64,000 bases of DNA from Vampirovibrionales bacterium. Lineage in GTDB: Bacteria > Cyanobacteriota > Vampirovibrionia > Vampirovibrionales > JAJTHC01. Shown here piece by piece: positions 1-64,000 of the stretch. Both the position numbers and the translations under genes were made by a program. Position 1 is the stretch's first letter, and each line of letters begins with the position of its first letter. A model generated the notes under the pieces. That model was not told the origin of the DNA, ran no database searches, and saw nothing but the letters and a program-made list of their open reading frames with translations. Location of the stretch: positions 20,047 through 84,046 of the forward strand of contig JBIKNF010000004.1 of assembly GCA_044358835.1 (NCBI GenBank), written 5' to 3'.

Positions 1-446
1 GTGTTCCAAGGGTTATAACTGGGGTGAAAGGCACTTTTTTCACAAGAAGAACCCATGGCAAATTCGTCCAAGTTGGTTTTGCCCACAATAGGCATGTGGT
101 GGGCTTTAATTTTGCTGATGACGGTGGCATCATAGGGCGACACATAGGATTCTAACATTTTACTGGCACAGGTGGTTTTGGTGCCCGTGACGTTGAGGTT
201 GTCTTTAATGGCAATCGGCACACCCGCAAGCAAGGGTAGCGTGCTGGCGTTTCCCGCTTTTACGGTGGCATCGACGCCTTGGGCGGTGGCGTAGGCCTGT
301 TCTTTGTTGAGGCTTAAAAAGGCTTGAATTTGGCCGTCATGGGCTTCAATACGAGCAAACTGTTCGTCTAAAATCGCGCAAGCGCTTTGCGAACCCGTGG
401 CAATGGCAGACGCCAGTTCTAGGGCAGTAGGAAGTGCGGTTGACAT
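1..446 (-). CDS. gatA: Asp/Glu-tRNA amidotransferase subunit A, N-terminal part (runs off the window)
   Basis: Manual translation from ATG at 446: [12 protein letters not shown]...[11 protein letters not shown]...TTCASKML...[15 protein letters not shown], the amidase-signature motifs of GatA. Not in the ORF track because its stop lies outside the window. Confidence 0.95.
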
Positions 447-587
447 AGGTATTCCTTTCAAGCAATTTTAAACACTCGTACTTTTTTAAAGTAACATAAA
501 AGTGTAAAAATGTCTTGAAGCCATTTCTAAAGCGCCAAGGCCTAAGAAATGGCCTTGGCACCTTCGCCAAACCAATGTTACGGCGCA

Positions 588-815
588 CTAGCTAACGTGT
601 AACAACGCCACAGGTAACATAATGGCGGCCAGCATGCACACCATAAATATGACCACCGCCACAATCTTTAGAGTGCTTAATACGGCGGTGTACTGCCCTG
701 AATCCTGGCGAAGGTTTTGTTTCACCAGTTCAATGGCAATGCGTTGTTTGAATGACGTAAAATCGTCGGTAGTTAAAGGCGATTCAAAAGAAATGGATTC
801 GCTAAATTGAGACAT
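588..815 (-). CDS. Small hypothetical protein with C-terminal membrane helix (75 aa)
   Basis: The ATG at 815 follows an AGGGGA-like SD. Sequence MSQFSESISF...KIVAVVIFMVCMLAAIMLPVALLHVS. The longer track start at 971 would overlap tRNA-Phe and its promoter. Confidence 0.6.
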   Translation of the reverse strand: MSQFSESISFESPLTTDDFTSFKQRIAIELVKQNLRQDSGQYTAVLSTLKIVAVVIFMVCMLAAIMLPVALLHVS

Positions 816-966
816 ATGCAGTTCCCCTTGTCTTCGTGGTATTGTTATTTTTTTAGTGAGCATCGGTCGTTCCCAAGATCCGATGCTACAGATATAAAAA
901 CACGTGGTGTACAAAAATTGCGTTGACAAGCCCCTTTTTTTGAGCGTTAATAAAAGAGTAATAAAT

Positions 967-1042
967 GCCACCTTAGCTCAGTCGGTAGAGCAGGGGACTG
1001 AAAATCCCCGTGTCGCTGGTTCGATTCCGGCAGGTGGCACCA
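967..1042 (+). tRNA. tRNA-Phe (GAA), CCA encoded
   Basis: Cloverleaf: acceptor GCCACCT/AGGTGGC, D-arm GCTC/GAGC, anticodon arm GGGGA-CTGAAAA-TCCCC, T-loop TTCGATT, 3' ACCA. TTGACA lies at 923-928 upstream. Confidence 0.97.
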
Positions 1043-1044
1043 CT

Positions 1045-1076
1045 TCCTCTTCACCTTGTGTGAAGGGGATTTTTTT
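1045..1076 (+). terminator. Intrinsic terminator after tRNA-Phe
   Basis: TCCTCTTCAC-CTTGT-GTGAAGGGGA stem followed by a T run. Confidence 0.7.
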
Positions 1077-1092
1077 ATAGGGGAGGCTTGGT

Positions 1093-1623
1093 TTAATATG
1101 ACGGTTTCATTACAATAATGAGCTTAGGCACGGCCCACACCCCCAAAGCCAGCAGGGCAAGGCCAAGCCCGTGTTGCAAAGCCATGTTTAAAAGTAGCGT
1201 CCCCCAAGCTGGTGTGGAACTAGTGGTGAAGCACTGGTAGAGGTTAAACACGTAGCTAGAAAAAGTCGTCATGGCCCCTAAGTAACCGGTTAAAAAAAAG
1301 ATCCGAAACGCAGGAGTCCCAAAACGCTCAGGCAAGGCAAGGCTTAAGCCGACTCCTATTCCAAAACCCAAGCACCCCAGTAAGTTAATGCCTAAAATGC
1401 CGTGCCATTCAACTGAAAATAGGCGGGTGATTCCGTAGCGGGTAAAAGCCCCCAGGCAAGCCCCTAGGCTGAGTAACAGCCAAACCGGAAGCTCATTAAA
1501 GGTGTGCAGTAAGGAACGGATCAAAGGCAAGGCGTCGGACTCCTCTACTTGTTGGGGGGGGTGAAGGGGGAGATTTCTTTGGTCGAATAAAAATTCACTG
1601 TAAGGTACCGTCCGTATAAGCAT
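1093..1623 (-). CDS. crcB: Fluc/CrcB fluoride channel (start uncertain, 1641 to about 1528)
   Basis: LGACLGAFTRY, NLLGCLGFG and GYLGAMTTFSSY motifs with four hydrophobic helices. The track extension to 1920 is antisense to the next gene. Confidence 0.85.
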   Translation of the reverse strand: MLIRTVPYSEFLFDQRNLPLHPPQQVEESDALPLIRSLLHTFNELPVWLLLSLGACLGAFTRYGITRLFSVEWHGILGINLLGCLGFGIGVGLSLALPERFGTPAFRIFFLTGYLGAMTTFSSYVFNLYQCFTTSSTPAWGTLLLNMALQHGLGLALLALGVWAVPKLIIVMKPSY

Positions 1624-1639
1624 AACATGGAACTTGCCC

Positions 1640-2902
1640 ATGCATCGTGACTTTTTTAACGCATTTTTCAAACCCTTTGGCTGGCATCGAATCGGACGCC
1701 TTGGCCTGTTGTGGGTGTTGTTACTATTTTGCACGGGGCCTCTTTTCTTAAGCGGATGCGATGTGCCGGGGAGTAAACCGCCTGTAGAAGAAGGATCGCC
1801 AGAAGCCGAAGGCGAAGACACTGAAGAAAGCGAAGACGGTGAAGGTGAAGGTGAAGGCGAAGACGGTGAAGAAGGCGAATCCCCCAAAAAGCCCGTCGTC
1901 CCCACTCCCCCCGCACTCACGCATTTAAACTACACCCTCCCCGAAGACTTCCACCCCACTCGACTGAGCTGGACAACCGCGGACGGCTTTATTCTACAAG
2001 GCGATTTATACAGCCCGTATGGCGAAGTACAAGCCCTCAAAGCGCCTGCCCCCCCCAAAGCCGCAGCACCCGCAGGTGATGAGGAGGCGGAAGCAGAGGC
2101 CGAAGACGCGGAAGCCCCCGAAGAAGAGGCTGAAGCCCCTGCCAAACCTAAAACCCCTCCGCCACGGCCCGTGCCAAGCTTTCGATACCCCTTGGTGGTG
2201 TTGACGCATCGTTTGTCGTCTTCAGGCAAGCGGGTGAAGTTTTTGGTACCAGAGTTTGTTAAGGCAGGCTATGCGGTTTTGGTATTGGACGTTCGGGGCC
2301 ACGGCATAAGTGAAGGCTTGGCGTATGGGGGCATGAAATCTTGGCGGGTGTTTGACGCCTTGGACTGGAGGCAACTCACCAAGGATCTAAAGCAGGTGGA
2401 ACAGTACTTTAGGCGCCCCGAACTGGATCTCGCCAAGTTCCCCCTAGAAGTAAAACCCAAGAAAATGACGATGATTGCCGAAGGCATTAGTGCCAACGCT
2501 TGTTTGGTAAACGCAGCGGAACAAGATGTTCATTTGAATGCTGTGATTAGTATTGGAGCCACCCTTGAAAGTAAGAAAATTAGCCCTATTTTGGCGGTCA
2601 TGAATAGCCATGTGCCGATTTTATACATGGCCAGTGAAAGTGAAGAAATGAGCTATGCAGACACGCAAAAGCTTTTTCGCATTACGGAATCGGCCAAAGC
2701 GCTAAGTTTATTTGCGGATGAAGGCCCAGGGATGGAACTGTTACGCAATGATGTAAAGGCTCAACAAACGGCCATGGCGTGGGTAAAGCGCTACATGCCC
2801 CCCGCAGAAGTGGAACCCGCCTTTCAGCAGGCGTTAAAAAACGCGACCATGGCGTGGGCGAAGCACAAGTCAACTCCACAGCCGATTGCTCATACCATTT
2901 AA
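1640..2902 (+). CDS. Lipoprotein with acidic/Ala-Pro low-complexity linkers and a degenerate alpha/beta-hydrolase domain
   Basis: Lipobox LSGC, E/G/D-rich tracts and a YAVLVLDVRGHGIS hydrolase motif. The nucleophile elbow reads IAEGISANA. Confidence 0.75.
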   Translation: MHRDFFNAFFKPFGWHRIGRLGLLWVLLLFCTGPLFLSGCDVPGSKPPVEEGSPEAEGEDTEESEDGEGEGEGEDGEEGESPKKPVVPTPPALTHLNYTLPEDFHPTRLSWTTADGFILQGDLYSPYGEVQALKAPAPPKAAAPAGDEEAEAEAEDAEAPEEEAEAPAKPKTPPPRPVPSFRYPLVVLTHRLSSSGKRVKFLVPEFVKAGYAVLVLDVRGHGISEGLAYGGMKSWRVFDALDWRQLTKDLKQVEQYFRRPELDLAKFPLEVKPKKMTMIAEGISANACLVNAAEQDVHLNAVISIGATLESKKISPILAVMNSHVPILYMASESEEMSYADTQKLFRITESAKALSLFADEGPGMELLRNDVKAQQTAMAWVKRYMPPAEVEPAFQQALKNATMAWAKHKSTPQPIAHTI

Positions 2903-3039
2903 ACGAATAAATAGCGTATAGGTGGATTCTAGGAGCCTAGACTCGCAGATGGGTGAAGTGTACATAAACGTACATAAGCACATCGAGAACCTGAGCGACA
3001 AAGAAGACGCCAGACGCTATTTAATCGCTTAATTGGTAT
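2892..3039. mobile_element. MITE-like repeat family A, copy 1 (148 bp, about 26-bp imperfect terminal inverted repeats)
   Basis: ATACCATTTAAACGAATAAATAGCGT...ACGCTATTTAATCGCTTAATTGGTAT; 144/148 identical to 14530-14677. Confidence 0.85.
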
Positions 3040-3147
3040 CAGGGTGAAGTACACACAGGGGCTTGATGAAGAAACTGTAACCAAAGGGCAGTTTAGTCAC
3101 ATATAGTGTTCAAAAGATAAAGCGGTTGCTGTTGTTTAAATCCGATC

Positions 3148-3180
3148 AAAAAAGTGACTTCTCTTTTGAAGAGAAGCCAC
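3148..3180 (-). terminator. Intrinsic terminator after rpsG
   Basis: GTGACTTCTCTT-TTG-AAGAGAAGCCAC hairpin with an A6 run on + (U6 on -) at 3148-3153. Confidence 0.75.
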
Positions 3181-3201
3181 GTTTGGTAGGATTTTTTCGC
3201 T

Positions 3202-3675
3202 TTAGTAGCGATAGTGAGCAAACGCTTTGTTGGCTTCGGCCATACGGTGCGTTTCATCACGCTTTTTCATGGTGGCTCCGCCCCCAGAAGAAATTTCCCA
3301 TAATTCAGCGGCCAAACGCTCACTCATTGAACGTCCACCACGCTTACGAGAAAATCCAATAATCCAACGGCTAGCAATGGCTTCACCCATGGCGTCATCC
3401 ACTTCCATAGGCACTTGGTAGGTGGAACCTCCCACACGACGAGATTTGACACGCACTAAAGGGCGGGCTTTGTCTAGGGCGGTAAAGAATAATTCCACAC
3501 CACTTTGCTCAGAATCTTTGTTATCTAAAATTTCAAGGGCATCATAAAAAATACCTTCTGCGGTACTTTTTTTACCTTTTTGCATCAAGCGGTTAATGAA
3601 CTTGGCCACACGCACATTGTTGTAAACAGAATCAGGTAAAGGAACCCGTTTTTCGGGACGATAACGACGAGGCAT
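3202..3675 (-). CDS. rpsG: 30S ribosomal protein S7
   Basis: MPRR...KFINRLMQKGKKSTAE...SRRVGGSTYQVP...HRMAEANKAFAHYRY. Confidence 0.98.
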   Translation of the reverse strand: MPRRYRPEKRVPLPDSVYNNVRVAKFINRLMQKGKKSTAEGIFYDALEILDNKDSEQSGVELFFTALDKARPLVRVKSRRVGGSTYQVPMEVDDAMGEAIASRWIIGFSRKRGGRSMSERLAAELWEISSGGGATMKKRDETHRMAEANKAFAHYRY

Positions 3676-3768
3676 GTTTGATAAAACTCCTAAAAATTAA
3701 GGGGAAAGTATAAAATGTATCGAAACGACTTAAAGAATAGTCAAAGCATTGACTAAAGCACAGAACGC

Positions 3769-4161
3769 TTATTTTTTCTTTTTACCGACTTCGCCACTTT
3801 TCTTTACACCATACTTAGAACGGGATTGCTTACGGTTTTTAACGCCTTCGCAATCTAAGGTGCCACGAATAATGTGGTAACGTACACCGGGAAGATCTTT
3901 CACACGACCACCACGAATCAAGACGACCGAGTGTTCTTGCAAGTTGTGACCCACCCCTGGGATGTACGACGTGACTTCAAAACCGTTGGTTAAACGCACA
4001 CGAGCCACCTTACGCAAGGCGGAGTTTGGCTTCTTGGGCGTTGTGGTATACACACGGGTACACACCCCACGACGCTGTGGGCAAGCCACTAAAGCAGGGG
4101 ATTTGGTCTTTTTAATAATGGATTTACGTTCGCTACGAACCAATTGTGCAATTGTAGGCAC
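3769..4161 (-). CDS. rpsL: 30S ribosomal protein S12
   Basis: GTG start at 4161 after a [17 protein letters not shown]...[19 protein letters not shown]...[13 protein letters not shown]. Confidence 0.98.
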
Positions 4162-4345
4162 AGAGGAAACCTCCTCAAATAATGTTAATAGTAGGGACAA
4201 TACGTCAGCACTGCTAGGGTTTGGGATATTGCTTTGCAACTCTTTCCGTTTTTCAAGTTTCTGTGTAATTTTCTATTTTAGATTTTTACACGGCAACCAC
4301 CTAAAAAAGGAAGGGAACAATACACCCTTTAGCCTAAGCTTTACT

Positions 4346-4374
4346 AGCTTAAACAAAGCATACGTGCTTGTCAA
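4346..4374 (-). promoter_or_regulatory. Sigma-70 promoter for rpsL-rpsG
   Basis: Minus strand TTGACA-17 nt-TAAGCT, giving a leader of about 180 nt before rpsL. Confidence 0.7.
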
Positions 4375-4466
4375 TGCTTTTTCATGGGTTTTGTAACGTT
4401 GTTTTTTTAGTCTGTTGCTTCTATATTAAAGTAAATCGTCAACCCCTAAGGATCTTCACCCCCCAC

Positions 4467-5471
4467 ATGCCCCCCACAAGTCGACCCCATAATTGGATGC
4501 CCCCGTCTCTCCTGCCCCCAATGGCAGGCTGGTTACTGGTGGGCTTTCTCCTTTTTTACCCTGTCGTCTTATTGGGGGCTAAACAATTTCTTCCAGCCCT
4601 TCTCATTCAAGCTGAAGCCCTCACTCAAGGCAAAGGTCTCATCATTCCAGTGCCGTTTATGCTGAAATTCTTGATTTTTATTTTACTAGGGGGGGGAGGC
4701 TTGCTTTTACTTCGTTTACGGTTGGATGTCGCCTATCTCACCCACTGGGCAACGCAGTTTCCTCGTCCTCATCCCTTGCATGTAGACTATCACCCCGCTG
4801 AACCGTATAGCCTTTATGCCTTAGGACGCTGGGTGTTGTACCGCTTTTTGCGTATTGGCACCATCCCCCTACTTTTAGGGCTAAGCCTTGTCATCAGCCT
4901 ATGGCTTCAACTGCTTTTTCTGAACACATTTTTAGGAACCCCCTTCATGAAATGGCCTGTTGTTTATATCTTAGGCATTTTTTGGGTGCTGAGCTTGGGG
5001 CTATTGTTTTTCGCTTCTTTAGTCAATGCCGTGTGGCAAAGTTTAGGTTCTACCTTTGGGGTGTGTGCGGTCGTCACTGAACCGATGAAGGCACAACCGA
5101 TCTTGTTTAATCGCTGCCAACGCCTAAGTGCTTATACCCCGTGGGCATGGGGGCTGTATGGCTTAAAACTCTTGCTTCACCTATTGTGGGGGGGGGTGAG
5201 CCTATGGCTTCTATGGCATTACACTGTGAAAGATTTACTCACCCCTTATTTCCCTTGGTGGTGGGTATTACCCGCTTTATTGGGTTTGTGGCTAGCTGAA
5301 GTGTGCTTGGGCTATGCGCGTTTTGCGATTTATCACTTGGCTTTAGAAAAGTTTTACCAACAGTTGCCTCGTTTTATGAAAGAAGCGTTTACCCCCCCCG
5401 TGTCGATTTTCGAATCGCCTTTAGGAGTCACTCGTTCAACAGATCTTCATATAGAAGCCCCTGAAACATGA
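4467..5471 (+). CDS. Hypothetical multi-pass membrane protein
   Basis: Long ORF with about 6 hydrophobic segments. ATG at 4467 follows AAGGA. The stop overlaps the rsmD start (ATGA). Confidence 0.7.
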   Translation: MPPTSRPHNWMPPSLLPPMAGWLLVGFLLFYPVVLLGAKQFLPALLIQAEALTQGKGLIIPVPFMLKFLIFILLGGGGLLLLRLRLDVAYLTHWATQFPRPHPLHVDYHPAEPYSLYALGRWVLYRFLRIGTIPLLLGLSLVISLWLQLLFLNTFLGTPFMKWPVVYILGIFWVLSLGLLFFASLVNAVWQSLGSTFGVCAVVTEPMKAQPILFNRCQRLSAYTPWAWGLYGLKLLLHLLWGGVSLWLLWHYTVKDLLTPYFPWWWVLPALLGLWLAEVCLGYARFAIYHLALEKFYQQLPRFMKEAFTPPVSIFESPLGVTRSTDLHIEAPET

Positions 5472-6046
5472 TTAAAATACTGGCGGGACAATTTAAAGGT
5501 AGACTCCTTCAAACGCCAAAAGGAAGGGCTGTGAGACCCACCACGGCTCGGGTGCGTCAGCGCCTTTTTGACGTGTTGGCGTCCTATTGGCCCGATTCAA
5601 CAGGGGTGGATGCCTTTGCTGGTTCAGGGGCCATTGGCTTTGAAGCCCTTAGTCGTGGCGCGCGTAAGGTGTATGCCACGGAAACGCACCCACTACACGT
5701 CAAACTTATGCAACAAAATGCAGAAACCCTAAAGCTTACGAAAAACGAGTATACACTTGAAAATAAGTCCTTTGAAGCGTGGTGGAAGGCACAATCCAAC
5801 GACGTGGTGGGGTCTTTAGATTGGGTGTTTTTGGATCCCCCTTATGGCTACGAGGGTTTAGCAAGCCTTTTGGCGGAACTATTGACGCATTCGGCCTTGG
5901 CGGTGGGGACTTTAGTCATTGTAGAACATGGCAACACAAGTCAAGAGAAAGCGGTGCTAGAAGCCGTTATTAAGCCGTCGTGGGCGAGTGTGTTTCGCGT
6001 GCTGGACTGCGGAGATTCGAGCGTGTGGATTTTAGAGAAACGATGA
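5468..6046 (+). CDS. rsmD: 16S rRNA m2G966 methyltransferase
   Basis: MIKILAGQFKGRLL, VRPTTARVRQRLF, DAFAGSGAIGFEALSRGA and FLDPPY motifs. Confidence 0.93.
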   Translation: MIKILAGQFKGRLLQTPKGRAVRPTTARVRQRLFDVLASYWPDSTGVDAFAGSGAIGFEALSRGARKVYATETHPLHVKLMQQNAETLKLTKNEYTLENKSFEAWWKAQSNDVVGSLDWVFLDPPYGYEGLASLLAELLTHSALAVGTLVIVEHGNTSQEKAVLEAVIKPSWASVFRVLDCGDSSVWILEKR

Positions 6047-6127
6047 CCGCACTTTTTTTATTTGAGGAGGTTTCATGCTTATAAGTGTATAAAATAGCTG
6101 CATAGACATTGGCACAAGGATTTTTTC

Positions 6128-8005
6128 ATGATGATGAGCAACGAATATCTGGATACCATGCAGGCGTTTTTTAGAAATCGCCCTCGCTTGAACGACTGGC
6201 AACAGCAAAAAGCCGATGAAACTAAGCAAAGCGACGTGTACTATCAAGCCAAACCACTTCAACCGCAAGATCAAACCCGTGTCAATCAAAAAGTTGAACG
6301 AATTTTAGATGCCACCACCGTCTTGGATCAAGCATCTGAACAAGCCGCCCAAAGCACTGAAGTGGCGATCGGTAGTGTAGTAGGCTTGGGAACGCTTCCT
6401 GTAGTGATGGGCTTAAGCTTGGGTTCCCTTTTCTTAGCCGAAAATGCACTAAAAAAAGCTAAAAATCCCTTACTTGGGTTGTCTAAATACTTAACAATTC
6501 TTGGGGCAGGGGTTATCCCCACCCTTGCTTTAACAGGCTTTTCAGCCATTTGGGGGGCTCAACAAGAAACACGCGCCTCTCGTATCGCTCGACGCCAAAC
6601 CCGCCAAGGTGAACTCGCCAACCCCAATCGTTATGCGTTATTCACGGAAGAACAAAAGCAAATCGCATTACAAAATGCCTCCCACATTTCAAATGAATCC
6701 ATTGAAGCCGAAGAAAAAGCCAAAAATGATAAAACCGACGGCTTGGGCGGAGCTTTCCATCAGCTTAAAACGCTCGCAACGGACAAACAGTCCCATGAGC
6801 GAGACGAGTTACTCAACAAAGTGAATGAACGCTTAAACAAGCCTAATCAAGCCTTTTTACCACAGAATGAAAAAGAGTTGAAAGAAGATGCTGCGTTGGT
6901 GTCGAACATCACCCGAACGATTAACGATCAAAGTGAATCCTATACGGAAAATGTGGAAAATGCGTATCAAACCCTTAGCTTAGGATTTTCTTCCCTTGTG
7001 GCACTTCCGCTTACCCTAGGCATCACTTATTTACTTAGCAAAACAAAAATCCTAAAAGAAGGAGATTTTTCAACCAAAGCTCTAGTGGGTCTGGTCACAT
7101 TTTTGATTCTTGAAATCCCGCTTTTGATGTTGGGAAACAGCTTAGAACGTGACGGAGCCAGAGTGGCTCGTTGGAAGGCACGTCAGGACATAAAAAATAA
7201 TCCCAACAGTATGCTCGCCGTGCCTGATGAGGACAAGGCTTCGGTACAAGGCATTAAAGATGAAAACTTCAAACCTAAAGGCATTTGGGATAGCTTCAAG
7301 CAAGCCTTTACCCTACCTTTTGAGTTTATGAAAGACCATAAAGCGTATCAAGCGTGGGAAAAAACCGAAGGCATCGAAGAAAAGAAGCGTCGTAAGGCGT
7401 TGGATCAAATCCAACTAAGCCCTGAACAACGTGAAAAAGCCAAGCGTTTACAGGCTCGTACGCATGAAGCCTTTAACTTGACGGATGAATATTCGCAAGA
7501 CAGCGAAATGATGGAAGCCAGTACAGATACCCTCAAACAAATTGCAGGAGAAATTCCGCAATTGGCGTTAATGGCTCCTGCGGTGGCGATAGTGGCAGGG
7601 CATTATGTACCTTTGCCTAAGGTCAAATGGCTTGAAGAAGCAGCGAAGACGCATGGCATTGAAGTGCCGACAACTGATGTTAAAAAATGGGAACCCTTGC
7701 TCACTGATTGGCGTTTAGAAGCCTTGAAAGAATCGAAGCAAGTCAAATGGGTACAAAACCAATATAAAGAAATTAACGAAAAAATGGGGAAAGCACTGTT
7801 TAATAAGGGACTTCTTTTTCCTATCATAGGGGGGTTAGCTGTTTTACTAGGGCCGGTTTTATTGCTTAACAGCCTTTTCACACGCTGGCAGAAAGATTCG
7901 ATGCGGGTGGGCTTGATGCAAGCCGATGACGCCATGAAGCATCCCAACTTTTTTAAGTTGGACGGCCAAGAAAAGCAACGCCCTCCCAATCCCACCGTGG
8001 CTTAA
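6128..8005 (+). CDS. Hypothetical membrane protein with three internal repeats, each holding a hydrophobic hairpin
   Basis: 625-aa ORF with three similar modules; no signal peptide seen. Confidence 0.8.
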   Translation: MMMSNEYLDTMQAFFRNRPRLNDWQQQKADETKQSDVYYQAKPLQPQDQTRVNQKVERILDATTVLDQASEQAAQSTEVAIGSVVGLGTLPVVMGLSLGSLFLAENALKKAKNPLLGLSKYLTILGAGVIPTLALTGFSAIWGAQQETRASRIARRQTRQGELANPNRYALFTEEQKQIALQNASHISNESIEAEEKAKNDKTDGLGGAFHQLKTLATDKQSHERDELLNKVNERLNKPNQAFLPQNEKELKEDAALVSNITRTINDQSESYTENVENAYQTLSLGFSSLVALPLTLGITYLLSKTKILKEGDFSTKALVGLVTFLILEIPLLMLGNSLERDGARVARWKARQDIKNNPNSMLAVPDEDKASVQGIKDENFKPKGIWDSFKQAFTLPFEFMKDHKAYQAWEKTEGIEEKKRRKALDQIQLSPEQREKAKRLQARTHEAFNLTDEYSQDSEMMEASTDTLKQIAGEIPQLALMAPAVAIVAGHYVPLPKVKWLEEAAKTHGIEVPTTDVKKWEPLLTDWRLEALKESKQVKWVQNQYKEINEKMGKALFNKGLLFPIIGGLAVLLGPVLLLNSLFTRWQKDSMRVGLMQADDAMKHPNFFKLDGQEKQRPPNPTVA

Positions 8006-8030
8006 TGCCTAATCGTGACACGCTAAAAAA

Positions 8031-8058
8031 CACGCCTGCGATGATTTTCGCAGGCGTG
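8031..8058. terminator. Hairpin between convergent genes (probable terminator)
   Basis: Perfect 11-bp stem CACGCCTGCGA-TGATTT-TCGCAGGCGTG, preceded by an A run. Confidence 0.7.
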
Positions 8059-8087
8059 TGGTTCTTTCAGGAGGTGCATTGGGGGAT

Positions 8088-9542
8088 TTATTGCGCATAG
8101 CCCGTGTATTGTTGGGGGTATTGTTGATAAGCTGTATTCGGATCATAAGGCGCAGTATACACAGGGGGGTAAGGATTGTACCCTTGGTAAGGATCATAAT
8201 TCACAGGCATTGAAGAATACATCGGTTGATAAGGCGTGTAGGCTTGGTAGGGATTGTACGTTTGAAAAGAACTATATGCTTGGTAAGGTTCCATGTACCG
8301 TTGAGGAGGAGCATACACGGGAGGGTATGGGTTATAGCTCTGGTAAGGATCATAAGCATTGTAGTAAGGGGGGGTGTATCCGTAATTCGGTTGCACCGCG
8401 GCATAAGGGTCTGCATCGCCCGCGATTGGGAAAGAATTATAGTCTGTATTATAGTTTGGGCTATATCCTGTGTTATATCCTGTGCTAGGAGGCGCATAAG
8501 GATTATTATACAAGGGAGGAGCGTAGTCATAATCAGGCGTGGCAGAAGGCGTTTTAGACCACGTATTGCCTTTATTGACCACATGTAAATCATAGTACTG
8601 ATTTAAGTACACTGGATCGCTGGTTCCTGCAGCAGCCCGTTCGGTGGCGCCTTTTCCATCTGCAATGCGGTTGCCCCAGCGGATTTCATTTTCACTTCGC
8701 AAGGTGGCGGCATAAGAAGGATCCACGCCCTTGTCTTGCAAGGCTTTAAGTGTGGCAGGGTCAAAGCGTTCATAGTGCGTTAAGGTAATCGGCACATTTC
8801 CTGAATTGCCAGACTTCATTTCAAGCTTTGCCAAGGGATCTTTAGGATCTCCGATAATCAATGGGGTCGATGAGTTGGGGTTAAATACCGTGACGTTGCC
8901 TTTAGGATCGATATACTTGGTTTGCCCGTCAGAAAGTAAAACACTGTGTTTTTCGCCCGTTTTCGGGTCAATAATCGTGGCCTTACTTTCAGTGGCCGCA
9001 ACGTTGTCCTTACGATCGGTGACGTTAATATCTTCATAAAAATTATTAATCACTAGGCCGTTGTCCGCATACACCCGCACCGCGGTGCCACTGGGGGGGT
9101 GAAACGTCCCTTCGTGATTACTGGTGCCAGTGATTTTGTACACTTCAGGATCGCCCGCGACACCGCCTTCATAGGTGGGTGTTTTGCCAGGGTTGTAATA
9201 ATAGATTTTGTTGACATTGCTTGAGGTTGATGTTTTAGAAACATCGTCCAATGAAGCAACAGTGTAATTTTTCCATTGATTCTTGGCATCGGTAAGGGGG
9301 AACTTGTTGTAGTACGCATCGGCCACAAAGCCGGTGGCTTGATCTCCTTCAGAGTTGAGATACACGTTTTTTTGTTGTGGGTAATAAGGCACGTAAGAAG
9401 GTGGCGTGTACACAGGGGGTGCATAGTAAATGGGTGCTGATTGAGGAGGAGGATTATAAATAGGCAACGGCTGTTGAGGCATATAGGTTTGATAAGGGGT
9501 GTAAGGCTGATAGCTTTGAGGGGGAAAGTTATAAAGAGACAT
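8088..9542 (-). CDS. Hypothetical protein: Tyr/Pro/Gln-rich termini flanking a globular core
   Basis: 484-aa ORF. The C-terminus has repeats such as YDPYQSYNPYPPVYAPPQ and YDPYQGYNPYPPVYTAP. Confidence 0.8.
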   Translation of the reverse strand: MSLYNFPPQSYQPYTPYQTYMPQQPLPIYNPPPQSAPIYYAPPVYTPPSYVPYYPQQKNVYLNSEGDQATGFVADAYYNKFPLTDAKNQWKNYTVASLDDVSKTSTSSNVNKIYYYNPGKTPTYEGGVAGDPEVYKITGTSNHEGTFHPPSGTAVRVYADNGLVINNFYEDINVTDRKDNVAATESKATIIDPKTGEKHSVLLSDGQTKYIDPKGNVTVFNPNSSTPLIIGDPKDPLAKLEMKSGNSGNVPITLTHYERFDPATLKALQDKGVDPSYAATLRSENEIRWGNRIADGKGATERAAAGTSDPVYLNQYYDLHVVNKGNTWSKTPSATPDYDYAPPLYNNPYAPPSTGYNTGYSPNYNTDYNSFPIAGDADPYAAVQPNYGYTPPYYNAYDPYQSYNPYPPVYAPPQRYMEPYQAYSSFQTYNPYQAYTPYQPMYSSMPVNYDPYQGYNPYPPVYTAPYDPNTAYQQYPQQYTGYAQ

Positions 9543-9592
9543 AAAAATCGTTCACTTTCTACATAGGGTTGAGGAGTTGCATTGAGCTTGCT

Positions 9593-9738
9593 ATAATGTT
9601 CGCTATATAAAACGGTCTATGGTCTCTTCGTTGTAGCTACGATTTTTTTGCTTGGTTATGTAGCCTGTCTACACGCCCGCACAAAAAATCTAAGCTCCTA
9701 GAATAGCCTCATAGCCTGTTTCATCTATCGAACATTAT
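9593..9738. mobile_element. MITE-like repeat family B, full copy (146 bp)
   Basis: The termini ATAATGTTCGCTATATAAAAC and GTTTCATCTATCGAACATTAT are inverted repeats. The interior matches 32072-32148, 46999-47036 and 38509-38553. Confidence 0.75.
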
Positions 9739-9796
9739 GGGAATATCTTGGTCTATGTGAAAGGTATCGGTGGATGTGAAACGTTGCTTCAATCGC

Positions 9797-9815
9797 TTGT
9801 AACATTCCGTTACGA
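9797..9815. promoter_or_regulatory. Palindromic putative transcription-factor site TTGTAAC-N5-GTTACGA
   Basis: Near-identical to the perfect palindrome at 44231-44251. Confidence 0.45.
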
Positions 9816-9822
9816 AACATTG

Positions 9823-9851
9823 AAAAAGCCACCCTCTAAATGAGTGGCTTT
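9823..9851. terminator. Hairpin, probable terminator of glgP-direction transcription
   Basis: AAAGCCAC...GTGGCTTT stem with an A run on + (U run on -). Confidence 0.55.
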
Positions 9852-9969
9852 ACTCCCTCTCCCTCTGGGAGAGGGTTGGGGTGAGGGTCTTAGGATGCCC
9901 ATCCATGCTGGTGTTTCCCTCATCCTAGCCTTCTCCCAGAGGGAGAAGGAACAAGGCAAAATAGACTTT
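9846..9969. repeat. REP-like doublet (family D), copy 1
   Basis: CCCTCTCCCTCTGGGAGAGGGTTGGGGTGAGGG plus an inverted partner CCCTCATCCTAGCCTTCTCCCAGAGGGAGAAGG; homologous to 42344-42489. Confidence 0.8.
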
Positions 9970-9989
9970 TACGGAGTGTTCTATAATTC

Positions 9990-10099
9990 TTACAACGCTG
10001 CGGGCTGATACAAGAACGTGTAGTATTCAATCGCCATACGGTCGCTGTCAAAGTACAGAGAAGCAAACTGAATCGCCCGTTGCATCAATTCCGCCCACC
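9990..10099 (-). repeat. Displaced duplicate of the glgP 3' end (110-bp direct repeat)
   Basis: 108/110 identical to 10587-10696 and includes the TAA stop. Both differences are synonymous in the GlgP frame. Confidence 0.95.
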
Positions 10100-10542
10100 T
10101 ATATCGCATCAATATTGAAGTGGTATCCATGAATTTTTAATTTCTTACTTTGATCCTCACTCAAGCCAACGGTGGTTACAGCCTCTCCTTTTTGAAATTT
10201 ACCCTTAAATTCAATGCTATAGAAAATTCCCTCAGGGGTATATTGTACTTGAGTGGTAGCATCATCCCCCTTGTCACGTGTTAAGAATTTTCCTAAATGC
10301 TTATTTTGAAATATGAATATTTTTTTATTTTTATCTTTAGTCACTACTTTCTTATAGTCGTCTGTAGTTAATTCATTATAAATATCATCGTAGGCTTGAT
10401 CGTTATATTTTTTGTATAATTGATCTAAAGTAGCATTGATTTCAGGCTCTTTATCACCCAGTAGCGAGAAACAACCAGTCAAATTAGTACAAATTAAAAT
10501 AACCACAAAAACACCTATAATACTTCGTAATTGTTGAATCAT
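10099..10542 (-). CDS. AT-rich foreign-looking lipoprotein (147 aa)
   Basis: Lipobox LTGC and an AAGGA SD. The sequence is visibly much more AT-rich than its flanks and lies between the two glgP 3'-end repeats. Confidence 0.85.
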   Translation of the reverse strand: MIQQLRSIIGVFVVILICTNLTGCFSLLGDKEPEINATLDQLYKKYNDQAYDDIYNELTTDDYKKVVTKDKNKKIFIFQNKHLGKFLTRDKGDDATTQVQYTPEGIFYSIEFKGKFQKGEAVTTVGLSEDQSKKLKIHGYHFNIDAI

Positions 10543-10586
10543 TATTTCATCCTTCTGTAATTGAATACGGTAATATACAAAGGGTA

Positions 10587-12200
10587 TTACAAGGCTGCGG
10601 GCTGATACAAGAACGTATAGTATTCAATCGCCATACGGTCGCTGTCAAAGTACAGAGAAGCAAACTGAATCGCCCGTTGCATCAATTCCGCCCACCGTTG
10701 AGGGTGATCATAATACGTCGGCAAAACACGGTCTTCAATAATGGTCATCATGCTTTCATAATCGCGTTGGTGTAATTCTGCATCACTCGCATTACCACTG
10801 GTGCCTTCAGGATTGATGATGAAGCCGTTATACTCGTCAAAGGTACCTTCAACCGCCCAGCCGTCATCCGTAGACATATGCAAAGTTCCGTTAAAATTGG
10901 CAGACATCCCTGAAGTGCCTGAGGCTTCCAAGGGGCGCTGAGGCGTATTGAGCCATAAATCAGCCCCCCGCTTCATGCGACCGGAAAGTTCCAGTTCGTA
11001 ACCAGGTAAAATCGCCACACCCTTCATGGTTTTAGAAAGCGCAATCACATGGTTAAAGGTGTCACGTCCCCACGTGTCTTTGGGGTGAAACTTACCCGCA
11101 AACACGATTTGAAGCTTTTTAGAATCCAGCAAACGCTTAATGCGGGCCATGTCCTTAAAAATGAGATCCGCCCTCTTGTAAGCGGTAAAGCGTCTTGCCC
11201 ACACAATGGTAAAGACATCAGGATCCAAACTCGTGCCCGCTTCTTGGTTGACGAATTCAATGAACTCCTTACGCATGACTTTTTTAGCACTGAGCAGTTC
11301 TTCGGCGGTTTTGGCTTGGGCAATACGTTCGTCTTGCCAGTATTTTAAATTGGTGGCGTTAGTGACAGCGTGAATGTTGCAACGTCCTTGCACCCACTTC
11401 CACATATCGGCGGCGACTTCTCCATGAAGTTGAGACACCCCATTGGCGAGACGGCTTAAACGCAACGCCGCCACCGTCAAAGAAAAATGATCGCCCCCTA
11501 AACGGCAGGCTTCATCCCGATGGGTATTGACAAAAAAGCCCGCTTCTAGCAATAAATCTACAGGGTGAATTTCATTGCCCGCAGGCACAGGCGTATGCGT
11601 GGTAAACACAAGCTTTGAACGCACCAAGTCATAGTTATTTCCATAAAGCCTTAAAAGTTCAAACGCCGCTGGTAAGGCATGGCCTTCATTCATGTGTACG
11701 GTGTCATACTTTACGGAAAGAGCCGACAAGGCGCGCACGCCCCCCACGCCCAAAATAACTTCTTGAGCCACACGAATACGTTCATCCGCATCATAAAGCT
11801 TGTTGGAATAATCTCGCACGTGTTGGGGATTTTCAGGCAAATCAGTGGTTAGGAAGTAGCACGGGCATGTGCCGAAGGTCTTGGGTTCCAGCAAAAACGG
11901 CTTGACTTTGACGAGTTCACCGTAAATGGAAACATCAACCGTCACGCCTGTGTCAACCAAAAAGTCGTAGGAACGATCGACATACTTAATTTGAATTTCG
12001 TTATTTTCGTCGATGTATTGATCCCCATAACCCTGTTTCCAAAGAATGCTCACGCCCACCATAGGTAAGCCCAAGTTCCCTGCCGAAAGCATGTGAGAGC
12101 CTGACAAAAAGCCCAAGCCCCCAGAATAGGTATGAAAACTTTGATCAATCGCCATTTCCATGGTGAAGTAGGCCACTTTTTGTAAAAGAGCAAGATGCAT
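10587..12200 (-). CDS. glgP: Short alpha-glucan (glycogen/maltodextrin) phosphorylase, GT35 family
   Basis: YSGGLGFLSG, HMNEGH, FTTHTPVPAGNE, WARRFTAYKR and EASGTSGM motifs. Confidence 0.9.
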   Translation of the reverse strand: MHLALLQKVAYFTMEMAIDQSFHTYSGGLGFLSGSHMLSAGNLGLPMVGVSILWKQGYGDQYIDENNEIQIKYVDRSYDFLVDTGVTVDVSIYGELVKVKPFLLEPKTFGTCPCYFLTTDLPENPQHVRDYSNKLYDADERIRVAQEVILGVGGVRALSALSVKYDTVHMNEGHALPAAFELLRLYGNNYDLVRSKLVFTTHTPVPAGNEIHPVDLLLEAGFFVNTHRDEACRLGGDHFSLTVAALRLSRLANGVSQLHGEVAADMWKWVQGRCNIHAVTNATNLKYWQDERIAQAKTAEELLSAKKVMRKEFIEFVNQEAGTSLDPDVFTIVWARRFTAYKRADLIFKDMARIKRLLDSKKLQIVFAGKFHPKDTWGRDTFNHVIALSKTMKGVAILPGYELELSGRMKRGADLWLNTPQRPLEASGTSGMSANFNGTLHMSTDDGWAVEGTFDEYNGFIINPEGTSGNASDAELHQRDYESMMTIIEDRVLPTYYDHPQRWAELMQRAIQFASLYFDSDRMAIEYYTFLYQPAAL

Positions 12201-12359
12201 AAGGGGTAAATCCTTTCAAACTCTGAATGATTAGTTGGTGATATTCATTCAATTGTTTTTATAACTTTACTACAGTCTACCTTATCAGATTAAAAAAGTG
12301 CAAGCGTCTGGGGAACAAGATACTGTATCAGTGGGACGTCTTCTGCTATACTAAACGCT

Positions 12360-13676
12360 ATGCAAATACCACTATTTAAGCGCGCGCTTGCTTTACAAAA
12401 AAAGTCGCCCCTTCTAATTTTTTTGGGGGCCTTGTTGGTGAGTAGTTTCGTGTGGATGCTGTACCAGTCGTGGCACGCCGTTTTAGGGGGCGTGCCAAAT
12501 GGCAAAACCACCCTAACCCTTAGTGCGTGGGGAACGCTTGAAGAACGACAGACCTTGCAACGCCAAGTCGAAGCCTTTGAAAAAGCCCACCCCACCCTTG
12601 AAGTACACATTCGCCACATGCCTGATTTATACACCCAAGGTTTGCAAATGTTAATTGCGTCCAATCAAACGCCGGATGTCATGATGCTCAATAGTTTGGA
12701 TGTCCAACGCTTCTGCCAAGCAGGCTTGCTTGAAGACGCTTTTTCGCTGATTAAACACGAACAAAACGCCTTTTTCCCCACCGCCTTACGCAGTATGACT
12801 TCCCCCAACGGCACGCTTTGTGCGGTGCCTCGGGATGTGTCTAATTTAGTGGTGTATGTCAATCAAGACTTGCTTAAAACATTACCGCGCCATACGCAAG
12901 CCTTGTTAAACCCTTCGTGGCACTTAAGCAATTTACCCGCCATCGCTGAAGCTGTAGCCAACTTGCACCGTCAGCCCAAAACATGGGTGATGAGTTTTTA
13001 TCAAGCCCCTGCCTTATTTTGGCTACCCTTTGTGTGGAGTGAAGGGGGGGATGTGTTTAAAAATCAAACGATCCAATTTGACGCGGTTGCAATTCAAGCC
13101 TTGGCCCAGTACAAAGCCTTACGCCACAGCCCGCATTTGGCGCCTGATCGTCAAGAAATAGGCAATACCACCATGAGCGATCTTTTCTTGCAGGGGCGGC
13201 TACTGTGCTTGCTGAGCGGTCGATGGACGGTTCCCTTGCTACGAGAAAAGGCGTCTTTTTCGTGGGATGTGTTGCCCTTTCCTCAAGGCAAGGCGGGTTC
13301 TCGTGTGGGGATTGATTCCACAGGCTATGCCGTCAGTCGTCACAGTCCCCATCTCAAAGATGCACAAGCCCTCACGCGTTTTTTAAGTAGCGCTTCTGCG
13401 CAGCAAGCGTGGGTGCATTCGGGTTTAATCGTCCCAGCTCGCAAGGCACTCGCCACCCGAGATGCCTTCTTACAACGAGGAAAACTCCCCCAACATGCGG
13501 ACTATTTTATCACCGCCTTGTCTACAGGGGTGCCGAGTGCTTACCCCAAAACGTGGACGCACTTAGGTCAATCCCTCAATACGGCCATGGATGCCTATTT
13601 CAACACACCTGATTTGTCTTTAGAAGAGGCGCTAAACGGTGTTCAACTTCAAGGGGCTATGCCTTATGCGTCCTAA
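12360..13676 (+). CDS. Carbohydrate ABC transporter substrate-binding protein
   Basis: N-terminal membrane anchor, ASNQTPDV and LPFPQGK segments typical of sugar-binding proteins; overlaps the permease start. Confidence 0.85.
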   Translation: MQIPLFKRALALQKKSPLLIFLGALLVSSFVWMLYQSWHAVLGGVPNGKTTLTLSAWGTLEERQTLQRQVEAFEKAHPTLEVHIRHMPDLYTQGLQMLIASNQTPDVMMLNSLDVQRFCQAGLLEDAFSLIKHEQNAFFPTALRSMTSPNGTLCAVPRDVSNLVVYVNQDLLKTLPRHTQALLNPSWHLSNLPAIAEAVANLHRQPKTWVMSFYQAPALFWLPFVWSEGGDVFKNQTIQFDAVAIQALAQYKALRHSPHLAPDRQEIGNTTMSDLFLQGRLLCLLSGRWTVPLLREKASFSWDVLPFPQGKAGSRVGIDSTGYAVSRHSPHLKDAQALTRFLSSASAQQAWVHSGLIVPARKALATRDAFLQRGKLPQHADYFITALSTGVPSAYPKTWTHLGQSLNTAMDAYFNTPDLSLEEALNGVQLQGAMPYAS

Positions 13677-14559
13677 CCCCCGTCTTAATTTCAACCGTTG
13701 GATGCCTGGCCTATTTATCCTACCTGTTGTTGTGGGGCTTTTTTGCTTGAATTACATCCCGAGTTTTTACGCGTTTTATTTGAGCTTTCAGCAATGGAAC
13801 CTTTTAGAAGCTCCACAGTGGGTGGGGCTAGAAAACTACCAGCACCTTTTGGCTTCGCCCGCCTTTGTTCAAACCCTGCGTCAAACGGCGTATTATGTGG
13901 GCGGAATCGTTCTAGTTGAACTCTTGTGTTCAATCCTTATTGCAACAGCCTTGCATCGCCTAACCCGAGGCAAACGGCTGTTTCAAGTCTTGGCTTTTTT
14001 GCCCTATGTGACGCCTGCCATGGCGGCTAGCCTGATTTTTATGTGGATTTTTCAGCCTGAACAAGGCCTATTAAATAGTAGTTTACAAGCAGTGGGGGTG
14101 CTAAAAAGTCCGATTGCCTGGCTTTTTACGCCTCATACGGCCTTAATGGCCGTAATAAGCCTTGAAGTATGGAAAGCAACAGGCTATAATATGCTCTTAA
14201 TTTTGGGGGCCTTACAAGCCTTGCCCCAACACCTTGATGAAGCCGCAAGCTTAGATGGGGCGTCTGGCTTACGAAAATGGTGGTGGGTCACGCTCCCTCA
14301 GCTCATGCCCACCGTTTTACTAGTAGCCATGATGACGACCATTCATGCCCTACAAGCCTTTGACGCCATTTACTTGCTCACCCAAGGCGGGCCCAATCGC
14401 GCCACAACCGTTTTGGCCTACGCCTTGTATGAAACCGCGTTTCAGCGTTTTGAACTGGGGCAAGCCACCGCGTTGGGTGTTGTTATCTTTACCATTATTG
14501 CCATTTTAACTGGGTTACAATGGCGTTTGATACCATTTAAACGACTGAATAGCGTATAG
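13666..14559 (+). CDS. Carbohydrate ABC transporter permease (MalF/UgpA type)
   Basis: WVGLENY and the EAA loop LDEAASLDGAS..KWWWVTLPQL. The last 10 codons lie inside MITE A copy 2. Confidence 0.92.
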   Translation: MRPNPRLNFNRWMPGLFILPVVVGLFCLNYIPSFYAFYLSFQQWNLLEAPQWVGLENYQHLLASPAFVQTLRQTAYYVGGIVLVELLCSILIATALHRLTRGKRLFQVLAFLPYVTPAMAASLIFMWIFQPEQGLLNSSLQAVGVLKSPIAWLFTPHTALMAVISLEVWKATGYNMLLILGALQALPQHLDEAASLDGASGLRKWWWVTLPQLMPTVLLVAMMTTIHALQAFDAIYLLTQGGPNRATTVLAYALYETAFQRFELGQATALGVVIFTIIAILTGLQWRLIPFKRLNSV

Positions 14560-14677
14560 GTGGATTCTAGGAGCCTAGACTCGCAGATGGGTGAAGTGTA
14601 CATAAACGTACATAAGCACATCGAGAACCTGAGCGACAACGAAGACGCCAGACGCTATTTAATCGTTTAATTGGTAT
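14530..14677. mobile_element. MITE-like repeat family A, copy 2 (148 bp)
   Basis: 144/148 identical to 2892-3039. Confidence 0.85.
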
Positions 14678-14695
14678 GAGTCCAAGACGCAGTCC

Positions 14696-16105
14696 CTAGT
14701 GGTTTGAAACATTGCGAGGCAACAACAACGCCATGGTCGTGCCTTTTCCCAATTCTGACCACAACAATTTTGCCGTGCCTTCATGGGCCTGCATAATTTT
14801 ACGAATATACGCCAAGCCCAGCCCTGTGCCCGTGGCTTTGGTTGAAAAATAAGGCGTAAAAAGCTTTTCCACTTTGTCTTCAGCAATACCGACGCCTTCA
14901 TCTTTCACTTTAATGTACAAATGCGTATCATCTTTTCGACTGGCCAAAGAAACCGTCACTTTTTTCCCTTCTGTGGTGGCTTCTAAGGCATTTTTAAGCA
15001 AATTAATCAAGGCTTGACGCATACGACCTAAATCCAACGAAACCACTAAGCCCTTTTCATCAAGTGAATCCTTACTGAATTGCATTTCAATCTTTAAAAT
15101 CACGCCTTTTTCTTCGTATTTGGGACGATAAAACTCGCACACATCTTCTACAAATTGCTGAAGATTGACGCTTTCATACTGTAGTTCAAGTGGCCGAGAA
15201 TACTGCGTCAGTTCACTTAAAATAGTTTCTAAGTGCGCGGTGGCGTCTTTAATTTGATCGAGGTTTTTATGCAAGGCCTCAGGCACTTCTGCTGTTGTGG
15301 CCAGTTGCCCCAATTGCCCTTGAATAATTTGGGCGTATAGAGAAATCAACCCCAAGGGATTACGGATTTCATGAGCAATAACACTAGAAAGTTGGCCAAT
15401 GGCGGCCATGCGTTCTTGTTCAGCCATGCGACGAGACAGTTCTTTTTCTCGTTCCAAGGCCAACGTCAGTTCACGGTTACGATTTTCTAAGTTAGACAAG
15501 AGCGAAGAGACAATCAACGAAAGTTTGTTATCGTGACGAGCGTCAAAAGGGGCCTGTTCCACCGCCACGTGCAAGGCGTCATGCCCGAGCCATTCCGCCA
15601 AATACAGAGACAAATTTCGCACATCCGCAGGGTTAAAGCTCCAGCCCCCTTGATCCATACGAAAGGCTTGGGATGTTTCAGAATTCCAATGCACCACGGC
15701 ACTCAATTTGTCGCTTAACAACAACATAAAGCCTACGGTGGGGGAAATGAGGTTTTCTGAAATAGCGGATTCACATTGATCTAAATTGAACACATGTAAA
15801 CCCATCATGTTATGTAAGGGTAAACTCAACATGTTAAAGGTGTCGTCTTTCAACGTTCTTAGAATCACCACGCCGTTGATCTGTTGATCTCTGACCATGC
15901 GAATGAGTGAACCATAAATGTTTTGGAAGGTGGCTCTTGAAAACAGGCCCGTGTGGGCGGAAAGTTGATTGAGCATTTCGTCAAATTTAGGACGCGAGAC
16001 CACGGTGCTTTCATCGTCTTCTTCAAAGGGGTGAAATACATCAGAAATAGCAGACTCAAGCATCGCAGAAGCTCCCAAAATTGTGTGGTTTGCATAAGAA
16101 GTCAT
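14696..16105 (-). CDS. Soluble sensor histidine kinase, possibly with an N-terminal DICT/CHASE6-like domain
   Basis: H-box IAHEIRNPL, N-box QALINLLKNA, G1 DEGVGI, F-box LFTPYFSTK and G2 GTGLGL. Confidence 0.92.
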   Translation of the reverse strand: MTSYANHTILGASAMLESAISDVFHPFEEDDESTVVSRPKFDEMLNQLSAHTGLFSRATFQNIYGSLIRMVRDQQINGVVILRTLKDDTFNMLSLPLHNMMGLHVFNLDQCESAISENLISPTVGFMLLLSDKLSAVVHWNSETSQAFRMDQGGWSFNPADVRNLSLYLAEWLGHDALHVAVEQAPFDARHDNKLSLIVSSLLSNLENRNRELTLALEREKELSRRMAEQERMAAIGQLSSVIAHEIRNPLGLISLYAQIIQGQLGQLATTAEVPEALHKNLDQIKDATAHLETILSELTQYSRPLELQYESVNLQQFVEDVCEFYRPKYEEKGVILKIEMQFSKDSLDEKGLVVSLDLGRMRQALINLLKNALEATTEGKKVTVSLASRKDDTHLYIKVKDEGVGIAEDKVEKLFTPYFSTKATGTGLGLAYIRKIMQAHEGTAKLLWSELGKGTTMALLLPRNVSNH

Positions 16106-16282
16106 AAAAGAAAAGGAGTTTTTCGTTTAGATGTTTCCTATTATAGACCCGCTTTTTAATTATGGCTAGGTAAACGTCTTAACTCCTGTGAAACCCATCA
16201 AGCAGACGATTGCGCGGAGGCTTTCGCAAAACCTATAATGGTTGTATACTATCGTTATCTGGAAAGAAAGAAGAATCCTCCC

Positions 16283-18466
16283 ATGACCTCTGCCGTTCAA
16301 ATTCGTCTAACTCCCTTGCAAACCTTGGCTCAAGCCTACGGTATTTCCCTTGAATTTACAGATGCCTTCAACCAAGTGCAACAAACATCCCCCTATGCCC
16401 TTGAAAAAGTGTTAAATGCCTTGGGTGTTGGTTTTTGTGACACCGAAACGGCTTGTAAAAAACGCTTGGCCGAATGGGAAGAAGCCCAATGGAAGCCCGT
16501 TTTAGCACCCATGACGGTGTGGCGTCAAGGCGATGTGCAACCCCTTCGCATTCAACTGAATTTTATGCCCAAATCACCTGTTGATTGGAAAATTACGGAC
16601 GAATACGGCACTGTCTATACGGGTCAACTCGCCCTGAATCCGCTTAACAAAATTGATGAAAAAAGTTTTGACCGTCGTGGGCTTCTTTTTTCTAACAAAG
16701 AACTCCGTTTTGCGTGGCACTGGCATATTGAAGCGCAACTGCCCCAAGGGTATCATCAAATCGAACTGAGCTACCGTGGGGAACGTTTGGTGCAAAGCAA
16801 ATTGGCCGTAACTCCTCGTCATGCTTATATTCCTGAAGTGATGCAACAGGGCCAAGTATGGGGTGTTTCATCTCAACTTTATAGCTTTAAAAGTTCGCAA
16901 AATTATGGCATGGGCGATGTAAACGATCTACACTGCTTGGTAGATTCGCTTGCTGAAGTGGGGGCTTCGGCCATTGGCTTAAATCCCCTGCACCAAATTT
17001 TCCCGCATGATGCTTCGGCCATTAGTCCGTATTCGCCTTCAAGCCGTTTGTTTTTGAATTGGTTGTACATTCACCCGCAAAACAGTGTGGATTTTCATCA
17101 ATCCGAGGTGGCTCAGCTACTTTACACGCAAAACAAAAACGTGATAGATTCTGCGCGAAATAGTGAACTGGTGGATTATGAAACGGTGGCGGATGTAAAG
17201 CGTCCGATTTTAGAGGCGATGTTTCAAAGCTTTAGTGAAAATCACCTGGCGAAAGATTCGGATCGTGCCAAGGCCTATGTGGCCTTTATGAAACGTGAAG
17301 GCGATGCCTTACATCAGCTTGCCTTATACGAAGCGCTTTGCGAATATTTTCACACGCAAGATTCAAGCCTTTGGGGATGGCCAGTCTGGCCAGAAGCCTT
17401 CCGAAATCCTGACAGCCCTGAAGTAAAAACCGCTAGCGTGCGTTTGAATCAACGGGTTCAATTTTTTGCGTACCTTCAATTTTTAATGGATGAACAACTC
17501 ACGGCGGTGGCCCACCATTGCGAAGAACGCCACTTGCCCGTAGGGCTTTACATGGATTTAGCGGTGGGTTCTGGCATTGGAGGGGCTGATGTGTGGATGA
17601 ACCGTAGCCTCTATAGCACCAGTGCTTCTGTGGGTTGCCCGCCTGATTTATTCAACCAGCTGGGCCAAAACTGGGGCCTGCCCCCCATTCGACCCGAAGT
17701 CTTAAAGGCCCAACAGTTTGAACCGTTTATTCAATTGTTGCGTGCCAATATGAAGTACGCGGGTGCCTTGCGAATCGATCACGCCTTGGCTATTTTTAGA
17801 GCGTATTGGATTCCTGTTGGGGAAACCGGTCAACACGGGGCGTATGTCGACTATCCTTCCCATGAATTGCTGGGCTTGATTGCACTAGAAAGCCAACGGG
17901 CCAAGTGCTTGGTGATTGGGGAAGATTTAGGCACGGTTCCAAACTGGGTGCGTGACACCTTTATGGATTGGAACATTTTTAGTTACCGTATTTTTTACTT
18001 TGAACGTGGGGCAGGCAATCAGTATATTGCGCCGCAAGATTACCCTGAAAATGCCCTAGTCACCATTTCAACCCATGATTTACCGACCTTGCAAAGCTAT
18101 TGGCAGGGCAAAGATATTACGCTGAGAAATGAATTAAAGCTCTTTCCTACGCCAGAAAAGTTTGAAGAAGAATGGGCGGCTCGCCCCTTTGAGCGTCAAG
18201 CCTTGTTGGATGCGTTGATTCACAATAACGTGATGCCTGAAGGGTATAGTCATAATCAAGCGGATTACCCAGAGGCCCTGCCTCAAGCCATTGCTCATGC
18301 GGTAGATGCCTTTTTGGCTCATACCCCCAGCAAACTACGCATGCTACAACTTGAAGATGCCATGGGCTTAACGAGTCAAGTCAATATGCCGGGTACGGTG
18401 AACGAGCATCCCAATTGGCGACGCAAACACCCCGTAAAAGTGGATGAGATCAAGAACATTTTATAA
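16283..18466 (+). CDS. malQ: 4-alpha-glucanotransferase (amylomaltase, GH77)
   Basis: SPYSPSSRLF, DLAVG, PPDLFNQLGQNWG, LRIDH, GEDLG and THD catalytic motifs. Confidence 0.95.
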   Translation: MTSAVQIRLTPLQTLAQAYGISLEFTDAFNQVQQTSPYALEKVLNALGVGFCDTETACKKRLAEWEEAQWKPVLAPMTVWRQGDVQPLRIQLNFMPKSPVDWKITDEYGTVYTGQLALNPLNKIDEKSFDRRGLLFSNKELRFAWHWHIEAQLPQGYHQIELSYRGERLVQSKLAVTPRHAYIPEVMQQGQVWGVSSQLYSFKSSQNYGMGDVNDLHCLVDSLAEVGASAIGLNPLHQIFPHDASAISPYSPSSRLFLNWLYIHPQNSVDFHQSEVAQLLYTQNKNVIDSARNSELVDYETVADVKRPILEAMFQSFSENHLAKDSDRAKAYVAFMKREGDALHQLALYEALCEYFHTQDSSLWGWPVWPEAFRNPDSPEVKTASVRLNQRVQFFAYLQFLMDEQLTAVAHHCEERHLPVGLYMDLAVGSGIGGADVWMNRSLYSTSASVGCPPDLFNQLGQNWGLPPIRPEVLKAQQFEPFIQLLRANMKYAGALRIDHALAIFRAYWIPVGETGQHGAYVDYPSHELLGLIALESQRAKCLVIGEDLGTVPNWVRDTFMDWNIFSYRIFYFERGAGNQYIAPQDYPENALVTISTHDLPTLQSYWQGKDITLRNELKLFPTPEKFEEEWAARPFERQALLDALIHNNVMPEGYSHNQADYPEALPQAIAHAVDAFLAHTPSKLRMLQLEDAMGLTSQVNMPGTVNEHPNWRRKHPVKVDEIKNIL

Positions 18467-18473
18467 GTCTAAA

Positions 18474-18498
18474 AAAAGAGGGCATATTGCCCTCTTTT
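18474..18498 (+). terminator. Intrinsic terminator after malQ
   Basis: AAAAGAGGGC-ATATT-GCCCTCTTTT. Confidence 0.8.
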
Positions 18499-18772
18499 TA
18501 GTAACACAATGTAAATAAAGTGCAATTATGAAGTGGGCCTTGTGTTTATTGTGTTGTAAACATTTGGGGAAATTATTCCAAAAAAACTATATGAAACTAT
18601 CATGGGGCGATTTGTGCGTGCACGACTTCACAAGATCTCTTGAATTTTAATCGGCTCGGCCGATCTCGCATTAGTTGTTGGGAAGCACTTATGGCCGTAT
18701 TGTTAAGATCACTCTCTCTATTCATGTTAATCAACACAGGCTTATTCAACTATAAAAAGGCATACACCACGG

Positions 18773-19540
18773 ATGAATCGTATTAGTTCCACTCCTTTTT
18801 CACCTTACGGAAACAGCCCGCCCGCTTTGATTTTTCCACCAGCTCAAGGGTATTCGAATGATTCAAACAATTACAGTAAATACCCCCCCGGTTCGCCTTT
18901 GGCCAATCCACCTTCGATTTATGGAAATACGTTTCAAGCGCCGCCTCGAACCATTTCTGCGTTCACAGGGTATGACCCCCGTGTGGGATATAATCCCACC
19001 GTCTATGACAGCCCTGTTAGGCACGATGGCTTTTTGGGGTATATGGCCCCTCAATATATTGGGCAATCTCCTGTTCCCGTGTATAGTTTAAAAGAACTCA
19101 TGTTGGGTCGTGGGGATGCGACGATTTATCCCTACCCGCCTAGCTATAACACACCGTTACCCGCTTACGCACCACTACAGAGCTATGGCCCACCGCAAAG
19201 CTACGGCCCACCACAGAGTTATGGCCCACCACAAAGCTACGCCGCGCCACCGCAGAGCTATGGCCAACCACAAAGCTACGCACCACCGCAAAGCTACGCA
19301 CCACCACAGATCTATGGCACACCGCAAAGCTACGGCCCACCACCCAGCTACGCGCCACCGCAAAGCTACGGCCCACCGCAGAGCTATGGCCAACCACAAA
19401 GCTACGCACCACCGCAGAGCTACGGCCCACCACAGTCACAGTTTACTAGTTTTCAATATACAGGGCCACGTAATGCTTTGCAGAACCCCATTTATGGGCC
19501 ACCCCAACAAACCCATCCCATGGGGGTTCGGTATTTTTAA
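18773..19540 (+). CDS. Low-complexity protein with (S-Y-G/A-P/Q-P-Q)n repeats
   Basis: 255-aa ORF. The third codon positions vary between repeat units while the amino-acid pattern is kept. Confidence 0.75.
   Translation: MNRISSTPFSPYGNSPPALIFPPAQGYSNDSNNYSKYPPGSPLANPPSIYGNTFQAPPRTISAFTGYDPRVGYNPTVYDSPVRHDGFLGYMAPQYIGQSPVPVYSLKELMLGRGDATIYPYPPSYNTPLPAYAPLQSYGPPQSYGPPQSYGPPQSYAAPPQSYGQPQSYAPPQSYAPPQIYGTPQSYGPPPSYAPPQSYGPPQSYGQPQSYAPPQSYGPPQSQFTSFQYTGPRNALQNPIYGPPQQTHPMGVRYF
19181..19435 (+). repeat. Intragenic tandem repeat: 14 units of 18 bp (one is 21 bp)
   Basis: Unit consensus AGCTAYGSCCMACCRCAR; 13x18+21=255 bp. Confidence 0.95.
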
Positions 19541-19560
19541 AAGATTATACAAGTTAACGA

Positions 19561-21156
19561 TTAAGACAAATTCGTCACAAAGGTGAATAAGGTGGCGACT
19601 GGTGTGCCTGTGGATGTTTCATCTTCCAACATATCCGCCCCAGCAATATCTAAATGCACAACAGGGGTGCCTTCTTTGGCACCACTCATCACAAAAGCCC
19701 CCGCGGTTTGAAACCCACGTTCACTGCCACGGTTGGTGTTGCGAATATCTGCCCCATCGAGCTTGGATTTAATGTTTTCAAAGTCTGCCGGGGTAACATC
19801 CACATACTGAACAGCATCCCCCCCACGTTGAGCAGACGCTTCAATTAAATGCCCCCACTTAGGTGAATTAGACATTAAACAAATGGTATTACCCACCGCC
19901 ATTTTCGCAGCCCCTGTTAAAGTCGCAATAGTGATAATCGCTTCAGGATCCAACGCATTGGCTTTGGTAACAGCATCAATCAAGGTCAAACGTCCTTCCG
20001 CATCTGTATGGCGGATTTCAACTTTCTTGCCACAGGTGGTATCCACAATCGAATCAGGGATCATGGCATCTGAATCAATTTTATTGGGCGTTGCGGCCAA
20101 ATACATATGCACTTCAACCGCTTCAGGTTGGAACTCCCCTAAGGCTTTGGCTACCCCCAACACAGACGCACCGCCCGCCATATCTCCCTTCATCGTCACC
20201 ATGTAATTACCCGGTTTAACTTGGTAACCGCCGGTGTCAAAAATAACCGATTTACCCACTAACGCCACTTTACGGCTGGGGTTTGTACCTTTATAAACCA
20301 AGTGAATAAAGCGTGGCGGGTCACTCTTTACATTGCCACGAGCCACCGTATAAAAGCAAGGCATTTCTTTTTCAAGGGTCTGTAAATCATCTACCACGTT
20401 TAAAGTGAATCGATCAGGAAAGGCGTGAGCAATTTCTGTAGCAGCATCCACCAAGGTTTGCACGGTTTTGGTGTTCGCTGGCTTGTTGACGAGATCTTTG
20501 GCTAAAGCACGTCCATTATTTAAGGCGATCAAAAAGGGCAATTTTTTTTCGACGACTTCGACGTGTTCCGTGATGAGAATCACTTTTTTGAAGGCTTTAA
20601 CAGGCTTCAAGGATTCAGCGGAAACGTACGTAGCATCATACAAGGCTTTAAGCACCGCTTGAGCAATGACATCAGCTTCGACGTTCACTTTGTTGTCTTC
20701 ATCATTCAACAAGGAACCGCCAAAACGCTCATAATTTTTCACTAATGACACGGCAACCGTATGCAAGGATTCATCTTTGCCCAGCAACGATTTCAAAGAA
20801 AAGGCATAGGCTTTGCTTAACGCCCCTTGATCCGCATTTTTAGGTTTGCCTAAGCCAAGTAGAATCACACGTTTGACGGCATAGTGTTCACTTTGAGGCA
20901 AGCGCAAAATGAGTTGTGTGGCCCTAGCGCCGGAAAAACCTTCTTCCTGAGCAAAGTCATAAATACTAAAGCCAATGGCTTCACTTAGGGCGTCAATGGC
21001 GTGGCTTTGTGGGAAGCGAGGTGTTTTTTGACTTGCTTTGTCATTATCGTCATCTGCTCCTTCTGCTTGCCAAATCGGGCTAATCACCGTGGTGGCTTCT
21101 TTGTTGGTAAAAGGGCATTCATTACTCACGTGAATTACGGGGGCTAAGTTAGGCAT
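19561..21156 (-). CDS. pepA: Leucyl aminopeptidase, M17 family
   Basis: VGKSVIFDTGG, MKGDMAG, HTDAEGRL and ATLTGA metal-binding motifs. Confidence 0.92.
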   Translation of the reverse strand: MPNLAPVIHVSNECPFTNKEATTVISPIWQAEGADDDNDKASQKTPRFPQSHAIDALSEAIGFSIYDFAQEEGFSGARATQLILRLPQSEHYAVKRVILLGLGKPKNADQGALSKAYAFSLKSLLGKDESLHTVAVSLVKNYERFGGSLLNDEDNKVNVEADVIAQAVLKALYDATYVSAESLKPVKAFKKVILITEHVEVVEKKLPFLIALNNGRALAKDLVNKPANTKTVQTLVDAATEIAHAFPDRFTLNVVDDLQTLEKEMPCFYTVARGNVKSDPPRFIHLVYKGTNPSRKVALVGKSVIFDTGGYQVKPGNYMVTMKGDMAGGASVLGVAKALGEFQPEAVEVHMYLAATPNKIDSDAMIPDSIVDTTCGKKVEIRHTDAEGRLTLIDAVTKANALDPEAIITIATLTGAAKMAVGNTICLMSNSPKWGHLIEASAQRGGDAVQYVDVTPADFENIKSKLDGADIRNTNRGSERGFQTAGAFVMSGAKEGTPVVHLDIAGADMLEDETSTGTPVATLFTFVTNLS

Positions 21157-21341
21157 AGAGTTCTTTCTTTCTCTTTAAAGGTCCCAAAAGGGACTATCTC
21201 TCATAACAGTATAAGTATAGCATAATTTTGGGCTTGTTCGTGACGTCTCGTGGTGAATCTTCCCACACACGTTTTATTCGACCTTTAAGCTGGATGCGAT
21301 ACAATACTAAGGTAGCCTACTTAAGTAAAGGATCCCGATTG

Positions 21342-21911
21342 ATGAAACATGCGATGAGTGAAACCCAAGTTAAACGCCTGTGTAAAACAGTGTTACACGT
21401 GGCCATTGAATCACTGGCCCATACGCCTTACCTCCCACTGGCTGTAGAAGTGGAACAGAGTCAAGGGCGTTTGGTGCTTCAGATTTTTGTGGAAAAGCAA
21501 GGCGTTCGTATTACCTTAGATGAATGTGCTGAAGCTTCTTTGGTATTGGAAGCCCCTTTAGCAGATTTGGCTGAACTTCAAGCCCATTCCTATGTGCTTG
21601 AAGTCAGTTCCCCTGGTTTGTTTCGTCACCTCAAAACCTTTCGTGAATTGGAATTTTATAGAGGCAAAACCGTGACACTTAAACCGCTGGATGTCCCTGA
21701 ATCAAAAGCTACTGCCCATTTATTTCCCCCCAAACAATTGGGGCAAGTGCAGGTTCAAAACGCTGATATACTCGTTTGCTTAAAAAGCGAAACAGGTACA
21801 GAAGAACGCTTTTTATTATCCAGCCTTCCCCAAGGGCAGGGTCTTTGCTTAGCCCCACCCATTCAATGGCCTAATGATGAAGAGGACGACCTTCCCCTAG
21901 ACGCTGAATAA
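21342..21911 (+). CDS. rimP: Ribosome maturation factor RimP
   Basis: ITLDECAEAS and YVLEVSSPGLFRHLK motifs; first gene of the nusA-infB operon. Confidence 0.88.
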   Translation: MKHAMSETQVKRLCKTVLHVAIESLAHTPYLPLAVEVEQSQGRLVLQIFVEKQGVRITLDECAEASLVLEAPLADLAELQAHSYVLEVSSPGLFRHLKTFRELEFYRGKTVTLKPLDVPESKATAHLFPPKQLGQVQVQNADILVCLKSETGTEERFLLSSLPQGQGLCLAPPIQWPNDEEDDLPLDAE

Positions 21912-22057
21912 GTCGGTAAAACCAAATTGCTGTGTTAAAATATGTTTAAGACGCAATATGCGTCCTTGCATTTATTTATGCTTTGATTAACATGGTAGTA
22001 AGGCATTGTGCCAAACTGTTTACAATTAAATACTCGAACAATGAGGAGTCCTAAAAC

Positions 22058-23410
22058 ATGATAAAAGTCGGATCCGCCCTATTAGAATATGCTGAACAAC
22101 TTGAACGTGAACGAGGCATACCCAAAGCCTTTATTATTGATTCACTCAAAGAAGCCATGCTTGCGGCGTATCGTCGTTATGCCAAGCTGCCTAGCACCGA
22201 AGGTTTATTGTGCCGACTTGTTGAAAAATCGGGCGAAATTGGTATTTTTCAAGAAAAATTCGTGGTGGAAAAAGTCGTTCATGTGGAAGCCCCTGAAGCC
22301 TTTGAAGGTGATTTAGAAGCGGCCTTAGACGCTGTAGAAGCACTTGTTGAAGAACCGCAACCTACTGAAGCCACTGAAGACGATGCCCCTGAGTTGAGCG
22401 AAGAAGAACGTGCTGCCCTTTCCCTAGAAGCCCGCAAAGCCAATCCCTTCCACCAAATTTCTTTGCAAGACGCTCGCCACATCAAGGCCGATGTTCAGAT
22501 CGATGATGTGCTTGAAATTGATGTAACGCCTTCTGAGTTTGGGCGTATTGCGGCACAAAGCGCTAAGCAAGTCATCACCCAGCGAATTCGTGAAGCAGAA
22601 AAACTATTGATTCAAGAAGAGTTTGATGAAAAGAAATATACTGTTGTGCCTGCGGTCGTTCAGCGTGTGGAAGGCCGTAACGTTTGGGTGAATATCGGGC
22701 GTAATGACGCTCTACTCCCTACTCGTGAACAACTGCCAGGGGAGTATTACCGCGTAGGTAATCGCATTCGGGTGTATGTTTTAGAGTTAAAAGATTCAAA
22801 TCGCATGCCCACCATCGTGGTGTCTCAAGCTCACCCCGCCATGGTGCGTGAAGTGTTTGAGCTTGAAGTGCCTGAAATTGAAGATGGCTTGGTGGAAATT
22901 AAATCCATTGCTCGAGAGGCAGGGCATCGAACGAAAGTAGCTGTTTTTGGAACGGATGGCGATGTGGATCCGCAAGGGGCCTGTATCGGCACACGTGGTA
23001 GTCGTATTCAAGCCATTGTCAGCGAGCTTCGTAACGAAAAGATTGACATCATTCGTTGGTCTGACAATCCTGGAGAGTTTATCGCCAACGCGTTGGCTCC
23101 TGCACATATTTTAGAAGTGCGTGTGGATTCAGACCCTGAGCTTAAACGGGCCTTGATTATTGTACCTGATGAGCAACTTTCCTTAGCGATCGGGCGTGAA
23201 GGGCAAAACGTTCGTTTGGCGGCTAAGCTCACAGGTTTTAAACTGGACATTAAAAGCCTTTCTCAATTCCAACGTTTGAGAGAAGAGTTCTTTAACCGTC
23301 GTGCCAAATCTGAAAACGACGCCCTTGAAGAAGGAGGCGAAGAAGCTGAAGCCCTTCAAGAGCAATTATTAGAAGGTGTGGAAAAGTCCATTCCCGCTGA
23401 AGAAGACTAG
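22058..23410 (+). CDS. nusA: Transcription termination factor NusA
   Basis: FGRIAAQSAKQVITQRIREAE, AREAGHRTKVAV, GACIGTRGSRI and LSLAIGREGQNVRLAAKLTG. Confidence 0.97.
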   Translation: MIKVGSALLEYAEQLERERGIPKAFIIDSLKEAMLAAYRRYAKLPSTEGLLCRLVEKSGEIGIFQEKFVVEKVVHVEAPEAFEGDLEAALDAVEALVEEPQPTEATEDDAPELSEEERAALSLEARKANPFHQISLQDARHIKADVQIDDVLEIDVTPSEFGRIAAQSAKQVITQRIREAEKLLIQEEFDEKKYTVVPAVVQRVEGRNVWVNIGRNDALLPTREQLPGEYYRVGNRIRVYVLELKDSNRMPTIVVSQAHPAMVREVFELEVPEIEDGLVEIKSIAREAGHRTKVAVFGTDGDVDPQGACIGTRGSRIQAIVSELRNEKIDIIRWSDNPGEFIANALAPAHILEVRVDSDPELKRALIIVPDEQLSLAIGREGQNVRLAAKLTGFKLDIKSLSQFQRLREEFFNRRAKSENDALEEGGEEAEALQEQLLEGVEKSIPAEED

Positions 23411-23416
23411 AGCTTG

Positions 23417-23447
23417 GGGGGAAAGTTGGTTCCCCCTCATCTTTTTT
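23417..23447 (+). terminator. Possible intra-operon terminator between nusA and ylxR
   Basis: GGGGGAA/TTCCCCC stem; the T run is separated from the stem by a few nt. Confidence 0.4.
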
Positions 23448-23498
23448 CTGTTTGATACATTTGTTCCTTAACAGTTTAATAAAAAAGAAGGGAAGGCC

Positions 23499-23825
23499 AT
23501 GCCTGAGGAGCGTAAATTTAAACGTCGTTGCGTCATCTGTCGTCGCGACTATTGGAAAAAGGATCTTTTTCGAATACGCCAGTCAAATTTAGGCTTGTGC
23601 CTTCAGTGGAAAGACGCTATTTTTGACATCTCTTCTGCCCTTCCTTCTTCTTTGCCCCCTGTCCCTCAGGGACGTTCAGCTTATCTGTGTACTTCCCCAG
23701 AATGCGTGTTGAAAGTCCCCCTGCAAAAGGGTCGCTACATGGCTCAAGCTCTGCGAAGCTCTATTTCAGTGCAAGCGCTTAAATCCTTGGCGAATACCTT
23801 GCAACATCCCCCTACATCAACATAA
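23499..23825 (+). CDS. ylxR: YlxR (DUF448) family RNA-binding protein
   Basis: RRCVICRR, QGRSAYLC..ECV; conserved position between nusA and infB. Confidence 0.85.
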   Translation: MPEERKFKRRCVICRRDYWKKDLFRIRQSNLGLCLQWKDAIFDISSALPSSLPPVPQGRSAYLCTSPECVLKVPLQKGRYMAQALRSSISVQALKSLANTLQHPPTST

Positions 23826-23843
23826 AACGAGGTGCTTCCGCAC

Positions 23844-26729
23844 ATGACTGCAAAAGTAAGAGTTTATGAACTCGCTAAAGAACTCAATATCCAAAATAAA
23901 GACTTGGTTGAATATCTTCAAAAAACCTTGCAACTGGGTGAAGTCAAAAGCCATTCCAGCTCCATTTCTGCGGAAGAAGCGCTTAAAGTGCGTCGCCATT
24001 ATGACAAACAAGGGCCAGCTAAAGAAACGAGTCAGCAGAAGCCCTTGCCTTCTGTTGAGCAAGCCGATGCGCTTAGTAGACAAAAAAATGAACGCTCCGT
24101 TAAAATTTTCAATCCCAATGCTCCCAAAAAGGAAGCGTCGGTGCCCGCTTCAACGCCTTCATCTGCCAAAAAGTCGTTGCCAGAAGCGCCTGCTAAAGAA
24201 GCCCCTGTTCTTGTTCCTGTAGATTATACCGCTAAAATTCGTAATTTAGACGATCCTTCTCCACGTCCTGCTTCTTCAGCCAATAAGCCACAAACGCCTC
24301 GTCGTTCGACGGTTTCAACATACTCGCCTCCACAACGCCCTGCCCAAGGAGCCAGGCCGTCTTCCACGGCTCGGCCACCCGAACAGCGAAGCAGTACAAC
24401 CGCAAGTAGTTACCGCCCCAATTATGCGGGAAGTCCGCAAGGCAGTGGCCCCACCAGAGAAGGGACCCCCGCAAAACGACCCAGCTTACAGCCTAAAGCA
24501 GGCACTGTTAAGCCGATCGATCAGCGCACCTTGCGAAAAGACGGTGAGACGCCTCAACAAGGGCAACGCCCCTATCAAGGTGGCTCACATCAAGGGCAAG
24601 GCACAAGGCCTCAAGGGCAACGTCCTTCTTTGTCTCCATCGGGCGGGCAATCCGCACAAGGTCGTCCTCACTCCGCTCAGCGTCCGTCAACCCCTCCCCT
24701 TGGGGATTCATCCCTTGTGGTTTCGGCTGATTTTATTCCTGAAGTCACTAAGGAAAAAGAACGAGCCAAAAGCTTTTTGCCTCAAGCCAAAAATAAATCC
24801 TCTATTTCCAAGTACGTCAATAAAAGCGAACTTGAAAAGGAAAAAGAAAAACTCAGTGCTTTATTGCGTCCCGCTAAAAAATCAAGCAAAACGTCTAAAG
24901 CAGAACGTCGTGCTACAGCAGCGGCCATAGAAGCAGAAAATTCGATTCCTCCGACGCATTTGATGTTTGATCACCCCATTACCGTGCGAGAACTCGCGGA
25001 TTTACTCAAGCAAAAAGACACGGAAGTGATTAAATACCTGTTTATGAAGGGTATTATGGTCACAATCAATCATACCTTAGATTTTGATGCGATGATTGAC
25101 ATTGCCAAGTACTTTGAAGTGGAAGCTGAAGTGAAAAAAGGTCAAGATATGAGCGAAGTCGAAGTCGCTAATGTCTTAGATCGTAAATCTGATTCAGATG
25201 AAGATGAATCCTACGTGCCTCGCGCTCCCGTTATTTCTATTATGGGGCATGTCGATCACGGTAAAACGTCGTTGTTAGATGCTATTCGTGAAATTCGCAC
25301 GAATATCGTCGACACCGAAGCAGGCGGTATTACTCAGCGAATCGGCGCGTATACGGTTGAAAAAAATGGGCAGAAAATCGTTTTCTTAGACACCCCCGGT
25401 CACGAAGCGTTTACCGCGATGCGTATGCGCGGTGCGCAAGCCACCGATATTGCCATCTTAGTCGTGGCGGCGGATGATGGTGTCATGCCTCAAACCATTG
25501 AAGCGATTAACCATGCCAAAGCCGCAGGAATTCCGATTATTGTGGCGATTAATAAAATCGACAAAGCCGGTGCGGATCCTGATCGGGTCATGTCTGCCTT
25601 AATGGAACATGGTGTGATTTCTGAAAAGTATGGGGGAGATGTGGTCACCGTTGAAGTCAGTGCTTTACAGAAATTAGGTATTGATGATTTGCTTGAAAAC
25701 ATTCTATTGCTTTCAGAATTGTTGGAACTCAAGGCCAATCCGCATGTGGCGGCTGAAGGCATTGTTATTGAAGCAAAATTAGACAAAGGCAAAGGCCCTG
25801 TAGCGAGTGTATTGGTTCAAAAAGGCACACTCAAAGTTGGGCAGAACATCTTGATGGGCGCCGTTGGGGGACGTGTACGTGCCTTGATTAACGATGCGGG
25901 TGAACGCATTCAAGAAGCAGGTCCTTCAACGCCTGTAGAAATTTTAGGCTTAGAAGAAGTGCCTGCTTCTGGTTCAACCATGCTGGTGATTGAAAATCAT
26001 AGTGAATTTAAACAACGCTTGAGCTTGGCTCAAACCAAAGAACGGGAGCGTCGTTTGTCGGCACGAACTCGAAATGCAGGGGGTTTAACCACTTCTTTAG
26101 ACGATGAAAATAAAAAAGAACTCCGCATTGTACTAAAGGCCGACACCCATGGCTCTTTGGAAGCGGCTCAAGGTTCCTTGGTGAAGTTGGACACCGCAGA
26201 AGTGCAAGTCAACATTATTCATACAGGAACAGGCGATATTACGGAAGCGGATGTGATGCTAGCCACCGCTTCTAAAGCGATTATTATTGCCTTTAATAGT
26301 CGAGAAGACGTCAATGCGTCTCGCATTGCGGAATCAGAAGGCGTGGTGGTTCATCGCTTTGATGTGATTTATCATATGGTCGATCGCGTTGAAAAATTGA
26401 TGCTAGGTGAATTAGATGCCGATATTGTAGAAGTTGAATGTGGCCAAGCCGAAATTCGTCAACATTTTACGATTGGTAAAACGGTTGTAGTCGCGGGTTG
26501 TATGGTGACTCAAGGTAAAATCGTCCGTAGCGGACGCATTGAAGTCAAGCGCAACGGCAAAGTCATTCACGAAGGCTTTATTGACTTACTAAAACGCTTT
26601 AAGGATGATGTGAAAGAGGTGGCACAAGGCTTTGAATGTGGTATTACCATTGCCAAATTTCATGATCATCAGATGAGCGATGTAATCGTCTGCTTTCAGC
26701 AAGAAGAACGTAAACGTACCAGCCTGTAA
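23844..26729 (+). CDS. infB: Translation initiation factor IF-2
   Basis: KVRVYELAKEL N-terminus; GHVDHGKTSLLD, GGITQRIGAY, DTPGHEAF and NKID GTPase motifs. Confidence 0.98.
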   Translation: MTAKVRVYELAKELNIQNKDLVEYLQKTLQLGEVKSHSSSISAEEALKVRRHYDKQGPAKETSQQKPLPSVEQADALSRQKNERSVKIFNPNAPKKEASVPASTPSSAKKSLPEAPAKEAPVLVPVDYTAKIRNLDDPSPRPASSANKPQTPRRSTVSTYSPPQRPAQGARPSSTARPPEQRSSTTASSYRPNYAGSPQGSGPTREGTPAKRPSLQPKAGTVKPIDQRTLRKDGETPQQGQRPYQGGSHQGQGTRPQGQRPSLSPSGGQSAQGRPHSAQRPSTPPLGDSSLVVSADFIPEVTKEKERAKSFLPQAKNKSSISKYVNKSELEKEKEKLSALLRPAKKSSKTSKAERRATAAAIEAENSIPPTHLMFDHPITVRELADLLKQKDTEVIKYLFMKGIMVTINHTLDFDAMIDIAKYFEVEAEVKKGQDMSEVEVANVLDRKSDSDEDESYVPRAPVISIMGHVDHGKTSLLDAIREIRTNIVDTEAGGITQRIGAYTVEKNGQKIVFLDTPGHEAFTAMRMRGAQATDIAILVVAADDGVMPQTIEAINHAKAAGIPIIVAINKIDKAGADPDRVMSALMEHGVISEKYGGDVVTVEVSALQKLGIDDLLENILLLSELLELKANPHVAAEGIVIEAKLDKGKGPVASVLVQKGTLKVGQNILMGAVGGRVRALINDAGERIQEAGPSTPVEILGLEEVPASGSTMLVIENHSEFKQRLSLAQTKERERRLSARTRNAGGLTTSLDDENKKELRIVLKADTHGSLEAAQGSLVKLDTAEVQVNIIHTGTGDITEADVMLATASKAIIIAFNSREDVNASRIAESEGVVVHRFDVIYHMVDRVEKLMLGELDADIVEVECGQAEIRQHFTIGKTVVVAGCMVTQGKIVRSGRIEVKRNGKVIHEGFIDLLKRFKDDVKEVAQGFECGITIAKFHDHQMSDVIVCFQQEERKRTSL

Positions 26730-26788
26730 TGTTGGGTTAGGTCGTTCCTCGCCCGTTATGTTGGCTTGAACAAGCAAGGAGTTTTGTC

Positions 26789-27163
26789 ATGAATCAACGT
26801 CAAACGTTTTCACGAGTCGATCGAGTGCGTAAAGCCATTCAACGTGAAATGGGAGATATTTTACGCACGGAAATCAAGGACCCTCGCTTGGATGATCTAG
26901 TCATTTCAGTCACCGAAGTAGATTTAACACCTGATTTAAGTGTCGCTAAAATCTATTTAAGCATTTTTTTAGACGATGAAGACGAGCGTAACGAAATCAT
27001 GACGATTTTAATTTCTCATGAAGCCAAGGCTCGAAAAGCCTTGGGGCATCGGATTCGTTTGCGTCACACCCCTGAAGTGCATTTTAAGTTTGACGATTCA
27101 CTAGAGCGTGGCGTGCGGATGAGTCAATTGCTCGACAAAATCGCGCGTGGTGAAATTCAATAA
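26789..27163 (+). CDS. rbfA: Ribosome-binding factor A
   Basis: IKDPRL, TEVDLTPDLSVAKIY and RIRLRHTPEVHFKFDDSLERG. Confidence 0.95.
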   Translation: MNQRQTFSRVDRVRKAIQREMGDILRTEIKDPRLDDLVISVTEVDLTPDLSVAKIYLSIFLDDEDERNEIMTILISHEAKARKALGHRIRLRHTPEVHFKFDDSLERGVRMSQLLDKIARGEIQ

Positions 27164-27201
27164 CCCTTTTTTTATTAGACGTCTACAATGAGGATGAAAA
27201 A

Positions 27202-28002
27202 ATGAGCCAAGGCAACCATTATACGTTGATTTCATGGAATGTAAATGGCATTCGTGCGGCTCATAAAAAAGGCTTTTTAGACTGGCTTGAAAAAACCGCG
27301 CCTGATGTCTTATGCTTGCAAGAAACCAAGATTCAAGATCACCAACTCACCGAAGAAATGCGCCATCCCCCAGGAGGCTACCATGCTTACTATAGCCACG
27401 CCACGCGGCCGGGTTATAGCGGAACAGCCATTTACTCTCGCATAGAACCCTTAAACGTGGTGGAAGGCTTTGGGGTGGATCGCTTTGATTGTGAAGGTCG
27501 TACCCTAATGGCTGAATTCGAAGAGTTTATTTTGTACGGCATGTACTACCCCAATGGCACTTCAGGATCCGAGCGTTTGCAGTATAAAATGGACTTTTAT
27601 CATGCATTTTTAAACGATCACATTAAGCCCCTTCAGGCCCAAACTGGCAAACCTATTGTATTGACGGGTGATTTTAATACCGCCCATTATGCCATTGATT
27701 TGGCCCGCCCTAAAGAAAATGAGAACGTTTCGGGGTTTTTACCACAAGAACGGGCGTGGATGGATGACTTGGTGGAGGCTGGCTTTGTGGATACCTTTCG
27801 TTTAAAACACCCTGAAGAAGCAGAGCGTTATAGTTGGTGGGCCATGCGCACCCGCGCCAGAGAACGTAACGTGGGTTGGCGGATTGATTACTTTTTTGCC
27901 TCTGAATCGCTAAGGCCCTATATTGTGGATGCAGACATTCATGACCAGACCGAAGGCTCTGATCATGCCCCTGTTTTTTTGGAACTTCAATTTCCTTCTT
28001 AA
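27202..28002 (+). CDS. xth: Exodeoxyribonuclease III / AP endonuclease
   Basis: SWNVNGIRA, CLQETK, GDFNTAH, GWRIDYF and GSDHAP. Confidence 0.95.
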   Translation: MSQGNHYTLISWNVNGIRAAHKKGFLDWLEKTAPDVLCLQETKIQDHQLTEEMRHPPGGYHAYYSHATRPGYSGTAIYSRIEPLNVVEGFGVDRFDCEGRTLMAEFEEFILYGMYYPNGTSGSERLQYKMDFYHAFLNDHIKPLQAQTGKPIVLTGDFNTAHYAIDLARPKENENVSGFLPQERAWMDDLVEAGFVDTFRLKHPEEAERYSWWAMRTRARERNVGWRIDYFFASESLRPYIVDADIHDQTEGSDHAPVFLELQFPS

Positions 28003-28101
28003 GGACGGGGCTGCCTGTGTGTTCTTGAAAAAAGACTTGGTGCCCCGTCACTTTTATGTTAGAATGAAGCATGTTTTATTTTAAGTAAAGGGATCTTAAT
28101 C

Positions 28102-28815
28102 ATGCGTTCATTTGTAAAAGCGATTGCAGGCATTGCGAATCAGGATGTAGAGAGCGTTGCTTGTTTGGCACAAGTTGCAGAACGAGCAGGCGTCCAAGCG
28201 TTGGATGTTTCAGCCAATGTGGCGTGTGTTCAAGTGGCTCGTGCGGCGTTTAGTGGCCAATTGTTTGCTTCAGCAGTTTCTGCTCAAGCGTTACGTTTGG
28301 CTGTTGAAGCAGGGGCAGATGTCGCTGAACTGGGTAATTTTGATGACATGTACGCCCGCGGTGAATTCATCAGCGCTGCGGAAGTGATGACCTTGGCGGA
28401 AGAAAGTCTGCTTGCTTTAGCAGGTAAAGCCCCCCTTTGTGTCACGATTCCAGGTCATTTAAATCGTCAAACACAGCTGGAAATGCTCCATGCCTTGGCA
28501 GATATGGGCGTTGCCATGGTACAAACTGAAGGGGCCATTCGCTTATTGAATGATGAGAAAGTGCAATTACTTTCGGTTGAAGAAAAAGCAGCGATGTCCC
28601 TTGAAAATGCCCGCTTTTTGGCAGAAGCAAACGTCTTGCCCGTGATGGTGGCCTCTGGAATATCGTCAAATAATACGCTACAGGCCCTTCAAACAGGCGC
28701 GCTTGCTGTTGGGATTGGGTCTTCATTTAACAAGTTGGATTCAGAAGAAGCGATGTTGGCTGAACTACAGGCGTGCCAAGTGGCTGTTCAAAACGTTTTG
28801 AAAGCCATCGCTTAA
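28102..28815 (+). CDS. DUF561/Ycf23 family TIM-barrel protein
   Basis: KAIAGIAN, ELGNFD..Y, CVTIPGH and VQTEG motifs recalled for Ycf23. Confidence 0.75.
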   Translation: MRSFVKAIAGIANQDVESVACLAQVAERAGVQALDVSANVACVQVARAAFSGQLFASAVSAQALRLAVEAGADVAELGNFDDMYARGEFISAAEVMTLAEESLLALAGKAPLCVTIPGHLNRQTQLEMLHALADMGVAMVQTEGAIRLLNDEKVQLLSVEEKAAMSLENARFLAEANVLPVMVASGISSNNTLQALQTGALAVGIGSSFNKLDSEEAMLAELQACQVAVQNVLKAIA

Positions 28816-29004
28816 GGCTCAATGATTTACAGGGACAGAGATCCATCCCTAATACAGGCTTAAAGGCCGTTTAAACGGTAAGAAAATGACGGTGATTCGC
28901 TTATGGCAAGACGCTAAAAACTACGTCTCAAACGCTAGATTTCTAGCAACTTTTGAGTCTGTGTCGTTTTTATTCTTTTATCACGAAGAACGGAGTCTTC
29001 TTTT

Positions 29005-30291
29005 ATGCCTCATTCTAATACTTACCCCATTAAAACACAGGACGTTACTTTAAATACGGAGACGACTAACACGAACGCTTTTGAACCCATTCAGCCCAAT
29101 AGTCGCTTGGCCAGTTTGCCCCTGTATGTTTTTGCAAGCCTTGAAGGCTTAAAGCAAAGCGTTCGCGAAAGTGGCCTAGCCCTAATTGACTTGGGCATGG
29201 GAAATCCTGATCAGCCTACGCACCCTGATATTTTAAATGCGTTGCATCATGCTATTTTAGACCCTGAAAACCATGGCTACCCCAGCTTTAAAGGCAAAGC
29301 CACTTTAAGAGAAGCCATCGCACAATGGATGCATCGTCGCTATCATATTTCCTTAAATCCCGATTCTCAAATCCTACCGCTCATTGGTTCAAAAGAAGGG
29401 ATTGCCAATGTTATTTTGGCTTACTTAGAACCGGGTGATATTTGCTTGGTGCCTTCTTTATACTACCCCACCTATCAACGATCCACCGTCATTTCGGGGG
29501 GTACCCCTTATTTCATGCCACTCACAGAAGACACTCATTTTTTACCTGACTTAGACGCCATTCCCGCTGAAGTGTGTAAAAAAGCCAAACTACTGTTGTT
29601 GAACTATCCAAATAACCCCACAGGGGCGGAAGCGAGTGCTGAATTTTATGAAAAAGCCATCGCTTTTGCCAAGTTGCATCGCTTGGTGTTGGTGACGGAT
29701 ATGGCCTATGGTGAAATTGCCTTTGACGACTATCAGCCCCTTTCCATTATGGAGTTTGAAGGGGCGGAAGATGTGGCCATTGAGTTTCATTCCTTTTCTA
29801 AAACCTTTCACATGGCCGGCTGGCGTTTGGGCTTTGCGGTGGGGGCTAAATCCGTTATACGTAACCTGTATTTAGGCAAAACCACCATTGACTACGGCGT
29901 GTGTAACTCCATTCAAGACGCCGGCACTTACGCGCTAAATCACGCGGAACGCTTGATTAAACCCATGTGTGCCATGTATCAAGAACGACGGGATTACCTG
30001 GTTCAAGGCTTTTCAGACTTGGGGTGGGAAGTACAGTCGCCAAAATCGAGTTTTTACTTGTGGATGAAAATCCCACCCGTGTTTCAGGATTCTTATGAGT
30101 GGATTGAATACTTGATGCGTCAAACAGGTGTGGTGGTTACTCCAGGGGGTGCGTTTGGATCTGACGGTGATACCTATTTCAGGGTATCGCTTGTTTCCCC
30201 GATGGAAAAACTCAAGCGGGCACTTAAGGTGTTGCATCAAAAAGGCATTCGCTTTGACATGGAAGCCCCTGATAAAAAACCAGTGGTTTAA
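29005..30291 (+). CDS. PLP-dependent class I aminotransferase (LL-diaminopimelate aminotransferase-like)
   Basis: DLGMGNPD, GSKEG, NYPNNPTG, DMAY and SFSKTFHMAGWRLGF. Confidence 0.88.
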   Translation: MPHSNTYPIKTQDVTLNTETTNTNAFEPIQPNSRLASLPLYVFASLEGLKQSVRESGLALIDLGMGNPDQPTHPDILNALHHAILDPENHGYPSFKGKATLREAIAQWMHRRYHISLNPDSQILPLIGSKEGIANVILAYLEPGDICLVPSLYYPTYQRSTVISGGTPYFMPLTEDTHFLPDLDAIPAEVCKKAKLLLLNYPNNPTGAEASAEFYEKAIAFAKLHRLVLVTDMAYGEIAFDDYQPLSIMEFEGAEDVAIEFHSFSKTFHMAGWRLGFAVGAKSVIRNLYLGKTTIDYGVCNSIQDAGTYALNHAERLIKPMCAMYQERRDYLVQGFSDLGWEVQSPKSSFYLWMKIPPVFQDSYEWIEYLMRQTGVVVTPGGAFGSDGDTYFRVSLVSPMEKLKRALKVLHQKGIRFDMEAPDKKPVV

Positions 30292-30371
30292 ATTTTCCAC
30301 TTGCGCTACAATAGGAACCATATACATACCTTTGGTGCTGAAACACTGACCTGTTGTGTAGGAATACTTAG

Positions 30372-30989
30372 ATGCTTGAACGCTTTTTAGAACAAACGCC
30401 CGTGCCCCTCCTGTGGGGAGCATCCCTTTTAGTAGGTTACCTCATGGGTGCCATTCCTATGGGATATTTGGTCGCTAAACTCTTTTATAAGAAAGACATT
30501 ACCCAAGAAGGCAGTGGTAATACAGGTGGCACAAATGTAATGCGCTTATGTGGTAAAACAGCGGGGCTTGCCGTGTATGCCCTTGATTTTATTAAAGCGG
30601 CCTTGCCTGTTTTGTTATTCAAGTTTCTTTTCCCTCAAAACGCTTGGTTGCATTTGGCGGTAGGCGTCTTGGCCATTGTGGGTCATTCCAAATCAATTTT
30701 CTTAGGCTTTAAAGGCGGTAAAAGTGCCATGAGTTCGTTGGGCGTTATTTTTGCCCTTTCGCCCTTTTCGGCATTGATTTTGGGGGTCCTTTCCGTTATT
30801 TTGATTTTAAGCACACGGCTGGTGTCTGTCGCTTCTTTAACGGGGGCCTTTTTAGCACCGCTCTTAATGTACCTATTGGGTTCACCCAAGCCTTATGTGG
30901 GTTTTGGTGTTGTCGCATGCGTCTTGGTTTTTCTTCGTCATCGAGACAACATCAAACGTTTACTGGCAGGCACGGAAAATAAAATTTAA
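30372..30989 (+). CDS. plsY: Glycerol-3-phosphate acyltransferase PlsY
   Basis: GSGNTGGTN, GH..SIFLGFKGGK and RHRDNIKRL..GTE. Confidence 0.95.
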   Translation: MLERFLEQTPVPLLWGASLLVGYLMGAIPMGYLVAKLFYKKDITQEGSGNTGGTNVMRLCGKTAGLAVYALDFIKAALPVLLFKFLFPQNAWLHLAVGVLAIVGHSKSIFLGFKGGKSAMSSLGVIFALSPFSALILGVLSVILILSTRLVSVASLTGAFLAPLLMYLLGSPKPYVGFGVVACVLVFLRHRDNIKRLLAGTENKI

Positions 30990-31015
30990 GACTTAAAGGA
31001 TTTTAGACGACTTTT

Positions 31016-32056
31016 ATGAAGACAGACGAACCCGCTAAAAAATTAACTATTCTAGGTACAGGGAGTTGGGGCTTGACCTTGGCTTGGATTGCCGCCCAAA
31101 GTCAATTAAGAGACCCCGCTAAAGCTCGCATGCAAGTGACGCTGTGGGGAAGAAATGAAGCCAAGGTGGCAGAGTTCAAAAAAACCCGTCACGTGGACTT
31201 TCCCGTTCAAATGGATATTCCCGCTTGTGTGGAGATGACGTCCGATTTAGCCACTGCCGTGAAAGACGCCGATGCGGTTTTGTTTGTTGTCACCGCAAAG
31301 GCGACTCGTGAAGTGGCGCAAGCCATTTTAGAAACAGGTGCCTTGCCTAAAACAGCGATGCTCGTTAATGCGTCTAAAGGCTTGGAATATCCTTCTTTAA
31401 AGACGATGTCTCGGGTGTTGAAAGAGTTTTTTCCTCATCATAAAATTGGGGTTTTGTCTGGGCCTACACTGGCTAAAGAAATTTTAAAGGGGCTCCCAAC
31501 AGCGTGTACCATTTCGGCGGAATCTCTTGAAACGGCGAAAGTTTTGCAAGAAATGCTCAATTGCGACAGGCAGTTTCGTTTGTACACCAATACCGATGTG
31601 TTGGGTGTGGAACTGGCGGGTGCGTCAAAAAACGTTTTTGCTATTGCCAGTGGCTTTATGACGGCTCAAGAATTAGGAGACAACGCCAAGGCTTCTTTAC
31701 TGACAAGGGGTTTGGCGGAAATGGCTCGTTTTTGCCTGGCTCAAAAAGCGGAAGAATCCACCATTTACGGCTTGGCAGGCTTGGGCGATATGTTAGCCAC
31801 GTGTAATTCGCCGTTAAGTCGTAACTTTCAAGTGGGCTTTCGGCTAGGTAACGGTGAACCCTTGGCAGACATTCTGGCGGATATGAAAGTGGTGGCTGAA
31901 GGGGTTCAAGCGGCCAAAGCGGTGCATAAAATGGCTCAAGAACTGGGATTGGATATGCCTATTGTGGATTTGGTGATGGAAGCGGTGAGTGGCACTAAAG
32001 TGTCTAAAGAAATGATGATTCGTTCCTTGATGAACCGCAAGCTCAAGGCGGAGTAA
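31016..32056 (+). CDS. gpsA: NAD(P)H-dependent glycerol-3-phosphate dehydrogenase
   Basis: GTGSWG, NASKGLE, LSGPTLA, KNVFAIA, GLGDMLATC and SRN. Confidence 0.95.
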   Translation: MKTDEPAKKLTILGTGSWGLTLAWIAAQSQLRDPAKARMQVTLWGRNEAKVAEFKKTRHVDFPVQMDIPACVEMTSDLATAVKDADAVLFVVTAKATREVAQAILETGALPKTAMLVNASKGLEYPSLKTMSRVLKEFFPHHKIGVLSGPTLAKEILKGLPTACTISAESLETAKVLQEMLNCDRQFRLYTNTDVLGVELAGASKNVFAIASGFMTAQELGDNAKASLLTRGLAEMARFCLAQKAEESTIYGLAGLGDMLATCNSPLSRNFQVGFRLGNGEPLADILADMKVVAEGVQAAKAVHKMAQELGLDMPIVDLVMEAVSGTKVSKEMMIRSLMNRKLKAE

Positions 32057-32071
32057 TGGCGTTCGAACACG

Positions 32072-32148
32072 ATAGTGCTTGAAAGATAAAACGGTCTATG
32101 GTCTCTTGGTTTTCGCTACGATTTTTCTTGCTTGGTTATGTTCGTCTG
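32072..32148. repeat. Family B MITE fragment (left about 77 bp)
   Basis: ATAGTGCTTGAAAGATAAAACGGTCTATGGTCTCTT...GCTACGATTTTTCTTGCTTGGTTATG aligns to the left half of 9593-9738. Confidence 0.8.
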
Positions 32149-32150
32149 TA

Positions 32151-32390
32151 ACCAAAAAAGCGTGGGGTTTACGCACTAGGCAAAGCGCTTAAAAATACGT
32201 TATACTGAAAAAGAGTGGCTGTTTTGAACAGGCCTTCACACCCCCCAAAAAATCCTTGAAAATCGAGCAAAAAACCGACTTTTGTGGCCAAGAAACCGAC
32301 TTTTGTGGCCAGAAAACGGACTTTCGTGGCCAAGAAACCGACTTTCGTGGCCAGAAAACAGACTTTTGTGTGTCGGAAATTAGGCCATTT
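32151..32390. repeat. Family C dispersed element with a 5 x 21-bp tandem array, copy 1
   Basis: Homologous end to end to 49971-50190. GACT anchors at 32277, 32298, 32319, 32340 and 32361. Confidence 0.9.
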
Positions 32391-32506
32391 TTACATCTTT
32401 ATACGCGATTCAATCTTTAAAATGGTCAGAGAAAGTCTTGAAAACAATTTTATGCCCTGAGTTGAGCAAAACCCCCCTTGCTCTGTTTTTTACTTAAAAA
32501 ACTCTA

Positions 32507-33256
32507 TTAAACACGCGAAGCCTGATCATGTTTGGAAATCCACTGAATGCAGGTGTCCACAAAGCGACGGGGGGAACTCAAATACAAGTCTTCGGCATGA
32601 AAGTCGTCTTCAAATAAAATATGTTCACTTGGACTGGTGGCCTTTTCATGTAAAGCCGTGCCATGCCAAGCGTGAATGGTGCGATCTTTACCCCCACTTA
32701 AAAACAAAATGGGGATGTCTTCTAAGTGTTCGACTACATCAATAGGGTTGGTTTTGGGCAAAAATAGATTACCAGGGCGAATGGTAAAACTTCGCCAGAA
32801 CTCGAACTTCTTCATCGAAGGAATGAACGCTTCTTTTCGGTAAAATTCATTTTCAATTTTTTCAAACGAAACGGGCGCACTTACCGCAATGACGCCTTCT
32901 ACATCTTTATGAGAAGCCGCATGAATAATGGAAATCGCCGAACCTAGTGAAAAGCCCATGAGGGTCACTTTTTCATAGCGGGTTTTGGCAAAGGCCACCA
33001 CGGCTTCAAGATCTTGCGGTTCTTTGGCGGTGAAGGTGAAGGATCCTGAACTTTGGCCGTGGCCTCTGAAGTCTAGGGTGATGATGTCGTGATGCTTAAA
33101 AAAGTCTTCCGAAAGGCCTTTAAAGACTTTGGAATCTTTACACATGGCCCAGCCGTGGCAAATAATAATAACGCTATTGCGTTTTTGGTCATAATGATTT
33201 AAGGCGATGCGTTCGCCGTCTTTACTTTCAAGGAAACGTTCATTCATGGTGGTCAT
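32507..33256 (-). CDS. Alpha/beta-fold hydrolase (serine aminopeptidase S33-like)
   Basis: CHGW, DFRGHGQS, nucleophile GFSLG, acid GGKDRTI and His in DDFHAE. Confidence 0.88.
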   Translation of the reverse strand: MTTMNERFLESKDGERIALNHYDQKRNSVIIICHGWAMCKDSKVFKGLSEDFFKHHDIITLDFRGHGQSSGSFTFTAKEPQDLEAVVAFAKTRYEKVTLMGFSLGSAISIIHAASHKDVEGVIAVSAPVSFEKIENEFYRKEAFIPSMKKFEFWRSFTIRPGNLFLPKTNPIDVVEHLEDIPILFLSGGKDRTIHAWHGTALHEKATSPSEHILFEDDFHAEDLYLSSPRRFVDTCIQWISKHDQASRV

Positions 33257-33304
33257 GGCAAAAAATACTTTCTTTCGGGGGATTTATCGATACTATAACA
33301 CAGT

Positions 33305-35356
33305 TTAATCAGGTTTCGTTTCCTTTGTTTGAGCGAAAAAGTTTGCCACCTCCTCGATCGCTTCGCTCACATGCATTTTCGGCAGACTGGTGAGGATTGT
33401 TCGACCGTAGCCCTTGCTTCTAAGGCGTGTGTCTAACAACGCCACCACCCCTCGATCTTCGGTGCTTCTAAGCAAACGGCCAATGCCTTGCTTGAGCTTA
33501 ATAATGGCGTTGGGCACGACATAATCCCCAAACCAATCCGTGCCACGACGCTTCATGCGTTCTGTAATGGCTTGATGAATCGGTTCATCTGGCGGACTAA
33601 AGGGCAAGCGGTCAATAATGACTAAAGACAACTGCTCACCGGGAATATCAATCCCTTCCCAAAAGGTATAAGTCCCCAACAACACCGGAGATTCCGTTTC
33701 TTTGAACCATTCAATCAAGCGTTGACGAGGAAAATCGCCCTGTTTACGAATCGGGAATCGCGTTCTAAGGCTCAGTTCCAAGGCCATTTTGTCCATCGCG
33801 CTGTGGCTGGTAAACAAAATAAAAGCCCTGCCTCGGCTGGCGTGTAAAAGGGCCCCCATTTCTTCTGCCAAGGCCTGCCAATAGCCTTCGCCCTGGGGGG
33901 TTTCAGGAATACGGTGACTGGGTGGAATATAGCAAAGCATATTTCCCTGCGTGTTAAAGGCAGAAGGTAAAATGAGTTCACTGGTATGAAGCTCAACGGC
34001 GTGTCCGTCTTCATCAAAGGTGGTGCCCACTAAGCCAAGGGCATTTTTGAAGTACGTTAAGCGTTGACGCACGGAAAGCGTCGCACTGGTAAGCACCCCC
34101 AATTTTTTTGACCACACCTGTTGGCGCAAGATGCTATCCACTTCTAAGGGAGTAGAAATCAACTGAAAATTCAAACGTTCATGATCCAGCTCCGCCCAAT
34201 TCACCCGTTCTATGCCAGAATATTCAGACGATTCATGCACGAAAAATCCCCAAGCATCGACTAAGTTTTTCAACTGTTCTTTGATTTTGGCATGTTGTTG
34301 TTCTTTGGCTTGCTGTTTCTTCAGTTCGCTGGGGAAATCAGGCAGGCTTGGCACATCAATATCTTCCACCCACTGCAAGACGCTTTTCAACACGTCACGG
34401 ATTTGCAACGTGGTTTCATCCATTTCGGCATCAGGGTACAGGCGTATGGTCTGTTGATGCTTGGCTTTTTGAAGCAACTGATGCATCAACGACGATTCGG
34501 CTTCCTTCAACTGCCAAATGAGATCATCGGGCAGGGGAAGCAAATGTTTGTTGATTTTGCCCAGTAATTGTTGTGAACGATACCGCCCAATACGGGCTGA
34601 AAAGGCGTTCAAGGCATAGCTAATCAGGCTATGGGCTTCGTCCAAAATCAACACCTCATGCGGAGGCAAAAGCCCTCCCCCGCTCATGACATCTTGACAG
34701 TACAGCGCATGATTGGTGATGATGACATCGGCCTTGTCGACTTCTTCACGCGCTTGACGATACGGGTTTTGATCATAAAACCGACATTGCCAGCCCAAGC
34801 AATCTTCCGCATCACTGGCGACTTCCTTCCAAAGCTTGTTTGGCATTTCATGCGCGAGTTCCGCACGATCGCCTTCCCATCCTTCATACATCGCCGAACG
34901 CAATTGCTGAAATGCCAAACGCGTTTGCTTAATCTCCACATGTTCACGAGGCTTCTGCGTTCCTAGGCCTTCTTCGGCTTCTTCTAGCTTATGAATGCAC
35001 AAGTAATTGCCACGCCCTTTTACCAAGCGAACCTTCAGCTTTTTTTCATCCCCATACATGAGTTTGGCGAGAGCAGGTACATCCTTATGCAGTAACTGTT
35101 CTTGTAGGGCAATACTGCCTGTAGAAATCACAATCGGACGCTTAGGACTTAACAAGGCCGGCAGTAAATAGCCAAAGGATTTACCGGCCCCTGTCCCTGC
35201 TTCTACCATCAGGTGATTGCCGTTTGCGAGTGCGGCTTCCACGGCTTGCATCATGCGGATTTGAACGGGACGAACCTCGTAAGCGTCCCACGACTCAAGC
35301 ATCCCCACAAAGTCGGTGGAAGTCGTGTTTTCTTCTGTAGGGAGCGGGCTTGTCAT
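33305..35356 (-). CDS. dinG: DinG/YoaA family ATP-dependent helicase
   Basis: EAGTGAGKS, KGRGNYLC, ITNHAL, LDEAH, LTSATL, FWEGID, LPFSPP and QGIGRLLR. Confidence 0.92.
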   Translation of the reverse strand: MTSPLPTEENTTSTDFVGMLESWDAYEVRPVQIRMMQAVEAALANGNHLMVEAGTGAGKSFGYLLPALLSPKRPIVISTGSIALQEQLLHKDVPALAKLMYGDEKKLKVRLVKGRGNYLCIHKLEEAEEGLGTQKPREHVEIKQTRLAFQQLRSAMYEGWEGDRAELAHEMPNKLWKEVASDAEDCLGWQCRFYDQNPYRQAREEVDKADVIITNHALYCQDVMSGGGLLPPHEVLILDEAHSLISYALNAFSARIGRYRSQQLLGKINKHLLPLPDDLIWQLKEAESSLMHQLLQKAKHQQTIRLYPDAEMDETTLQIRDVLKSVLQWVEDIDVPSLPDFPSELKKQQAKEQQHAKIKEQLKNLVDAWGFFVHESSEYSGIERVNWAELDHERLNFQLISTPLEVDSILRQQVWSKKLGVLTSATLSVRQRLTYFKNALGLVGTTFDEDGHAVELHTSELILPSAFNTQGNMLCYIPPSHRIPETPQGEGYWQALAEEMGALLHASRGRAFILFTSHSAMDKMALELSLRTRFPIRKQGDFPRQRLIEWFKETESPVLLGTYTFWEGIDIPGEQLSLVIIDRLPFSPPDEPIHQAITERMKRRGTDWFGDYVVPNAIIKLKQGIGRLLRSTEDRGVVALLDTRLRSKGYGRTILTSLPKMHVSEAIEEVANFFAQTKETKPD

Positions 35357-35413
35357 TTAGTAGTGGGTCTCTTTTGCTACGGTATCCTTAGTTTAGCATG
35401 AAGAAAGAGAGCA

Positions 35414-36337
35414 CTACTCAAACAAACCCGCTTCACTTTGTTGTTGACGCATACGCAAGCGATCGACGTCTTCAGGCGTTAGGCGTTCCACACAATGCAG
35501 GCAAGAAACGCCCTTTTCGTAAGACGCCAGCGTGCGATCGGCTGGTTGAAGAGGCCATCCGCAGTTAAAGCACATTTCGTAACCCTCTTCCGCCAAACCA
35601 TGCCCCACCGCCACACGACGATCAAACACAAAGCAGGCGCCGTCCCACAAGCTTTCTTCAGGGGGAATCTCTTCCAAGTACTTGAGAATCCCTCCCTTCA
35701 AATGATACACCGATTCAAACCCGTGATTCAACATAAAGCTCGACGCCTTTTCACAACGAATCCCCCCCGTACAAAACATGGCCACTTTTTTGGTTTGGGT
35801 GGGATTTAATTGCGTTTCCACATAAGGCACAAATTCGGTGAAGGTTGAAATATGGGGATTGATCGCATTTTTAAAGGTGCCAATCGCCAGTTCATATTCA
35901 TTACGCGTGTCTATCACCAACACCTCAGGATCTTCCAACAACGCATTCCACTCATGCGGTTCCACATAAGTGCCGACCACGTCAGTAGGGGTGGCTTTGG
36001 GTGTTCGCATGGTCACAATTTCCTTTTTGAGACGCACTTTAAGGCGTCTAAAGGGTTTTTCTTGGGCATAAGACGTTTTCACTTCACCCTGTTTTATGCC
36101 AAAAAGAAGATTCAATTCATGTAAAAGGGCTTCCATGGCTGATTCTTGACCCGCAATCGTTCCATTGATGCCTTCAGGCGCAAGCAACAACGTGCCACAC
36201 ACCTGGTGTGCTTCACAGCAAGCGAAGACCCGTTCTTTGAGGGCTTCAAGATTTTCAAGCGCAACAAAGCGATAGAGCGCCACCACTTTCCACGTGGGTG
36301 AAGATTCAATGCAGGAGGCCTGACTTGTGGGATTCAT
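35414..36337 (-). CDS. trhO: Rhodanese-domain tRNA U34 hydroxylase (YceA/TrhO)
   Basis: APEGINGT, LKVRLKKEIVT, DTRNEYE..IGTF, MFCTGGIRCEKAS and GACFVFDRRV. Confidence 0.9.
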   Translation of the reverse strand: MNPTSQASCIESSPTWKVVALYRFVALENLEALKERVFACCEAHQVCGTLLLAPEGINGTIAGQESAMEALLHELNLLFGIKQGEVKTSYAQEKPFRRLKVRLKKEIVTMRTPKATPTDVVGTYVEPHEWNALLEDPEVLVIDTRNEYELAIGTFKNAINPHISTFTEFVPYVETQLNPTQTKKVAMFCTGGIRCEKASSFMLNHGFESVYHLKGGILKYLEEIPPEESLWDGACFVFDRRVAVGHGLAEEGYEMCFNCGWPLQPADRTLASYEKGVSCLHCVERLTPEDVDRLRMRQQQSEAGLFE

Positions 36338-36524
36338 CTTTATCTTTCCCCTACGAATGAAGAAAACAGCTTTATTTTATACGAAACCCGTCGGTTTGTC
36401 TTGTTTCTGTTCGGATTATCCCCTTTCAAGGGGAAATCCACCGGTGATTAGAGCTCGCTGTGTTAGTATTGCGCCTTTTCATGCTAAAATTAACAGTGTA
36501 CACGATTTTTATGAGGGAAGCTCG

Positions 36525-38462
36525 TTGCAACAGTTTAGAAATGACTTCTATATAAGAAGGCCTGTTTTCTCTATTAAAGAACATAGGTGGTTTAAACTCG
36601 CGCTGATTGGGCTTTTGGCTGCCTTTTGTTTCCCTGGTTTTAGCGTTGCGCAAACCACTGTCACTGAAATTCAAAAAAACCTGAGTGAAGGTTCCGCCCT
36701 TGAAGGGGGGCTTCCCAATTATGACAAATCTATTACCGTGTACCATGTCTATATAGAAGGCAATACCTTGGTGGATGAAGCACGCCTGCGAAATGTGATG
36801 ACGTTGCGTCCTGGGGTTGTTTACAGTAAAACGGGGTTGCAAAAAGATTTAAAACGCATTTATGAACTCGGCTATTTTACCGAACAAATGAAGGCTGTGC
36901 CCAAAGCCACGAAAGACGGCATTGTAATCTACATTACTTTAGAAGAAAACTCACCAGTCACTGGCATTGAAATTGAAGGCAATCAAGTGCTTACAGATGC
37001 TGAGATTGAAAAGATTTTTGCGGATCAAATCGGGTTGCCTCAAAATATCGAAGCGCTCAATGCGGGTATTGCCGAACTTGAAAAAAAGTACGTCAGTGAA
37101 GGCTATATTCTCGCTAAAGTGGTGGATATTGCCGACACCCCTGAAGGCACGCTAATGTTAAAGGTGGATGAAGGCGTTATTGAAAGCATTAAAGTGGTGG
37201 GCAACCGTAAAACCAAAGACTTTGTGGTGACCAAAAACTTGGTGCTAAAAACAGGCGACGTTTATAACGACACCACCATGAATGACGATTTAAAACGCTT
37301 ATTTTCCCTACAAGCCTTTGACGATGTGCGCCGCGTGCTCACCCCTAATGCGAAGCATCCTGAAAAATATGACTTGGTTGTTGAAGTGGATGAAAAACGT
37401 TCAGGGGCCTTTTCCTTAGGAGGGGGGATCGATACCATTACAGGGTTCTTTGGTTCTGTGGGCTATAGTGACCCTAACTTTTTAGGACGGGGCGAAAACC
37501 TAACCACACAAATTGGCGTGGGTTCTGGCATTATTGGCAGAGACACCCGCACCCAAGCCCGAACCCCCACCTACCAAGTGGATTTGGGTTGGTCAACGCC
37601 CTATTTGGCGGGAACGGACAATGCCTTTAGCGTCAACCTGTTTGGCCGAGATTTACAAAGTTTCAACGTGCCTTTGGCACTTGAGCGTCGTATTGGCGGC
37701 GGAGCCACTATTTCTCGTGCCATTCAACGCTTTGACAATGTTTCCGCAAGTTTGGGTTTAAAGGTTGAAAATGTGGCCCTTCGTGAAGGCGGTAGTTCCA
37801 GCAATTTAGACTTTTTCAACATTAGTGCAACTGAACGTGCCAGAGAACTCGGTCAAGGCGGAACCTTTGTTAGTCTTGGTCCTACCATTGCGTATGACAA
37901 CCGAAACAACCGTTACGACCCGACTTCAGGGTGGTTTAATACGGCTTCAATTGGAGGCACCTTGGGCTTTGGAGCAGACAGTTACGGCACGGCAAGCGTC
38001 AACTTACGCAAGTACTTTGCCTTAAATAAAACGCTTTCTTTGGCGTGGAATGGACAACTTTCTTCATCACTTTTTAATGATATTCCCGATTTCAATGCCT
38101 TTCGTCTAGGGGGTCCCTTCACCGTGCGTGGGTATCAAGAAGGGGGGCTGGGAATTGGGTCTGGTCAAGCCATCAGTAGTATTGAGTTGCGTTCAAAATT
38201 CCCACTCTTTGGAAAGATGAAGGACATTGCCTTCCTTGAAACGCTCCGCGTCGTGGGTTTTATGGATGCCGGTACCTTGTTTAATGAAAGTCAGGTGAAT
38301 ACCCTCTTTGCGCGTAAGGGCGATGGACTTTCCGTTGGGGCTGGTATTCGTTTAACCATTCCGGGTGTAGGCCCCTTACGCTTTGATTACGCTGTTCCGC
38401 TGATTAAAACGAATAAAGATTACCAACAAAACTTCAGCTTCGGAGTGGGGCAAAAGTTCTAA
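36525..38462 (+). CDS. bamA: Omp85/BamA outer-membrane protein assembly factor (about 3 POTRA domains)
   Basis: Probable TTG start after GAGGGA, a signal peptide, POTRA repeats, LGG..TVRGY, LRFDYA and a terminal FSFGVGQKF. Confidence 0.88.
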   Translation: MQQFRNDFYIRRPVFSIKEHRWFKLALIGLLAAFCFPGFSVAQTTVTEIQKNLSEGSALEGGLPNYDKSITVYHVYIEGNTLVDEARLRNVMTLRPGVVYSKTGLQKDLKRIYELGYFTEQMKAVPKATKDGIVIYITLEENSPVTGIEIEGNQVLTDAEIEKIFADQIGLPQNIEALNAGIAELEKKYVSEGYILAKVVDIADTPEGTLMLKVDEGVIESIKVVGNRKTKDFVVTKNLVLKTGDVYNDTTMNDDLKRLFSLQAFDDVRRVLTPNAKHPEKYDLVVEVDEKRSGAFSLGGGIDTITGFFGSVGYSDPNFLGRGENLTTQIGVGSGIIGRDTRTQARTPTYQVDLGWSTPYLAGTDNAFSVNLFGRDLQSFNVPLALERRIGGGATISRAIQRFDNVSASLGLKVENVALREGGSSSNLDFFNISATERARELGQGGTFVSLGPTIAYDNRNNRYDPTSGWFNTASIGGTLGFGADSYGTASVNLRKYFALNKTLSLAWNGQLSSSLFNDIPDFNAFRLGGPFTVRGYQEGGLGIGSGQAISSIELRSKFPLFGKMKDIAFLETLRVVGFMDAGTLFNESQVNTLFARKGDGLSVGAGIRLTIPGVGPLRFDYAVPLIKTNKDYQQNFSFGVGQKF

Positions 38463-38480
38463 GGCTTCTAGAGCTGTTTA

Positions 38481-38575
38481 ATACCGTTTAAACGAATAAA
38501 TAGCGTGTAAGCCTAGTATAGACTCATCGCCTGTTTCATCTATCAAACACTATAATTATACCGCTTAAAGGGTAT
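38481..38575. repeat. Chimeric repeat: family A left end + family B right end + 18-bp palindrome
   Basis: 38481-38506 ATACCGTTTAAACGAATAAATAGCGT; 38509-38553 matches the right end of 9593-9738; 38558-38575 ATACCGCTTAAAGGGTAT. Confidence 0.8.
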
Positions 38576-38583
38576 TAAAGCCC

Positions 38584-38826
38584 TTAACGCAATAAAACAG
38601 TGACGACTTCACCGTCGTTGTAAGCAAGTCCACCTTCAATAGGCAGGCTTCGCTTTTCACCGCTTAGGGTTTCATAACGCAACGCCCCTTTTTTTAAACG
38701 TACCAACACTTGCTGACGCTTGGCAAGGATGCCTAATTCCCCACTAGGGCTGGGTAATACGACTGAACGCACGGCTTCATCAACCGTAACAGCACTAGGA
38801 GACATGACTTTTAAGAAGATGGACAT
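38584..38826 (-). CDS. atpC: ATP synthase epsilon subunit, N-terminal beta-sandwich only (80 aa)
   Basis: Directly follows atpD. LKVMSPS, VVLPSPSGELGIL, IEGG and VTVL pattern; no C-terminal helices. Confidence 0.8.
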   Translation of the reverse strand: MSIFLKVMSPSAVTVDEAVRSVVLPSPSGELGILAKRQQVLVRLKKGALRYETLSGEKRSLPIEGGLAYNDGEVVTVLLR

Positions 38827-38872
38827 CTGTGAAAACCTTTATTGTCTTTAAATGAAGTGGCAGGGAGGCTTC

Positions 38873-40330
<1,458 letters not shown>

Positions 40331-40466
40331 CTATTAAACTGTCTTTATTGTGATTCAAACAAAGCGGGGCGTCAATGAAAAAATACTATAGATTCTAAAC
40401 ATGGCTTGTGTTAGACTTTTATTTTAATGATAATGACAACGTTGTCCCTCGTAAGGATTTAAACTT

Positions 40467-40817
40467 ATGAATTTGTCGATGCTCAAAGCGAAAATACACC
40501 GTGCTACCGTTACTCAGACGGATCTTCACTATGAAGGATCCATCACGATTGATGCCGCCTTGCTGGAGACGGCGGGTATTTTGCCCTATGAACAGGTGGA
40601 TGTGCTCAACATCAATAACGGCAAGCGTTTTACCACCTATGCCATTGAAGGTGAACGGGGTTCAGGTGTTATCGGCATCAATGGAGCGGCGGCTCGTTTG
40701 GCTCAGCCGGGTGATTTGGTGATTATTTGTGCCTTTGCCCAATTTGCGTCTGAACAAGCGTCTAAGCACACGCCCACGATTGTATTTGTCAATGAGCAAA
40801 ACGCCCCCCTCCTTTAG
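40467..40817 (+). CDS. panD: Aspartate 1-decarboxylase
   Basis: [11 protein letters not shown], self-cleavage site [12 protein letters not shown] and NGAAAR. Confidence 0.95.
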
Positions 40818-40825
40818 GCTTTCTT

Positions 40826-41062
40826 CTAAAACTTTCGCTGGTAAAGACTGGTATCCAACAACTCTTCAAAACCAACGTTTAACACCTTCAGCAACTCGAT
40901 CAACATGGCCATTTTCGGCAGTGAACGCCCCTGATTCCACGACAAAATGGTTTGGTAAGGAACATCCACTAACTCCGCCAACATGCGTAGATTAAAGTCC
41001 TGTGCTTGCACGAGTTCATGCAATCGCAGGCGAAACGGTCGGTATGGATACGCTTTCTTCAT
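40826..41062 (-). CDS. XRE-family helix-turn-helix protein
   Basis: LAELVDVPYQTILSWNQGRSLP..LIELLKVLNV..EELL; ATG after an AAGGA SD. Confidence 0.8.
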   Translation of the reverse strand: MKKAYPYRPFRLRLHELVQAQDFNLRMLAELVDVPYQTILSWNQGRSLPKMAMLIELLKVLNVGFEELLDTSLYQRKF

Positions 41063-41089
41063 GGTCAATGAGTCCTTCTGTTGAACCTT

Positions 41090-41107
41090 ATACCGTTTAA
41101 CTGGTAT
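41090..41107. repeat. 18-bp palindrome ATACCGT-TTAA-CTGGTAT (empty family A site or XRE operator)
   Basis: Same length and consensus as the family A flanks with the core removed. Confidence 0.6.
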
Positions 41108-41350
41108 GACTTGGAATGTACGCGACGTCTGTTCCTAGTCTAATGACACGCCAACGCCCCTTTTAAAAAAAAGGTAACAAAATCCTTACAATTCTTTTAA
41201 AACCCACCCCAAAACCTACATAAAGGAAGGGGATCTTCAAGGGACACATACTTTACTTAGACGAATCCACCCACGCGTGTAATTAAAACTTGCTATGATG
41301 TTTTTCAACACGTTCACCCTATTTATTTACCCATAAGGAAACCACGGACT

Positions 41351-42343
41351 ATGGTTAGACAATCTTCACTGGACTATCACACGGCGGAGGGTTTAGAAGA
41401 CAACTCCTCCTTTATCGTCTTACACTTGCAAGACGACAACCAAGCCGAACTCGACGCGGATGCTCGAGAATCTGAAAAAAAGCTTGAACTCAACGGCAGT
41501 GACGATTCCGTTAAAATCTACCTCCAACAAATCGGGCGTATTAAATTGCTCGATTCCCAAGGGGAACTAGAACTGGCCAAACGCATCGCTGAAGGCGATG
41601 AAGCAGCCAAAGCCCGATTGATCCGCGCCAACTTACGCTTGGTCGTTTCTATTGCTAAAAAATACATCGGGCGGGGCCTGGCTTTTTTAGATGTCATTCA
41701 AGAAGGCAATTTAGGCTTAATGCGTGCGGCTGAAAAGTTTGATTACCGCAAGGGCTTTAAGTTTTCAACGTATGCCACATGGTGGATTCAACAATCCATT
41801 GTGCGAGGCATTTCTGAAAAATCTCGCATGATTCGCTTGCCGATTCACATGATTGAACTGCTCACCAAAATGCGCAAAATTCAGCATCAGCTCAGTCACG
41901 AACTTAACCGTCAACCCACCAATGAAGAAATGGCTGAACGTATGGATGTGCCTGTCGCGAAAATTGAAGCCATTGTTCAAGCCACCCAAACCTCTATTAG
42001 CCTTGAAACCCCTATTAACACGAAAGATGAAAAAGCCACGCTCGCCGACTTTTTGGTGGATGAACACCATGTGGCCCCTGAACACCAATTACAAAACGAT
42101 GCCTTGATTCGCGATGTAAATGCGGTGTTGATGCTGTTGCGCCCGCGTGAACGGGATGTGGTGAAACTTCGCTTTGGTATTATGGATGGAAATCGCCGGA
42201 CGCTTGAAGAAATTGGCCAGTTGTTTGGCGTTTCTCGTGAACGGGTGAGGCAGATTGAAACCCGTGCGGTGAACAAGTTGCGTCGTTTGTGTCGTTCTAA
42301 CGTCACCATGTACAACTTGCGCAACTATCTTAAGGAATTGTAG
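41351..42343 (+). CDS. RpoD/SigA-family sigma-70 factor lacking region 1.1 (group 1/2-like)
   Basis: [53 protein letters not shown] and [18 protein letters not shown]. Confidence 0.95.
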
Positions 42344-42489
42344 GGCTTTACCCCCTCTCCCTTAGGGAGAGGGTTGGGGTGAGGGATTCGGGATGTACAG
42401 TTTTAGCTGGTGTTTCCCTCCTCCTAGCGTAGCCCGCCATAGGCGAGACGTCCGACCTGAGGGAGTAGGAACAAAGCAAAAAAGGCTTT
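42344..42489. repeat. REP-like doublet (family D), copy 2
   Basis: CCCTCTCCCTTAGGGAGAGGGTTGGGGTGAGGG; homologous to 9846-9969 with a different insert in the second hairpin. Confidence 0.8.
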
Positions 42490-42548
42490 CGCAGCGCTTA
42501 TTATGACAAAACAACTACTCAAGCCCTTTGACTTGTGATATGTTATAA

Positions 42549-43904
42549 ATGGTTACATTCACACATCAAGGAAGCTTGGCCATGCCCACTCACCACCTGC
42601 ACCACCGCCCTAACAGTACTGCCATTTTTGAAAAAGCCAAAACCTTAATGCCTGGGGGCGTTAATAGTCCCGTGCGGGGCTTTCGTTCGGTGGGGGGGGG
42701 GCTGCCTGTGGTGATGAAACACGCCAAAGGGGCTTACATTACAGATGAAGACGACCTTACTTATTTGGATTACGTGCTAAGCTGGGGGCCAGCTATTTTA
42801 GGGCACACCCATCCTGAAGTAGTAAAAGCGGTTCAAACTGTTGCGGAATCTGGCTTAAGCTTTGGCGCCCCAACAGCCTTAGAAAATGTGCTGGCGGAAA
42901 AGGTCATGCAACGCATGCCGTCCATTGAACGCATTCGCATGGTCAGTTCAGGCACTGAAGCGGTGATGTCCGCTATTCGCTTGGCAAGGGCTTACACAGG
43001 GCGTCATTACCTCATTAAGTTTGAAGGGTGTTACCATGGCCATGCCGATGCGTTGCTGGTGAAGGCGGGTAGCGGTGCCTTGACACTCGGCATCCCCGAT
43101 TCTGCGGGGATTAATCCTGAAACGGCCAAGGCCACGTTAACGGCGAACTTTAACGATCTTTCAAGCGTCGATGCGTTACTTGAAGCGTACCCCAATCAAA
43201 TCGCGGGTATTTTGGTGGAACCTGTAGCCGGCAATATGGGATGCATTCCCCCTCAGGAAGGATTTTTAGAAGGCCTGCGTGAACGATGCACCGCCACAGG
43301 CACCTTGCTTATTTTTGATGAAGTGATGACGGGCTTTCGCGTGGCCAAAGGCGGATGCCAAGCCCATTATGGCGTCCACGCCGATTTAACCACGCTGGGT
43401 AAAATTTTAGGCGGGGGGCTACCCGTCGGTGCCTATGGCGGTCGTCGTGACGTTATGGAAACCGTGGCGCCTTTAGGGCCGATGTATCAGGCCGGTACCC
43501 TTTCAGGCAACCCTCTTGGCATGACTGCTGGCATTGCCACGCTGGATTTACTCGATGCCCCCAACACCTATGAATCCCTTGACGCCTATGCTAAAGCACT
43601 GGTGAAGGAAGCCACAAAACTCTGTGAATCGCATGGGGTACCTGTCAGCACCACGCAAGTGGGGGCGATGTTTTCGCTCTTTTTCGTGGAAGGCGGCGTG
43701 ACGTCGTTTGCGGATGTCTGCCAAACGGACAAGGCCTTTTTTAATCGCTTTTTTTGGGCCATGCTTGAAGCGGGGGTGTACCTCGCTCCTTCTCCCTTTG
43801 AAGCGAGTTTTACGTCCACCTGTCACGGTCCACAAGAACTGGCCCTCACCCTAAATGCGCTAGATTATGCCTTGAAAAAGGCCACACATACGGTTGGGGG
43901 ATAG
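42549..43904 (+). CDS. hemL: Glutamate-1-semialdehyde 2,1-aminomutase (alternative start 42582)
   Basis: PGGVNSPVR, SGTEAVMSAIRLARAYT, GCYHGH, FDEVMTGFR and TLGKILGGGLPVGAYGG. Confidence 0.96.
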   Translation: MVTFTHQGSLAMPTHHLHHRPNSTAIFEKAKTLMPGGVNSPVRGFRSVGGGLPVVMKHAKGAYITDEDDLTYLDYVLSWGPAILGHTHPEVVKAVQTVAESGLSFGAPTALENVLAEKVMQRMPSIERIRMVSSGTEAVMSAIRLARAYTGRHYLIKFEGCYHGHADALLVKAGSGALTLGIPDSAGINPETAKATLTANFNDLSSVDALLEAYPNQIAGILVEPVAGNMGCIPPQEGFLEGLRERCTATGTLLIFDEVMTGFRVAKGGCQAHYGVHADLTTLGKILGGGLPVGAYGGRRDVMETVAPLGPMYQAGTLSGNPLGMTAGIATLDLLDAPNTYESLDAYAKALVKEATKLCESHGVPVSTTQVGAMFSLFFVEGGVTSFADVCQTDKAFFNRFFWAMLEAGVYLAPSPFEASFTSTCHGPQELALTLNALDYALKKATHTVGG

Positions 43905-44230
43905 GTTGGTAGCCGAACATCTTTCCATAAAACAAAACCGTGAGGCGTAGGATCAGGCATCACGGTTTTAAATTTAACTTGTTATACACGTTATTCCACA
44001 CGGTATTCCAGCCAAGGGAAAAGAAACACGTCGTAAACTAATTTGAGAGACTGTAGTACTCAACAGCTAATCCATAGTAAACGCATCTGCAGGTGTTGCA
44101 AGTTCATTTATTAAACATCGTACAAACTCCTTCGTCTAGTGGAAATTTTAGAATGTTTTTAGATTTAAGCCTTCTTAACGGCTAAAAACGAGCTATAATA
44201 AGGAATAAGGCGTTTTTTATAATCACTCGT

Positions 44231-44251
44231 ATTGTAACAGTTCGTTACAAT
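44231..44251. promoter_or_regulatory. Perfect palindrome ATTGTAAC-N5-GTTACAAT, putative TF site
   Basis: 8-bp perfect arms; second instance at 9797-9815. Confidence 0.5.
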
Positions 44252-44374
44252 GGGTGGATCTTTAAGGTGAGTTTTGAAGAACGCACCCTAAAACGCTGGA
44301 CGTTAGGGCGACTTTTCATCCCCTTTACCTGTGTGGGAAGTCTAACTGTGTGGGAAGTCACGTGTAGAAAGCCT

Positions 44375-46075
44375 ATGTTTACCTTTTTTGACTCACAACC
44401 TCACTCCCCCACACCGACGCAAGCGGTGCCTGGCTTGCCTGCTTTAACGCATCAAGAACGTCAGGCGTTTTCTCACCTAGGGCTTCAGCTGTGCCAAAGC
44501 ATTTCACCTCACCTTCAGGATTTTTGGGGGCTTAAAAGCCAGTGGCACTTTCAAGGCGTCTGGTACCGCCTTCCCCCCTTATGGCAAAAAGAAGGCTTGC
44601 TTGAAGTGGCGGGTAGTCTGCCTCGAATGAGTGATAGTTACGACCCCATTGCCCTGCCTTACAACGCTTACGCCAATCACGCGTTGTATGAAAGTTTGCT
44701 TCGCTATAGCTTGGGCGAAGCAAGCCACAAAACATCGTCTAGTGCCCCCTTAACGACGCTAGAATCCTTTGTGGTGCGTGACTATTTAGAACAATGGGTC
44801 GTTCACGCGCTAAAGATACTGGTGCCTGAAAGGGTTGAACTTTCCAGTGAACGCCCTGTGCATATGGAGGGCGTTATGACCTTCGTGTTTACGGCCACTT
44901 CAGGCGTTACACCCCTAGAAGAAGGCGTGGGTAAACTCATGCTTCAAGTTCCCGTGAGTGTTTTAAAGACGGTGGCCAAGCAGTTTAAACCACAGCCAAA
45001 GCATTCGTGGGAAAGCGTCTTGGCGTGGAGCCAAGGGCAGGGGAGTTGTTTGACGAGTCCTGCCACGCTGGTGGCGGGCTTAAGCACGCTAAAAATTAGT
45101 GAACTCAAAGGCCTAGAAGCGGGGGACTTATTGGTTTTAGAACATAGTGATGTTCATTACTTAGGGCTTAAACACCCTAAAAGTCATGTGTTACAAGCCT
45201 TTGGCATAAACGCCGAACTAGGTTCATTGGAATACTTTGATCCTGCGTGGGCGAGTCCTTCCCCTTATTCCAGTCCTTCCGCGCCCAACGATCAATCCCC
45301 ACTGGCCTCTAATCACGAACTTCATTCCACTTCCCCTGAACAATTGCATGAAAGTAGCCTAACTATGATGTACCCCCATACCCAAGTCCCCACTGATGCT
45401 CAACAGTCGTTGTGGGATCAATTACATGTGGACGTCCACGCCGAATTCAAGCCCTTACGAATCCCCATTCAAGAATTGCGTCACATGAGCCAAGGCTTGT
45501 TGATTGAAGTGGGCGACTTACTGCACAATGAAATTCAATTGGTCACCAATTCCACCACCATTGCGTACGGTCAACTCGTCGTGGTGGGAGACAAATTCGG
45601 CGTGTTGTTGACAAAAGTCCCAGGGCAAGAAGACGCTCAGGCCTTAGCACCGCTGGGTGGGCAGGAAGTTCCTTTGGCTCCTGTTTCAGTGGCGCAAAGC
45701 AAACAGGCCTCTGGTCTTACTGAGCAAGCCTCTTCTCCTCAAGCCAGTCCCCCCTCATTTGAAGACGACCAAGACGATGAGGCCCCCACCCCTAAAATAG
45801 ATCCTCAACTCGTGGCCTATTGTCAAAACATTGGGTTGCATCCGCAGTTGGCTCAAACGGCCATTAGCGTTGGGTTTAACTTGCAAGAATTGGTGGATGC
45901 CGCCACCCAACAAGGCATCGGCATGAATGAGTTCTTTGTCGCCACGTTTGAACATGAACAGAATAACATTCCAGTCCCCAAGCTAGACGATGACGATGAA
46001 CTGAGCGCTGAATTAAACCGCACCACCGCCATGCTAGAAGAAGTCGAAGACTTGTTGGATGATGAAGATTCCTAA
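44375..46075 (+). CDS. FliM/FliN (SpoA-domain) family protein, flagellar switch or SctQ-like, with acidic C-terminal tail
   Basis: SPOA-like segments LVAGLSTLKISELKGLEAGDLLVL and WDQLHVDVHAEF...ELRHMSQGLLIE...IAYGQLVVVGDKFGVLLTKV. Confidence 0.7.
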   Translation: MFTFFDSQPHSPTPTQAVPGLPALTHQERQAFSHLGLQLCQSISPHLQDFWGLKSQWHFQGVWYRLPPLWQKEGLLEVAGSLPRMSDSYDPIALPYNAYANHALYESLLRYSLGEASHKTSSSAPLTTLESFVVRDYLEQWVVHALKILVPERVELSSERPVHMEGVMTFVFTATSGVTPLEEGVGKLMLQVPVSVLKTVAKQFKPQPKHSWESVLAWSQGQGSCLTSPATLVAGLSTLKISELKGLEAGDLLVLEHSDVHYLGLKHPKSHVLQAFGINAELGSLEYFDPAWASPSPYSSPSAPNDQSPLASNHELHSTSPEQLHESSLTMMYPHTQVPTDAQQSLWDQLHVDVHAEFKPLRIPIQELRHMSQGLLIEVGDLLHNEIQLVTNSTTIAYGQLVVVGDKFGVLLTKVPGQEDAQALAPLGGQEVPLAPVSVAQSKQASGLTEQASSPQASPPSFEDDQDDEAPTPKIDPQLVAYCQNIGLHPQLAQTAISVGFNLQELVDAATQQGIGMNEFFVATFEHEQNNIPVPKLDDDDELSAELNRTTAMLEEVEDLLDDEDS

Positions 46076-46187
46076 GACGTTTCCCCACGTAAATGAAGGA
46101 GCCCTAAGCACCTCCTACTAGCTATTCTGTTTTTTTTGTCGTATAGTAATAACTGTTGTGTCATGGAATGGAGACGAGCGCGTATTT

Positions 46188-46694
46188 ATGTCTATTATAG
46201 CATCGTCTTGGCCTATTTTCAAGGTTTCCTCGCTGTTTCCTGTGGGCTTTTATAACTCGGGCTATGAAGTGATTGTCTCGAGTCTTTTAAGTGCGTTTAT
46301 GGCGCAATTGTTTAAGCTCATTGGTACGCTTGTGTTTAAACGTGAAATGAATTTTCGCTTGTTGGTTGAAACAGGCGGTATGCCTTCTAGCCATAGTGCT
46401 TCAATGACGGCACTGGCGACTGCTGTGGGCATGGTCGACGGGTTCTCTTCCACCATATTTGCCGTGGCTGTGGGCATTGCTTTGGTGGTCATGTACGACG
46501 CCGCAGGGGTGCGTCGTTCAGCAGGGCGCATGGCCAGCATTTTAAATAAAATGACTCAAGACATTTACACCCATGAAACGGGCCATGTTCCTGAACGTTT
46601 ACGCGAATTATTGGGGCATACGCCGTTTGAAGTGTTGGTGGGGGGCTTATTAGGCATTGTGTTTGCCGTTTACTTTCATTTAAGCTTGGCTTAA
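46188..46694 (+). CDS. Divergent PAP2 / DUF212 family membrane protein
   Basis: AQLFK, TGGMPSSHSA, VMYDAAGVRRSAG and LRELLGHTPFEV. Confidence 0.9.
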   Translation: MSIIASSWPIFKVSSLFPVGFYNSGYEVIVSSLLSAFMAQLFKLIGTLVFKREMNFRLLVETGGMPSSHSASMTALATAVGMVDGFSSTIFAVAVGIALVVMYDAAGVRRSAGRMASILNKMTQDIYTHETGHVPERLRELLGHTPFEVLVGGLLGIVFAVYFHLSLA

Positions 46695-46998
46695 AGTCTG
46701 GCGGGGAGTTTATTGGGCTTAAGTTTGGGTCGCTTAAATCGAAGGATTCCGTAAGCGGAAAGGCATTTGGGAGTTGAGCGTTTTTTCTTTCTGTTAATCT
46801 CGTTTAAACAAATGCACCCTTAGGTGGATTTATCTTCAGCTTGAAGTGAAACATCGTCTACATTCATGCCGTAAAAATGCTGTAAACCCTTATTCTTACT
46901 ATCTTTAAACACCTTGAAATAGACTTTTTTTTATGAAGACACATACTATCAAAAAAGCATTCACAGCCCACTTTCTTTGATTTACATTAGAACTTAAG

Positions 46999-47036
46999 CG
47001 AAGAGACCATAGACCGTTTTATCTAGCGAACACTAT
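46999..47036 (-). repeat. Family B MITE end fragment
   Basis: The reverse complement ATAGTGTTCGCTAGATAAAACGGTCTATGGTCTCTTCG matches the left end of the 9593 copy. Confidence 0.8.
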
Positions 47037-47122
47037 AAAGGCTTTCTTCAAACATTGCATCATGTTAATAGATTCAAGCTTCGCAAGAGTGAACGAAGCG
47101 TTTTTTAGGGTATGAATTTTTT

Positions 47123-47239
47123 ATGTTGTTTAGTTCTCCGTCGTCTTCTCTAATTCAAGAAGTCAAAGGCACCTTTGTAACCGTGCTGGGTTTAAGTTTA
47201 CCAGCTTTTTTGATTTTCTTGGCGTTGTCTTGGGTGTAA
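47123..47239 (+). CDS. Candidate small membrane protein (38 aa)
   Basis: MLFSSPSSSLIQEVKGTFVTVLGLSLPAFLIFLALSWV has one hydrophobic helix. It is below the ORF-track cutoff and has a weak SD. Confidence 0.35.
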   Translation: MLFSSPSSSLIQEVKGTFVTVLGLSLPAFLIFLALSWV

Positions 47240-47349
47240 GGTGCATGGGTACCAAGTAACTCCTAAGACCTTCCTTAAAAATAAAAGCCAAGCCTGCGTT
47301 TTTGAGTTAAACTATCTTTAATGCAACACACGAGACAGAAAGCGTTTCA

Positions 47350-49914
47350 ATGGCTCTAGCACTGCTGACTGAAAAACCCAGTATTTGGCAATATCGGGGC
47401 GGTTCGCCTGATGTTGACCTGCCCGCTTTTTTGCTGGATGTTGCCCAGCAACAACAGGTGCTCGCGCGGCTTTTATACAACCGAAACCTTCATAGCCTTG
47501 AAGAGGCCTTGGCCTTTCTTAAACCAGCGGATCCTCAAGATCTGCGTCCTGTGGAAGAACTCCCCGATGCTGAACAAGCCTTGCTTCGCATAGAACAGGC
47601 GTTGGATTCAGGCGAACATATTCTAATCTACGGCGATTTTGATGTCGATGGCATTACAGGCACCTCGATTTTCTATGAAACCTTGCATCATCGACTGAAA
47701 GCCAATGTCAGTTTCTACATCCCCGATCGCGCCAATGAAGGCCACGGCCTTCATGCGTCGGCCTTATTACGACTCACCTCCACCCGCCAAGTCAAGCTGG
47801 TCATCACCACGGATACAGGCATTTCTAATTTCAACGAAATTTCGTTGCTCAATGGCTTAAAGGTAGACACCATCGTCACCGATCACCATGAACTGCCTGA
47901 ACACCTGCCTTTGGCGGTGGCCAATGTCAACCCCCAACGCTTTGCGGATGCTGAAACCCATCGCTTGGGGCATTTGTCTGGAGCGGGAGTCGCCTATAAA
48001 TTGTGTTCGGCCTTACTAAAACGACGCTTGCCCGTTCAAGACGCTCAAGACGCGAGCGACGCGTTACTTGATTTGTGCGCCATTGGCCTTGTGGCGGACA
48101 TGGTGCCCCTTGTGGGTGAAAATCGCCTGTTGGTGCGATTGGGCTTAGAACAGTTAAACAAGCGACGCCGTTTGGGCCTTGACGCGTTACTGAAAAATGC
48201 TGGTGTGGGTGAAAATGCGACTTTAAATGCCGAAAGCATCGGCTTTACGATTGGGCCGCGTTTGAATGCATTGGGGCGTTTACAAAATGCCACCGAAGGC
48301 GTGGAGTTTCTGACGACTACGGAACTTGTTCGTGCGACTGAACTGGCGTTGTTGTTAGAAGGCTTGAATCGTCAGCGCCAAGAATTGTGCGACAAAACCT
48401 ATATTGAAGCGGAACAGCACTTGCGTGCTTCAGGCGGGATTGAAGGACGCAAGGCGATTATTTTGGCGTCGCCCGATTGGAACCTTGGGGTAATTGGGAT
48501 CGTGGCCAGTCGCTTGATTGAAAAATATAAGTTACCCACCTTTATGATGGTGGTAGAAGAAGCCCAAAACAAGGTGCGTTGTTCGGCCCGCAGTATTTCG
48601 GGGTTTCATTTGACGGAACACTTAGAAAAATTAAGCCCTTATTTCTTGCACATGGGGGGGCATGCTGGTGCAGCAGGCTTTGCCTTACCCCTTGAAAAGC
48701 TTAAAAACTTTAAAGAAGCGTTGTGGGCGCTTGCCAATGAAACGTTAGACGACGACATGACCCGCCCAGTCATTGAAGTGGATGCCAAAATCGGGTTTGA
48801 CGCCTTGCATGTAGGCTTTGTGGATGCCCTTGAATCCCTTGCCCCTTATGGGATGCGGAACCCGAGCCCTATTTTTGTGCTGGAAAATGTAAAAGTGGCT
48901 TCTCAACGCAGTTTAGGCTCCACAGCCAATCACTTAAAGGTGATGTTTGAACCCGCTGAGCGTCAAGGATTCATTAAAGGGCAACTTCAAAGCGTTGAAG
49001 CCCTGTTGTGGAAGTGTGGCGTTAATTTTAAGCTCGATGCAAGCAAGCGTTACCATGTGGCCTGTACCATTGAAAAAAACACCTACGGCATGGGCACGCC
49101 TGTTCGCCTCACCATTAAGGATTTAAAAATCGCCGGCGAGGTGGAGGGCGCTCTGCGTCCTGCGGTGGTTCATGAAACCCAAGAACACGAGGTATTACCT
49201 GCTTCTGTGCCGTTGACTCCGCCCGTGATGCCCCCCCCCCCTTTAGCGCCTTCCTTAAAGCGGGTGTCGCCTCGTCTGCCTGTGGATCAAGACGCCCACT
49301 GGCTGGATCACCGCAAGCGCTCTAACCCCGCGGAGTTTATTGCTGAATTATTGATGACTGAAAAAAGTCACACCCTGATTTACAATGAAGGCAAAGCCCC
49401 CCCCATCCCTTTTGTGGAAGCGTCTCACTATATCAATCGACAAACGCTCCAGCCCTGTCATTCCCTGATTTTGTGGGATCTCCCCCCCTCTCAAGCCTTA
49501 CTAGACGCCTTAATCCACACCAGTCAAGCCAAAGAACTCCACTTGTTTGGGGCCAAATACCAAGACGTAGACTTGACCATGCCCTTAGCCACTTTCTTAA
49601 AGGCCATGAACCAAGGGTTGCAACTGCTGTTGAATAAGGCGTCTCAACTGCAAGGGCTGCCTTTAGAAACGCTGGCCAGTCGCTTTGCCACCACCGAAGA
49701 GATTTTGCTGGTGTCTTTGCTGGTGTTAAATCTTCAAACCCAGTGCTTTGAAACGTCGGTAGTTCAAGGAAACATTCATGTTAAACGCGTGCAGCAGGGC
49801 GCGGAGGTTGACTGGATGCAAATCAACGCCCATGAACCATCCGTCTTGCTTTTAGAGCGTTTGCGTCAGGAATCGGTGCAGTTTCGTCAATCGCTGTTGA
49901 CAAGAGTTGTGTAA
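47350..49914 (+). CDS. recJ: Single-stranded-DNA exonuclease RecJ with C-terminal extension
   Basis: YGDFDVDG, IPDRANEGHGL, TDHHE, ADMVPL.GENR, IGPRLNALGRL and GGHAGAAG. Confidence 0.95.
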   Translation: MALALLTEKPSIWQYRGGSPDVDLPAFLLDVAQQQQVLARLLYNRNLHSLEEALAFLKPADPQDLRPVEELPDAEQALLRIEQALDSGEHILIYGDFDVDGITGTSIFYETLHHRLKANVSFYIPDRANEGHGLHASALLRLTSTRQVKLVITTDTGISNFNEISLLNGLKVDTIVTDHHELPEHLPLAVANVNPQRFADAETHRLGHLSGAGVAYKLCSALLKRRLPVQDAQDASDALLDLCAIGLVADMVPLVGENRLLVRLGLEQLNKRRRLGLDALLKNAGVGENATLNAESIGFTIGPRLNALGRLQNATEGVEFLTTTELVRATELALLLEGLNRQRQELCDKTYIEAEQHLRASGGIEGRKAIILASPDWNLGVIGIVASRLIEKYKLPTFMMVVEEAQNKVRCSARSISGFHLTEHLEKLSPYFLHMGGHAGAAGFALPLEKLKNFKEALWALANETLDDDMTRPVIEVDAKIGFDALHVGFVDALESLAPYGMRNPSPIFVLENVKVASQRSLGSTANHLKVMFEPAERQGFIKGQLQSVEALLWKCGVNFKLDASKRYHVACTIEKNTYGMGTPVRLTIKDLKIAGEVEGALRPAVVHETQEHEVLPASVPLTPPVMPPPPLAPSLKRVSPRLPVDQDAHWLDHRKRSNPAEFIAELLMTEKSHTLIYNEGKAPPIPFVEASHYINRQTLQPCHSLILWDLPPSQALLDALIHTSQAKELHLFGAKYQDVDLTMPLATFLKAMNQGLQLLLNKASQLQGLPLETLASRFATTEEILLVSLLVLNLQTQCFETSVVQGNIHVKRVQQGAEVDWMQINAHEPSVLLLERLRQESVQFRQSLLTRVV

Positions 49915-49970
49915 AGATTTTCTGTAGCGTGTTCGATAGAGCGACGTAACATAAAAAAATACGTTTTATC

Positions 49971-50190
49971 ACCAAAAAATAGTGGGGTTTAGCCACTGGG
50001 CAAAGGGCTTAAAAATAGGGTATACTGAAAAAGAGTGGCTTTTTTGAAGAAGCCTTCACACCCTCAAAAAACTCCTTGAAAATCGAGCGAAAAACAGACT
50101 TTCGTGTGTCGAAAATCGAGTTTCGTGTGTCGAAAATTAGGGTTTCGTGTGTCAGAAATCGACTTTCGTGTGTCGAAAATTAGGCCATTT
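49971..50190. repeat. Family C dispersed element with a 4-unit array (21/22/21-bp spacing), copy 2
   Basis: Homologous to 32151-32390. TTCGTGTGTC at 50101, 50122, 50144 and 50165. Flanked by family B end-like sequences at 49929-49940 and 50199-50221. Confidence 0.9.
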
Positions 50191-50412
50191 CTTTATAAAT
50201 AGTATCCGATAGATAAAACGGCTTCATTAAGCGCCTGTAAGCACCCTAAAATGTTGGACGCCTCATGCCCCGCCGAAAGAGACAACCGAAACCGTGCCTG
50301 CCCCTGTGGCACGGTTGGCAAGCCTGCTTAGGGGCTAAAATCGTCCATTTGAAGCGATTTTGAAGTCCAATACCAGTCGCCAAAGCCCACGGTGCTGAGC
50401 GTTTTTATTCGG

Positions 50413-51765
50413 CTATACTTCAACCAAAACGGCCTTGGGTGGCGTGGTTTTACGATGTTGCCGTTGATATTTACGCAACCAACTCACCACAATACGCGCC
50501 ACTTTATGCGGATTGTGACGCAGTGTTTGATGGCCTGCCGTCATTTCCGCCACAATCGGACGCAACAACACTTCCGTTCCCCGAATCCGCAAACGCTCAG
50601 CATCTAACTGCACCGGCGGAGAATCATAGCGTTCATAACGCGCCACCAAATGTTCAGGCAACGCGGAAGACGCTACAACCATGTCAAACTCAAAGAGGTG
50701 ATCCGCATGGGCTTCAATGGCTTCAACGTGCTGGCTTAGGCTCATGTCGTCCGTTTCACCGGGTTGGGTCACGATGTTGGCCACATAGATTTTAGGGGCC
50801 TGCGTATTGGCTTGCATGGCTTCGCGAATTTCTTTCAGCAGTAGGTTGGGAATCACACTCGTAAATAAGCTTCCCGGCCCTAGAATCAGAACATCGGCCT
50901 GTAAAATGGCTTCAATCGCTTCACGGGTGGCTTTGGCATGGTAAGGTTCACACAAAAGTCGTTTGATTTTGCCGTGGGCTTCAGGGATTTGAGATTCCCC
51001 GCGAATGAAGGAACCGTCTTGCATTTCGGCCACAAGGGTAATGGGTTCAAGGGTGGAAGGCAAGACTCTGCCGCGAATGTTTAACACATTAGAAGAGGTG
51101 CGAATGGCTGAAAGCATGTCGCCTGTCACGGCGGACATGGCCGTTAAAAACAGGTTGCCAAAACTATGACCGCCTAAGCCTCCCCCGCTTTTAAAGCGGT
51201 ATTGAAACAAAGAGGTCATCAATTCTTCTTCACTGGCAAGGGCCGCAATACAGTTGCGAATATCTCCGGGGGGAATGATGCCGTGGTCTTCTCGCAAAAT
51301 GCCACTACTGCCTCCGTCATCGCCGACGGTGACTATGGCTGTGATGTTATTGGTATAGTGCTTGAGCCCTCGTAATAAGGTGGAAAGTCCTGTTCCTCCG
51401 CCAATTGCAACGATTTTAGGGCCTCTGGAAAGTTTGTGATTTTTATAGAGGTCATCCATAAACCTACTTACCCAGCCGTTTTCACCCATCACCGTGTTCA
51501 TGGTTTTGCGTGTTCGCAAATAACCAAACACAATAAAGCCCACGCCCAACGCCAATAAACAAGACCCTGTTACATGAGACGGCGCCAACGTAGCCAGCGA
51601 CTTAATTAAATTAAGCAGAAAGGTAACGGGTTGAAGGTTAAACAAAATGGCAATGCCCAACACCACGGCAGAAAAGCCCACCGCAAACATCAACAACCAG
51701 CGCTTGATTTCATAGCCTGGTAGCATCCACGTCAAAGTTTTTAGAAAAGAACGAGATTTGGCCAC
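50413..51765 (-). CDS. yvcK: YvcK/CofD-like (gluconeogenesis factor) protein with N-terminal membrane helices
   Basis: IGGGTGLSTLLRGLK, VTVGDDGGSSG.LR, PPGDIRNC, GHSFGNL and GPGSLFTSVIPNL. Confidence 0.92.
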   Translation of the reverse strand: MAKSRSFLKTLTWMLPGYEIKRWLLMFAVGFSAVVLGIAILFNLQPVTFLLNLIKSLATLAPSHVTGSCLLALGVGFIVFGYLRTRKTMNTVMGENGWVSRFMDDLYKNHKLSRGPKIVAIGGGTGLSTLLRGLKHYTNNITAIVTVGDDGGSSGILREDHGIIPPGDIRNCIAALASEEELMTSLFQYRFKSGGGLGGHSFGNLFLTAMSAVTGDMLSAIRTSSNVLNIRGRVLPSTLEPITLVAEMQDGSFIRGESQIPEAHGKIKRLLCEPYHAKATREAIEAILQADVLILGPGSLFTSVIPNLLLKEIREAMQANTQAPKIYVANIVTQPGETDDMSLSQHVEAIEAHADHLFEFDMVVASSALPEHLVARYERYDSPPVQLDAERLRIRGTEVLLRPIVAEMTAGHQTLRHNPHKVARIVVSWLRKYQRQHRKTTPPKAVLVEV

Positions 51766-51891
51766 AATCGTTTACCTTCTATTATGTATGGGGGCAGTGT
51801 ACTTGCATGTTAAGGATACTACAATTTCATTAAACCAAAAGAAATAAAAAACGTGTTAGGGCAAGGGTTATTTGTAGAGCGACGTATTGGG

Positions 51892-52800
51892 CTAATACTC
51901 TTCATAAGGGCAATGGGGCACCACATCTTGACGGTTGTCATATTCAAGCAACCAGCCACTTTCCCCAGCACTCGCTACATTTAAGGGAATGGCTTGCCCC
52001 AGTTCACTGGCGAGAGATTCCGCTAACTGAGACGCATTAGGCATCGTCGGGCTAATATGAAGCGTTTTAAATCGGCACACCATGGGCGTACCGTTCTGCG
52101 CCACCAGTTCATTGGATTCTAGCAACAAACGCCCTTGTTCTAAAGACGCCGAAGGACTGAGCCATTCATGGTGTTGTTTAGGGGCTTCTAAGCCACTGCT
52201 TAAGTAACGCTTGCCTAAAATAATTTCGGGCGCCACAATCACATTATGCGATTTTTCAAGCGTGTCCAAATAATCGCCATAAGAACCAATTAAAGGCAAC
52301 CACACATCAAACTTGGCTACGGCGCTGGCGACTGCCGCCGCCACTTCAGGATCTTTAACCATGGCGAGGTACAAGGCCCCATGCGGGCGAATATGTTCGA
52401 TTTTTAGCGCTTGCGGTTTTAAGATCGCAGACAACGCCCCCAGCTGAACTAAAATCCATTGCTCAAGCTGTTCAGCACTTAAGGGCAAGCGCTCATAGCC
52501 CATGGAAACTGGATCTGGATACGCAATATGGGCGCCTAAGGCACAACCAAAGGCTTTGGCTTTAACGGCGTGTTCAAGGACTTTGTCCGGCAAGCCGTCA
52601 TGCACAAAGCAAGGTAAATTGACGCTAGACACGCAAGACAACAAGGCTTCGGCGTCGTCGGTTTCCCAAAACGCGAGATCTCGGGTTTGGCCCATGTCGG
52701 TATTGAGATCGACAAAGCGTTTGATTTGCGTATTTTTTTTAAGGAGCTTGCCTCGTTTTTCAAGTTCCGCTTGGGAAACACTAAAACTTTTGGTGACCAT
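51892..52800 (-). CDS. Divergent LamB/YcsF (PxpA-like) family protein
   Basis: DLNTDMGQ, GAHIAYPD and HIRPHGALY resemble the LamB/YcsF motifs. Confidence 0.75.
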   Translation of the reverse strand: MVTKSFSVSQAELEKRGKLLKKNTQIKRFVDLNTDMGQTRDLAFWETDDAEALLSCVSSVNLPCFVHDGLPDKVLEHAVKAKAFGCALGAHIAYPDPVSMGYERLPLSAEQLEQWILVQLGALSAILKPQALKIEHIRPHGALYLAMVKDPEVAAAVASAVAKFDVWLPLIGSYGDYLDTLEKSHNVIVAPEIILGKRYLSSGLEAPKQHHEWLSPSASLEQGRLLLESNELVAQNGTPMVCRFKTLHISPTMPNASQLAESLASELGQAIPLNVASAGESGWLLEYDNRQDVVPHCPYEEY

Positions 52801-52980
52801 GACCCTCTATTCCTTTTCAAATGTATGGATGTGTCGCTTATTCACTATATCACAAATCCCCCCAAACTGGAACATACCCCCTTTTTATGGTTTAATTGAA
52901 CTGAAGCTGACTGGATGAATTCATCAGGGATTCATAAGCCCCCCCTTCCAACAACCCTTCAAACCAAAGGAACACCCCCC

Positions 52981-54093
52981 ATGATTAGTGCAGATGCCCT
53001 TGAAAAGCTGGCCCCGCCTTTGTTAGATGAAGCCAACAACCCGTGGCTTTTGGCGTTGACGCAAATGGGGCAAGGCGTCATGCTTTGTGATGAAGCGTTG
53101 GACATTTTATGGTTAAACGACACGCTAAGGCAAAAAATGGGCTTGGGGCAAGCGTCTGTGGTGGGGGAATCCCTGACGTGTTTTCAAAAAACGTCTTTAC
53201 AAGGGGCGTCACAATTAATAGAAGCCGGCACACAAGCCCTTGAAACAGGAGAGATTCAAACCTTAAGCCTTTCGTTTAAGCCTGTTTCACAATTGCGTTC
53301 TTATTTTGAAATTAAGGTGGTGAAATGTAATACGACCGCTGAAGGCACGCCCAATGTGCTGGCTTTTGTGTTTGAAGACAAAACCAAAGTGGTTTTAAAT
53401 GAAAAAATGCGTAAAGATTTTGTGGCCAATGTTAGCCATGAACTGCGTACGCCGCTTTCAGTGGTGAAAGGGTATGCTGAAACCTTACTTTCAGGCGCGA
53501 TACAAGACACGGAGCTGGCCATAGATTTTATCAAAATTATGGAACAACATGCCAATCGGCTGAGCAATATGGTAGAAGAATTGCTGGATTTGTCTCGTTT
53601 TGAAGCGGACAACTTCACCCTGCCGATGGAAGCCGTGGTGTTGGATCATGCCATTGAACGTGTGCTGGCCTTAAGTCAATCCAGAGCCTCCAGCAAAGGC
53701 ATCCAACTGCATGTCGATCCTTCCATGAAGCATTTACCGAAGGTGCTGGCCCACATTTCAAGTATGGAACAAGTCTTTGCCAATTTAATTGAAAATGCGC
53801 TGAAGTATAGTCCCAATCAAAGTAATGTCACCCTTTCCGTTGCGGATCAAGGAGAGTGGGTGGTGTTTTGCGTGGAAGATGAAGGCATCGGGATTGAAGC
53901 GAAGTTTATTCCACGCTTGTTTGAACGGTTTTATCGGGTGGATAAAACCCGTTCCAAGCATCTTTCTGGCACAGGGTTAGGGCTTTCTATTGTTAAGCAT
54001 ATTATGCAAGCCCATGAAGGCGATATTTGGGTAGAAAGTCAAGCGGGACAAGGCAGTCGTTTTTACTTCAAGCTTAAGCGCATTCAAGCGTAA
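52981..54093 (+). CDS. Cytoplasmic PhoR/WalK-like PAS histidine kinase
   Basis: RKDFVANVSHELRTPL, NLIENALKY, DEGIGI, LFERFYRVDKTRS and GTGLGLSIVKH. Confidence 0.92.
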   Translation: MISADALEKLAPPLLDEANNPWLLALTQMGQGVMLCDEALDILWLNDTLRQKMGLGQASVVGESLTCFQKTSLQGASQLIEAGTQALETGEIQTLSLSFKPVSQLRSYFEIKVVKCNTTAEGTPNVLAFVFEDKTKVVLNEKMRKDFVANVSHELRTPLSVVKGYAETLLSGAIQDTELAIDFIKIMEQHANRLSNMVEELLDLSRFEADNFTLPMEAVVLDHAIERVLALSQSRASSKGIQLHVDPSMKHLPKVLAHISSMEQVFANLIENALKYSPNQSNVTLSVADQGEWVVFCVEDEGIGIEAKFIPRLFERFYRVDKTRSKHLSGTGLGLSIVKHIMQAHEGDIWVESQAGQGSRFYFKLKRIQA

Positions 54094-54114
54094 TGATGGC
54101 TGTAGGCTTGGTAT

Positions 54115-55065
54115 TTATTTGAATTGTTTGCTTAACACCACAAAGCCTTCTAAAAACGTCATGACTTCATCCTTCTTACCAGGAGGGGCGGTGGGCTGAA
54201 ACAGAGCAGTGCCTACTGGCCGAGGCCTAAATTGCTTTTGCGGATCAATCGCCTTAAACGCCTTTTTTTCCTCATTGAACGGACGAAAATCCAACATATA
54301 GCCAGGCGAACGCGAATAAAACGCTTGGGGCGTGTCTAAAGGATCCATAAACTCAAGGAAGTAATGCCCCACTGCCTCAGACGATTCCCACACACCTGTT
54401 ACCAGTACATAATGCCCGCCTTTTCGTAAAAAGCGCTTTTCTTCGGCGTCTTCCACATACCACCCCAAGTGAGCCATCACCACTCCCCCCGCTTCTAGGG
54501 CGTGCAACAGCTCAGGATTAAAGCGGGCCCACTGGGCGGGGTTTTGACGATAATGAGCGGGTACCGTGTGAATGCCTTGGTACCAGACGTCGTTCCATTC
54601 AGGGGCAAGGGCGTCTTGGGTGTTGAAATAGGTGAAAGCGTCTAAAACTTGACGCACCGTGGTGCCTTGCGTTGGACTTGTTTGAAGGGGTTGGGCAAAG
54701 CGTTCCACATAGGAAGCGCTGTGCGTGAGCGCCTCAGAAGTCACGGCTTGAGAAGTTAAAAAAGGGGAAAACGCCATGGCTAAAACGGTTGGCGCACAAT
54801 AGACGGCCGGGTAAGCGGTGTCATGCTGACTAAAAAATTGATACGCCTGCGGTGAACGCGCCAAGGCATGAAACGAGGGGTTTATTCCTGCTAAAGTGGA
54901 TGAAGCGACCTTGGTGTTAGGAAGTTCAGGCTTAGTCATGGTGGATTCAGCCCCTTGTAAAATCAATGGAGTTAAAAAAATGCTGTTTATGAAAAGAAAG
55001 GAAATCGCCAAAAAAAAGAGAAGCCTTAACTTCTTATGGGGCAATCGGGGCTTCAAGGGAAACAT
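54115..55065 (-). CDS. Exported/anchored papain-fold (C39-like) peptidase candidate
   Basis: N-terminal membrane helix; YCAPT (Cys), GGHYVLVTG (His) and FMDP (Asp). Confidence 0.6.
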   Translation of the reverse strand: MFPLKPRLPHKKLRLLFFLAISFLFINSIFLTPLILQGAESTMTKPELPNTKVASSTLAGINPSFHALARSPQAYQFFSQHDTAYPAVYCAPTVLAMAFSPFLTSQAVTSEALTHSASYVERFAQPLQTSPTQGTTVRQVLDAFTYFNTQDALAPEWNDVWYQGIHTVPAHYRQNPAQWARFNPELLHALEAGGVVMAHLGWYVEDAEEKRFLRKGGHYVLVTGVWESSEAVGHYFLEFMDPLDTPQAFYSRSPGYMLDFRPFNEEKKAFKAIDPQKQFRPRPVGTALFQPTAPPGKKDEVMTFLEGFVVLSKQFK

Positions 55066-55165
55066 GCGCGCATCCTTTCTCATTTTACCAGTATAGCATA
55101 AAATAAGGCGTTTCCTTTCTTGAAAAAAAGGGGTATACTCACAACAGTCTTTAGGAGGATTCACC

Positions 55166-55966
55166 ATGCTTGCATTGAAGGAGCAAACCGTTCACGTTGA
55201 AGAAAGCCCTTTGAATCGACGTGATTTTTTAAAACTGGCGGGCACAGGACTTTCTAGCCTGTTGTTGGCTTCAAGCGGGCTGACGGCACTGGCGCAAGTG
55301 GCAGAAGCACGCCCTGTTGTTCGCGCCAAAACAACCCCCGCAAAAACGCCTTTACCTCCAATAGAAGGCTTAGGCGTGGCCAAGCGATTCCCTTTGATTG
55401 AAAATGGTATTGAAGGCTTGAGTGCCAAACAAATGCAAGCTCACCTAAAGCTTTATGAAGGCTATGTGAAAAAATATCAGTCCATTACCCAAGAACTCAA
55501 GGCCTTTACCCCTGAACAACTCACGAACGTGAATGCGACGTATCATCCGTTTCGAGAATTGTTGGTGGAAGAAAGTTTTGCCCTAAATGGGGTTTTATTG
55601 CATGAAGCCTATTTTGGGATTCTAACCCCTGAGCCTAAAGCAATGAGTGCGTCTTTAAACGCTTTGCTGGTGAAACAGTTTGGTTCTATAGACGCCTTTC
55701 AAGCTCAATTAACAGCATCAGCCAAAGCCATGCGAGGCTGGGCGATTTTAGGCTATTGCCCAAGGTACCAGCACTTTAACTTTTACGGGTTAGACAATCA
55801 CCACACCTATGCGCCAATGGGGGTTCACCCCGTTTTGGTGGTGGATGTTTATGAGCATGCGTACTTGATTGATTACGGCACGGATCGTTCGGCGTACCTC
55901 AATGCCCTGTGGAAGCAGATTGATTGGACGCTCGTAGAAACGCGTGTGGCTTTGGGGGTTGGCTAG
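55166..55966 (+). CDS. Fe/Mn superoxide dismutase family protein with Tat signal
   Basis: NRRDFLK twin-arginine motif; metal ligands in HLKLYEGY, LHEAYF and DVYEHAY. Confidence 0.88.
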   Translation: MLALKEQTVHVEESPLNRRDFLKLAGTGLSSLLLASSGLTALAQVAEARPVVRAKTTPAKTPLPPIEGLGVAKRFPLIENGIEGLSAKQMQAHLKLYEGYVKKYQSITQELKAFTPEQLTNVNATYHPFRELLVEESFALNGVLLHEAYFGILTPEPKAMSASLNALLVKQFGSIDAFQAQLTASAKAMRGWAILGYCPRYQHFNFYGLDNHHTYAPMGVHPVLVVDVYEHAYLIDYGTDRSAYLNALWKQIDWTLVETRVALGVG

Positions 55967-56677
55967 CGTATGGTGATGTTGGCCATCAACACGTGTTCAA
56001 GGGTGTCGGCGCCATGGGGCTTGCGCGCAAACACGGCCATGTAACCTACTTCTGCATTGACGCGCTGGTTAATGTGGCGTCCTACGCCGACATAGGCACG
56101 ATCCTGATTATAGCCAATGGGGTTTTTCTTGCCCGCTGCGTTGGCATTGACGAGGATCTCATTCTGAATGGCCCAGTACATTTTATGTTTGTCTGAAAAA
56201 TCATGTGTATAACGCGTAAACCCCCTGAGCCACACCAAGGTGTTGGGTAACCCTTTAATCATCCGTTCTTCCACGCGCCCCCGTAAAACCAACTCGCCCC
56301 CCTTGGGGTGTTCCACATGCAAGAGTTGTTGCCATAAACGGTTTTCATTCTTAAAGTGGGGGTTATACGTCGGCGTCCACGCGTAGCCAGACCACACACT
56401 GGTTTTAGGCGTCAGTTGGTAGCCTGCCCCCTGCCCAAACTAGGGTACGGTCTAAAGGGGTCGTCGGTTCATGGGTTTGTAAACGTGCTTGGCCTTCTAG
56501 GTAAAGCTTGAGCTTAGGCGTGGCTTTTACGGGCGTCAGCGTCACTGCAACGGTGTTCCAGCTTCCTTCTGTAACATGTTCAGCCAAAGCGGGGGTGGAC
56601 GCTGAAAGGGGCCACAACGCAGCCACAAGCACCATCACACGGGCGACTTTTTTAGTCCACTTAGAGGGTTTCCACAT
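55963..56677 (-). pseudogene. DUF2490-like outer-membrane beta-barrel, split by a +1 frameshift
   Basis: Two track ORFs (56405-56710 and 55963-56397) join into one frame if one C of the C5 run at 56427-56431 is removed (DRTLVWAG-AGYQLTPKTSVWSGYAW). It has a signal peptide and alternating barrel strands. Confidence 0.7.
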
Positions 56678-56948
56678 CAGTGAGCACCACAAAGACTTTC
56701 GTTCGTTCAAAACGACTTTTAAGATCTAAGGCCAGCGCCTTCGCATTTTCAGCGGGAACCACTAAAAACGTGTATAAGGACGTAGGACTTAAGTATTCAC
56801 TACGGTACAACCCATGATTTGGCCCCAAGCTTTGCGCCACGGCAAGGCTGGTATACCCGCCCAACTTTTTTTCGGCACAAAATTCGGTAATCAGGTCAAG
56901 ATCCACTTCGTCATGCACAAAGGCAATTTTTTTGTGAGTACTCATCAT
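56661..56948 (-). CDS. sbtB: PII-like protein (SbtB-like)
   Basis: 95 aa with a PII-like pattern (LGGYTSL..SLGPNHG); directly downstream of an SbtA-family permease. Confidence 0.65.
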   Translation of the reverse strand: MMSTHKKIAFVHDEVDLDLITEFCAEKKLGGYTSLAVAQSLGPNHGLYRSEYLSPTSLYTFLVVPAENAKALALDLKSRFERTKVFVVLTDVETL

Positions 56949-57027
56949 TGTTTCAGTTCCTTTTTCGTTTGGTTTAATTATTTTGAAAATTTAATTCGTG
57001 TAAAAAAATGCCGTATGCCTTGCTTTT

Positions 57028-58047
57028 TTAGTGGATAAATTGCTTCAGCACGTAAAAATACAAGGGAATCCCAAAGGTGACATTAAACGTAAAGGTGACC
57101 CCAAGCGCCACGGGTAACAGCAGGGACATATTGGCTTTGGGAATGGCCGTGCGCATGGCGGCAGGCACCGCGACATAAGACGCCGAAGAAATAAGCACCA
57201 TTAAAATCAATGCATCCCCCACGTGAAGGTTGAGCAGTCGGGCCAGGCCCAAGCCTACAGAAGCCCCCACCAAGGGGTACAACAGGCCAAAGCTAATCAA
57301 AAACCCACTGGATTCTTTGAAATCTGAAAAACGTTTGGCCGCAATAATGCCCATGTCTAACATGTAGAAGGACAACACGCCTTTAAAAATGTCGTCCACA
57401 AAAGGCTTGAGTTCTTCAGCCCCTGCTTTACCGCCTAAAATACCAATTACTAAACTGCCCACCAGCAATAAAACGGAACCATTTAAAAACGCTTCATGCA
57501 ATACCGCTTTTATGTTGACAGGTCGAGACGGACGCGGTTCTTGAAGTTCACCTGCCCCTTGTTGGGCAAGGGCTTCTTTACGCTGGGTTTTAGAAAGTTG
57601 ATACAAAAGTAAACCCGCAATAATGGCAGGGGATTCCATAAGCGCCATACAGGCAACCATGTAGCCTGAAAATTCCGTATGCTGTGTGCCTAAGAAAGAC
57701 ACGGCGGTGGCAAAAGTCACCGCACTGACTGAACCATATGTTGCGGCAATGGCTGAAGCATCGTGTGGTTTTAATTTAAAACGCAAAATTTTATATAAGC
57801 CAAAGGGCATTAAAAAGGACACCGAAATACAGACGAGCATCATCACAATCATGTGAGGATCTAAGCCACTTTTAAAGAGGGCTTCCCCCCCGTGGATCCC
57901 AATGTCAAACAACAAATATAGGGACAAAAACTTACTAATTTGCGAAGGAATTTCAAGGTTAGAACGCACCATAACAGACGTTAAACCCAAGATAAAAAAC
58001 ATCACGGGCGGGTGCATCACATTTTGTAACAGGGATTCTACAAACAT
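57028..58047 (-). CDS. sbtA: Sodium-dependent bicarbonate transporter family permease (SbtA/DUF897)
   Basis: PPVMFFILG, SNLEIP, YLLFDIGIHGG, YGSVSAVTF, MALMESPAII, SASYVAVPAAMR and GVTFTFN. Confidence 0.9.
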   Translation of the reverse strand: MFVESLLQNVMHPPVMFFILGLTSVMVRSNLEIPSQISKFLSLYLLFDIGIHGGEALFKSGLDPHMIVMMLVCISVSFLMPFGLYKILRFKLKPHDASAIAATYGSVSAVTFATAVSFLGTQHTEFSGYMVACMALMESPAIIAGLLLYQLSKTQRKEALAQQGAGELQEPRPSRPVNIKAVLHEAFLNGSVLLLVGSLVIGILGGKAGAEELKPFVDDIFKGVLSFYMLDMGIIAAKRFSDFKESSGFLISFGLLYPLVGASVGLGLARLLNLHVGDALILMVLISSASYVAVPAAMRTAIPKANMSLLLPVALGVTFTFNVTFGIPLYFYVLKQFIH

Positions 58048-58282
58048 ACAGACTACCTCTTTGCATCGATGCTAAAGTCGCCCAATCGAAAAGAAAAGGA
58101 ACGCCGCAGCAGAGGCTTACTTGGGGGAGGGGCTTTTTCTACTATAAACGTCTACCCCAAAAGGGACAAGTTCTTTTCAGAAAAACCCCGCTTTTCAGGG
58201 GGGGGTAAAAGTGTCGTGAGTCTTGAACATTATGGTATAATGCCCGTATTGTGTTATTGTTCCTAATTTGATGAGGTGCCTT

Positions 58283-59176
58283 ATGAAACGTCTTTTTTCA
58301 GTCCTATGGGTGGTGTTCAGTGTGCTAATCACGTGTGCGAACGTTTCACCCGCTGTGTATGCCGCCACCCCTGAAGCAGAAGCTTACTATACCCAAGCCA
58401 TGCAAGCTTACGAACAAAAAGGCTTTATTCAAGCCGCTAGCCTCTTTCAAAAGGCCGCTGAAGCAGACAATACCTACATTGACGCGTGGTTTAACCTAGG
58501 GGCTGTTCAGTACAGACTTAATAAGTATGAAGAGGCGCGTAATGCCTTTCAAAAAGCGTTGTGGCGTTCCCCCAATGACAATGAAATTCGCTACAACTTA
58601 GGGGCTTCGCTCGCTAAGTTGGGGCGTAATACCGAAGCGTTGGAACAATTCAATAAAATTCCTGCCACCCACCCCAAGTACTCGGAAGCCCAAACGCAAC
58701 TCGCTTCCTTAAACAAATCCACCGTGGTGACTAAACCGACTGTGGCAACCAAACCTACCCCAGTAGCCAAAAAAAGCCAAACAAACGTCAATGCCGTGGC
58801 CCTTGGTGGCACAGGGCTCTATGCCAAGGGGTTGGTTGGCCCTACTGGCATTGCCGTGGGCAGTAACGGTGAACTGTATGTGGCGAATTACACAAAAAAT
58901 AACATTGTGCGCATTTTGCCCAACGGCAGTCAAAGCACCTTGGCACAAGGGGGCTTGATCAATGGGCCTATTGGTTTGGTGCGGGATCCTCGAAATGGGA
59001 ACCTGTATGTGGCCAACTACATTAGCGGAGAAATCGTAAGCATTAGCCCCAGTGGCACGATTAGTTCCCTGAAAAAAGGCTACGGCAAGCCGTATTACTT
59101 GTATTTTGACGCCCTGACCAATCGGTTGTTTGTGTCTGAACAAGAAGGCAATCAGGTTTCGGTAATTAAGCTCTAA
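58283..59176 (+). CDS. Exported TPR-repeat protein with C-terminal NHL/beta-propeller domain
   Basis: Signal peptide, TPR motifs (AWFNLGAVQYRL, IRYNLGASL) and NHL-like repeats (GPTGIAV..NGELYVAN). Confidence 0.85.
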   Translation: MKRLFSVLWVVFSVLITCANVSPAVYAATPEAEAYYTQAMQAYEQKGFIQAASLFQKAAEADNTYIDAWFNLGAVQYRLNKYEEARNAFQKALWRSPNDNEIRYNLGASLAKLGRNTEALEQFNKIPATHPKYSEAQTQLASLNKSTVVTKPTVATKPTPVAKKSQTNVNAVALGGTGLYAKGLVGPTGIAVGSNGELYVANYTKNNIVRILPNGSQSTLAQGGLINGPIGLVRDPRNGNLYVANYISGEIVSISPSGTISSLKKGYGKPYYLYFDALTNRLFVSEQEGNQVSVIKL

Positions 59177-59276
59177 TCAATGTTCCACGCCCCCTTGGGA
59201 AACTTAAGGGGGCATTTTCAAGATTATGGCTTGACTCTCATCTATGCTTGGCTTACTCTTATACAAGTTCAAGAAT

Positions 59277-59348
59277 GCGTCCATAGCTCAGCGGTAGAGC
59301 AGTCCCCTTTTAAGGGAAAGGTCCTGAGTTCGAATCTCAGTGGACGCA
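59277..59348 (+). tRNA. tRNA-Lys (TTT), CCA not encoded
   Basis: Acceptor GCGTCCA/TGGACGC, D-arm GCTC/GAGC, anticodon loop CTTTTAA and T-arm CTGAG-TTCGAAT-CTCAG. Promoter TTGACT-17-TACTCT at 59231-59259. Confidence 0.96.
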
Positions 59349-59350
59349 TA

Positions 59351-59383
59351 AAAGCCCCACAACTTGCTTGTTGGGGCTTTTTT
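59351..59383 (+). terminator. Intrinsic terminator after tRNA-Lys
   Basis: AAAGCCCCA(C)AAC-TTGCTT-GTTGGGGCTTT plus a T run. Confidence 0.85.
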
Positions 59384-59520
59384 ATACAAGAAAAGGCAAA
59401 CGTCGATTTTCCACCATATAGGGGATGCTTTTCACAAGTCGTTTTGGTATCGTATACTTAATGTACACCTCAAGGCTAGTTGCGACTGCGTTGAGCCTAA
59501 CACAAGGATTGATCTGAGTG

Positions 59521-59970
59521 ATGATGATGATGTCTCTTTCAAACACGACCCTTCGCCCCAGTCGAAGACGCACCCCCCCCGCTCAAGAAAGCCACACCCC
59601 CACCGTGTGGATCGTGGAAGATGAAGCCAAGTGGCAAGACGCCTTTTCACTTCTAGTGGGCATGGCCTTTGCGGGTGCTCACATTCAACAAGCGGATTGT
59701 GCCGAAAAAACGCAAGATTGGTTGACCCTTAGTGCCAAGCAAACGGCCCCCCAGTGGGCGGATGCCGTGTTGATGGATTGGCAGCTCGCCAATGGCGATG
59801 ACGGCTTGGCGTTGGTGAACGCGTGGGTGGAAGCGGGTTTGCCAGCAGAACGAGTGATTATCGTGAGTGGGGCGGATGATGTGCCGTCGCATCCTTACAC
59901 AGTGGTGACCAAATCGCAAGCTGGGGCTTTGCTGGTGCCGACCCTATTGCAACTGGCGAATAAAGTCTAA
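59521..59970 (+). CDS. Stand-alone response-regulator receiver protein
   Basis: VWIVEDE, phospho-acceptor VLMDW, IIVSG and VVTKS. Confidence 0.8.
   Translation: MMMMSLSNTTLRPSRRRTPPAQESHTPTVWIVEDEAKWQDAFSLLVGMAFAGAHIQQADCAEKTQDWLTLSAKQTAPQWADAVLMDWQLANGDDGLALVNAWVEAGLPAERVIIVSGADDVPSHPYTVVTKSQAGALLVPTLLQLANKV
59946..59970. repeat. 25-bp direct repeat, left boundary of the RT islet
   Basis: ATTGCAACTGGCGAATAAAGTCTAA, identical to 61950-61974. Confidence 0.95.
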
Positions 59971-60081
59971 GGTCTCTTTAAGCTGTCCCACTTGTGGGTT
60001 AAGGGGCGGTTAAACCCTAGACTCCGTTTGTGGTATCATAATTCTCTTAGGTTTGTTTTATTTGTGGAGTGTCCTTTTATT

Positions 60082-61905
60082 ATGGTAGATATATTACCTA
60101 TATTTTTAGATGACAAACAGGCTGATTTTTTTACAAACACGGATAAAATCCCACCTTATTTTACGACCAAGTTTTTTTTTGATTTTATCAATAAACAAAA
60201 AAAAATAAACACATTGTTGACAAAAAAGATTAAAGAAACCAAATGCCTTCGATTTACAGCACCCAATAAAAAAACTTCACATAGAAGAGAATTAAAAGTT
60301 CCAAACCCTTATGTATACTTACAATTAGCTCATAAAGTATCAGAACTCTACACAAAGCAACAAGATAAAGACACAGTCCCAAATTTAAAAACAGATAAGC
60401 TCTTGAACCTTCAGTTTGAAAAAGAAAAACCTATCTTAAAAAAACATGACGTAATCAGTTCAAGGTGTTACAAGGATGTTCAAGGCTATTCTTATCATTT
60501 AAAAATAGACATCAGTCAATTTTATCCAAGTATTTACACTCATTCAATACCATGGGCTGTTTTAGGAAAAAAGGATGCAAAGAAAAAGTATAATGATTCG
60601 AGTCTTAAATGTGATCTATATAAGTTAGGGGATGAAATAGACAAATTACTAGAAAAGATGAATAGCAAGCAAACCAAAGGAATACCTGTTGGAGCGACGT
60701 TATTTCATTTTGTGGCAAAGCTAATTACAGACAGAATAGATAAAGAATTTAGTGATTTTATTGAAAAAGGCAAGATAGATTGTGAGTTTAGTCATTATGT
60801 AGATGATTACTACGTATTTTGTCATAGTGAAGCAGATGCAAATCGTCTTCTTTCTGAATTCGGAAACATTTTAAATCGCTATGAATTACATATAAATGCT
60901 AACAAAACCCAAATTACTCATGTTGATGAATGGTCAGTTCTCCCTTTTTGGCGACCCATTATAGAAGAAGTATTAGATGTATTTAATGATTTAAAAAATG
61001 ATGTTCTTTGGTCAAAATTAACCGAAAAAAGACTATTACGCTGTTTTGAAAGAATAAGGCAATTAAGAAAAGGGAAATATAAAGCAGAACAGCATTTAAA
61101 TTATTTCCTTTCATCCTTATTGAGTCTTTTAGAAAAACCTTTATTAGAATATTACGCTATTCTCTTCATGAATTTTTTAATAGAAGTTTCTAAAGATCCT
61201 CTAGAGGTTACTTTAATGTATCCACGACCTTCTTCTCCATTATTTATAAGTCTTTACCTGAGTGTTCATGACTTTCAAACACTTGTAGAGACCTTTATTC
61301 TTCCTTTCATTATGCAATGTATTTCACTAGAACCTTCAACCATTCGATACATAGCGGAGCAAAAAACTGTTAAAATGCTCAAACCTTTCCTTCAGAACAA
61401 TGAAAAGTCTAAGAAAGTAATAAAAGCGACTCTTCAAAAAACGATAGACCGTTATTACACTCAAGAGCTGATGTGGGTATTGTATGTTTTGATTGAATAT
61501 GAGCTATTAGATATTGTTGCTAATGATAAAAATGATCTATACGAGAGACTCAAGGAATATCCTAACTCAATGGTAAAATGTTTAGTTATGGAAATTGAAC
61601 TTGATCCAAATTTTTGTAGTGGTTTTGAAGAAAGTTTATTCGAGAAAACAAAATCGGACTATAAAAAATTTAAAGATGAAGATTGGAAGGATCTATTTAA
61701 AAGTGAAGATTGGCTTTTGTACTTTTTTATGCGAGGCAAGGGACGTGAACAAAATGAGGATTTCACACTCTGCGAAACAGGCATCCCGTTAATAGATAAT
61801 TTTTTCAAAGCGACGACAGGAAACAAAACGTTTTTTGATAAAGAGGCTAAAGTTCTCAAACGAAGCTATTATGACCCACATTTTCAGAATGATGCATCAT
61901 CCTAA
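60082..61905 (+). CDS. Abi/UG-class reverse transcriptase (AbiK-like), 607 aa, probable anti-phage protein
   Basis: RRELKVPNP, DISQFYPSIYTHSIPWA, QTKGIPVG, HYVDDY and INANKT motifs, plus a long helical C-terminal region. Visibly AT-rich; ATG at 60082 after a GGAG SD. Confidence 0.9.
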   Translation: MVDILPIFLDDKQADFFTNTDKIPPYFTTKFFFDFINKQKKINTLLTKKIKETKCLRFTAPNKKTSHRRELKVPNPYVYLQLAHKVSELYTKQQDKDTVPNLKTDKLLNLQFEKEKPILKKHDVISSRCYKDVQGYSYHLKIDISQFYPSIYTHSIPWAVLGKKDAKKKYNDSSLKCDLYKLGDEIDKLLEKMNSKQTKGIPVGATLFHFVAKLITDRIDKEFSDFIEKGKIDCEFSHYVDDYYVFCHSEADANRLLSEFGNILNRYELHINANKTQITHVDEWSVLPFWRPIIEEVLDVFNDLKNDVLWSKLTEKRLLRCFERIRQLRKGKYKAEQHLNYFLSSLLSLLEKPLLEYYAILFMNFLIEVSKDPLEVTLMYPRPSSPLFISLYLSVHDFQTLVETFILPFIMQCISLEPSTIRYIAEQKTVKMLKPFLQNNEKSKKVIKATLQKTIDRYYTQELMWVLYVLIEYELLDIVANDKNDLYERLKEYPNSMVKCLVMEIELDPNFCSGFEESLFEKTKSDYKKFKDEDWKDLFKSEDWLLYFFMRGKGREQNEDFTLCETGIPLIDNFFKATTGNKTFFDKEAKVLKRSYYDPHFQNDASS

Positions 61906-61947
61906 CTAATCTTAATACCTCACCTCCCCCGCACTCCCATGGTAAGC

Positions 61948-63393
61948 TCATTGCAACTGGCGAATAAAGTCTAACGCCTCTTCTTTGCTATGGATGCGTC
62001 CCAAGGCGTGGGCGTCTTTGAGTTGTGCCAAGATCTGCCCTACCCGAGGGCTCGGGGGAATCCCCAACGCCTGCATGATGCTTTCACCGTCCAACAACGG
62101 CGGAGCCTGCCGTTGAGCCTTCCCCTGCCAATAGCGATGCAACAAATCCAGCAAGTCCGCTTGAGCCGTCGCCAAGGCTTCAGTCGTAAAGGCGTGACCC
62201 CGTGTACTTAAGGTATCCGCCAACGCCAGCACGATGAGAAAGGGCGTGTCTTCTGCGATACGCCGAAAAAAGCGGAGCCTGCTTTTTTCACTGCTTTGCT
62301 CGTCAAACGTACAGGGGTACAAATGCCATTCCACCAAGCGACTCACCCGATGCTTCACCGCTTGGCTCAGTTTCCATTCACTCAACAAAGGGCTAAGCAC
62401 GTCGACTCCCTTTTTTTCATGCCCGATGAATCGGTGCCGAAAGTTGGGTTCTACCTGCCATGTGTGCGGTTTGGCAATATCGTGAAACAGGCACGCCATT
62501 TTGACCAAGCCGTATTCGCTCGCCCCATGACTGCTGGGTTGTGTTAAGGCGTTTTGGGTGTGGGCGTCTAAAATAGGGTAAATGAGTTCAGCTTGACGGA
62601 TGAGTTCTAGGCTATGTTCCCACAACGGCAAGTGATGATGCGAATTGGGACTCACCATTTTCAGCGCTTTTAGGGGGGGGAACAACGCTTCTAAAATGCC
62701 AGCATCCGCCATGATTTGCATCGTGGGGAAGGCGTTTTCGGCGGAAAGCAACTTAAACCACTCGACTGCCATGCGTTCTTTGGCGACGCTATGTAAGTAA
62801 GGTAGGCAGGCTTTTGCCCAGTTTAAGGTTTTGGCTTCAATTGTAGTAGGGGTTTGAGCCGTGTTTAAGCTCGCATGAAAGCGAAAGATCCGTAAAATCC
62901 GCAAGGGATCGTCCTTAAGATTCTCAAGGCTCAAGGCTCGAATCACGCCAGCGTCTAAATCCGCTTGCCCCTCGTATAAATCGAGCAATTCACCGCGTTG
63001 CGTATGCACCGCTAGAGTATTGAGGCTTAAATCCCGACGCGCCAAGTCCGCTGTAATATCATCCCCTTGCACCTGAACGACATCCAAAAATAGCGGCGGG
63101 CGTTGCGTGTCTTCATGCAAGAAAACGACCCGATAAATCCCCCACGATTCATCCAACACCACCAACCGTGTATGCGGAACGGCGTCTTGCACGGCGTGAG
63201 CCACCGCTTTGGCGGACGCTCCCACAATACTCACGTCTATATCTTCAAGGGGAAAGGGCTTGTTGAGTAGTGCATCTCGAACGGCACCCCCCACGATGTA
63301 AGCGTCTGCTCCAGCGAAGGCTTTTAGCGCCTCATTTAGGGCGACAATGCGAACATCACTTAAAAGTTGGGCGAAAACATTAGTCGGATTCAT
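61948..63393 (-). CDS. cca: Class II tRNA nucleotidyltransferase with HD domain (probably CC-adding)
   Basis: IVGGAVRDALL, DIDV, DLARRDLSLN, DDPLRILRIFRF, ERMAVEWFKLL and LFHDIAKP. Confidence 0.88.
   Translation of the reverse strand: MNPTNVFAQLLSDVRIVALNEALKAFAGADAYIVGGAVRDALLNKPFPLEDIDVSIVGASAKAVAHAVQDAVPHTRLVVLDESWGIYRVVFLHEDTQRPPLFLDVVQVQGDDITADLARRDLSLNTLAVHTQRGELLDLYEGQADLDAGVIRALSLENLKDDPLRILRIFRFHASLNTAQTPTTIEAKTLNWAKACLPYLHSVAKERMAVEWFKLLSAENAFPTMQIMADAGILEALFPPLKALKMVSPNSHHHLPLWEHSLELIRQAELIYPILDAHTQNALTQPSSHGASEYGLVKMACLFHDIAKPHTWQVEPNFRHRFIGHEKKGVDVLSPLLSEWKLSQAVKHRVSRLVEWHLYPCTFDEQSSEKSRLRFFRRIAEDTPFLIVLALADTLSTRGHAFTTEALATAQADLLDLLHRYWQGKAQRQAPPLLDGESIMQALGIPPSPRVGQILAQLKDAHALGRIHSKEEALDFIRQLQ
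61950..61974. repeat. 25-bp direct repeat, right boundary of the RT islet
   Basis: Identical to 59946-59970; on the minus strand it encodes LDFIRQLQ of the cca-family gene. Confidence 0.95.
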
Positions 63394-64000
63394 GGGATCC
63401 TCCGAGTAGTAAGAGCGTAAGCCCTGCGAGGCTGGCGGTTTCGGCTCGCAAGATGCGGTTGCCTAAGTGACACGGCACCACCTGCGGATGGCTCATCAAC
63501 GCCTCTTTTTCAGCAGGCGACCAACCCCCTTCGGCCCCCACCCACAAACCCACTTGCGAATGGGGATTCATCCCTTGTACGGCGTGGCTTAAGGGCTCGA
63601 CGCTTTCGTTGTGACGTTCCACCAAGGCAACGCTTGCGGAGGGCGTTTGTGCTAAAGCATTTTGAAAGGCAAGCGGTGCGTAAACGTGCGGAATGTAGAG
63701 ACTTTCGCACTGCAGGGCGGCGTCTTTGACGATGCGTTGCCAGCGTTCTTGCTTATTGGTGCCATGCCCCCCCTTGATGACGGTGAACTCACTCAAGATC
63801 GGTTGAATGGCGTAAACCCCCAGTTCGCACGCTTTTTGAAGTACAACATCCCACGCGTGTTCTTTCAGCAGGCTGGCGTAAAGCGTGACCTTTAAGGCAG
63901 GCGTTGTATTAGGCACATCCACCATTTGCACATTTTTTAAGCGGATGCTTTTCTTGTCAATGGCTTCAATTTCGGCGTAAAAAACCTGCTGGTGTTGAGC
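63380..64000 (-). CDS. rsmE: 16S rRNA m3U1498 methyltransferase, 5' end outside the window
   Basis: LQKACELGV, RWQRIVKDAALQC, VGAEGGWS and LGNRILRAETA; the frame is open to the window edge. Confidence 0.93.
   Translation of the reverse strand, partial: AQHQQVFYAEIEAIDKKSIRLKNVQMVDVPNTTPALKVTLYASLLKEHAWDVVLQKACELGVYAIQPILSEFTVIKGGHGTNKQERWQRIVKDAALQCESLYIPHVYAPLAFQNALAQTPSASVALVERHNESVEPLSHAVQGMNPHSQVGLWVGAEGGWSPAEKEALMSHPQVVPCHLGNRILRAETASLAGLTLLLLGGSHESD

Follow-up and report, generated by a model that had tools for sequence, protein, structure and literature searches.

The window, a 64,000-nucleotide stretch of a Vampirovibrionales genome, carries at positions 60082-61905 of the plus strand an intact gene for a 607-aa reverse transcriptase (RT) of Class 1 of the UG/Abi RTs, belonging to an unnamed clade. 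The frame opens with an ATG at 60082 and closes with a stop at 61905. An in-frame TTG at 59992 offers an alternative start, giving 637 aa; the ATG, preceded by GGAG 12 nt upstream (60066-60069), is the likely start because homologues P0002-P0004 begin at the same MVDI(L/V)P.

Fingers and palm occupy aa ~20-290 (60139-60951, plus strand), as delimited by Pfam (RVT_1, E = 8e-16, residues 112-286) and by PDB sequence alignments (residues 21-283). This RT core has intact catalytic motifs A and C, with D143 in motif A, QTKGIPVG in motif B, YVDD in motif C and K275 in motif D; D143, G200, D241, D242 and K275 are invariant among 54 aligned Class 1 sequences. Every motif quoted in an initial annotation of this DNA was found in the 607-aa frame. 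DISQFY lies at aa 143-148 (nt 60508-60525), GIPVGATLFHFVAKL at aa 200-214 and YVDD at aa 239-242 (nt 60796-60807), followed by YTQELMWVLY (aa 459-468), WLLYFF (aa 544-549) and DNFF (aa 572-575). Given the RVT_1 match, a PADLOC Drt6 match of 2e-72 and a 1.8-kb open frame at 31% GC, the identification as an RT is far beyond chance.

A low-GC islet bracketed by a direct repeat

GC content falls to 0.29-0.32 over 60000-61750, against 0.49-0.55 on either side. The gap from the stop of the preceding ORF (59518-59970, response-regulator-like) to the RT start is exactly the 111 nt annotated initially; the downstream gap, given then as 44 bp, is 42 nt (61906-61947, to the stop codon of a convergent gene at 61948-63393). 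Overlooked at the time was a direct repeat that brackets the islet, with 25 of 25 positions exact and 31 of 33 matching overall. The left copy (59946-59978) also provides the final codons and stop codon of the response-regulator-like ORF, and the right copy (61950-61982) is the 3' end of the convergent gene, a member of the CCA-adding/poly(A) polymerase family on the minus strand. Two related genomes in which the site is empty (L009 and L011) have this sequence once, as an overlap of ~21 nt between the two convergent genes. Beyond the left copy, positions 59979-59995 form a decayed continuation of the duplicate that matches the right flank at ~62016-62040 with an internal deletion of ~35 nt (TCTTTAAGCTGTCCCA on the left matches TCTTTGAGTTGTGCCA in the right flank, compared by eye). 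An undeleted left duplicate of ~95 nt is retained in L007, and on the right side the duplication probably reaches about 62043.

DNA similarity between islet copies begins at 59996, with a scrap of the left flank of an arginase locus, GGGTTAAGGGGCGGTTAAACCCTAGA (59996-60021, plus strand), that is carried with the RT gene. The same string also stands beside RT alleles at the arginase loci of L003 and L115, the latter encoding an RT of only 38% identity. A putative promoter, read from the sequence, spans 60010-60039 on the plus strand and consists of a -35-like TTAAAC (60010-60015), an 18-nt spacer and an extended -10, TGGTATCAT (60031-60039), which is kept in L004, L007 (TGGTATAAT) and L003 (TGTTATCAT); a generic promoter scan did not list this candidate. 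On the other side of the gene, the islet 3' flank (61906-61947, plus strand) includes at ~61926-61942 a remnant of an arginase 5'-UTR and start codon, CCCCCGCACTCCCATGG, that has suffered a 12-nt deletion of the SD region. L004 has the intact form, CCCCCACAAAAAAAGGACACTCCCGTGG, and the same string runs into the arginase ATG in L003, L001 and L115.

Since the islet carries these arginase-locus scraps, it is a transplanted segment and not a self-mobile element. An element with termini of its own had been considered, and comparison with L115 shows the supposed ends to be arginase-locus host sequence; a G-rich terminal inverted repeat, picked out by eye, is not conserved in L003.

A rare Class 1 clade nearest DRT6 and DRT4

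The window gene is a stand-alone Class 1 UG/Abi RT of a rare, unnamed clade that is nearest to DRT6 (UG12) and DRT4 (UG15), and not to AbiK. The 14 best PADLOC matches are all Class 1 models, led by Drt6 (2e-72, 243 bits), Drt4 (1e-57), UG30 (4e-54) and UG31 (6e-45), with AbiK (9e-42, 142 bits) in eighth place. No named group's threshold is reached in PADLOC or NCBIfam. The Drt6 match, at 242.6 bits, covers only profile positions 16-310 of 511, whereas the true Drt6 members P0006, P0007, P0009 and P0015 score 448-585 bits over nearly the full profile. The NCBIfam Drt4 equivalog (NF041749) gives 142.6 bits against a cut-off of 450, the group II model 45.9 against 300 and the retron model 31 against 235. 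In a simple neighbour-joining tree of RT domains, built with limited sampling and with no AbiK or DRT4 anchors, the clade stands alone on a long stem with 100% bootstrap support, outside the Drt6, UG14+AbiP2 and UG30 anchors.

Membership in each candidate group was rejected on these grounds: in DRT6 by a score below half that of true members and a clade not nested with the Drt6 anchors, in DRT4 by the shortfall against the equivalog cut-off and by a Tyr125 that is not conserved, and in AbiK by the PADLOC score, a PDB sequence match of E = 1e-12 and TM values of 0.52-0.57. Retron, group II and DGR RTs are excluded by scores far under the cut-offs, with no Rfam family and no significant fold in the flanks. 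The initial annotation had read the gene as a solo AbiK-like RT, possibly of a new subfamily. Its assignment to the UG/Abi lineage is borne out (Class 1 is AbiK's own lineage), it groups with none of the retron, group II or DGR RTs, and its status as a new subfamily agrees with the separate clade below every named-group threshold. Closeness to AbiK, by HMM, PDB sequence (the weakest Class 1 match) and fold alike, did not hold up.

The clade is very sparsely sampled. Among 1.84 billion sequence representatives it amounts to about six clusters at 50% identity, and only P0004, P0005, P0054, P0055, P0056 and P0057 rise above the plateau formed by RT-core matches. Scans of metagenomes and viral contigs with the clade profile returned distant RT-core matches and no further members, and phage and plasmid records contained no close relative. 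A literature search turned up no publication about the DRT6 structure 9wy8 and none about RTs from Vampirovibrionia.

Predicted architecture of the helical C-terminal domain

A C-terminal alpha-helical domain (HEAT-like, alphaRep) fused in place of the thumb is a feature of Class 1 UG/Abi RTs (PMC9226505). The AF2 model (mean pLDDT 82, pTM 0.87) predicts such a domain in the window RT, all-helical and of the alpha-repeat type, replacing the thumb over aa ~290-577 (60949-61812, plus strand); the earlier description of an intact RT core followed by some 320 aa of helical sequence is matched by the motifs and by helices predicted over the C-terminal ~320 aa. An alignment places a clade-specific insertion of ~45 aa at aa ~352-398, which P0005 lacks.

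A fold search with the model returned the DRT6 hexamer (TM 0.79), DRT4 (0.72) and UG15 (0.71), followed by Abi-P2 (0.57) and AbiK (0.52-0.57, ~0.55). Structural alignments to DRT6, UG15 and AbiK run over the full length, in 570-640 columns, and the fold match to retron, group II, DRT2 and DRT9 RTs is confined to the RT core. Profile-to-PDB alignments are likewise collinear across most of the helical domain, reaching DRT4 position 421 and AbiK position 523.

DRT6 (Sphingopyxis PHR10625.1, structure 9wy8) is the closest named system by HMM, by PDB sequence (5e-25, or 7e-38 with the clade profile) and by fold. It too is a single-gene Class 1 RT with an RT core and helical repeats, and both proteins have the block GY.Y...DI..F.PSIYTHSIPWA. 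Identity, however, is only ~20%, and the window RT is ~100 aa longer, has the helical-domain insertion and carries Phe in place of a conserved N-terminal Tyr. DRT4 from E. coli (9vdo, 9l9s, 21ou) is a stand-alone Class 1 RT whose profile alignment spans residues 26-434, but identity is 17-18% and the window RT has Lys where DRT4 has Tyr125. Lactococcus AbiK (7r06/7z0z; about 600 aa) and Abi-P2 (7r08) share class, architecture, motif order and the stand-alone state, with a profile alignment that spans AbiK residues 55-523; the N-terminus of the window RT is shorter than AbiK's, as had been noted, by about 26 aa.

No conserved tyrosine at the two alignable priming positions

Published priming sites in Class 1 are Y44 in AbiK, Y61 in Abi-P2, Y298/Y303 in AbiA and Y125 in DRT4 (PMC12783706). 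We sought a conserved Tyr by alignment at DRT4 Tyr125 and in the region of AbiK Tyr44, and found none in the clade. DRT4 Tyr125 aligns to Lys120/121 with a profile or to His122 with a single sequence, in a loop that is of low confidence in both alignment and model; P0005 alone among clade members has Tyr in that column. Residue 29 of the window RT aligns to AbiK residue 55, which by extrapolation below residue 55 of AbiK puts Tyr44 near residues 16-20 (FFTNT), a segment with no Tyr. Phe16 itself falls in a column that is Phe in every aligning clade member (8 of 9), against 68% Tyr among the remaining Class 1 matches. The different priming mode suggested initially would be less of a novelty than was implied, as Class 1 RTs already prime from four places (PMC12783706).

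A solo gene with short flanks

The window RT has only a leader of ~40 nt on its 5' side and 42 nt of 3' flank. Searches of the flanks (E-value mode) and of the whole window and six related loci (gathering mode) against Rfam returned tRNAs only. Folds predicted for either flank, 5' or 3', and for either strand are no better than those of shuffled sequences (z from -1.7 to +1.5) and inconsistent between orthologues, and the same holds against shuffles for the upstream regions in L003, L114, L115 and L116. A ~165-nt upstream region is conserved within the sister subclade L114/L116; upstream sequence is not common to different subclades. A retron-, DRT2- or DRT9-style ncRNA was rejected on these results, in line with the earlier remark that the islet leaves little room for one. 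Clade members occur in four unrelated neighbourhoods (the response-regulator/CCA-enzyme junction, upstream of arginase, downstream of nadC and beside a type I R-M system). These share no partner gene, so the RT is a solo gene, as first annotated.

Occupancy, transfer and selection

Besides the two genomes in which it is empty, the response-regulator/CCA junction holds other cargo in three more, including a KAP/STAND-like NTPase; these non-RT cargoes sit in the same orientation. L010 was discarded as a further case, its large ORF being the housekeeping gene NFACT/RqcH at a rearranged junction. Every RT copy has a GC content of 0.30-0.32, against 0.40-0.52 in its flanks. The RT gene is under purifying selection, with dN/dS of 0.27-0.48 across five intact copies, two to three times the value of the core gene. 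The cassette has moved horizontally between Vampirovibrionales lineages: the CCA genes are saturated (dS at least 2.2, 59-62% aa identity) in genome comparisons that give the RT a dS of 0.25-0.31.

In L001, L002/L003 and L115 the RT lies directly 5' of arginase, even though identity between these RTs is just 37-40%. For the most part the copies are found among housekeeping genes and not in classic defence islands, and R-M systems adjoin or lie near clade members P0005 and P0201. Base composition, empty sites, transfer and R-M neighbours together suggest that the clade RT is an accessory, defence-like gene.

Discussion

The architecture and likely mechanism of the window RT fit the current understanding of DRT4, DRT6 and AbiK. 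Both DRT4 and DRT6 consist of a single Class 1 RT gene, whose product synthesises protein-linked ssDNA with no template and mediates abortive infection (PMC12783706); AbiK and Abi-P2 behave likewise (PMC9508834). The best-documented mechanism is that of DRT4, a hexamer that produces Tyr-primed random ssDNA and mediates abortive infection triggered by T5 ORF55 (PMC12783706). By analogy, we consider it probable that the window RT, a solo Class 1 enzyme on a passively transplanted islet, confers abortive infection of the DRT4/DRT6 type through protein-primed, untemplated ssDNA synthesis, its polymerase and defence activities being suggested by this kinship; carrying a mechanism across about 20% identity is an extrapolation. 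The RT would assemble into an oligomer and, using no RNA or DNA template, make ssDNA of undefined sequence that would remain covalently joined to a side chain of the enzyme. Host 3'-5' exonucleases would clear this DNA as long as the cell is uninfected; on infection a phage ssDNA-binding factor would shield it, and its build-up would halt or kill the cell ahead of phage release. The islet itself was probably copied passively from an arginase-upstream slot into the response-regulator/CCA-enzyme junction, with duplication of the target.

A random product is not guaranteed, since Drt3b, also of Class 1, makes a defined, protein-templated product together with a partner (PMC13174585). The window RT could accordingly be a Class 1 defence enzyme with a chemistry unlike that of DRT4, DRT6 and AbiK, whether priming from Ser, Thr or another Tyr, a protein-templated product or an unlinked partner. 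The unconserved priming positions, the long clade stem, the ~45-aa insertion and the several priming sites and product types already found in the class (PMC12783706, PMC13174585) favour this; we nonetheless judge it rather unlikely, because there is no positive sign of another product, the catalytic motifs are all canonical and none of the four contexts has a linked partner. That the clade forms a new, Vampirovibrionales-restricted group of solo defence RTs, priming from a residue that no characterised Abi or DRT enzyme uses or making another product, is a tentative proposal with a modest chance of being right. If it is true, the clade would offer a natural system for the diversification of Class 1 RTs and for recombinase-free movement of tiny defence islets.

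A domesticated or other non-defence RT serving a cellular function, perhaps linked to the neighbouring arginase or polyamine genes, seems improbable. The position directly upstream of arginase, held despite the low identity between the RTs, the mostly housekeeping neighbours and the observation that some UG groups are not enriched near defence genes (PMC9226505) would be in keeping with such a role. However, the same or related RTs also occur at the CCA junction and 3' of nadC, the gene is absent from the close relatives L009 and L011, and it has a foreign base composition, has been transferred horizontally and shows an elevated dN/dS relative to the core gene; the common flanks of the RT-arginase arrangement consist of host sequence, as would be expected of an insertion slot that is used repeatedly.

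We give very little credence to a self-mobile retroelement in which the RT copies and inserts its own transcript, producing the long target duplication. A discrete RT-only unit of ~1.95 kb at two or more sites, target duplications 33 to ~95 nt long, an A-rich tract close to the 3' end of some copies and a closed cycle of 2047 bp in one assembly could all be read in that way, but the islet ends are arginase-locus scraps (a terminator-side flank and the arginase SD and ATG) and not element-specific termini, and the A-rich tract is the arginase SD region. Moreover, cargoes other than RTs are found at this junction in the same orientation, a transcript of the element itself would be missing the promoter that the segment contains, and untemplated synthesis is what the thumbless class of this RT is known for. 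A template-dependent RT that acts together with an ncRNA encoded close by, as in retrons, DRT2, DRT9 and DRT10, is just as remote, for the conserved upstream region of L114/L116 is its one point in favour against short flanks with no Rfam match, folds like those of shuffled sequence, upstream regions that differ between subclades and weak similarity, by fold and by HMM, to Class 2 and retron RTs.

The clade adds a deeply branching and very rare RT lineage from almost unstudied predatory relatives of cyanobacteria, and with no conserved Tyr at either of the two alignable priming positions it could reveal flexibility in the priming site. The genomic setting is a clean natural case of a minimal islet that moves a defence-type gene: there are sites that are empty, occupied or filled with something else, the target duplication is long, and scraps of flanking sequence show where the copy came from. 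Clade alleles, down to 37% identity, appear to swap in and out of a few fixed slots in the core genome. The response-regulator/CCA junction resembles core-genome defence hotspots in being empty in some genomes and filled with low-GC, single-gene cargoes in others; it differs from them in that its islets, at 1.3-2 kb, are very small and lack a recombinase, and in that insertion duplicates its target, the 3' ends where two convergent genes overlap.

A complete reverse transcriptase gene of Class 1 UG/Abi type

The reverse transcriptase (RT) gene at window positions 60082-61905 (+), recognised in the initial annotation and confirmed here, is an uninterrupted ORF of 607 aa. An in-frame TTG at 59992 is an unlikely start, because the ATG is shared in alignment with the homologues P0002-P0004. 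All motifs previously quoted for the protein were found in its translation: DISQFY (aa 143-148), GIPVGATLFHFVAKL (aa 200-214), YVDD (aa 239-242), YTQELMWVLY (aa 459-468), WLLYFF (aa 544-549) and DNFF (aa 572-575). The upstream gap, from the stop of the preceding gene to the RT ATG, is 111 nt as annotated, and the downstream gap, from the RT stop to that of the convergent gene, is 42 nt rather than 44; the sequence TGGTATCAT at 60031-60039 is kept in the other copies. Matches to Pfam RVT_1 (8e-16) and in PADLOC (2e-72) place the identity of the protein as an RT far beyond chance. Judged from the sequences of five diverged copies, all intact and with dN/dS of 0.27-0.48, the gene is functional.

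All strong PADLOC matches are to Class 1 UG/Abi models, led by Drt6 at the E-value just quoted and followed by Drt4 (1e-57), UG30 (4e-54), UG31 (6e-45), AbiK (9e-42), AbiP2 (1e-38) and Drt3b (1.5e-38). Against NCBIfam models, the protein scored 143 bits for Drt4 (cut-off 450), 46 for group II intron RT (cut-off 300) and 31 for retron RT (cut-off 235). A PDB sequence search ranked the DRT6 hexamer 9wy8 first (5e-25), ahead of DRT4/UG15 (4.5e-21), Abi-P2 (6e-19), Drt3b and AbiK (1e-12). The AlphaFold2 model, built from an alignment of 54 sequences (mean pLDDT 82, pTM 0.87), shows an RT core of mixed alpha/beta structure and, after it, an all-helical domain at residues 290-577. When this model was compared with the PDB by Foldseek, the best full-length match was again 9wy8 (TM 0.79, normalised to the target), then UG15 9l9s (0.71) and DRT4 9vdo (0.72), with AbiK (~0.55), Abi-P2 (0.57) and AbiA (0.36) lower, while matches to retron, group II, DRT2 and DRT9 RTs were confined to the RT core. 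Alignment of the clade profile extends homology into the helical domain, up to residue 421 of DRT4 and residue 523 of AbiK. Together, these results predict the defining Class 1 UG/Abi architecture (PMC9226505) and identify DRT6 and DRT4, not AbiK, as the closest characterised relatives. The initial interpretation is supported in part: the class and solo status originally proposed are borne out, whereas "AbiK-like", with AbiK trailing DRT6 and DRT4 in PADLOC, PDB sequence and fold comparisons alike, gives way to "DRT6/DRT4-like, unnamed Class 1 clade". The analysis adds the rare clade itself, its lack of the canonical priming Tyr, and a mini-islet hotspot that is clearly resolved.

A rare clade outside the named groups

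For true members of the named groups, the Drt6 model gives 448-585 bits (P0006, P0007, P0009, P0015), UG14 699-713, UG30 612 and AbiP2 641-642; the window's RT scores only 243 bits with its best model, in a match covering profile positions 16-310 of 511. A simple neighbour-joining tree from 256 RT-domain columns (100 bootstraps, built without AbiK and DRT4 anchors) unites the window's protein with P0001-P0005 and P0054-P0056 on a long stem with 100% bootstrap support; this clade is placed beside the Drt6, UG14+AbiP2 and UG30 anchors and inside none of them. On these sequence comparisons, the window's RT belongs to no named group. When 1.84 billion representatives were searched exhaustively with HMMER, the only ones to exceed the ~140-bit plateau of generic RT-core matches were P0004, P0005, P0054, P0055, P0056 and P0057, the last a fragment. 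Word-indexed searches added P0201 alone, and metagenome, viral-contig, phage and plasmid searches yielded no further members. The clade is genuine, distinct and very rare.

Four neighbourhoods without a common partner

Its members sit in four unrelated neighbourhoods: the junction of a response-regulator-like gene and a gene of the CCA-adding/poly(A) polymerase family, here called the CCA-enzyme gene (window, L004, L005), immediately upstream of arginase (L001, L002/L003, L115), shortly downstream of nadC/QRPTase (L114, L116), and next to a tRNA and a full type I R-M system accompanied by an integrase (L006). No partner gene is common to the four, and Rfam found only tRNAs in the window and six related loci. 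The 5' and 3' flanks of the RT gene folded no better than shuffles on either strand (z -1.1 to +1.5), upstream regions of other subclades gave no significant folds, orthologues differed in their predicted folds, and comparison of copies revealed no upstream sequence common to the subclades. The stand-alone RT of the initial annotation is upheld on both counts.

In L006, the type I HsdR/S/M set and integrase (4644-9672, 9907-10872) directly adjoin the gene for P0005, and the tRNA (2667-2739) lies 177 nt upstream of the RT. Another R-M system, a cytosine methylase with an Eco47II-type endonuclease (L114 8568-10636), lies ~1.6 kb downstream of P0201, past a ubiD gene. In L002, a 215-aa ORF (1982-2629, -) located 425 nt upstream of the RT begins within a recombinase zinc-ribbon domain (Pfam Zn_ribbon_recom, 29.8 bits), lacks a catalytic domain and is probably the remnant of a large serine recombinase.

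Likely mechanism and priming residue

The single-gene systems DRT4 and DRT6, both Class 1 RTs, form oligomers and constitutively synthesise random ssDNA, template-free, from a protein side chain; the cell is killed when a phage ssDNA-binding protein, T5 ORF55, keeps host exonuclease away from this DNA (PMC12783706). Protein-primed, untemplated synthesis is also the chemistry of AbiK and Abi-P2 (PMC9508834). By analogy, and because of its architecture, its solo status and the lack of an RNA, a mechanism of this type is the best-supported model for the window's RT. The enzyme would form oligomers and constitutively make random, untemplated ssDNA primed from its own side chain, and a phage ssDNA-binding protein would protect that DNA from host exonuclease, leading to cell death.

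The column occupied by Tyr in 68% of other Class 1 matches (GYFP..LPP), roughly where AbiK Tyr44 would fall, is Phe in 8/9 clade members, all that align. DRT4 Tyr125 aligns to Lys120/121 of the window's RT, in a loop of low confidence in both alignment and model. A different priming mode, as initially suggested, is unproven; since four priming positions have already been published for Class 1 enzymes, a fifth would add to an established pattern rather than introduce a new principle. That the protein is instead a Class 1 enzyme with a different chemistry or a distant partner is a minor possibility.

An arginase-locus segment transplanted into a variable junction

The RT segment ends in host sequence that flanks the arginase-upstream slot, both in its left 25 nt (59996-60021) and on the right (...CACTCCCATGG; L004 has this intact as CCCCCACAAAAAAAGGACACTCCCGTGG). 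The flanks include the Shine-Dalgarno sequence and start codon of arginase, and in L115 they surround an RT allele only 38% identical. We therefore rejected an element with its own ends; the islet in the window is a copy of a segment from the arginase locus, transplanted to its present site. RT dS between the window and L001/L003 is 0.25-0.31, while the CCA genes of these genomes, with 59-62% aa identity, have reached saturation (dS at least 2.2); at the shared junction, RT dS (0.22) is likewise below that of the CCA gene (0.53). This divergence pattern shows that the transfer was horizontal and fairly recent. Within the arginase slot, hosts with 85-87% identical arginases carry RT alleles only 37-40% identical, a sequence pattern that fits allele replacement under diversifying pressure; in the slot comparison (L115 218-2160, L003 913-2870) the host flanks are conserved. 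All clade genes have a GC content of 0.30-0.32, independent of the host flank. A non-defence role tied to arginase, which the repeated RT-arginase adjacency would favour, is improbable given this foreign composition, the horizontal transfer, the presence/absence pattern of the RT and the clade RTs at other sites.

In the window, the islet has a GC content of 0.29-0.32 against 0.49-0.55 in both flanks, with a sharp boundary, and lies between the response-regulator-like ORF (59518-59970) and the CCA-enzyme gene (61948-63393, -). The latter is 88-93% identical to genes from MAGs labelled Vampirovibrionales, an order within the non-photosynthetic sister group of Cyanobacteria, and the source of P0004 is a complete "Vampirovibrio sp." chromosome. 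The islet is bracketed by direct repeats at 59946-59978 and 61950-61982 (25/25 exact, 31/33). In L009 and L011 the junction is empty and the two genes converge, their 3' ends overlapping by ~21 nt. The insertion duplicated this overlap, so that both flanking genes retain their ends. The duplicated tract was once longer: ~95 nt survive in L007, and in the window the left copy has a ~35-nt internal deletion. L009 (JBEISK010000012.1) is labelled a Gammaproteobacteria MAG, yet it has a CCA gene 92% identical to the window's and a junction laid out as in Vampirovibrionales; the contig was probably mis-binned.

The RT occupies this junction in the window, L004 and L007, and three other genomes carry different low-GC cargo there, in the same orientation: a 519-aa KAP/STAND-like P-loop NTPase (L013, GC 0.31), a 643-aa TPR protein (L012) and two small ORFs without assigned function (L008). 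The junction is a variable hotspot. L010 was rejected as cargo-bearing, its large ORF being an NFACT/RqcH gene at a rearranged junction. Self-retrotransposition of the islet is very unlikely in view of its host-derived ends and these non-RT cargoes, and a templated, ncRNA-dependent RT is just as hard to credit given the enzyme class, the small space available and the Rfam and fold tests.

The 2077-bp L007 contig (Logan SRR7182472) has an exact 30-nt end/start overlap that closes a 2047-bp cycle (k=31 assembly graph) consisting of the RT islet and ~95 nt from the 3' end of the CCA gene; the cycle may reflect excision as a circle, a tandem copy or an artefact that the direct repeat causes in the de Bruijn graph. 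A tRNA-Lys(UUU) (59276-59349, +) lies ~170 nt upstream of the hotspot's response-regulator gene.

The RT islet is the sole strong low-GC islet of the 64-kb window. A second, weaker low-GC stretch (9543-10586, minimum 0.345) holds a 147-aa lipoprotein-like ORF (10099-10542, -). The 484-aa ORF at 8088-9542 (-) has low-complexity N- and C-terminal regions, strikingly rich in Pro, Tyr and Gln, with repeated P-Y-x-P-Y-type motifs.
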